Assembly: GCF_002803295.2 (NCBI RefSeq) | Contig: NZ_PGGB02000004.1 | Span: 82,265-101,900, forward strand | DNA from: Caedibacter taeniospiralis | GTDB taxonomy: Bacteria > Pseudomonadota > Gammaproteobacteria > Francisellales > Francisellaceae | Length of the DNA: 19,636 nucleotides | Direction of reading: 5' to 3' | Part shown: positions 1-19,636 of the stretch, piece after piece | How the letters are laid out: the number at the start of each line of letters is the position of its first letter | Position numbering within the stretch: position 1 is the first letter of the stretch | The notes under the pieces: model-generated | Database searches by the model: none | Seen by the model: only the letters and a program-made list of their open reading frames with translations | What the model was told of the DNA's origin: nothing | Translations under genes and position numbers: made by a program

Positions 1-2072
1 CTAAGACCAATTTCACGCGCAAGGCACACCACTTTGCGCGCCACATCCAAGCCAGATAAATCCTCACGTGGATCGGGCTCCGTATAACCCTTTTGATAAG
101 CCAGCATTAAACTTTCAACGAAACTTTTTCCACGATTAACCTCGTTAAAAATAAAACTCAATGTGCCTGAGAATACCCCTTGGATCTTAGTGATCTGATC
201 CCCTGTTTTTTGCATCATATCAATCGTGCTAATCAAGGGTAACCCAGCACAGACATTAGTTTCATACCTGAAACTCACATTATAGGCTTGTGCCGTTGCT
301 CTTAATTGGTGGTAATACGCCATCGACTGCGTATTGGCATATTTATTTGGTGTCACCACACTGATTCCTTGACTTAAGAATTTGACATAATTTTTGGCAA
401 TATCTGCACTTGCGGTGGCATCAACAACCACCTTATGCGCACACGAAATGGATTGTAAGTGTTTGATGAGTGCCTCAACATCTGCGGTCTTCTCGCTAGC
501 CTTTAGTGCTTCTAGGACATTTTCTTGCAATAACAGATTCTCAGCGCAAAGCAACTTGCTGGAATTCATTACCGAAACCAGGTCAAGATTTATACTTTTT
601 TGCGCAAGTGCTTCCTGCTGAGCTTGCAACTGCTTGATAAGACTCACGCCAATGCCACCTACACCGATGATGGCAACCGCCATATTCTGTGTGGGTGGAT
701 TTTTTGCCTGCTGATGAATTAAGTTTAATGCTAACTCTTCATCTTCTTGTTTGACCGTCACGGTAATGCTGCGCTCAGAAGAGCCCTGCGTGATCGCATG
801 AATATTGATCTTGGCATCGGCTAACGGCTTAATCACGCGCGCCAATGCTCCTGGCTGTGCTCTTAATCCATCACCTACTGCAGTGACCATGGCATAACCT
901 GTTTCACAATAGATATGCTCAATGTCGCCTCGCTCTATTTCTGCTTTGAAGTGACGCTCTAAGGCTCTTGTCGATTTTTTCGCGAATTTAGATTCTATGG
1001 CAAAGCAAATGGAATACTCCGAGCTTGATTGGGAAATCATCATGACCGAAACCTCATTTTGCTCAAGTACTGAGAATACCTTAGCTGCAATCCCAGAAAC
1101 TCCAATAATCCCCGCCCCTTGAACGCGCATTAAAGCCACATTGGAAATACTGGTTAGCCCTTTTATTAAGTATTGCGCAAGATTGCTTTGATCTAATTGT
1201 TTGATAATTTCTGTACCTGGTTTTTGAGGTTCATAGCTACTCTTGATTTCAATGGGAATCCCCATTTCCATCATGGGATTTATGGTCAATGGGTGCACAA
1301 CTGAGGCACCAAAGTACGCCAGCTCCAGCGCCTCCTTATAAGATAAATACTTTAATTGCCTGGCACCTTTAACCACTTCAGGGTTCGCACTATAAACCCC
1401 AGCAACATCAGTCCAGATCACCAACTTACTGGCATGCAGCAACTTCGCAAAAATAGCCGAAGAGTAATCACTGCAATTCATGCCTAAGATGCTACGCACA
1501 CCTTCCTGATTTTGCGCAATAAATCCCGTAATAATATAAATGATCTGATCCTTTTTAGTCATTCGTGCATCAATCGCCTGCTGGCTTTTTTGCCAATCAA
1601 CCACGATAGGTTTCTGGTTATCGTCAATAAACAAAACTTCTGAGGCATCAATGAATTCTGTCTCTAAACCACTCTCTTTCAGGGCAGCTGTGAGGATTTG
1701 TGCCGACCAAAGCTCCCCAAAACCCAAGATAAAATATTCAAGCGCCTCACCACAAATCCGACTGATGGAAATCGTCATAAACATTTGTTGAAGATGAGTT
1801 ATGTCTTCGCTAAATAAATCTACCAGTGTATTATTTTCAGAGCACAGCGCTTTTATCAGCCCCAAATGATGTTCACTCATTTGCACAAGCAACTTACTGC
1901 TATCTTTACCCTCCAAAGATAACTCGATTGCTTTTTTCAAGAAACTTGTGGTTTTACCACTGGCAGAGACAACAACGGACTGCGGTGTGGCACCAATAAT
2001 ATTCATGACACGTTGAATTTTTATTGCATCTGCAAGGCTACTTCCACCAAATTTATGCACCACATATCCCAT
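1..2072 (-). CDS. Bifunctional aspartokinase / homoserine dehydrogenase (ThrA/MetL type). First ~690 codons only; the 3' end lies beyond the window start.
   Basis: Not in the ORF track because it is open at the window edge. My translation from ATG (complement of 2070-2072) gives MGYVVHKFGGSSLADAIKIQRV. Later come the kinase blocks NCSDYSSAIFAKLL..IWTDVAGVYSANP and LELAYFGASVVHP, an ACT-like region, and a Rossmann motif VAIIGVGGIGVSL. The C-terminal-ward HSD block reads YTEPDPREDLSGLDVARKVVCLAREIGL at positions 3-90. I spot-checked the frame (codons on 3k..3k+2) and saw no stops. Confidence 0.85.
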   Translation of the reverse strand, partial: MGYVVHKFGGSSLADAIKIQRVMNIIGATPQSVVVSASGKTTSFLKKAIELSLEGKDSSKLLVQMSEHHLGLIKALCSENNTLVDLFSEDITHLQQMFMTISISRICGEALEYFILGFGELWSAQILTAALKESGLETEFIDASEVLFIDDNQKPIVVDWQKSQQAIDARMTKKDQIIYIITGFIAQNQEGVRSILGMNCSDYSSAIFAKLLHASKLVIWTDVAGVYSANPEVVKGARQLKYLSYKEALELAYFGASVVHPLTINPMMEMGIPIEIKSSYEPQKPGTEIIKQLDQSNLAQYLIKGLTSISNVALMRVQGAGIIGVSGIAAKVFSVLEQNEVSVMMISQSSSEYSICFAIESKFAKKSTRALERHFKAEIERGDIEHIYCETGYAMVTAVGDGLRAQPGALARVIKPLADAKINIHAITQGSSERSITVTVKQEDEELALNLIHQQAKNPPTQNMAVAIIGVGGIGVSLIKQLQAQQEALAQKSINLDLVSVMNSSKLLCAENLLLQENVLEALKASEKTADVEALIKHLQSISCAHKVVVDATASADIAKNYVKFLSQGISVVTPNKYANTQSMAYYHQLRATAQAYNVSFRYETNVCAGLPLISTIDMMQKTGDQITKIQGVFSGTLSFIFNEVNRGKSFVESLMLAYQKGYTEPDPREDLSGLDVARKVVCLAREIGL

Positions 2073-2168
2073 TTACTGCTCACCCTAGAAACTTGCCGTA
2101 AAGCCTCATTATATAAATATTTCCTGGCAAAACTCATTATAAAAGTTTAAAAATATGTATCCCTTTTA

Positions 2169-2197
2169 TTGTACATACTCAGTTTGGAGTATATACT
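2169..2197 (+). promoter_or_regulatory. Putative sigma70 promoter of vapBC (TTGTAC-17 nt-TATACT), overlapping an imperfect palindrome
   Basis: TTGTAC at 2169-2174, a 17-nt spacer, then TATACT at 2192-2197, about 35 nt upstream of vapB. GTACATACT..AGTATATAC forms an imperfect inverted repeat across the spacer, as expected for an autoregulated TA operator. Confidence 0.45.
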
Positions 2198-2230
2198 CAT
2201 GCGTGTGTACGTAATGATGGAGTGACAACA

Positions 2231-2458
2231 ATGATTGCAACAGTTTTTAAAAATGGGAATAGTCAAGCAGTGCGAATACCAAAGGCTTTACAGATTCACA
2301 CTAACAAGGTCGACATCACTAAAGTAGGTAGTGCATTAGTTATCAGAGAACTCCCTCAATCCTGGGATGAGGCATTTCAGTGCTTAAGTGAATTTGAAGA
2401 TTTCATGATTGAGGGAAAAAGTGATTTTCCTCCACAAACTCGAGAAGAATTTAAGTGA
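2231..2458 (+). CDS. vapB: VapB-type antitoxin (SpoVT/AbrB-like DNA-binding domain)
   Basis: The N-terminus MIATVFKNGNSQAVRIPKAL is the classical AbrB/MazE swapped-hairpin motif. GGAG at 2219-2222 lies 8 nt before ATG 2231, whereas the track ORF starts at GTG 2222. The stop overlaps the downstream PIN gene start (GTGA, 2455-2458). Confidence 0.85.
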   Translation: MIATVFKNGNSQAVRIPKALQIHTNKVDITKVGSALVIRELPQSWDEAFQCLSEFEDFMIEGKSDFPPQTREEFK

Positions 2459-2880
2459 TTAAATCAATGCTTGATACAAACATTTGTATTTTTATTATCA
2501 ATGAACGCCCTCCAATGGTGCTTGAAAGGCTAAAAGAATATAGATTCAACGAAATTGCCATATCTTCTATCGTCTACTCTGAACTAGCCTATGGCGCCTA
2601 CAAAAGCAAAAAAATAGATAAGAATATTGCAGCCCTTGCAGGTTTTGTTGCTCCACTATCAATCCTGAGCTTTGATAAAAACGCTGCCAACGAATATGGC
2701 ATCATACGATCCTCACTTGAATACCAAGGTCAGCTCATTGGGGCTAATGACCTATTGATAGCCGCACATGCAAAGAGCATGGATGTACCACTTATCACAA
2801 ATAACCTTAAGGAATTTAGCAGAGTTGAAGGACTAACGGTTATTGATTGGACCAAAACCACAACCCGCTCGAGAATTTAG
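2455..2880 (+). CDS. vapC: VapC-type PIN-domain toxin (ribonuclease)
   Basis: MLDTNICIF (first acidic PIN residue) near the N-terminus, a second acidic block SELAYG, and a C-terminal IGANDLLIAAHA..PLITNN. It is translationally coupled to vapB. The start is either GTG 2455 or ATG 2467. Confidence 0.85.
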   Translation: MIKSMLDTNICIFIINERPPMVLERLKEYRFNEIAISSIVYSELAYGAYKSKKIDKNIAALAGFVAPLSILSFDKNAANEYGIIRSSLEYQGQLIGANDLLIAAHAKSMDVPLITNNLKEFSRVEGLTVIDWTKTTTRSRI

Positions 2881-3045
2881 CGACTTTGGGGCAACTTTCA
2901 TTCTCACCAGTGGACACACACAATGAAAGCAGATGTTGCACGCGCTTGATCGTCCACAACCCCCCTCTTCATTCCAACAAATCGCATTGATCAAACCCGT
3001 GCTGAATGGTTGTAATCTATCCACTAAGCGCAAACCTTCGCAGGT

Positions 3046-3927
3046 TTAGAAAGTATAGGAAACCCCCATCTGGAAGGTGTTCACTGAGAGGACCTTAGAG
3101 TTTGAGAAAAGGTGATCATACTCAAGATTTAAGCCAATTCCATTGGTAAATAAATAGCCAACTTCAGTGCCGATGCGTGGTGCGACACTACTGCCAATAC
3201 TATTGCTTGGCTGACCAGAAGGAGTGGATTGACTGTTTTTGACATAGGCAACCCCCGCTTTTCCTGTCAGGTTAAAGCCTGACTGGAACAGATATTTTAC
3301 TCGAAGCATGGTATTAATATCCCAGCTTTTGTAATCAACCGCATCCTTTGAGACTTTCCCATCATAGTTAAAGCCCAGTTCAAAACCTGCTAAAAACCCT
3401 TTGTTAAAGTGCCAGTCGTAACCCGCTCTTAAGCCACCTGAAGCAGAGATTCCCTTGCTGGTAATATTAGAACCTCCTACGGATGCCCCCATGAAGAACC
3501 CCTCAAATTCATATGCTAGAATTGTTGGAGAAGGCTCTACTTTGCTATAGTTAAACTGATCTGGGAAAGTCAGATCGTAAATAAGCTTTTTGCTCTTAGG
3601 ATGGTAAATTTTAACGTGAGTCGATGCCTGATTAATCACAACATAGCCTTGATCCAATGAAATGACCGGGGCATCACTATAGCCTAACTGGTCCACTAAA
3701 ATAATGGGCATATTGTTGCCTGTTACAGTTGGTGGGAATTTGATGTAGGTTTTATTTTGATCTACAAAGCCAAGCATGGGCTTGTAGGTTGAGTCTGAAG
3801 AGATCGTTTTGATATCAAAGTTAAAGTTAGTTGAAGGCAATGAAACCTCATCTGCAATAGCGATCGAAGTAAGACAACTCACGATTAATATTGGACCCAG
3901 AAGCTTGTTTTTCCACATAATATTCAT
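3046..3927 (-). CDS. Outer-membrane protein: signal peptide, N-terminal soluble domain, and a C-terminal 8-stranded OmpA/OmpW-like beta-barrel
   Basis: The track ORF runs to 4107, but that extension overlaps the DUF378 gene. An internal ATG at 3927 gives MNIMWKNKLLGPILIVSCLTSIAIA|DEV, a typical Sec signal. The C-terminal ~150 aa show alternating hydrophobic/G-rich strands (GGLRAGYDWHF, LAGFELGFNYD, LTGKAGVAYV, IGTEVGYLF, GLNLEYDHLF) and end in the OMP signature ...QMGVSYTF. Confidence 0.75.
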   Translation of the reverse strand: MNIMWKNKLLGPILIVSCLTSIAIADEVSLPSTNFNFDIKTISSDSTYKPMLGFVDQNKTYIKFPPTVTGNNMPIILVDQLGYSDAPVISLDQGYVVINQASTHVKIYHPKSKKLIYDLTFPDQFNYSKVEPSPTILAYEFEGFFMGASVGGSNITSKGISASGGLRAGYDWHFNKGFLAGFELGFNYDGKVSKDAVDYKSWDINTMLRVKYLFQSGFNLTGKAGVAYVKNSQSTPSGQPSNSIGSSVAPRIGTEVGYLFTNGIGLNLEYDHLFSNSKVLSVNTFQMGVSYTF

Positions 3928-4022
3928 TCCATGCAAAAGATGATAAAGCAATGCCAGAGAGTATAAACAGAATAGATAGCAAGCGAAAGATTTTTTGCCC
4001 CTGCGCGAAAGATTTTTCGCCA

Positions 4023-4223
4023 CTACTTGGTTGTGTAAATTTGCTTTAATAGACTTAAGCAATATAAAGATGACAAGCCAATGACAACATAAGTTACTTT
4101 TTGCCATGTCGCTGAATCACTAAAAACGCTGGTGATAAGGTTAAAATTAAACACAGCTGAAATGAACCAGTTAAATCCACCGATGATAGTGAGAAGCAGC
4201 GCCAATGTATTGAGAAAACGCAT
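4023..4223 (-). CDS. DUF378 family small membrane protein
   Basis: 66 aa with two TM segments. LLLTIIGGFNW...FNFNLI...VVIGLSSLYCL matches the DUF378 pattern (IIGGLNWGLVG..FDLV..VGLAAL) as I recall it. Confidence 0.75.
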   Translation of the reverse strand: MRFLNTLALLLTIIGGFNWFISAVFNFNLITSVFSDSATWQKVTYVVIGLSSLYCLSLLKQIYTTK

Positions 4224-4326
4224 ATTTTTTCCTTGGTTTTTAAGTTGATAAACGCATACGTTCTTAGAGAACGTACGCCTGCGATTTTAATGCAAGCGAC
4301 CGATAAAAAATAGCTGTTTACTGCTT

Positions 4327-5679
4327 TTAATCGTTGTGTAGCTTGGCAAACAAATCATGCTCATTAGCATCAGTGATGGTAACATTGACAAATAAGCCTT
4401 TGGCGATTGAACCGTTATGGCTATTGATGTTTTCAATAATGACTACACCATCGACTTCAGGAGCATCATATTGTGTTCGCGCCAGAGCAATATTTTCATC
4501 CGTGCGTATTTCATCAATAATCACTTTTTGTGTCGTGCCAATATGTCGCTTTAAACGCCTGGCACTGATGCGTGATTGTATCACCATAAAGCGCTCCAGG
4601 CGCTCTTGCTTAAGCTCTTTAGAAACCAGATTGGGGAAGCTATTGGCCTTGGCTCCTTCCACTTCAGAATAAGTAAAACAGCCAACCCGATCAAGCTCGG
4701 CTTCTTTGAGAAAGTTAAGCAGTTCAGTAAAATCTTCCTCGGTTTCACCAGGAAAGCCAATAATAAACGTGCTGCGAATCGTTAAATCAGGACATATTGT
4801 GCGCCAACGCTTAATCGCTTCCAGCGTATTAGTAGCATTGGCGGGGCGCTTCATCAGTTTCAAGATGCGTGCTGAGGCATGTTGAAAAGGAATATCCAGA
4901 TAAGGTGTAATTTTGCCTTCTGCCATCAGCGGAATAACCTTATCGACATGTGGATAAGGATAAACATAGTGCATACGCACCCAGACGCCCAATGTCGAGA
5001 GCGCCTCTGCCAAATCAATAAAACGGCTTTGATAAACCTGGTTATTCCATTGGGCTTCGGCGTATTTAATATCAACACCATACGCACTTGTGTCTTGTGA
5101 GATCACAAGGAGCTCCTTAACGCCTGCATTGACAAGGCGTTTTGCCTCAAGCATCACATCATCAATTTTGCGTGAGTTTAATTTGCCACGAATATCGGGA
5201 ATAATGCAAAAGGTGCAGCTGTTATTGCAACCTTCAGAAATTTTAAGATAGGCATAATGGCGTGGTGTGAGCTTAATGCCCTGGGCGGGGATTAATGAAG
5301 TAAAGGCATGATGTTCAATGGGCAGATTTTCATGTACTGCTTTGACCAGATTTTCATAGTCTTGAGGTCCTGAAATGCCAAGGACATTGGGGTATTTTTC
5401 TAAGATCATCTCTGACTTTTTACCCAAACATCCTGTAACCAGTACTTTGCCGTTCTCATCCAAAGCCTCACCAATCGCTTCTAAGGACTCTTCAATTGCG
5501 GAATTTAAAAAACCGCAGGTATTAACAACCACTAAATCAGCATGGCTATAATCAGCGGCAATTTCATAACCATCTGTTTTTAGTTTTGTAATAATGCGTT
5601 CAGAGTCAACTAAATTTTTAGGACAGCCAAGACTTACAAAGCCTATTTTTGGGGCGTTTATCTGCATAATGATACTCAT
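4327..5679 (-). CDS. rimO: Ribosomal protein S12 (D88) methylthiotransferase RimO
   Basis: [32 protein letters not shown] (UPF0004 domain). A radical-SAM CxxxCxxC site ([13 protein letters not shown]). A C-terminal TRAM-like domain. Closely matches E. coli RimO from memory. Confidence 0.9.
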
Positions 5680-5688
5680 GGGTTAATT

Positions 5689-6501
5689 TTATCTGCGGTA
5701 TTGTAACTGGAATGGATTTTGATCAAAACAAATATTTTTAAAAGATTCATGATCAAGCTCAACATATAGAATATGCTCACCCGTTTCAACGTGATTGACG
5801 ACTTGTCCCTTATTGTCAATCGCCATGCTGTTACCATAAAATAGCATGTCAGCATCTTCATGTACGCCACTTTGATTTGCTGCAAGAATCATCGTGCTAT
5901 TTTCAAGTGCTCGTGATTTTAACAGCAGTGACCAGGCGTGAGTCCCTATATCACTACTAAAGGCGGCACTTAAGACAAAAATGTCGGCGCCTTGCTTTTT
6001 TAAGTAGCGAAAAACCTCAGGCGAAAACAGATCATAGGTCGAGGTTAAACCCAGGTTGGCAAATGGTGTCTCAATGACTTTGACTACTTCACCGTACTCT
6101 TGATCCTGAAGGAGACTATGCGTCGATTGGAAGGCATAAGGCAAGGCAGGTTGTAAGTGGTAATAGACTTCATGTAGCGCTCCTAAAGCATCATAAACAA
6201 CGCTGGACAAGTAATACTTTTGCTTACTGTATTCAGAAACGATGGGAACGCCGCTGGCAATAATCCAGATTTGATTTTCCTGACTCAACTTTTGCAAGTA
6301 ATCCTGAATACGACCTTCGCCTAAAATCTCTTTGTTAATCTCATAATCAGATGCGTTGAGCGAAAAAAGTGCGCATCTGTCGGGAAAAATAATGAGCTTA
6401 GCACCATTTTGAGCTGCTTTTTCAACCATACGCTTTAGGCAAAGTAAGTTCACTCCAACCGCCAGGCACGCATTTATCTGAGCTATTGCTACCTTTGCCA
6501 T
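5689..6501 (-). CDS. Carbon-nitrogen hydrolase (nitrilase superfamily) homologue with non-canonical catalytic positions
   Basis: Family blocks are recognisable: VAIAQIN, GAKLIIFPD, NLGLTSTYDLFSPEVF, RALENSTMILAANQSG. The preferred start is ATG 6501 (MAKVAIAQ), with AGGGG 6 nt upstream; the track ORF extends to 6555. It ends 10 nt from the rimO start. See the finding on the triad. Confidence 0.7.
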   Translation of the reverse strand: MAKVAIAQINACLAVGVNLLCLKRMVEKAAQNGAKLIIFPDRCALFSLNASDYEINKEILGEGRIQDYLQKLSQENQIWIIASGVPIVSEYSKQKYYLSSVVYDALGALHEVYYHLQPALPYAFQSTHSLLQDQEYGEVVKVIETPFANLGLTSTYDLFSPEVFRYLKKQGADIFVLSAAFSSDIGTHAWSLLLKSRALENSTMILAANQSGVHEDADMLFYGNSMAIDNKGQVVNHVETGEHILYVELDHESFKNICFDQNPFQLQYRR

Positions 6502-6669
6502 TGCACCCCTCATTTGTCCTGATCCGCTGAGGTCATTAGTATATAACTCCATCAAGCAACAATAAAGAGGTTACGCGATAGGGTTTTTGATATTTTAGGG
6601 TTTTCCATAAAAAAGCTAAAAACAGGTGGAGTATTTTGTTATGCTGCATATACTGAGGATAGGTAAGGT

Positions 6670-6723
6670 GTTAGCCGCACTGGAAGCATAGGGCTAACAG
6701 AGGGCAAAAGCCATGCGGCTAAC
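6670..6723 (+). promoter_or_regulatory. Structured 5' leader upstream of ORF 6744 (10-bp stem with an internal competitor copy)
   Basis: GTTAGCCGCA (6670-6679) is the exact reverse complement of TGCGGCTAAC (6714-6723). A second GGCTAAC at 6692-6698 could pair with the same 5' arm instead. The AGGAGG Shine-Dalgarno at 6732-6737 follows directly. Confidence 0.3.
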
Positions 6724-6743
6724 CAAGAACAGGAGGATGCGCT

Positions 6744-7190
6744 ATGACTACGTCACTTGATCAATTATTTACCAAACAACAACGCATTCAATTCGACAGC
6801 TGTTGCCAATACTATGAGTTAGCCTTGTCTTATTTTGGATACAACGTGCAAGCTCAGTGCTGCATTGATGATAAGAAAAAAATCGTGCTTTATGCGGTCA
6901 ATGTTTTTTATCAAGGTCAGCAGCATCAGGTGTTTACAGCTTTAACCTTAGAAGAATTCTATAAAAAAATGGAGTTAGTTTATCAGCTTTATCTTTACGC
7001 TAAGGATCATCAAACTGATCTAGATGAAGCATTGGATTATTACCTTGATGAGTATCAGCAGTTTATCGCGATCCAAGGTGAGATAGATGATCTGCTAAAT
7101 TGGCAGGATTTTGTCGATGAAGAACTCAGTAAGACGAGTCCCTATAGCTATGATATGGTACTAAGTAGTGAAAACAGGACATTGCACTAA
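6744..7190 (+). CDS. Hypothetical acidic protein (148 aa)
   Basis: A strong AGGAGG lies 6 nt upstream of the ATG, and the ORF is clean. I recognise no family. It is rich in Q/D/E/Y, with two CC pairs near the N-terminus. Confidence 0.6.
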   Translation: MTTSLDQLFTKQQRIQFDSCCQYYELALSYFGYNVQAQCCIDDKKKIVLYAVNVFYQGQQHQVFTALTLEEFYKKMELVYQLYLYAKDHQTDLDEALDYYLDEYQQFIAIQGEIDDLLNWQDFVDEELSKTSPYSYDMVLSSENRTLH

Positions 7191-7233
7191 GGTTGCTGAA
7201 TAAGAAATAGGGATGATTTGAGTTTATAAGTTT

Positions 7234-8436
7234 CTAAAGTCTAGGAAGCGCATTAAGTAATGTCAGTATCTCAAGCAAAATCATAGCCCCAGCGATCAAT
7301 AAAACCATTCCAAGATAGACCTTACTTAGGAGGTGATTCTTATTTTGTCGCCCACGAATAACCCAAGCCATTGCCGCAGGTAAGCCAATGAGTAAAATGG
7401 CGACAAAAATGCTGGCATAACCTAGCGCAATGATAAAGCCCTTGGGATATAAAACTGCAAATAAGAAAGGGGGTAGAAAAGTAATCATAAATGCGGCACC
7501 TTTATCGAGGTGTGTCAGTCGTTGTAGCCGATACGTATCGCGATTAAAGTCAAACAGTCCAAGGGTGACACCCAAAAACGAGGTGGTAATTGCAACCGAT
7601 TCAAACAAATAAGCAAAACTACCGACGTGGGCACTGTGGTAACTTCCCACAATTCCTGAGCTAGTATTCCCATTTTGAATAATACCTTGAAAACCATCAG
7701 CACCATAAACAGGGATGGAACCCAAGGTGCAAATTATCCAAATTAAGTAAATCACCAGTGGGATGAGGCTTCCAAAAATAATGGCGTTACGTAAAGTCTT
7801 TCGATCAGATTTAACATAAGTGCGCAAGGTTGGGATAATGTGGTGAAAGCCAAAAGAAGTAATCAAAATGGGAAACGTAATCCACACAAAGTTCGATGAA
7901 CGAGTTTCTGTGCTCAAGAGTACTTGCTGAACGCTGGGGATTATCGCAACAACAAAAGCGAAAAAAGCTAGAAATTTAACCAGCATCAATACCTTATTAG
8001 CATGATCTACGGCGCGTGTGCCAATATAAACAAAGAAACCCAGAACTAAGATAAACAAAGCACTGTTAAGCGTGTCAGGTAAATATATATCGAGTTTGTC
8101 AAGTCCCCCGGCAACGAGATTCCCTCCACCTGCACTATAAGCAGCAGTAAGGGAGTAAAGGAGTAAGAGATAGGAAATCAAGGTGATGATCTGACCACGC
8201 TTACCCAGGGTTGACTGCGCCATACGACTGAAGTTAGTGCCATCAGGCATTGACATGTTGACTTCCGCTAATAGCAATGCCGTAAGCATCATCACAAACC
8301 AGACAATGACTAAAAGCAGACTTGCAAGCCAAAAACCACAAGCAGCAACTGTGGCTGGAATGGCTAACATTCCTGCACCGACACTGGTGCCAGTGATAAT
8401 CATTGCTGCACCAAAACCTCGAGAAGACAGCCACAT
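7234..8436 (-). CDS. Aromatic amino acid (Tyr/Trp) permease, HAAAP family (TyrP/Mtr/TnaB-like)
   Basis: 400 aa with about 11 TM segments. The N-terminal ITGTSVGAGMLAIPATVAACGF corresponds to the TyrP/Mtr signature (AGTTIGAGMLAMP). Confidence 0.8.
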   Translation of the reverse strand: MWLSSRGFGAAMIITGTSVGAGMLAIPATVAACGFWLASLLLVIVWFVMMLTALLLAEVNMSMPDGTNFSRMAQSTLGKRGQIITLISYLLLLYSLTAAYSAGGGNLVAGGLDKLDIYLPDTLNSALFILVLGFFVYIGTRAVDHANKVLMLVKFLAFFAFVVAIIPSVQQVLLSTETRSSNFVWITFPILITSFGFHHIIPTLRTYVKSDRKTLRNAIIFGSLIPLVIYLIWIICTLGSIPVYGADGFQGIIQNGNTSSGIVGSYHSAHVGSFAYLFESVAITTSFLGVTLGLFDFNRDTYRLQRLTHLDKGAAFMITFLPPFLFAVLYPKGFIIALGYASIFVAILLIGLPAAMAWVIRGRQNKNHLLSKVYLGMVLLIAGAMILLEILTLLNALPRL

Positions 8437-8502
8437 AAGGCGTTAATCCTTTAATTTGTTTGGTGAGCATTGTAGCGATGAATGGTGAGCTCGACAATAA
8501 CG

Positions 8503-8823
8503 TTAGCTCATCAGTTGAAATGTAAAAACACAGTAAGACATGACTTTCCCATGGTGAAAACTAACTCCCTCAGCTTGAAGATATGCGATTTTCTGGTCAA
8601 TTTTATCCCCACGGGTATGCCCATTGTAACCCCCAATAGACAAGTCAGATTTTACCACTCTGTGGCAAGGCACCTCTGGAGCATTGAGATTTCGCTTAAG
8701 CGCCTGACCAATGGCTTGAGCACTGTTACAGCTTATGTATCGTGCAAGATGTTTATAGGTAGTGACCTTACCTTTTGGTATCAGCATTAAAGCCGAGTAA
8801 ACCCGCTGTTGAAACTCTGTCAT
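8503..8823 (-). CDS. Single-domain methylated-DNA-protein-cysteine methyltransferase (MGMT/Ogt C-terminal domain only)
   Basis: VYSALMLIPKGKVTTYKHLA (HTH) is followed by an intact acceptor motif PCHRVV. At 106 aa it has no N-terminal Ada/Ogt domain. Confidence 0.8.
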   Translation of the reverse strand: MTEFQQRVYSALMLIPKGKVTTYKHLARYISCNSAQAIGQALKRNLNAPEVPCHRVVKSDLSIGGYNGHTRGDKIDQKIAYLQAEGVSFHHGKVMSYCVFTFQLMS

Positions 8824-8838
8824 TACGCTTACATCCTA

Positions 8839-9810
8839 TCAATTGCTGGATACTGAAACCGATACCCCGCTAGTTGATAGACTACAGCTCAGATCACCAT
8901 TAGTGGCACTTGAACAACTAGACACAGGAAAAGAAAAACTGATATTCGTGGTCGTATTAGACGTATTGACAATTTGGGCGTAAAGCCTTGCAACTTGGTA
9001 ATTTGCAGTGTTACTACCAATCGTTAAGCTGGTTAAGGCATAGCTTGAACTGCCACCAACAAGCTGATCACTGGTGAGATTTGTCGTGTTACTTGACATG
9101 CTAAGTGCGCTGTTGCACGCGCTGAAATTGGCATTACAGAATTTAATTGAGTTATAGGTAGAGCTTGAACCGCTGGCATTACCTGTGATCTTGAGACTAA
9201 TGGCATGAGTTGAGGATGCGTTAGTCAATGGATTGATAAAAAGATTACCTTCTTTGGCAATTCCATAGCTGTAACTGCTATTAACTGCTGAAAACGTTGC
9301 CTGAAACTTAGTTGAGGAGTTTTTGGGATAATAAGGACTTCCACCGTAGTTGTTGTACGGGCTGTTGGCGTTTGAACTGTTTGAGCTGACATTGGCTGTC
9401 TGTCCATCCTTACTTTCTGCGTCTGTACCCTCGGTTGATTTGTCTGATGGTGTTAGGGCATCCGTCTGTTGTTTTGGGCTTTGACTCTTATATCCTTCAG
9501 GTGCTGGCGCACCACCTGGCAAGAAAATAGGACTATTCATTGCCTCGCGATCCATGGGGGACAAGGGTTGTGCAGGCTTATCAGTAATAATCGATTTAAT
9601 ATTTTTTTTCTGGACACTGCTTAACTTCTGGACTTCCCCCGTTAAATTATCAATCGTCTGTTGATTCTGCATGAGCAAGCTTCTAAGCAGCTGTTCATTG
9701 TTTGTAGCTTTTTCACCAGCAAGAGATCTGTTGTTGATTTGGTTGGCAGTGGTTGCAAAAGCATTATGTAAGATGGAAAGCCCAAATAATAAACCAAAGC
9801 GTGTTTTCAT
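8839..9810 (-). CDS. Secreted low-complexity S/N/T-rich protein (hypothetical)
   Basis: Signal peptide MKTRFGLLFGLSILHNAFA|TT. A short coiled-coil-like QNQQTIDNLTGEVQKL. A P-rich linker. The ~180-aa C-terminus is dominated by S/N/T and has paired cysteines. No family recognised. Confidence 0.6.
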   Translation of the reverse strand: MKTRFGLLFGLSILHNAFATTANQINNRSLAGEKATNNEQLLRSLLMQNQQTIDNLTGEVQKLSSVQKKNIKSIITDKPAQPLSPMDREAMNSPIFLPGGAPAPEGYKSQSPKQQTDALTPSDKSTEGTDAESKDGQTANVSSNSSNANSPYNNYGGSPYYPKNSSTKFQATFSAVNSSYSYGIAKEGNLFINPLTNASSTHAISLKITGNASGSSSTYNSIKFCNANFSACNSALSMSSNTTNLTSDQLVGGSSSYALTSLTIGSNTANYQVARLYAQIVNTSNTTTNISFSFPVSSCSSATNGDLSCSLSTSGVSVSVSSN

Positions 9811-9866
9811 GGCGGCAGTAAAGCATATTTAAACTAGAAACGATTGTATAAGAAAAGTGCGCTGGA

Positions 9867-10625
9867 TTAAAGTTTTGATGTGCAAAGTGTCGAAAATAAC
9901 AAAGCCAGTGGTGAGATGCGAATACTCTGTGTAAATGGATTATCGATCTTTTGTACGAACTTTTTAACACATAAATTTTGCTGCTTGTGCAATAGAATGA
10001 GTGGTTTTAATTGTTTATAGGGCAGGTTTAACTGCGATATCATGATTTGCGCAGGCGCTAACAACGATTGAATAATCAGTCGGAATGTGTGCTGATTCAC
10101 GCTTGGGCGAAGCTCTTCATGCAGGTGAATGTTGCGTGAAAAATGTTTGCCAATCATTAAGATGTGCCGCAAGAGCTCATCGACGTGATTAAGGGTTTCA
10201 ATGGTCTTTATATCTTCGAAACCAAGTACTTTTGCCTTAAGTATTGCAATGCCAAGGAAGCTTTGACCTAAATCCAGACTGACTTGATAGTTGCGCCCTT
10301 TAGCAGTGGTGATTAAGGCGTATTGTAAGTCCTGCTGCAGAGGCTTAGTGAGCTCATCCATAGTGAAATATGCGCACAGTTTATCAATAAGCGGATGATT
10401 GCGATGTGACTTGGGATTAGTGAGTGCCTGCTGCCACCACTGCAATTTTTTCAGGCTTGGATAAGGTTCATGATAAAGCTCAGACGTCCTAAGCCATTGG
10501 TATTTTAGCTGATCCAGTGCGTAGAGTATTATGGTGGTTTCAGCATTGCATTTACGGTAAGCGTAGTAGTAAAGAGTCCCTGTTTTTGGAGTATTTTCAG
10601 TTAAGCACTCATATAGATAATCCAC
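9867..10625 (-). CDS. Hypothetical protein, weakly reminiscent of the squalene/phytoene synthase (isoprenoid synthase) fold
   Basis: 252 aa. LYYYAYRK...ILYAL...LKKLQWWQQAL...HPLIDKL resembles the N-terminal helices of phytoene-synthase-like proteins (ALYAF..R..DD, L.WWR..L, HPV). I cannot find the Asp-rich DxxxD motifs. It overlaps the gph stop by 25 nt, which suggests an operon with ubiG-gph. Confidence 0.35.
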   Translation of the reverse strand: MDYLYECLTENTPKTGTLYYYAYRKCNAETTIILYALDQLKYQWLRTSELYHEPYPSLKKLQWWQQALTNPKSHRNHPLIDKLCAYFTMDELTKPLQQDLQYALITTAKGRNYQVSLDLGQSFLGIAILKAKVLGFEDIKTIETLNHVDELLRHILMIGKHFSRNIHLHEELRPSVNQHTFRLIIQSLLAPAQIMISQLNLPYKQLKPLILLHKQQNLCVKKFVQKIDNPFTQSIRISPLALLFSTLCTSKL

Positions 10626-11293
10626 TGGCGTAATTGCTCCAAATTTGAGATTTTAAAATCATAATCGCTGCCTCCAAGTACACAAGCTTCGTAACCATAT
10701 TCGGCAAAAATGCGATAGCAATGTGCATGTTTAGCAGCAAGCATATCACTTTTGGTGTCACCTACATAGGCGCAATATTGAGGGGATATGCCAAGAGTTT
10801 TGACAGCGTAAATCAGTGGCATCGGATGTGGTTTTTTATAATTTAAGTCATCGGCGCACACAACGATACGCGCTTGATCATAATAGGGGACTTTAGCCAA
10901 TACAGACTCAGTAAGCTCACGCGTTTTACTTGTCACTATCCCCCATGAAATATCATGTGATTTTAGGGTTTCAATGATTTCTTTAACCCCTTGAAATGGG
11001 TGAGTTATGCTTACTGCGTGGGTTTGGTAGTGGGAAAAAGCTGCGTGTTTTAGGCTTAACAGTTGATCCTTGTTGAGTTTGTTATTGATTTTTTGTAATA
11101 GAAACTCAACACCACGACCCGCATGCTGTCTAAGTGTACTTGCCTCAAAATCAATAGTTAAATTATGACTGGTAAAGGCATACTGTATGGCGCTAAATAT
11201 TCCTGTCGATGAATCAAGCAATGTGCCGTCAAGGTCAAATAAAACAAGCTTAAGCTTAGGTTTCTTTTTTGAACGCGGCGATGTAGTTGACAT
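10601..11293 (-). CDS. gph: HAD-superfamily phosphoglycolate phosphatase-like hydrolase
   Basis: HAD motif I LVLFDLDGTLLDS, motif II VTSK, motif III/IV YVGDTKSDMLAAKHA. It sits immediately downstream of ubiG, a conserved gammaproteobacterial arrangement. Confidence 0.8.
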   Translation of the reverse strand: MSTTSPRSKKKPKLKLVLFDLDGTLLDSSTGIFSAIQYAFTSHNLTIDFEASTLRQHAGRGVEFLLQKINNKLNKDQLLSLKHAAFSHYQTHAVSITHPFQGVKEIIETLKSHDISWGIVTSKTRELTESVLAKVPYYDQARIVVCADDLNYKKPHPMPLIYAVKTLGISPQYCAYVGDTKSDMLAAKHAHCYRIFAEYGYEACVLGGSDYDFKISNLEQLRQWIIYMSA

Positions 11294-11954
11294 CTGCGTT
11301 ACCCCCCAAAGATAAACGCCTGGTCAATGGGTTATAATGGACACCCGTGATTTTTTTGATCTTCAACCCATGTCTATGTGCGCTGTTTATCAGTTCAAAC
11401 GGTTTAATATATTTGCTGTATTCATGCGTGCCTCTGGGAATCATATTCATGACATATTCCGCCATGACGATTGAAAGCACAAAGGATTTCAAATTGCGAT
11501 TAAGCGTTGAGAAAAATACCCAGCCATTTTCTTTACACAACTTTGCACAGGACTCGATAATGCTGTTAGGGTCTGGAACATGCTCAAGCATCTCCATGCA
11601 GGTGACGACATCAAAGCTTAAAGGTTTTTCACAAGCCAGTTGCTCCACAGGTTGTTTTAAATAACGAATAGACAAGTTGGACTCTAATAAGTGGAGCTTA
11701 GCCACATTGAGTGAGGCATCGGCCATATCTAAACCTGTCACCGTTGCACTGTGTCTGGCAAGCGCTTCGGTCAGAATGCCACCACCACAACCAATATCGG
11801 CAATATTAAGCCCTGAAAGCTTACCTGCAAATTGTTGAATAAAGGCAAGACGCAGCGGATTGACCTGATGCAAAGTATGAAACTCACCATCCTCACACCA
11901 CCATTGGTGTGCAAGGGCGCTAAACTTATTAATCTCAGATTGATCAACATTCAT
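11256..11954 (-). CDS. ubiG: Ubiquinone biosynthesis O-methyltransferase UbiG
   Basis: EINKFSALAHQWWCEDGEFHTLHQVNPLRLAFI closely parallels E. coli UbiG ([30 protein letters not shown]). SAM motif ADIGCGGGILTE. Confidence 0.9.
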   Translation of the reverse strand: MNVDQSEINKFSALAHQWWCEDGEFHTLHQVNPLRLAFIQQFAGKLSGLNIADIGCGGGILTEALARHSATVTGLDMADASLNVAKLHLLESNLSIRYLKQPVEQLACEKPLSFDVVTCMEMLEHVPDPNSIIESCAKLCKENGWVFFSTLNRNLKSFVLSIVMAEYVMNMIPRGTHEYSKYIKPFELINSAHRHGLKIKKITGVHYNPLTRRLSLGGNADVNYIAAFKKET

Positions 11955-11969
11955 GATGAATTGTAATTG

Positions 11970-11997
11970 TATATAGAATCTGAGTTTATCATAACAA
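11970..11997 (-). promoter_or_regulatory. Possible ubiG promoter (TTGTTA-16 nt-TATATA on the minus strand)
   Basis: The complement of 11992-11997 is TTGTTA and the complement of 11970-11975 is TATATA, with a 16-nt spacer, about 15 nt before the ubiG ATG. No clear SD is present, so this is tentative. Confidence 0.25.
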
Positions 11998-12040
11998 ATG
12001 TGGCGCTTGATAAGATATAAAAAACAGCACTAGCATTTTG

Positions 12041-12793
12041 TTAATTGAACCGAGGTGTTTTGCCGTTAAATACATCCACAATGGCATCAATAATCTTCCA
12101 GCCTTGTTTACGAGCAGTCGATAGTAAAGTACGAATACGCACAAATTTCTGGGCCCCAGCCTCACTACGAAAGCAACCCGAAACTTTTTGCTTTACCTTC
12201 ATCATACGCAAGTCATTCTCCGCTTGATTATTGGTAAATGGCACCTTAGCATCATAAATAAATCTCAATACCTCAGCTTTATAATCACCTAAGCGTTTTT
12301 GAGTCGATGCGATAACCAGTCTCATCCAAGTGCTTCACAGGCGCATTTTTAAGTCTCGCCAATATCTCTTGCTCAAACTCAATCAGCTGATCAGTACACG
12401 TTTGACCAGATTCGGCAATACTCGCCGTTGCCACACAAACACCAAATAAATCTTCTAACAGTTGTTGGACTCGTTGCTCAGGAATAAAATGTTGGGTTTG
12501 CAAATGCGTCGCATAGCTTTTATTAGGACGTACAAACCATCGCTTGAAGGCGGTTTTGAACTGTTGCGACTATTCTTAGAATAGCCGCTTCTTAAGTTGC
12601 TCAATCTCCTCTTTTAGTCGAGCATTTTCACGCTCAAGCGCGTCGATTCTGGTTAATAGCTCTTGAATCATTTTTTTCTAGGATCGTGTCCATTGGTAAG
12701 ATTACGCCATACTTATTTGCAAATGAAAATACCTGATCTGGAAAAAATGCCAAAATTCATCATCTATCAAAATTTAACCTGCTGGGTGGTTAC
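12041..12793 (-). pseudogene. Decayed IS66-family transposase (single-ORF type) with internal deletions; possible left terminal repeat
   Basis: Three collinear pieces lie on the minus strand:
- 12576-12671 encodes MIQELLTRIDALERENARLKEEIEQLKKRLF*, the N-terminal leucine zipper typical of IS66 TnpC.
- 12285-12569 contains ..HFIPEQRVQQLLEDLFGV...[11 protein letters not shown], the block just before the DDE domain.
- 12041-12325 encodes ...[46 protein letters not shown], the IS66 C-terminal domain.
The zinc-finger and DDE catalytic regions are missing. The complement of 12769-12793 begins GTAACCACCCAGCAGG, resembling the GTAA-type IS66 end; this is tentative. No right end was found. Confidence 0.75.
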
Positions 12794-12810
12794 AGCAATT
12801 CTCAAGTTAC

Positions 12811-12843
12811 AGAAACGAAAAAAGGCACCCTGAGGTGCCTTTC
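12811..12843 (-). terminator. Rho-independent terminator of the rRNA operon
   Basis: On the minus-strand RNA: AAAGGCACC-UCAG-GGUGCCUUU followed by UUUCGUUUCU, starting 8 nt after the 5S 3' end. Confidence 0.8.
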
Positions 12844-12850
12844 AAATAAA

Positions 12851-12969
12851 ATACCTGATGATGTTCTACTTTCACATGGCGAATGCCACACTATCATCGA
12901 CGCTAACTGTTTTCACTTCTGAGTTCGGAATGGAATCAGGTGGTTCACAGTCGCTATTTTCATCAGGTA
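12851..12969 (-). rRNA. rrf: 5S rRNA
   Basis: The reverse complement reads TACCTGATGAAAATAGCGACTGTGAACCACCTGATTCCATTCCGAACTCAGAAGTGAAA...GTAGAACATCATCAGGTAT. The terminal helix pairs and the CCGAACTCAGAAGTGAAA block is universal. Confidence 0.95.
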
Positions 12970-13107
12970 ACCTGCGAGCAGAAAGCTCTAACAATCTATC
13001 ATAGAGTAATAACCAAGTCTCTCGGGCAATTAGTACTGGTTAGCTTCATACATTACTGCACTTCTACAGCCAGCCTATCAACGTCGTAGTCTTCAACAAC
13101 CCTTAAG

Positions 13108-13240
13108 CTAGAGACTAGAAACTAGAGACTAGAAACTAGAGCTTGAATCGCTTCGCGATGAATTGATTTATAAAAAACAACCCATCTTGCAAAGCAAGAC
13201 TCAACTCCTAGTTTCTAGTCTCTAGTTTCTAGTCTCTAGA
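13108..13240. mobile_element. Heptamer-armed palindromic element inserted in 23S helix 98
   Basis: Left arm CTAGAGA CTAGAAA CTAGAGA CTAGAAA CTAG (13108-13139). It is the perfect 32-nt reverse complement of the right arm (13208-13239). The core at 13141-13207 contains GAATCGCTTCGCGATGA...CCATCTTGCAAAGCAAGA. The flanks align to E. coli 23S at about 2790-2810. Confidence 0.85.
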
Positions 13241-13262
13241 CGGGAGATCTCATCTTGAGGCT

Positions 13263-13295
<33 letters not shown>

Positions 13296-13463
13296 ATTCC
13301 GAACGTAGCTACTGGGCTATGCCTCTGGCGAGACAACCCAAACACCAGCGGTTCGTTCATTCCGGTCCTCTCGTACTAGGAACAAACCCTCTCAAATCTC
13401 CTACGCCCACGGCAGATAGGGACCGAACTGTCTCACGACGTTCTAAACCCAGCTCGCGTACCA

Positions 13464-13544
<81 letters not shown>

Positions 13545-13570
13545 TCCGTCGATATGAACTCTTGGGAGGA

Positions 13571-13626
<56 letters not shown>

Positions 13627-14045
13627 AGAACCACCGGATCACTAAGACCTACTTTCGTACCTGATCGAGCCGTCACTCTCTCAGTTAAGCGCACTTTTGC
13701 CTTTATACTCTTGGCGCGATTTCCGACCGCGCCGAGTGCACCTTCGTACTCCTCCGTTACTCTTTAGGAGGAGACCGCCCCAGTCAAACTACCCACCATA
13801 CACTGTCCTCGACTCTCGTCTGAGTTAGAACTCCAAAAATATCAGGGTGGTATTTCAACGTCGACTCCTTCCATACTAGCGTACGAATCTCTTAGTCTCC
13901 CACCTATCCTACACAAATATTCTCAAAGTCCAGTGCAAAGCTATAGTAAAGGTTCACGGGGTCTTTCCGTCTAACCGCGGGTACGCTGCATCTTCACAGC
14001 GATTTCAATTTCACTGAGTCCCAGATGGAGACAGTGTGGCCATCG

Positions 14046-14127
<82 letters not shown>

Positions 14128-14149
14128 TGGGGCTTCGATCCAGAGCTTC

Positions 14150-14452
14150 TCCTACCACTTAATTACTCTGATATTTCTTCTCTTAAGCCTTTATACAACA
14201 AACTCCTCATTCGATTCGCTCGCTTTAATTTAGCTTCTCTTAACCTAGCAAGCTTTTCACTTGCGTAAGCTTCGTAGTAGACAAGAATCCAATCTCTCGT
14301 TCGGCTTGTATATCTACTTCTACCCGACTTATGCGAATCAATCCTTTTCCTTAGGTTTTCACTATAACCCACAAGTAAAAACTATCTAATTCTTTCGAAT
14401 AAATCACGTATACACAATACATATCAAACTCCAAAATAATTAAGTGGTAGGA
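14150..14452. other. 23S intervening sequence at the tip of the H68 region (about E. coli 1865-1875), carrying a GIY-YIG ORF
   Basis: A perfect 16-bp inverted repeat: TCCTACCACTTAATTA (14150-14165) and TAATTAAGTGGTAGGA (14437-14452). The flanking rRNA reads GGGGTTATCC..[insert]..GGAGAAGCTCTGGATCGAAGCCCC, against E. coli GGGGUUAGCGCAAGCGAAGCUCUUGAUCGAAGCCCC. Confidence 0.8.
14163..14422 (-). pseudogene. Small GIY-YIG nuclease-family ORF (COG2827/UPF0213-like), split by a 1-nt frameshift
   Basis: ATG 14422 is preceded by TGGAG 6 nt upstream and gives MYCVYVIYSKELDSFYL (the GIY half), then stops at 14351-14353. The -1 frame from 14372 continues VGYSENLRKRIDSHKSGRSRYTSRTRDWILVYYEAYASEKLARLREAKLKR (the YIG..R..H..G...E half). 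That second frame is the track ORF 14163-14372. Same strand as the rRNA. Confidence 0.7.
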
Positions 14453-14591
14453 TAACCCCTTCAATTAACCTTCCAGCACCGGGCAGGCGTCACACCCTAT
14501 ACTTCCTCTTCCGAGTTCGCAGAGTGCTGTGTTTTTAGTAAACAGTCGCAGCCACCTGGTATTTGCAACCTCTTCACGCTCCAGACGTTCA

Positions 14592-14691
14592 CCTGACCAC
14601 TAAATTCCACGTCCTACAACAGGCTATCAACAAATTGTCTATCTCTACAACTCTCAACAGCTTTCATCCATCATAGAATTTAGTGGTCAGG
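14592..14691. other. 23S intervening sequence in helix 63 (100 bp, no ORF)
   Basis: A perfect 16-bp inverted repeat: CCTGACCACTAAATTC (14592-14607) and GAATTTAGTGGTCAGG (14676-14691). The flanks align with the variable H63 region of E. coli 23S (about 1700-1745). Confidence 0.75.
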
Positions 14692-15245
14692 CAAGTCCTT
14701 CACCCTAATGAGGCACACCTTCTCCCGAAGTTACGGTGTCATTTTGCCTAGTTCCTTCACCTGGGTTCTCTCATCGCCTTGGTATTCTCTACCCACCCAC
14801 CAGTGTCGGTTTACAGTACGGTCAATGGTAATTTATGCTTAGAAGCTTTTCCTGGAAGCCGAGCATCAATCTCTTGGCAGAACCCCGTAGAGCCCTGTTC
14901 CCTCTCACGCCTCAGATCATCATACACCCGGATTTGCCTAAGTGCACTACCTACACGCTTTCACCTGGACTACCATCCGCCAGGCAGACCTAGCTTTCTC
15001 CGTCTCTCCATCGCAACTACCATCGGTACAGGAATATTAACCTGTTTCCCATCGACTACTCCCTTCGGATTCGCCTTAGGCGCCGACTTACCCTACGTTG
15101 ATTAACATTGCGTAGGAAACCTTGGGTTTTCGGCCAATAAGAATCTCACTTATTTATCGTTACTCATGTCAGCATTCGCACTTCTGATACCTCCAGCACA
15201 CTTCTCAATGCACCTTCATAAGCTTACAGAACGCTCCCCTACCGA

Positions 15246-15678
15246 CTAGAAACTAGATACTAGAAACTAGATACTAGAATAGACATCAGCTATATCTTCT
15301 CTGTATACCTCTTAACATTCGCCCAACTTCGCAATACCTCTCATCGTAGCCCCTATGACTCTCCTGATCGATATACCCTAAGTCCCTTGCAAAATCCAGC
15401 CACACCCGGCATTCATCGCAAGAGCCTATCGCTATCTGAACAAACCTTCTTACTTCCTTTTCACTCGCTTGCTTGCCCATCCCTTCCGCTATGTTCGCAC
15501 ATATGGATTTGCTCGCTCGCCTTAATTGACTCCCAATCTCACACTGTTCTATCCGCGGCCACTTCATACTCTCCACGTGTAGCTCCAGCGCTAACTGATA
15601 TGCCTTCTGATATACTGATAAATTGTGATACGGCATCTTATCTCCTCTAGTCTCCAGTTTCTAGTCTCTAGTCTCTAG
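15246..15678. mobile_element. 23S helix 45 intervening sequence with heptamer arms and an S23p ORF
   Basis: Left arm CTAGAAA CTAGATA CTAGAAA CTAGATA CTAGAAT (15246-15280). Right arm CTAGTCT CCAGTTT CTAGTCT CTAGTCT CTAG (15647-15678). The flanks are CACCGAAGCTGCGGGA... and ...TCGGTAGGGGAGCGTTCTGTAAGC, which is the classical H45 IVS site. Confidence 0.9.
15286..15636 (-). CDS. Four-helix-bundle protein, 23S rRNA-intervening-sequence protein family (S23p; Avd-like)
   Basis: LSVYQKAYQLALELH...WPRIEQCEIGSQLRRASKSICANIAEGMGKQASEKEVRRFVQIAIGSCDECRVWLDFARDLGYI matches the family pattern (VWQKA..L...IY...FP..E...L..Q.RRAA.SI..NIAEG..R....E...FL.IA.GS..E....L..A..LGY). A strong GAGGAG lies 6 nt before the ATG. 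Same strand as the rRNA. Confidence 0.9.
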   Translation of the reverse strand: MPYHNLSVYQKAYQLALELHVESMKWPRIEQCEIGSQLRRASKSICANIAEGMGKQASEKEVRRFVQIAIGSCDECRVWLDFARDLGYIDQESHRGYDERYCEVGRMLRGIQRRYS

Positions 15679-15734
15679 TCCCGCAGCTTCGGTGTATCGC
15701 TTAGCCCCGTTAAATCTTTCGCGCAGGCCGACTC

Positions 15735-15798
<64 letters not shown>

Positions 15799-15833
15799 AT
15801 GCCTTCCCACATCGTTTCCCACTTAGCGATAAC

Positions 15834-15871
<38 letters not shown>

Positions 15872-16291
15872 CCACGACGGACCTTAGCACCCGCCGTGTG
15901 TCTCCCGTGATTCAACTTCGTCGTATTCTAAGTTTGCATCGAGTCGGTAAGATCGCAAAATCCCCCTAGTCGAAACAGTGCTTTACCCCAACGAGTCATT
16001 CACAAGGCACTACCTAAATAGTTTTCGGGGAGAACCAGCTATCTCCGCGCTTGATTAGCCTTTCACTCCGATCCACAACTCATCCCATAATTTTGCAACA
16101 TTACCGGGTTCGGTCCTCCAGTTGGTGTTACCCAACCTTCAACCTGGTCATGGATAGATCGCGTCGGTTTCGGGTCTACTCCTAGCGACTGTCCGCTCTA
16201 TTAAAACTCGCTTTCGCTACGGATCCCTTATTCAGTTATCCTCGCCACTAAAAGTAACTCGCTGACCCATTATACAAAAGGTACGCCATCA

Positions 16292-16436
16292 CTAGTCTCC
16301 TAGAAACTAGAAACTAGAGACTAGAAACCAGGAGTCGTATCTTGCTTTGCAAGATGATTTATTTTTGTAAATTAATCATCGCGAAGCGCTTCAACCCCTA
16401 ATCTCTAGTCTCTAGTTTCTAGTCTCTAGTTTCTAG
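16292..16436. mobile_element. Heptamer-armed palindromic element inserted in 23S helix 25
   Basis: Left arm CTAGTCT C CTAGAAA CTAGAAA CTAGAGA CTAGAAA (16292-16327). Right arm CTAATCT CTAGTCT CTAGTTT CTAGTCT CTAGTTT CTAG (16398-16436). The core at 16328-16397 is the reverse complement of the H98 core type. The flanks are GCGTACAAGCAGTCAGAG... and ...GATGGCGTACCTTTTGTATAATGG, which is the H25 IVS site. Confidence 0.85.
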
Positions 16437-16768
16437 CTCTGACTGCTTGTACGCAAACGGTTTCAGGTTCTATTTCACTCCCCTCATCGGGGTTCTTTTC
16501 GCCTTTCCCTCACGGTACTGGTTCACTATCGGTCAGTCAGTAGTATTTAGCCTTGGAGGATGGTCCCCCCTTCTTCAAACAGGATTTCTCGTGTCCCGCC
16601 CTACTTATTCGTATACCTAGTTCCACATCCAAGCTTTCGTCTACAGGACTATCACCTGCTATGGTCATCCTTCCCAGAATGTTCGACTAACTCACATGCT
16701 AAAGTATACCAGGCTCTTCCCCCTTCGCTCGCCGCTACTTAGGGAATCTCGGTTGATTTCTTTTCCTA

Positions 16769-16799
<31 letters not shown>

Positions 16800-16870
16800 C
16801 GCCTCACTTAACTTACGTCAGTGATACCCCACTCTTAAAATACTCATTCATGCACAAATTACACCCTCTA

Positions 16871-16943
16871 CTCACTCTAGTTTCTAGTTTCCAATCTCTA
16901 GTTTCTCGAAATGAATAAAGTGCTGAGCACTTTATGAGTGAGG
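16871..16943. repeat. Insert in 23S domain I (H9/H10 area) containing a solo heptamer arm
   Basis: CTCACTC (16871-16877) pairs with GAGTGAG (16937-16943). Inside are CTAGTTT CTAGTTT CCAATCT CTAGTTT (16877-16904) and a small hairpin AAAGTGC-TGA-GCACTTT. No complementary heptamer arm is present. The region is about 90 nt longer than E. coli 23S at about 130-180. Confidence 0.6.
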
Positions 16944-17089
16944 TGGGTTCCCCCATTCAGATATCTTCGGATCAATGCTTATTTGCCAGCTCCCCGAAGC
17001 TTTTCGCAGGCTATCACGTCTTTCCTCGCCTCTGACTGCCAAGGCATCCGCCGTTTGCGCTTATTCTCTTGGTCATTACTCTATAATAA

Positions 17090-17102
17090 ATTGTTAAAGA
17101 TC
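17090..17102 (-). promoter_or_regulatory. boxA-like antitermination element in the 23S leader
   Basis: The minus strand reads GATCTTTAACAAT, against the rrn boxA consensus TGCTCTTTAACAA. This is the usual position just upstream of the 23S processing stem. Confidence 0.5.
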
Positions 17103-17107
17103 TCGGC

Positions 17108-17249
17108 TCTAGATACTAGAACGCTCGCTGCGCTTACTCTAGAAACTAGAAACCAGACTCGAATCGCTTCGCGATGATTCATTTAAAAAATCATCTCGCA
17201 CAGCAAGATTCAATCCCTAGTTTCTAGTCTCTTGACACTAGTCTCTAGA
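17108..17249. mobile_element. Heptamer-armed element, spacer copy a (tRNA-Ala to 23S)
   Basis: 142 bp, identical by eye to 17326-17467. Outer arms TCTAGATACTAGA / TAGTCTCTAGA. Inner arms CTAGAAACTAGAAACC / CCCTAGTTTCTAGTCTC. Core GAATCGCTTCGCGATGATTCATTTAAAAAATCATCTCGCACAGCAAGATTC. Confidence 0.85.
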
Positions 17250-17325
17250 TGGTGGAGCCAAGGAGGATCGAACTCCTGACCTCCTGCGTGCAAAGCAGGC
17301 GCTCTCCCAGCTGAGCTATGGCCCC
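17250..17325 (-). tRNA. tRNA-Ala (anticodon TGC), CCA encoded
   Basis: The reverse complement is GGGGCCATAGCTCAGCTGGGAGAGCGCCTGCTTTGCACGCAGGAGGTCAGGAGTTCGATCCTCCTTGGCTCCACCA. It has the G3:U70 identity pair and a cloverleaf very close to E. coli tRNA-Ala(UGC). Confidence 0.97.
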
Positions 17326-17467
17326 TCTAGATACTAGAACGCTCGCTGCGCTTACTCTAGAAACTAGAAACCAGACTCGAATCGCTTCGCGATGATTCAT
17401 TTAAAAAATCATCTCGCACAGCAAGATTCAATCCCTAGTTTCTAGTCTCTTGACACTAGTCTCTAGA
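17326..17467. mobile_element. Heptamer-armed element, spacer copy b (tRNA-Ile to tRNA-Ala)
   Basis: Identical to 17108-17249. It lies directly 3' of the tRNA-Ile CCA end in the transcript. Confidence 0.85.
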
Positions 17468-17544
<77 letters not shown>

Positions 17545-17545
17545 A

Positions 17546-17658
17546 CTAGATACTAGAGACTAGAGACTAGTTTCTAGAAGTATTCTAGTTTCTAGTCTCT
17601 AGTCTCTAGTCTCTAGTTTCTAGTTTCTAGTTTCTAGTCTCTAGTTTCTAGTCTCTAG
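17546..17658. repeat. Core-less heptamer array between 16S and tRNA-Ile
   Basis: CTAGATA CTAGAGA CTAGAGA CTAG (17546-17570), then TTTCTAG AAGTATT, then ten consecutive 7-bp units CTAGTTT/CTAGTCT starting at 17585, 17592 ... 17648, closed by CTAG (17655-17658). Confidence 0.9.
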
Positions 17659-17775
17659 AAAAAACATCATTTGTAAACACTCAAATACTTCTCGCTCTTT
17701 CTTAATTTCTTTCGTACTTCAAACATCAAAAATTCAACATTCAACATTAAAAATTCAACATCATACTCGTACCTT

Positions 17776-19411
<1,636 letters not shown>

Positions 19412-19636
19412 AAATCCTTAGATCATAACCACTTATATCAATTTTGAATGTTTAATTATGAATGTTAAATTTAAAATAACTCAACACACAATTAAACATT
19501 TAAAATTCAAAACTAACACAGTGACTACAATCCGCAATATTCTTCGCTCAAAGTATTCAAGTATCTACATCTTATATCTCTTTAAACATCTTCAAAAACC
19601 CACTACCTGGGCACCTGCACCGAACATTCTCAGCGA

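Follow-up and report, generated by a model that had tools for sequence, protein, structure and literature searches.

Bacterial rRNA intervening sequences (IVSs) replace the tips of 23S helices H9, H25 or H45, have complementary ends and are excised by RNase III without re-ligation, leaving an rRNA that is fragmented but functional. RNase III-excised IVSs at H25 and H45 are known from Salmonella, Yersinia, Campylobacter and Leptospira, and IVSs in helix 6 (h6, region V1) of the 16S rRNA from Helicobacter canis, some Campylobacter and Caedibacter caryophilus. In Neisseria, the Correia/NEMIS elements are MITEs that serve as RNase III substrates when transcribed. The stem of the S23p IVS of Coxiella is built from tandem heptamers (GACAGAT) whose number varies between strains, and RNase III cleavage has been mapped to a point inside this stem where the first repeat begins (PMC4990558). 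The origin and movement of IVSs have been open since 1990; descriptions of them as remnants of transposition or as mobile elements have had no direct evidence behind them (PMC4990558). IVSs at H25 and H45, S23p itself and the heptamers of the Coxiella stem are already known. The literature we searched held no description of rRNA insertions in Caedibacter taeniospiralis, nor of a family with a shared core and shared arms spread over 23S, 16S and spacer in both orientations, and insertions at H98 and in the spacer were likewise undescribed there.

Caedibacter taeniospiralis is the R-body 'killer' endosymbiont of Paramecium. It is a Francisella-related gammaproteobacterium (Thiotrichales, Fastidiosibacteraceae) and not a member of the Legionellales, as the preliminary description of this DNA had implied. 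Its genome of 1.32 Mb contains three rRNA clusters (PMC7297999). In the window, i.e. the whole 19,636-nt stretch analysed here, annotation with Rfam and ARAGORN shows that the minus strand holds an entire rRNA operon: 16S rRNA (19411-17776), tRNA-Ile (17544-17468), tRNA-Ala (17325-17250), 23S rRNA (17074-13009) and 5S rRNA (12967-12853). The 23S gene is 4066 nt long, about 1160 nt more than that of E. coli. At Rfam gathering thresholds only rRNA and tRNA models matched the window, with no group I or group II intron and no other family; in E-value mode, the element described below drew only generic long-hairpin miRNA models, far below threshold. A RimO gene adjoins the operon, its protein being 100% identical to the RimO of C. 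taeniospiralis, and IS fragments lie near the operon, for example an IS66 fragment at 12041-12325. Exact-protein look-ups returned no match for the 450-aa RimO ORF, for P0001 or for a spurious ORF within the 23S gene.

The interval that had been flagged, 13141..13207 on the minus strand, is the core of an element, E1, that sits at the tip of helix 98 in the 23S rRNA and was identified by a 15-mer, by alignment and by a covariance model. On its rRNA-sense strand hairpin 2 comes first, followed by hairpin 1 with the heptamer GCGAAGC. Each such core is the tip of a palindrome of ~135 nt with arms of ~35 bp made of tandem CTAGAGA/CTAGAAA heptamers. In E1 the arm that is 3' in the rRNA sense (13108..13140, minus strand) is 90-100% complementary to the 5' arm (13208..13240, minus strand), and the sense strand folds at -84.7 to -87.5 kcal/mol (z = -14.4). 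Among the elements, arm length is 33-42 nt and complementarity 83-100%. The ~65-nt core is present five times in the window, namely at 23S H98, 23S H25, 16S h6 and twice in the 16S-23S spacer, and the four core sequences quoted in the preliminary description were all recovered exactly as written. With up to three mismatches, the 15-mer ATCGCTTCGCGATGA has five matches in the window against ~0.43 expected, a number reached in 0/200 shuffles; three are on the plus strand (13147, 17163, 17381) and two on the minus strand (16376, 19288).

All five elements are read as part of the minus-strand transcript. E3 (16300..16436, core ~16333-16397) sits at the apex of 23S helix 25 with both arms and core, and E8 (19216..19342, core ~19249-19309) in 16S helix 6, where its sense fold includes 11 G·U pairs; both are flipped relative to E1. 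E5 (17107..17249, core ~17158-17212) lies in the tRNA-Ala/23S spacer directly after the 3' end of the tRNA, in the same orientation as E1. E6 (17325..17467) lies in the tRNA-Ile/tRNA-Ala spacer, and the two spacer copies form a duplication of 177 nt that is 94% identical. Alignment to E. coli rRNA numbering bears out the earlier assignments to H98, H25 and 16S h6 and places the insertions near 23S positions ~2790 (H98), ~540 (H25) and ~1175 (H45, see below) and 16S positions ~70-89 (h6). At each of these rRNA sites the apex of a variable helix is replaced; no target-site duplication was seen at any junction, the flanks being the two complementary strands of the native rRNA helix.

The claim that copies occur in both orientations needed careful testing, since a core and its reverse complement share 60-75% identity; in the core alignment the mean column identity is 77-79%. 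Careful alignment did not bring the copies into a single orientation. All 10 pairwise comparisons (10/10) returned the same two classes, one comprising the H98 and spacer copies together with an H25 element from another C. taeniospiralis sequence (L001, see below), and the other comprising the H25 and 16S copies of the window. A covariance model built from the cores agreed, scoring them at 78-85 bits in the stated orientation versus 16-23 bits when flipped. Three window copies thus run one way and two the other, as originally proposed.

Heptamer arms are not confined to the elements with this core. E2 (15239..15680, minus strand) is a classical IVS at 23S helix 45 with the same arms, and codes for a 116-aa S23p (ORF at 15286..15636, minus strand; Pfam 23S_rRNA_IVP, PF05635, E = 7e-32), which also shows a weak bAvd-like match. 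E7 (17546..17659, minus strand), between 16S and tRNA-Ile, is a core-less heptamer hairpin with unequal arms of ~3.5 versus 11 units, and E4 (16877..16909, minus strand), near helices 9 and 10 of the 23S rRNA, is a degenerate run of heptamers with one arm only, within an insertion of 84+10 nt. The core-bearing elements, at ~135 nt and with no ORF, lack PF05635 coding, which is found only in the H45 element. They have nothing but the arms in common with the S23p IVS, and no similarity of the core to the interior of that IVS was detectable; derivation of the core-bearing elements by internal deletion of an S23p IVS is unsupported, because the core is unlike that interior. The earlier picture of an element repeated at several rRNA sites in both orientations stands, although it had overlooked both the long-hairpin context and the arms shared with the S23p IVS.

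Compared with known bacterial IVSs, the insertions agree in that H25 and H45 tips are replaced, complementary termini form a long stem, distribution is sporadic and alleles vary. They further resemble the S23p IVS of Coxiella burnetii, in that the H45 copy encodes S23p and the stem consists of tandem heptamers. Unlike in known IVSs, a single core family with no ORF is found at four kinds of site (H25, H98, 16S h6 and the tRNA-adjoining spacer), all copies share the arms of the S23p IVS, and both orientations occur. The terminal loop of a variable helix is replaced at H25, H45, H98 and h6, of which H98, like the spacer, is not a classical IVS site. The 16S insert likewise resembles described h6/V1 IVSs as a stem-loop insert of ~100-230 nt in the 5' variable region, and differs from them in belonging to the same family as the 23S and spacer inserts. 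Weighing these features together, we consider it probable that the flagged core forms the tip of a mini-IVS that has no ORF and is related to the rRNA IVSs excised by RNase III.

The elements also have MITE-like traits, being small, bounded by terminal inverted repeats and devoid of coding capacity. Like the Correia/NEMIS elements they measure ~100-150 bp, have inverted-repeat ends and no ORF, and form a hairpin within a longer transcript in either orientation. They could be ordinary MITEs, mobilised by a transposase encoded elsewhere and seen in rrn only owing to the tolerance of these sites and the small sample of DNA. Several copies in both orientations, a replaced H25 allele, IS fragments nearby such as the IS66 fragment and a homologue in a distant bacterium suggestive of horizontal transfer (the allele and the homologue are described below) would all suit this reading. 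Unlike Correia/NEMIS elements, however, they show no target-site duplication at any junction, the flanks being native helix strands, and the available DNA has no copies outside rrn. All 50 window matches to CTAGWNWCTAG (50/50, with 0.08 expected) fall within 13108-19334, and none in the remaining 13 kb of the window; the non-rRNA loci of a related strain (L244-L248, the longest 18 kb) contain none either. The density is 7-8 elements in 6.5 kb of rrn operon versus 0 in the ~31 kb of other DNA examined from the species. Restriction to the rrn operon is suggested, rather than proven, by this ~31 kb of non-rRNA sequence. The tandem-heptamer arms, moreover, are shared with the S23p IVS and not with any transposase gene, S23p is not a known transposase, and the strand-specific enrichment of G·U pairs described below denotes selection on the transcript. 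We know of no cognate transposase for the Caedibacter elements, and regard the MITE explanation as rather improbable. A plasmid search with the whole element matched only through the arm, in two Acinetobacter plasmids. On genome contigs the pattern GAANCGCTNCGCGATGA, with 15 specified bases, proved too loose, giving 120 chance matches of which none had heptamers; a specific two-hairpin pattern gave 11 matches on viral contigs, all of them chance occurrences in GC-rich coding DNA without heptamers.

A second C. taeniospiralis sequence provides a direct view of change at one site. L001, a contig of GCA_054403375.1, covers the 23S gene from H25 to beyond H45, and every difference from the window (57/57 over 1447 aligned columns) lies inside the H25 element; the flanking 23S rRNA and the whole S23p IVS (~1300 nt) are identical. 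The L001 H25 core is in the opposite orientation to the window H25 core. By BLAST the L001 element is 85.6% identical to the window H98 copy versus 82.1% to the flipped window H25 copy, and against the reverse complement of the window H25 core it has 18 mismatches and a gap in 123 nt. Its arms hold CTGGAAA units that are absent from the window. As it matches neither copy exactly and carries these units, the L001 H25 element is a genuine third allele; an assembly chimera was rejected, since arms and core differ from those of every window element. It could represent another of the three operons or another strain. This comparison adds the allelic variation typical of IVSs, a different H25 element in otherwise identical sequence, and the alignment shows that the H25 element has been recently replaced. 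A further sequence, L002, has five differences from the window, four of which affect the heptamer arms bounding the S23p IVS.

Because the L001 element differs while its flanks are identical, the elements must turn over, either by insertion or by arm-mediated gene conversion. The preliminary description had regarded independent insertion as hardly avoidable. Simple in-place inversion does not suffice, the L001 allele ruling out that it alone produced both orientations; gene conversion is nevertheless also possible, and no target-site duplications are visible. Since the heptamer arms form inverted repeats that are homologous from site to site, gene conversion could deliver a core either way round, and the data fit both insertion and conversion and cannot separate them. 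The same observations bear on whether the elements have moved at all. They might be ancient lineage-specific expansion segments, subject to concerted evolution and to occasional in-place inversion through their own arms. Those arms are indeed inverted repeats able to mediate inversion, gene conversion is favoured by the shared heptamers together with the presence of three rrn operons (PMC7297999), and the L002 differences (4/5 in heptamer arms) point the same way. The L001 H25 element is nonetheless not the reverse complement of its window counterpart, with 18 mismatches and a gap in 123 nt between identical flanks; the same core is found at four non-homologous sites, to which it must have been delivered; and a homologous element resides in a different helix (H68) of a 23S rRNA only 77% identical. 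We find an origin without mobility very improbable.

That homologue comes from one of several relatives in other bacteria. S23p IVSs bracketed by these heptamer arms occur in at least eight further rRNA loci of bacteria. Those traced from S23p homologues 63-71% identical (L249, L250, L251/252, L266/267 and L270/271) have a CTAGAGA/CTAGAAA-flanked IVS, and the metagenome loci L160, L199 and L205, found by a heptamer scan, have an S23p IVS with the same arms. The metagenome scan, with three copies of CTAGWNWCTAG, returned mostly unrelated (CTAGNNN)n microsatellites; its rRNA relatives were only L160, L198, L199 and L205. Additional small inserts with heptamer arms occur in several of these relative operons, at H9/10, at H25 or in the spacer; most have different cores. 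In L251/252, where the 23S gene is only 77% identical to that of the window, an element at the apex of H68 (in L252) aligns with the Caedibacter element over its full length. Aligned with the Caedibacter cores, its core scores 29-46, whereas the null mean is ~13 and 0/300 shuffles reach these values; the covariance model gives 22 bits (E = 0.0045). It shares hairpin 1, ATCGCGAAGCGAT, with Caedibacter unchanged, and in every aligned heptamer unit of the arms CTAG:CTAG has become CAAG:CTTG, a change that is compensatory on both arms. By these alignments, the L252 H68 element and the flagged element are truly homologous. For another L252 element, located around E. coli position ~404, the match is marginal (p = 0.003-0.03), and the L250 H25 core did not match the Caedibacter cores significantly (p > 0.03); the latter was not accepted as a family member, and its weight in the hairpin-1 covariation considered below is doubtful. 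Both the L252 ~404 and the L250 H25 elements contain GGCGAAGCC-type hairpins.

The preliminary description had proposed that each core folds as a double hairpin. The stems quoted for it overlap, with the same GAT serving both hairpin 1 and the central stem, and when both strands were folded, the optimum of the sense strand was in every copy one continuous rod instead. For the transcribed (rRNA-sense) strand, this is the minimum-energy fold (MFE) of all copies, and the RNAalifold consensus is likewise an unbranched rod. Whole-element folds of four window copies range from -60.3 to -87.5 kcal/mol, with z from -5.8 to -14.4; depending on the stretch folded, sense folds span -46.5 to -87.5 kcal/mol. 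In six of six elements the sense strand is more stable than the antisense strand, by 10-18 kcal/mol: -84.7 versus -70.3 kcal/mol for E1 (H98), -74.7 versus -60.0 for E3 (H25), -63.2 versus -48.4 for E8 (16S h6), -60.3 versus -42.9 for E5 and -62.9 versus -44.7 for E6 (both spacer), and -50.8 versus -40.1 for the L001 H25 element. The gap is due to wobble pairs. Across the sense stems, 38 G·U pairs contrast with only three 1x1 mismatches of the A·C type (binomial p = 1e-8), and the excess is seen in both orientation classes; selection on the transcript therefore keeps the stem paired whichever way the core lies. Pairing is thus under strand-specific selection at the RNA level in either orientation.

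A fold constrained to contain both hairpins is less stable than the rod by 9.7 kcal/mol in the H98 copy, by 5.9 in the spacer copy and by 4.6 in the L001 copy, and by only 0.8 and 0.7 kcal/mol in the flipped H25 and 16S copies, respectively. By these calculations the double hairpin is a competing conformer and not the favoured fold of the transcript. A second hairpin comes nearly automatically, because in a palindromic rod a half that holds a small hairpin faces a complementary hairpin. The covariation analysis could draw on five distinct cores from Caedibacter and a single solid homologue from another bacterium. The T-A to C-G change reported in hairpin 2 of the 16S copy is present (alignment columns 89/103), although its proposed compensatory significance did not hold up: it is the only pair of the double-hairpin model in which both partners have changed among the five Caedibacter sequences, and 109/500 shuffles equal this. 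The rod model also has one such pair, equalled by 380/500 shuffles. Within the window, covariation therefore supports neither fold statistically, and the H25 copy breaks one hairpin-1 pair (G·A).

Some features of the core nevertheless suggest a more specific function. The core may be a recognition module, either as a three-way double hairpin or as the GCGAAGC mini-hairpin, conserved for its function in RNA or in single-stranded or cruciform DNA, with S23p, a processing enzyme or a mobility protein as the binder. First, GCGAAGC is invariant in 8/8 aligned cores, those of other lineages included, and this hairpin with its flanks is more conserved than a discarded loop would need. Second, when the putative distant homologues are added, the hairpin-1 stem gains two covarying pairs, changed on both sides (A-U to G-C and C-G to G-C), a score reached by 2/500 shuffles with two of the added sequences marginal or non-significant. 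In the L252 ~404 element the changes keep the hairpin and break the matching rod pairs (paired by hand), and in L252 H68 the complementarity of hairpin 2 is kept at rod-bulge nucleotides (UU/AA to UG/CA). Lastly, in the H25 and 16S copies the double hairpin lies within 0.8 kcal/mol of the rod. As DNA, d(GCGAAGC) is well known to form a mini-hairpin of unusual stability, and the same heptamer is central to hairpin 1 on the rRNA-sense strand in the commoner orientation. The stability known for it is, however, that of DNA, and flipping turns the transcript into GCUUCGC, yet flipped copies persist; to our knowledge no role for GCGAAGC has been documented in IVSs. The covariation hangs on the L252 ~404 (p = 0.003-0.03) and L250 H25 (p > 0.03) elements, both of which were noticed as hairpin-like, the model as a whole has no significant covariation, hairpin 1 is broken in the Caedibacter H25 copy, and in 3/5 copies the rod is favoured by 4.6-9.7 kcal/mol. 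As the added homologues are weak and were spotted for looking like hairpins, we treat the hairpin-1 covariation across lineages as a lead. Its two pairs hint at a specific recognition role, and we hold the recognition-module reading to be unlikely overall.

We postulate that the mini-IVS reading, which we favour, would operate as follows. The palindrome of ~135 nt replaces the terminal loop of surface-exposed, insertion-tolerant helices (23S H98 and H25, 16S h6), and also sits directly 3' of each spacer tRNA. In the pre-rRNA its tandem CUAGARA arms would anneal to give a long and almost perfect duplex. If the S23p IVS of Coxiella is a guide, RNase III would cut inside this heptamer stem, the core would probably be discarded, and the rRNA would remain fragmented, its pieces kept together by the remainder of the ribosome. 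Where the stems abut the 3' ends of the spacer tRNAs, the cuts could separate tRNAs from rRNAs. Either orientation would be tolerated because the element is a quasi-palindrome whose stem forms both ways. For the copying mechanism, we infer that copies spread and were replaced at the DNA level, through insertion or through gene conversion via the shared arms. Conservation of the core would then reflect common descent and the pressure for a paired rod, and not a dedicated double-hairpin function.

A bolder version would join the S23p-type IVS and the ORF-less mini-elements into one rrn-specific mobile family, marked by its tandem-heptamer arms, in which the mini-elements are non-autonomous derivatives and spread, either way round, between helices, spacers and species, and in which S23p, as an Avd-like four-helix-bundle protein, or the GCGAAGC hairpin takes part in mobility or stem recognition. 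This proposal is tentative and on balance unlikely; if true, it would offer the first concrete handle on IVS movement. Independently of it, the operon is a testable system for IVS mobility, with an S23p IVS and five ORF-less relatives that share its arms at four kinds of site, to which are added both orientations, one allele swap between otherwise identical sequences and a distant homologue. If excision occurs, the 23S rRNA of this endosymbiont would be in several pieces and its 16S rRNA in two. On a practical level, the 127-nt insert in 16S helix 6 (V1) and the ~1.1 kb by which the 23S gene is enlarged have consequences for the sizing of amplicons, for rRNA depletion and for assembly of this organism.

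All heptamer arms in the window operon, i.e. the tandem CTAGAGA/CTAGAAA inverted repeats that flank its ORF-less mini-inserts and its S23p intervening sequence (IVS), are mutually complementary, and long-range alternative pairing between different elements is therefore possible in the precursor. One possible example is a stem formed around a tRNA; in the metagenome rRNA locus L160, both tRNAs lie together inside the heptamer arms of the spacer. Between 16S and tRNA-Ile the window carries a heptamer-only hairpin (E7, 17546–17659) with arms of unequal length (~3.5 versus 11 units). The 84+10 nt insert in the helix 9/10 region of 23S (16809–16936) has heptamers on one side only (E4, 16877–16909), and is possibly a decayed relative of the heptamer-armed family.

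Placement of the elements differs in L160, which derives from a more distant organism. There, the S23p IVS with CTAG heptamers lies at H25 (reverse-complement coordinates 1990–2480) and not at H45. A second L160 insert does occupy H45 (near E. coli position 1163–1185), with a stem built from GACAGAT heptamers, the unit reported for the Coxiella IVS stem (PMC4990558). Alternative tandem heptamers (CAAGAGA, CAGGAGC-like and GTGACGA-like) were found in the stems of rRNA inserts from other bacteria, at L252 725–870, 985–1125 and 2885–3062 and in the H25 insert of L266/L267. In every case, the heptamer changes in the L252 and L266/L267 inserts are matched across the two arms. Heptamer periodicity appears to be a general feature of IVS stems. 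Heptamer arrays also occur outside rRNA: homogeneous arrays such as (CTAGAAA)n and (CTAGATA)n occur commonly in rRNA-free metagenomic contigs (loci L124–L243), and two ~9.3-kb Acinetobacter plasmids (NZ_CP010400.1 and NZ_CP114259.1) match the arm sequence at 23–40 places.

Two further minus-strand inserts, each at a helix apex of the window 23S gene, are without heptamers. The helix 68 insert (14158–14450, 293 nt, E. coli position ~1868) lacks heptamer arms, and an inverted repeat of its own (15 nt, CCTACCACTTAATTA) brackets it. Joining two of its reading frames gives a match to the GIY-YIG nuclease domain (Pfam E = 2.6e-15), which is therefore frameshifted here; this looks like a decayed homing-endonuclease-type ORF within a stem-loop insert. 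The helix 63 insert (14584–14687, 104 nt, E. coli position ~1735) carries a different inverted repeat of 16 nt, CCTGACCACTAAATTC, and no heptamers, and is a third kind of insert within one 23S gene. In another bacterium, the 23S gene of L249 bears both an S23p IVS and, near E. coli position 1933, a group I intron (7078–7756, Rfam 55 bits) that contains a LAGLIDADG ORF.

Comparison of L002 and L254 with window 15103–15825 and 14459–15742 showed that differences between Caedibacter assemblies fall nearly all inside inserted elements, namely the S23p IVS arms, the S23p ORF and the H63 insert, with only one difference in the rRNA proper (window position 15710). At the operon flanks, an IS66-family transposase fragment (12041–12325, 94 aa) lies immediately downstream of the 5S gene, and L244, a non-rRNA contig from a related strain, terminates just past the matching fragment. 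An AT-rich repeat of ~20 nt (ATTCAACATTAAAAATTCAA and variants, repeat family D8) is present as two tandem copies just downstream of the 16S gene (17718–17758) and one copy upstream (19491–19510).

Follow-up and report, generated by a model that had tools for sequence, protein, structure and literature searches.

In Caedibacter taeniospiralis, the helix 68 (H68) tip of the 23S rRNA gene contains an insert whose loop encodes a small GIY-YIG nuclease that has lost its reading frame. We regard it as probable that this insert is an ORF-bearing IVS excised by RNase III, a selfish mini-element of stable-RNA genes whose GIY-YIG gene is dead in Caedibacter. The features on which this reading rests are listed in Table 1, with positions given in the window, i.e., the whole 19.6-kb stretch of DNA that was analyzed.

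Table 1. Features of the helix 68 insert and its host gene, in window coordinates.
Feature	Position	Strand	Description
23S rRNA host gene	13009..17074	(-)	Rfam LSU_rRNA_bacteria, 2531 bits, model positions 1-2925
Helix 68 IVS including closing stem	14150..14452	(-)	cmscan local alignment, MAFFT versus E. coli, RNA fold
H68 insert proper, ~297 nt	14153-14449	(-)	In place of tetraloop E. coli 1869-1872
Closing stem, 5' arm	14437..14452	(-)	UCCUACCACUUAAUUA, rRNA sense; exact reverse complement of 14150-14165
Shine-Dalgarno GGAG	14429..14432	(-)	6 nt ahead of ATG; first two G (14431-14432) paired in the extended stem
GIY-YIG gene, 5' fragment	14351..14422	(-)	MYCVYVIYSKELDSFYLWVIVKT, then premature stop from the frameshift; ATG 14420-14422; GIY strand
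Frame-breaking 2-nt TG insertion	14370..14373	(-)	Placement ambiguous within TGTG; alignment with L001, L002, L039, and L040
GIY-YIG gene, 3' fragment	14163..14372	(-)	Shifted frame, 69 codons from GTG; YIG, Arg, His, and Glu elements
Stem extension, 3' side	14166..14171	(-)	6 extra pairs with 14431-14436, 3 of them G-U; MFE structure and sequence
Closing stem, 3' arm	14150..14165	(-)	UAAUUAAGUGGUAGGA; ORF stop UAA (14163-14165) inside the arm
Empty H68 site, the target if the insert spreads by homing			…GGGGTTATCCGTAAGGAGAAGC…

The host is identified by its RimO, which is 100% identical to that of C. taeniospiralis. The 23S gene is 4066 nt long, ~1140 nt longer than that of E. coli, against which the inserts were mapped. 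In the cmscan alignment a 298-nt insertion falls at the tip of the H68 hairpin (model position ~1895), and the MAFFT alignment with E. coli 23S places 293 nt after E. coli position 1867, i.e., with the H68 tetraloop replaced. Both alignments agree with the initial annotation, which had located the insert at the H68 tip. The pairs that close the helix, UAUCC-GUAA-GGAGA, are the same in one E. coli rrl copy. The perfect 16-bp stem described in that annotation was confirmed, as TCCTACCACTTAATTA (14150-14165) is the exact reverse complement of 14437-14452, and no 16-bp inverted repeat within 500 nt was found in 20 shuffles of the window. RNA folding extends the stem to ~22 bp with G-U pairs (z = -6.85), and both cmscan and the fold show it continuing H68 coaxially. 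The insert shares two structural features with RNase III-type IVSs, being located at a helix tip in place of the loop and closed by a long stem of about two helical turns. No target-site duplication was found, the ends of the insert aligning with the rRNA flanks no better than shuffled sequences, and the 19.6-kb window contained no copies of the arm sequence besides the two arms. The same operon harbors an H45 IVS (15239-15680; PF05635, E = 7e-32), and its remaining inserts have long stems typical of excised IVSs.

Nearly the entire H68 loop is a single rRNA-sense ORF of 85 codons preceded by its own Shine-Dalgarno sequence, as the initial annotation had proposed, with only ~40 nt of the insert being non-coding. 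The conceptually repaired ORF scores 51.9 bits for PF01541 (cut-off 22.6; E = 9.5e-14), and even by itself the 69-aa fragment gives a match with E = 2.4e-9. The repaired protein of 85 aa is a single catalytic domain without a DNA-binding domain. It retains all family-invariant residues (Y5, G18, R26, H30, W44, E62, and K66), and the catalytic Y5, Y16, R26, H30, and E62 are conserved. An AF2 model was obtained with a pLDDT of 95.9 and the order beta-beta-alpha-beta-alpha-alpha. Sequence searches of the PDB returned the UPF0213 proteins 1ZG2 (4e-11) and 1YWL (9e-11), followed by Slx1, with an identity of ~33%. Foldseek likewise ranked 1ZG2 first, with TM-scores of 0.64-0.69 for Slx1 and 0.42-0.48 for I-TevI. 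These results support the earlier suggestion of a UPF0213-like GIY-YIG protein, while the accompanying comparison with homing endonucleases of group I introns does not fit a bare 85-aa catalytic domain that is not of the I-TevI type. Most of the 150 best relatives have lengths of 80-125 aa, and the family comprises about 7,000 clusters at 50% identity (E ≤ 1e-10). Judged from its sequence, the ORF is predicted to encode a minimal, standalone Slx1/UPF0213-like single-domain GIY-YIG nuclease.

UPF0213 appears to be the nearest neighbor of the H68 nuclease, which is a weaker statement than membership. The two share the minimal GIY-YIG domain and the lack of auxiliary domains seen in the standalone Slx1-like proteins BH0048 (1ZG2) and EF2693 (1YWL) (PMC1564403). 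In contrast to the BH0048/EF2693/YhbQ-like proteins, to which its identity is ~33%, the insert-encoded protein gave no family match in NCBIfam. We know of no reports of UPF0213 proteins encoded inside stable-RNA genes.

The reading frame is interrupted by the sequence ttgTGggt, which is ttgggt in the intact homologues. The 1-nt frame change initially annotated is therefore a 2-nt TG insertion, and the view that the gene is decaying in the C. taeniospiralis genome is upheld by the frame break. The 5' fragment corresponds to residues 1-17 in the intact homologues, and the frameshift parts the first GIY-YIG strand from the remainder of the domain. The TG insertion is also present in L003, and the independent contig JACCEA011279781.1 contains an identical insert with the same TG, while its ITS and H25 insert differ from those of the window. 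This contig rules out that the frameshift is an assembly error. The TG insertion has killed the GIY-YIG gene in C. taeniospiralis. A search for internal promoters gave a single weak match within the ORF, and the number of such matches in the whole region was no higher than in shuffled sequences.

Since group I introns are well known to carry GIY-YIG genes, the insert might be viewed as a degenerate intron with an undetected core, or its frameshift as a sequencing artefact. We find this extremely improbable, given that the insert has only ~40 nt of non-coding sequence and no Rfam match at E ≤ 10, and that the TG is shared with a contig having a different ITS and H25 insert. The initial annotation had also seen no room for a ribozyme core. 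Intron_gpI gave no match at the gathering threshold, nor at E ≤ 10 when the insert alone was searched.

Relatives with an intact ORF were found at the same H68 site in L001, L002, L039, and L040. L039 is from Cysteiniphilum litorale, and a distant marine gammaproteobacterium likewise carries the insert with an intact ORF. In L002, the 23S sequence flanking the insert is 77% identical to that of Caedibacter, which makes this host about as distant as E. coli. The intact ORFs show dN/dS values of 0.16-0.19 (dS 0.46-1.09), indicating purifying selection in three lineages, and because the ORF is under such selection the protein is probably made in these relatives. The element is rare, as searches for further copies gave little: the GTDB species genomes contained no close relative but only distant ones (32-49% identity), none of them in rRNA; one metagenome scan with the 22-mer of arm and Shine-Dalgarno sequence returned only the known contig; and a scan of viral contigs for the element returned nothing.

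The closing arms are identical in all six sequences of the H68 element. Arms and leader together differ by one substitution, located in the leader, in ~40 nt, against an ORF divergence of up to 24%, and the GGAG Shine-Dalgarno sequence is kept in all relatives aligned. Both arms are strictly conserved, with no compensatory changes, whereas the stems of the H45 IVSs in those same genomes differ completely between genera. The arm sequence also bears no relation to the CTAG-heptad stems that every other insert of the operon has. We infer that the invariant arms behave like terminal repeats recognized by the element's own enzyme; alternatively, constraints imposed by the ribosome or by RNA processing could account for their conservation. 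A constraint of the former kind would be expected if the insert were an unexcised H68 extension retained in mature 23S rRNA, with the ORF as a passenger that is translated from the precursor or silent. Such a retained expansion segment would suit both the coaxial stacking of the stem on H68 and arms that are conserved without compensation. It is nevertheless decidedly unlikely, as a perfect duplex of 16-22 bp is the kind of substrate cut by RNase III in other IVSs (PMC4990558, PMC2672173), long-stem inserts of the excised type abound in the rest of the operon, and the loop evolves as a protein-coding gene, not as structural rRNA.

In the preferred reading of the insert as an excised IVS, the cassette would be co-transcribed within the pre-rRNA and RNase III would cut the long stem, as in other IVSs, thereby removing the insert. 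Excision would leave the 23S rRNA in pieces and free a small RNA able to act as mRNA. RNase III excision, fragmentation of the 23S rRNA, and translation of the ORF would all be expected of this element. The closest parallel is the Coxiella H45 IVS with its S23p/23S_rRNA_IVP ORF, in which a rRNA-sense ORF also fills the loop of a hairpin at a helix tip (PMC4990558). RNase III excises that IVS, the ORF of which is decaying in some lineages, as is that of the H68 element (PMC4990558). Apparently, no protein is made from the Coxiella ORF in vivo (PMC4990558), and by analogy the H68 ORF could go untranslated as well. The H68 element differs from S23p IVSs in its cargo, a nuclease instead of a four-helix-bundle protein, and in its site, which is H68 and not H25 or H45.

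Other stable-RNA genes were found to harbor relatives of the nuclease gene. An H25 insert of another bacterium, closed by similar arms (CCCCTCACCACTTT/AAAGTGGTGAGGGG), contains the sister ORF, P0237. More distant relatives form cassettes inside tRNA and tmRNA genes, with duplicated gene ends at their flanks; the tRNA cassettes have target duplications, while the H68 insert is without any. Several of these comparisons, all made between sequences, speak in favor of a DNA-level route to H68: the same cassette with conserved arms occupies the same site despite only 77% identity of the flanking 23S sequence, the sister ORF resides in an H25 insert with similar arms, and the tRNA/tmRNA cassettes of the distant relatives have duplicated ends. 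The element probably arrived at H68 by insertion at the DNA level, with vertical descent thereafter in Caedibacter and Cysteiniphilum, where it looks to have been inherited along with the other rRNA inserts.

Classical homing, put forward in the initial annotation, would offer one such route, in which a site-specific endonuclease cuts rDNA with an empty H68 and repair from a filled copy spreads the IVS between rrn copies or strains. The GIY-YIG domain would suit this role, and so would the occupation of one site by the insert even where the flanking 23S sequences of the hosts are only 77% identical, the coexistence of intact and decayed copies known from the life cycle of homing endonucleases, and the highly conserved rRNA flanks, which would make a good target. 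Like I-TevI and the free-standing Seg proteins of phage T4, this nuclease has a GIY-YIG catalytic domain and is encoded within a conserved gene, or cluster of genes, of its host. The H68 element has, however, neither the ribozyme nor the linker and DNA-binding domain of I-TevI, and an 85-aa single domain whose fold (TM 0.42-0.48 to I-TevI) and sequence are nearer to Slx1/UPF0213 is a poor candidate for a homing enzyme. Conservation, moreover, extends to the element's own arms and is not confined to the target, inheritance within the family is shared with the other inserts, and the authors of a survey of CPR bacteria place rRNA-borne GIY-YIG ORFs outside homing (PMC11270868). Homing is in our judgment rather unlikely.

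That survey reported 30 PF01541 ORFs in rRNA insertions, 15 in 16S and 15 in 23S rRNA genes, and confirmed an earlier report, its reference 2 (Tsurumaki et al. 2024, PMC11270868). Like the CPR ORFs, the H68 gene is a PF01541 ORF in a rRNA insertion of at least 100 bp without a group I or group II intron signature (PMC11270868). Unlike them, it occurs in a gammaproteobacterium, an endosymbiont of Paramecium, and in free-living relatives. The H68 tip was not found among the sites named in the survey, and neither invariant arms across distant hosts nor purifying selection, both seen in the H68 element, was analyzed for the CPR ORFs (PMC11270868). GIY-YIG ORFs in non-intron rRNA insertions are thus a known concept, to which the present case adds the host, the site, and the conserved arms. 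In the literature, we found no report on a bacterial helix 68 IVS, on inserts in Caedibacter 23S rRNA, or on GIY-YIG cassettes in tRNA genes.

Another related system is that of the site-specific Ssn enzymes (cd10448; NTS-ssnA-NTS loci; Chenal et al. 2025, PMC11893778), which are likewise single-domain GIY-YIG proteins of ~90 aa; the H68 protein lies within the limit of ≤150 aa. In both cases inverted-repeat DNA lies on either side of the gene, an arrangement resembling an insertion sequence (PMC11893778). Ssn enzymes recognize their own hairpin repeat in ssDNA and cut beside it (PMC11893778), which makes site specificity plausible for a nuclease consisting of the catalytic domain only. In contrast to Ssn loci, the two repeats of the H68 element are the two arms of one hairpin and not two separate hairpins, and the inverted repeat flanking the gene is different from the Ssn SRM. 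The regular expression for the SRM, HGTCWYN(0-2)YYVSBRHN(0-5)WNVSBRGN(0-2)RNCYNB, had no match in the IVS with 100 nt on either side, nor in 23 related loci. Neither tRNA nor rRNA genes are mentioned in the Ssn paper (PMC11893778).

The purifying selection seen in three lineages could also be taken to indicate a domesticated host nuclease, for instance an Ssn-like site-specific ssDNA nuclease with a function in recombination or DNA uptake that obtains strong, growth-coupled expression from the rRNA operon. We consider this highly doubtful, since in Caedibacter a frameshift has destroyed the gene and nothing points to a replacement, no more copies of the arm motif occur in the 19.6-kb window, and the published SRM motif is absent. 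In addition, the many positions in stable-RNA genes and the target duplications look mobile and not like a fixed host gene.

A selfish mini-element specialized on stable-RNA genes, with mobility driven by its nuclease, would account for the H68 insert in the reading that we prefer. Taken jointly with the features that follow, the insert may, tentatively, be counted as one of a set of unrecognized, nuclease-only mini mobile elements of ~300-400 bp. Each such element would consist of a single-domain GIY-YIG gene with short conserved hairpin or inverted-repeat ends, and would have its habitat only in stable-RNA genes, i.e., at H68 and H25 tips, in the 5' part of tRNA genes, and at the 3' end of either a tRNA or a tmRNA gene. 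Host RNase III and RNase P would keep the element harmless and release its mRNA. The nuclease would recognize the element ends, probably as ssDNA hairpins like Ssn, and this recognition would drive an insertion in which the RNA gene is restored.

The origin and spread of rRNA IVSs have been an open question since their discovery. The H68 IVS brings together a nuclease gene, a protein under selection, and arms that are frozen across host distances on the scale of Caedibacter to E. coli, and relatives of its nuclease occupy cassettes whose insertion into tRNA and tmRNA genes clearly took place in DNA. Cysteiniphilum litorale, which has been isolated and sequenced and has an intact ORF, makes the question testable. 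The rRNA-borne GIY-YIG ORFs, so far known from CPR bacteria only, are hereby linked with single-domain nucleases of the Ssn type, which suggests that a very large GIY-YIG family uses stable-RNA genes as a habitat. H68 inserts make the 23S gene longer and probably lead to fragmented rRNA, with consequences for annotation based on rRNA, for RNA integrity scores, and for the design of primers in such symbionts and pathogens.

The insert at the tip of helix 68 (H68) of the 23S rRNA gene is very probably an intervening sequence (IVS) bearing a pseudogenised open reading frame (ORF) for a GIY-YIG protein. The perfect 16-bp closing stem of the initial annotation was recovered, 14150-14165 being the exact reverse complement of 14437-14452, and none of twenty shuffled versions of the window had an inverted repeat of 16 bp within 500 nt. 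RNA folding lengthens the stem to ~22 bp, three pairs of which are G-U, and gives the complete insert a much more favourable fold than that of shuffled sequences (z = -6.85). Its placement was borne out by local covariance-model alignment, which gave a 298-nt insertion at Rfam model position ~1895, and by MAFFT alignment with one E. coli 23S gene (L017:847-3750), where 293 nt follow position 1867 and replace the H68 tetraloop 1869-1872. Since E. coli reads UAUCC-GUAA-GGAGA and the window UAUCC-insert-GGAGA, the closing pairs are unchanged and the loop is cleanly replaced. The ORF runs in the rRNA sense with its own Shine-Dalgarno sequence, as proposed (GGAG at 14429-14432, six bases, ATG at 14420-14422), and its UAA stop (14163-14165) lies inside the 3' arm of the stem. 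When conceptually repaired, it matched the Pfam GIY-YIG family (PF01541, E=9.5e-14), as did the downstream 69-aa fragment alone (E=2.4e-9), and the insert gave no intron-core match even at E<=10, in agreement with the suggested lack of a ribozyme core. The frame break described near 14372 exists, but it is a 2-nt TG insertion relative to intact homologues and not a 1-nt change (ttgTGggt versus ttgggt, 14370-14373).

Features of the window and of the loci carrying relatives
Feature	Sequence	Position	Strand	Details
PIN-domain (VapC-like) gene	window	2455-2880	plus	PF01850, E=2.8e-17
RimO gene	window	4327-5679	minus	100% identical to Caedibacter taeniospiralis RimO
IS66-family transposase, C-terminal fragment	window	12041-12325	minus	PF03050, E=4.5e-12; directly downstream of 5S
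5S	window	12853-12967	minus	
23S	window	13009-17074	minus	
CTAG-heptad insert	window	13108-13241		H98
H68 insert	window	14150-14452	minus	closing stem included
CTAG-heptad insert	window	15239-15680		H45
23S_rRNA_IVP ORF in H45 insert	window	15286-15636	minus	intact, 116 aa; PF05635, E=7e-32
CTAG-heptad insert	window	16300-16435		H25
CTAG-heptad insert	window	16877-16909		near E. coli 171
CTAG-heptad inserts, three places	window	17139-17250, 17357-17467, 17545-17660		ITS
tRNA-Ala	window	17250-17325	minus	
tRNA-Ile	window	17468-17544	minus	
16S	window	17776-19411	minus	
CTAG-heptad insert, 16S	window	19215-19342	minus	helix 6 tip (V1), Rfam model position ~80
H68 relative	L001 (GCA_052030555.1)			ORF intact
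H68 relative	L002 (marine metagenome)			ORF intact
H68 relative	L003 (second assembly, JACCEA011279781.1)			ORF with the window's TG insertion
H68 relatives	L039, L040 (Cysteiniphilum litorale, GGG08527.1, and GCA_003428165.1)			ORF intact
tRNA downstream of ORF	L004, L005, L007, L009, L010, L012, L022, L023, L026, L028, L036, L038			
tRNA or tmRNA upstream of ORF	L008, L014, L015, L016, L034			
GC hairpin		L004:3958, L007:3970, L009:3969, L012:3957, L022:1957, L028:1962, L037:1824, L038:954		

Caedibacter taeniospiralis is a gammaproteobacterial endosymbiont of Paramecium, and the runners-up to its RimO were Cysteiniphilum (88%), followed by Fastidiosibacter, Fangia and Francisella. The 23S gene of the window is 4066 nt long, an excess of ~1140 nt, and H68 holds the sole insert of the operon whose stem is not of the CTAG type. 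The long stems of every other insert are built from 7-nt CTAG repeats (CTAGAAACTAGAGACTAG and its complement). The insert at the helix 6 tip of the 16S gene is ~109 nt in size and closed by such a stem, and 16S rRNA too may thus undergo processing or fragmentation. The 23S_rRNA_IVP protein of the H45 insert gave a weak bAvd-like match. The 16S-23S spacer contains a 218-nt tandem duplication (94% identity, 17107-17283 and 17325-17501), with one unit after each of the two tRNA genes; the spacer of L003 has a single tRNA only.

A word-indexed protein search returned two intact 85-aa homologues (84% and 77% identity) and an identical truncated 69-aa product, and Cysteiniphilum litorale was recognised as a carrier through protein cluster membership. 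All H68-type homologues are encoded within 23S genes at exactly the same position, with the ORF intact in L001, L002, L039 and L040. The L003 insert is identical to that of the window, TG included, and because the two sequences differ elsewhere, mainly in the ITS, the H25 insert and 13500-13900, the frameshift is real and shared. The region 13500-13900 (roughly E. coli 2100-2500) holds about 66 differences from the otherwise near-identical L003, which may be due to genuine variation between copies, to misalignment caused by indels or to chimerism at the contig end. L039, the whole rrn contig of C. litorale, has the same insert set as the window (near E. coli 131-177, H25, H45, H68 and H98), and the H68 insert is thus most simply regarded as vertically inherited within the Caedibacter/Cysteiniphilum clade. 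L002 belongs to another host: in the ~555 nt of 23S sequence that precede the insert it is only 76.9% identical to Caedibacter and Cysteiniphilum, and the same region is 74.7% (window) and 80.5% (L002) identical to E. coli. Hosts whose divergence is close to that between Caedibacter and E. coli therefore share the same cassette at the same site.

Across three lineages the ORF has a dN/dS of 0.16-0.19 (dS 0.46-1.09), with differences mostly at third codon positions. These values indicate that the GIY-YIG protein is, or recently was, functional, and that the Caedibacter TG insertion is probably too recent for any signature of relaxed constraint. Among six sequences, the ~40 nt of arms and leader vary by a single substitution, compared with differences of up to 24% in the ORF. 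Such conservation is not general to IVS stems here, since the H45 stem units are CTAG heptads in Caedibacter and a CAGARRA heptad in Cysteiniphilum. No compensatory changes were found in the H68 arms of the six sequences, both arms being frozen, which argues that the arm sequence itself, beyond its pairing, is read by something.

A profile of 13 relatives searched against solved structures matched the UPF0213 proteins BH0048 (1ZG2, 4e-11) and EF2693 (1YWL, 9e-11), followed by Slx1 at about 2e-3. The AlphaFold2 model of an intact homologue (pLDDT 95.9; order beta-beta-alpha-beta-alpha-alpha) has no extra domain, and its top Foldseek match was 1ZG2, followed by Slx1 nuclease domains (TM 0.64-0.69, rmsd ~2.2 A). 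Residues Y5, G18, R26, H30, W44, E62 and K66 are invariant among 104 family members and all present in the repaired window ORF. Profile, fold and single-domain organisation place the protein in the minimal standalone Slx1-like GIY-YIG branch (Dunin-Horkawicz et al., PMC1564403). The earlier interpretation thus holds as regards an H68 IVS with a decayed GIY-YIG gene, but a modular homing endonuclease is ruled out by the lack of an extra domain and the weak fold match to the I-TevI catalytic domain (TM 0.42-0.48 only). Classical homing between rrn copies, as put forward in the initial annotation, is unlikely.

This very large family comprises no fewer than 7,638 clusters (E<=1e-8) by the word-indexed search; exhaustive searching of a 50%-identity clustered library yielded 7,078 representatives (E<=1e-10). 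Hosts are mostly Patescibacteria, Bacteroidota and Ignavibacteria; almost all of the proteins have 80-125 aa. By neighbour joining, P0237 (51% identity) groups as sister to the Caedibacter-type clade; it is encoded in an H25 insert of another bacterium's 23S (L019:111-406; ENA ERZ27297863 k141_158496). A perfect 14-bp stem (CCCCTCACCACTTT/AAAGTGGTGAGGGG) closes this insert, and the ORF continues through the 3' arm; the stem core CCTCACCACTT is similar to the window arm CCTACCACTT, with CCT(C)ACCACTT in common. Genomic context was inspected for 21 distinct family members, 15 of which adjoin a tRNA or tmRNA gene on the same strand. Ten of these ORFs stop close to the 5' end of a tRNA gene (Ser, Arg, Thr or Asn), from 22 nt short of that end to 38 nt past it, and five start 26-153 nt past a tRNA or tmRNA gene. 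Five others had no stable-RNA neighbour; in one of these, L021, the contig end lies too near the ORF to judge. The tRNA/tmRNA cassettes measure ~300-400 bp with ORFs of ~80-90 aa, several of which run into the tRNA gene. Of the 10 cassettes before a tRNA, 8 have a copy of its 5' end (first 13-36 nt) upstream of the ORF, at a distance of 45-95 nt, and of the 5 after a tRNA or tmRNA, 3 have a copy of its 3' end (last 19-23 nt) downstream. The copies are exact or near-exact (alignment scores 13-55, shuffle maximum 10.5). They bear the marks of cassettes inserted at the DNA level into stable-RNA genes, with the gene restored in the process, and the arrangement looks like site-specific insertion. 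At the H68 insert, in contrast, no target duplication was found. In one metagenomic population (L022, L023, L026; JGI metagenomes), tRNA-Ser(UGA) is preceded by one, two or three stacked cassettes of two types (43% aa identity), each with a 14- or 36-nt piece of the tRNA after it, which suggests repeated insertion at one target. A hairpin, (T)CCGCC-N3-4-GGCGG(A), is conserved in cassettes of the Candidate Phyla Radiation (CPR); it lies 29-44 nt ahead of the ATG and, wherever a remnant of the tRNA was seen, after that remnant. The hairpin spans several CPR lineages and occurs in 8 of 23 loci (background 0.07 per kb).

The H68 cassette would be transcribed as a portion of the pre-rRNA, and RNase III would cut the long duplex, a cleavage demonstrated in the Coxiella H45 IVS (PMC4990558) and in the Salmonella H25 and H45 IVSs (summarised in PMC2672173). 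By this analogy, excision by RNase III is reasonably likely. It would break the 23S, into about four pieces if the inserts at H25 and H45 are counted too, and the freed insert RNA would serve as mRNA. Processing might unmask the Shine-Dalgarno sequence, since its first two G are paired in the extended stem of the RNA fold. More speculatively, the element could have reached H68 by a DNA-level event driven by its own arm-recognising nuclease, resembling transposases with terminal repeats and the Ssn enzymes; such nuclease-assisted mobility is a tentative proposal. The Ssn nucleases are single-domain GIY-YIG enzymes whose binding sites in ssDNA are hairpin repeats on either side of their genes, next to which they cut (PMC11893778). 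The likeness lies in a single-domain GIY-YIG protein and a gene between repeats; the published Ssn motif is absent from the element. The GC hairpin of the CPR cassettes may be a candidate cognate recognition hairpin, comparable to the NTS/SRM of the Ssn genes.

IVSs with ORFs (S23p / 23S_rRNA_IVP) are known from Coxiella, and the H45 insert of the window carries one such ORF. In CPR bacteria, GIY-YIG ORFs in non-intron rRNA insertions have been counted (15 in 16S and 15 in 23S), with the authors doubtful that they spread via homing (PMC11270868); a nuclease gene in such an insert is therefore not a new idea. In the literature, we found no bacterial report of an insert at the H68 tip and no description of stable-RNA-gene residence, tRNA/tmRNA cassettes included, as a habit of this GIY-YIG family. 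What is new is the host lineage outside CPR, including a sequenced isolate with an intact ORF, and the H68 tip as an insertion site. Also new are the apparent selection on both protein and arm sequence, and the probable tie of the element to a family-wide residence inside stable-RNA genes.

Follow-up and report, generated by a model that had tools for sequence, protein, structure and literature searches.

The 19,636-nt window of Caedibacter taeniospiralis DNA analysed here carries an rrn operon on its minus strand, and the 23S rRNA gene of this operon (13009–17074) is 4,066 nt long, compared with 2,925 positions in the model. Insertions interrupt the 23S gene at several places, four with heptamer arms (one of these being partial) and two of other kinds, and there is one in the 16S gene. 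The best 16S match, to an uncultured gammaproteobacterial MAG, reaches only 85.7% identity. The helix-45 insertion is an intervening sequence (IVS) of 437 nt (15244–15680, minus strand) that replaces the helix-45 hairpin loop and leaves the flanking rRNA intact; it falls at positions ~1207–1230 of the Rfam LSU model (Rfam LSU alignment) and ~1163–1185 of E. coli (MAFFT alignment against E. coli rrlH). An earlier note on this DNA had correctly assigned the element to helix 45, and the element is real, but the span given there (15246–15678) stops 2 nt short of the true end on each side. In the rRNA sense, the 5′ arm (15641–15680, minus strand) is purine-rich and contains the five heptamers CTAGAGA, CTAGAGA, CTAGAAA, CTGGAGA and CTAGAGG, and the 3′ arm (15244–15283, minus strand) is its pyrimidine-rich complement (TTCTAGT ATCTAGT TTCTAGT ATCTAGT TTCTAGTC). 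The arms are 40 nt each, 85% complementary and built from about five CTAGANA heptamers apiece, and Tandem Repeats Finder reports a period of 7 in both (5.0 and 5.1 copies). The predicted RNA fold is a ~40-bp stem with an open reading frame (ORF) in the loop (minimum free energy, ΔG −156 kcal/mol, z −5.7). This ORF (15286–15636, minus strand; 116 codons plus a TGA stop) is preceded by a GAGGAG Shine-Dalgarno sequence (15642–15647, minus strand, read from 15647 to 15642), with the ATG 5 nt downstream. The note's placement of this Shine-Dalgarno sequence, against the arm's inner end, holds up: the hexamer falls within the 5′ arm's final heptamer and is base-paired inside the stem of the predicted precursor fold. 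No internal promoter-like or terminator-like site was found in a search of the element. Rfam shows only LSU rRNA in the region and no group I or group II ribozyme match that would indicate a self-splicing intron, and Pfam assigns the ORF to PF05635, with PF22296 as the one other, weak match and no homing endonuclease.

The earlier note described the cargo as an intact, rRNA-co-oriented gene for an S23p-family four-helix bundle, and each part of that description is borne out. The frame runs uninterrupted from an ATG for 116 aa on the minus strand, and the product matches both PF05635 (E = 7e-32, 110.2 bits versus a cutoff of 33.8) and TIGR02436 (E = 1.9e-30, 105.3 bits versus a cutoff of 24) far above the curated cutoffs. 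An AlphaFold2 monomer model (pLDDT 96) contains four long helices and superimposes in Foldseek on two solved members of the same family, Xcc0516 (PDB 2GSC; TM ~0.9, rmsd 1.2–1.6 Å, profile E = 1.6e-15) and BT_0352 (PDB 2RLD; TM ~0.8, profile E = 1.1e-8). Both of these proteins are pentameric, whereas the protein studied here is represented by the monomer model, and their PDB and Foldseek listings carry no rRNA context, 2GSC being titled a cytosolic protein. The motif (G)xxRxxxSxxxNxxE, given as conserved in S23p proteins (PMC3936711), is present as R40, S44, N48 and E51, with the leading glycine off the quoted spacing. Among 36 homologues, 35 residues are invariant, including N48 and E51, and S44 is nearly so.

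Relatives carry the ORF at the same site and in the same orientation, between CTAGANA-type arms. Compared with 17 relatives, pN is 0.21–0.33 and pS is 0.76–1.05, with synonymous sites saturated; these substitution patterns indicate strong purifying selection on the protein. Two further assemblies, L001 and L002, encode an identical, intact protein, a 99% identity cluster exists in addition, and the frame is intact in ~30 rRNA-borne relatives; the start codon is conserved, and most relatives have an AGGAG-like Shine-Dalgarno sequence at the equivalent spot. A phage collection yielded no relative at E ≤ 1e-3. The Coxiella burnetii study failed to detect S23p in vivo, and its authors regarded the ORF as decaying (PMC4990558). 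A similar reading of the present element, with a non-expressed relic ORF and a stem that alone matters, would also accommodate the sequestered Shine-Dalgarno sequence, but we consider it very improbable given the many intact frames, a pN far below the saturated pS, the 35 invariant residues and the conserved translation start signals.

The protein had also been called Avd-like, a description that is valid at the level of fold and superfamily and fails at the level of the family itself. The accessory protein bAvd (PDB 4DWL and 8UB7) shares the four-helix-bundle superfamily fold (TM 0.76), but the Avd-specific models score below their cutoffs (NF033474, 24.6 bits versus 80; PF22296, 21.2 bits versus 40). 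Elsewhere in the window, the ten larger ORFs that were scanned prove to be ordinary genes, none of them for a reverse transcriptase, and no template/variable repeat pair lies near the S23p gene, which sits inside the 23S rRNA. Unlike the gene studied here, bAvd belongs to a diversity-generating retroelement, and the avd gene of phage BPP-1 has a 30-nt GC hairpin upstream and the template repeat directly downstream, without heptamer arrays. Membership in the retroelement Avd group was rejected because the Avd models fall below cutoff, because a reverse transcriptase is absent and because BPP-1 avd lacks such arrays.

The element is a further member of the known Coxiella/Leptospira class of IVSs that carry an S23p gene. 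For Leptospira, whose 23S IVS is likewise ORF-bearing and bounded by inverted repeats, Ralph and McClelland (1993, 1994; cited in PMC4990558) are reported to have described a conserved ORF, excision without ligation and evidence of horizontal transfer. The Coxiella 23S IVS (Afseth 1995; Warrier et al. 2016, PMC4990558) resembles the present element in its helix-45 location, its length of ~430 nt, its stem-forming terminal inverted repeats, its rRNA-sense S23p ORF and its tandem heptamers just upstream of the start codon, and RNase III cuts within its stem. The two differ in the heptamer (GACAGAT in Coxiella versus CTAGANA here), in the units per arm (two or three versus five), in the state of the ORF (judged decaying versus a clade under clear purifying selection) and in the presence here, in 16S, 23S and spacer, of several further elements that have these arms but no ORF. 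As Burgin 1990 is cited in PMC4990558, the Salmonella IVSs occupy the same two sites used here, helix 25 and helix 45, and their excision by RNase III fragments the 23S rRNA; they are described there as short and devoid of an ORF, and are thus closer to the ORF-less elements of this operon than to the S23p element.

These comparisons are consistent with a scheme in which the pre-23S rRNA, transcribed from the rrn promoter, carries the element, and the two arrays would pair into the ~40-bp stem, in which the variable sixth base of the heptamer would form a mismatch or a G·U pair. Cleavage of this stem by RNase III would occur without re-ligation, leaving a fragmented 23S rRNA and an S23p mRNA of ~400 nt. 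We judge it probable that the helix-45 IVS is such a promoter-less S23p cassette, carried within a host transcript from which RNase III cuts it out at its stem; for the excision step we argue by analogy with Coxiella, Salmonella and Leptospira. A putative dependence of the ORF upon the rrn promoter is in line both with the lack of a promoter-like site and with the RNase III excision already known for IVSs of this kind (PMC4990558). Since the Shine-Dalgarno sequence lies within the stem, translation would be gated by stem processing or melting.

Arms of the same type also bound elements without an ORF elsewhere in the operon, as the earlier note had observed. CTAGANA-armed, ORF-less elements lie in helix 25 of the 23S gene (16299–16440; E. 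coli ~540–546), near its 3′ end (13108–13241; E. coli ~2789–2805) and in the 16S gene (19214–19342; E. coli ~76–100), and three heptamer-armed hairpins in the 16S–23S spacer (17107–17658) flank tRNA-Ile and tRNA-Ala, all on the minus strand. The dimer CTAGANACTAGANA occurs 49 times in the window at ≤1 mismatch, versus 0.13 expected, and every occurrence is inside the rrn operon. This layout predicts heavily fragmented rRNA, which would confound rRNA-based assembly, binning and primer design. Derivation of the ORF-less elements from the S23p IVS by deletion was considered and rejected, as their shared ~60-nt core is unlike the interior ends of the IVS. Across genomes, ORF-less IVSs match the heptamer type of the S23p IVS in their own operon (L012, L013, L016, L019, L026 and L033), and their cores differ, with none common to two genomes.

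The earlier note treated the heptamer stem as setting this element apart from classical IVSs, a view that is not supported, heptamer arms being the norm for S23p IVSs. The contrast is not borne out because arms of the CTAGANA type, in the same orientation, bound the helix-45 IVSs of ~20 relatives spread over at least six phyla, because more distant S23p genes have different heptamers in their arms, and because Coxiella has GACAGAT. Carriers of CTAGANA arms are found among Gammaproteobacteria, Betaproteobacteria, Desulfobacterota, Bacteroidota, Actinomycetes and Planctomycetota. In the searchable literature, we found a single mention of heptamer arms, concerning the 5′ arm in Coxiella, and no generalization of it. 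The element itself is ordinary; the family-wide pattern of paired arrays is less so.

This pattern was characterized in a comparison set of ~90 S23p genes from many phyla, located inside and outside rRNA, which usually have 7-nt arrays next to them in a set orientation. A period-7 array lies within 150 nt of 54 of 78 S23p genes, versus 60 of 716 controls (Fisher P = 5e-33), and arrays on both sides were detected for 35 of 78 S23p genes, versus 3 of 716 controls (Fisher P = 9e-36), P values that are optimistic where they use rRNA-borne cassettes, as these are phylogenetically related. Arrays also flank S23p genes outside rRNA, including all 12 plasmid-borne genes examined. The arrays are polar with respect to the gene: purines predominate in the upstream array of 44 of 52 cassettes, and pyrimidines in the downstream array of 48 of 56. 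Among S23p genes located outside rRNA, 35 of 39 point the same way as the gene upstream of them, versus 257 of 381 controls, and some are wedged inside cas operons (also PMC3936711). We propose that the cassette is organized as a purine-rich heptamer array, a Shine-Dalgarno sequence, the S23p gene and a complementary pyrimidine-rich array; the arms in the window show this layout, with a purine-rich period-7 array upstream and its complement downstream on the coding strand. Such a cassette would lack its own promoter, reside in host transcripts (rRNA or co-directional operons) and be a widespread, oriented unit that may transfer as a whole between phyla.

The CTAGA-A motif is kept across phyla while synonymous sites of the ORF are saturated. 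G·U-compatible arm mismatches favour the sense strand in rRNA cassettes (42 versus 18), which points to constraint at the RNA level, and show no such bias outside rRNA (48 versus 42). Heptamer type tracks protein clade, although the correlation is modest (Mantel rho 0.27, P < 0.0005). Co-inheritance alone could account for this correlation. The correspondence also applies within a single 23S gene, that of L028, which combines a CTAGANA copy in helix 25 with an ACAG-type copy in helix 45, and in both L010 and L028 a CTAGANA-plus-ORF module is nested within a different outer stem at helix 25.

The cassette-wide association, the polarity and the motif conservation make it plausible, on sequence grounds, that S23p acts on the arms. 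We consider it possible, and hold it tentatively, that an S23p pentamer binds the heptamers of its own cassette and those of the ORF-less copies. The case for action on the arms is weakened because CTAGANA arrays in metagenomes mostly lack a neighbouring S23p gene. Of 80 contigs with such arrays in an unbiased metagenome scan, ~6 carry an S23p gene and ~6 have the array in rRNA, the remaining arrays being intergenic and beside ordinary genes. A specificity of CTAGANA arrays for rRNA or S23p, which is true of the S23p-selected loci (73 arrays inside rrn operons and 3 outside, in the window and the CTAGANA clade), thus fails in the metagenome scan. Many genomes also have several heptamer types at a single locus, and arrays therefore need no adjacent S23p gene.

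A competing account, about which we are similarly undecided and which falls short of probable, is that the arms are slippage-generated RNase III substrates and that S23p is a passenger with an unrelated role, coupled to them by joint inheritance or transfer. Polymerase slippage readily yields heptamer arrays, and any long complementary pair makes a good excision stem. The general over-representation of heptamer repeats in bacterial genomes (PMC4692102 and PMC4679880) is in keeping with this account, as are the S23p-free metagenome arrays, the coexistence of heptamer types at one locus, the variation in heptamer copy number among Coxiella strains and the modest Mantel correlation. It leaves unexplained why arrays accompany 69% of S23p genes versus 8% of neighbouring genes, why purine/pyrimidine polarity relative to the ORF is fixed both inside and outside rRNA, how CTAGA-A persists across phyla despite saturated synonymous sites, and why two S23p paralogues in one 23S gene, exposed to the same host RNase III, have distinct heptamers.

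The arrangement also invites comparison with REP/RAYT systems, in which inverted copies of a short repeat flank a protein gene, many further copies without an ORF lie elsewhere and repeat type tracks protein clade. This is an analogy only; the repeats here are tandem heptamer arrays instead of single palindromes, and S23p has no recognizable transposase or nuclease motif. By extension, S23p might be a DNA-level mobility or maintenance factor that acts on heptamer hairpins, with ORF-less copies spreading in trans to rRNA loops. The inverted arrays around the gene, the ORF-less IVSs that share the local heptamer type, the nested modules at helix 25 and the S23p genes inside cas operons (PMC3936711) are compatible with such a role. 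A 116-aa four-helix bundle without a known catalytic motif and a sense-strand G·U bias indicative of RNA-level constraint within rRNA nevertheless make it unlikely, and the 73-to-3 concentration in rrn operons argues the same way, though it could equally reflect selection on tolerated sites.

Returning to S23p as a protein that binds its arms, a broader version appears doubtful to us but has wide reach. In it, S23p proteins would be sequence-specific, clade-matched readers of heptamers, possibly with one repeat per pentamer subunit; the S23p gene and its polar arrays would form a widespread selfish or regulatory module in host transcripts; and ORF-less derivatives would colonize rRNA loops and intergenic regions. 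If this is correct, a protein family that has lacked a function since 1993 would acquire one, and the surplus of 7-nt repeats long noted in bacterial genomes would be explained in part. If the protein reads the repeats, a simple binding experiment could address both the role of S23p and the abundance of heptamers. Five units make up the 5′ arm in 11 of the 19 members of the clade, and copy numbers of 4.4–5.0 are seen for arrays in rrn operons; equating five heptamers with a pentamer is speculation, as the detection threshold drops short arrays and arrays outside rRNA can run to 15 copies or more.

Intergenic heptamers described previously (cyanobacterial STRR, Beggiatoaceae TAACTGA and Xanthomonas GGGAATC; PMC4679880 and PMC4692102) are likewise tandem 7-nt arrays in non-coding DNA, but they are mostly solitary, whereas those studied here are paired around a gene. 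Neither of these papers mentions S23p or rRNA IVSs. Their hosts are Cyanobacteria, Bacteroidota, Xanthomonas and Beggiatoaceae, and we found S23p genes in the first two. We note that Xanthomonas, a group with intergenic heptamers, is the source of 2GSC, a solved S23p structure.

[quoted passage not shown] It is bounded by two 40-nt period-7 arrays of about five units each, 85% complementary to each other: in rRNA sense, a 5' arm (15641–15680, minus strand) made up of CTAGAGA, CTAGAGA, CTAGAAA, CTGGAGA and CTAGAGG, and a 3' arm (15244–15283, minus strand) that is its pyrimidine-rich complement. The predicted RNA fold of 15225–15700 (minus strand) is a ~40-bp stem with the ORF in its loop (−156 kcal/mol, z = −5.7 versus shuffles), and single mismatches or G.U pairs in the stem coincide with heptamer position 6, the variable one. 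The ORF is intact, begins with ATG and encodes 116 aa (15286–15636, minus strand); its GAGGAG Shine-Dalgarno (15647–15642, minus strand) lies 5 nt ahead of the ATG, inside the last heptamer, and is base-paired in the predicted fold. Neither a sigma-70-like promoter nor an intrinsic terminator was found in 15100–15850. Matches to the dimer CTAGANACTAGANA number 49 in the window (expected: 0.13), all of them inside the rrn operon, with zero across the 12.8 kb of protein-coding DNA. The helix-45 site, S23p ORF, heptamer arms and GAGGAG motif proposed in an earlier note were thus all confirmed.

The ORF matches PF05635 (E = 7e-32, 110 bits versus a cutoff of 33.8) and TIGR02436 (E = 1.9e-30). Its 908 homologues in the protein database include a closest non-identical cluster at 72% identity, and the exact protein is also encoded, with the same arms, on two short contigs of other assemblies. 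An AlphaFold2 model (36 homologues, pLDDT 96) consists of four long helices and resembles Xcc0516 (2GSC, Foldseek TM ~0.9), BT_0352 (2RLD, ~0.8) and bAvd (4DWL, 0.76); a profile search of PDB sequences also recovered 2GSC (1.6e-15) and 2RLD. The earlier note had called the protein Avd-like, after the accessory protein of diversity-generating retroelements, which holds as superfamily-level kinship only. Membership in Avd itself was rejected: the protein scores below the cutoffs of Avd-specific models and no heptamer arrays accompany avd in phage BPP-1; the protein is therefore S23p. Against 17 relatives, pN is 0.21–0.33 and pS 0.76–1.05 (saturated), and 35 residues are invariant among 36 homologues; judged by these substitution patterns, purifying selection on the ORF is strong, the opposite of the published conclusion for the Coxiella S23p ORF.

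A scan with the S23p alignment, restricted to one genome per species, returned 80 loci. The helix-45 flanks of the window bracket an insertion at helix 45 in 27, and 24 of these contain an S23p ORF, always in rRNA sense; two further loci, L006 and L024, have a single-flank match only, or the ORF at another 23S site. Arms of the CTAGANA type occur in ~20 loci, labelled as Wenzhouxiangellaceae, Endozoicomonas, other Gamma- and Betaproteobacteria, Desulfospira and Desulfotignum, and also as Tangfeifania (Bacteroidota), an Actinomycetes MAG, Phycisphaerae, Planctomycetota and Tepidisphaeraceae. In most of these the 5' arm counts five units, and the CTAGANA motif is conserved with position 6 alone free to vary. 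At the level of sequence, arms and ORF are shown to have been transferred together across phyla. More distant S23p genes (42–52% identity) have other heptamers: GTCAGGT in Methyloligellaceae and a MAG labelled only proteobacterium, GGTCAGT in one alphaproteobacterium, TTAGTRN in another, and an ACAG type in a gammaproteobacterium and Azospirillum that resembles the GACAGAT repeats reported ahead of the S23p start codon in Coxiella (PMC4990558). The contrast drawn earlier between heptamer arms and the 'classical' IVS consequently fails; among the sequences compared, such arms are the norm for S23p IVSs, and the helix-45 element is a further example of this known class. We note further large 23S inserts at E. 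coli ~1917–1951: those of L003 (11136–12051) and L009 (11132–12432) are 916–1301 nt long without heptamer arms and may be introns, and those of the Planctomycetota loci L016 (11098–11573) and L019 (11131–11585), at ~1931, are 455–476 nt long with heptamer arms.

The single rrn operon in the window, on the minus strand, comprises 16S (17776–19411), tRNA-Ile (17468–17544) and tRNA-Ala (17250–17325) in the spacer, 23S (13009–17074) and 5S (12853–12967). The 23S gene measures 4066 nt against 2925 model positions, and therefore carries ~1.1 kb of insertions. ORF-less insertions with heptamer arms, all on the minus strand, are found at helix 25 (E. coli 540–546; 16299–16440, 137 nt), at 23S 2789–2805 (13108–13241, 134 nt) and at 16S ~76–100 (19214–19342, 122 nt); the spacer has three further heptamer hairpins, and an insertion at 23S ~138–171 has partial heptamers. 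Five ORF-less elements (these three and two in the spacer at 17107–17452) align with one another over a core of ~60 nt between the arms (TTGAATC..GCGNGATGATT..AATCATC..GATTCGA), which makes them members of a single repeat family and not elements that expanded independently. These cores bear no relation to what lies inside the S23p IVS. A 218-nt tandem duplication called by Tandem Repeats Finder covers 17107–17557, taking in the hairpins and tRNA-Ile and overlapping tRNA-Ala at its end.

Sharing of arm type within an operon recurs in other genomes, where ORF-less IVSs at other sites use the heptamer of the local S23p IVS. Examples are CTAGANA at 16S 453–479 and helix 25 (L012), CAAGANA/CTAGANA at helix 25 (Desulfobacterota loci), GTCAGGT at helix 25 (L026), TTAGTAA at 16S 217 and 23S 552 and 653 (L033) and CTAGGTG (L020), and the local type is likewise found at helix 25 and position 1710 (L013), position 1931 (L016, L019) and position 262 (L017). 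The ORF-less cores show no similarity between genomes. One 23S gene of an uncultured gammaproteobacterium MAG (L028) has two S23p genes (9913–10426 and 11038–11543): the helix-25 copy, 61% identical to the query, has CTAGANA arms nested in a different outer stem, and the helix-45 copy, 48% identical, has ACAG-type arms. The two paralogs share the enzymes of one host, yet each has retained a heptamer of its own. Another locus of this MAG (L010) has the helix-25 copy only and a normal helix 45.

S23p genes outside rRNA are also flanked by a heptamer array upstream and its complement downstream, with very diverse heptamers, in taxa including Flavobacteriaceae, Desulfobacterales, Planctomycetota, Hyphomonadaceae, Micavibrio and candidate phyla (CPR). 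Using Tandem Repeats Finder over 1.24 Mb of loci, a period-7 array was found ≤150 nt from 54 of 78 S23p genes (35 on both sides) and from 60 of 716 control genes in the same loci (3 on both sides), giving Fisher p = 5e-33 for any side and 9e-36 for both, although tests on rRNA cassettes overstate independence because those cassettes are related to each other. In loci without rRNA the counts were 33 of 45 (18 on both sides) and 53 of 436 (3 on both sides). Heptamer flanks were present at 12/12 plasmid-borne S23p genes examined from an independent annotated collection, a set that is mostly cyanobacterial plus one Azospirillum 23S copy. Several of these lie between cas6 and cas4 or cmr2 and cmr3, in agreement with an earlier report of the family inside cas loci (PMC3936711), and in three cyanobacterial plasmids (L207, L209, L214) gene and flanks are wedged between two such genes and co-oriented with the cas genes. 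The flanking arrays in Pseudanabaena L207 are direct rather than inverted (AAAAGCT, 12 copies, and AAAAGCC). Read along the coding strand, the array ahead of the gene is purine-rich in 44/52 cassettes and the one after it pyrimidine-rich in 48/56, inside and outside rRNA alike. Outside rRNA, S23p is co-oriented with the upstream gene in 35/39 cases versus 257/381 for controls (p = 0.003). G.U-compatible mismatches favour the sense strand only in rRNA cassettes (42 versus 18; outside rRNA, 48 versus 42). The more alike two of the proteins are, the more alike are their heptamers (Mantel rho 0.27, p < 0.0005).

The association is asymmetric. A protein-independent search of metagenome contigs for four CTAGANA units returned 80 loci, of which ~6 are in rRNA and ~6 have an S23p gene nearby; the rest are intergenic arrays, often solitary, beside ordinary genes. 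Many genomes also contain several heptamer types within one 20-kb locus. S23p is therefore mostly found with arrays, but most arrays have no S23p gene next to them. The metagenome arrays (L084–L163) reach ~240 nt, for example beside ribosomal protein S3 or phosphoglucose isomerase, and many are solitary on contigs with no S23p gene. An excess of heptamer repeats in bacteria, for which no function is accepted, is known from reports that do not mention S23p (PMC4692102, PMC4679880).

By analogy with characterised IVSs, RNase III would cut the stem without ligation, fragmenting the 23S rRNA and releasing the S23p mRNA. The element is most probably an oriented cassette with no promoter of its own, running from purine-rich heptamers through the Shine-Dalgarno and S23p gene to pyrimidine-rich heptamers, which resides in host transcripts and is cut out at the stem it forms. 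S23p might itself bind the heptamer repeats, a tentative proposal to which we give somewhat less than even credence. Three observations speak for it: the motif has persisted across phyla despite saturation at synonymous sites, arrays are polar relative to the ORF, and two paralogs within one 23S gene differ in their heptamers. Conservation of the motif could alternatively arise without any reader, since an array that is self-complementary and present in many copies would change slowly. In the searchable literature, heptamers in the arm of an S23p IVS were noted for Coxiella only, and a survey of rRNA insertions in CPR found the S23p family with no mention of repeats. We found no prior report there of a family-wide, polar association between S23p and heptamer arrays, and this is the part that deserves follow-up.

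Two remaining 23S insertions, both on the minus strand, have plain inverted arms. The one at E. coli ~1735 (14584–14687, 104 nt) has 12-nt arms (ACCACTAAATTC / GAATTTAGTGGT) and no heptamers. The other, at ~1868 (14156–14450, 295 nt; arms CTACCACTTAATTA / TAATTAAGTGGTAG), contains a GIY-YIG domain split across two reading frames, with a 69-aa piece matching PF01541 (E = 2.4e-9) and an N-terminal 'YCVYVIYS..' piece in another frame. This is probably a nuclease gene broken by a frameshift, within a second, different kind of IVS. The larger ORFs elsewhere in the window are ordinary (a radical-SAM/TRAM enzyme, CN-hydrolase, Trp/Tyr permease, HAD hydrolase, methyltransferase and PIN-domain protein), with no reverse transcriptase among those scanned. 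The PIN-domain ORF (2455–2880, plus strand; PF01850, E = 2.8e-17), ~10 kb from the rrn operon, is possibly a toxin of a toxin-antitoxin system and appears unrelated to the S23p element.
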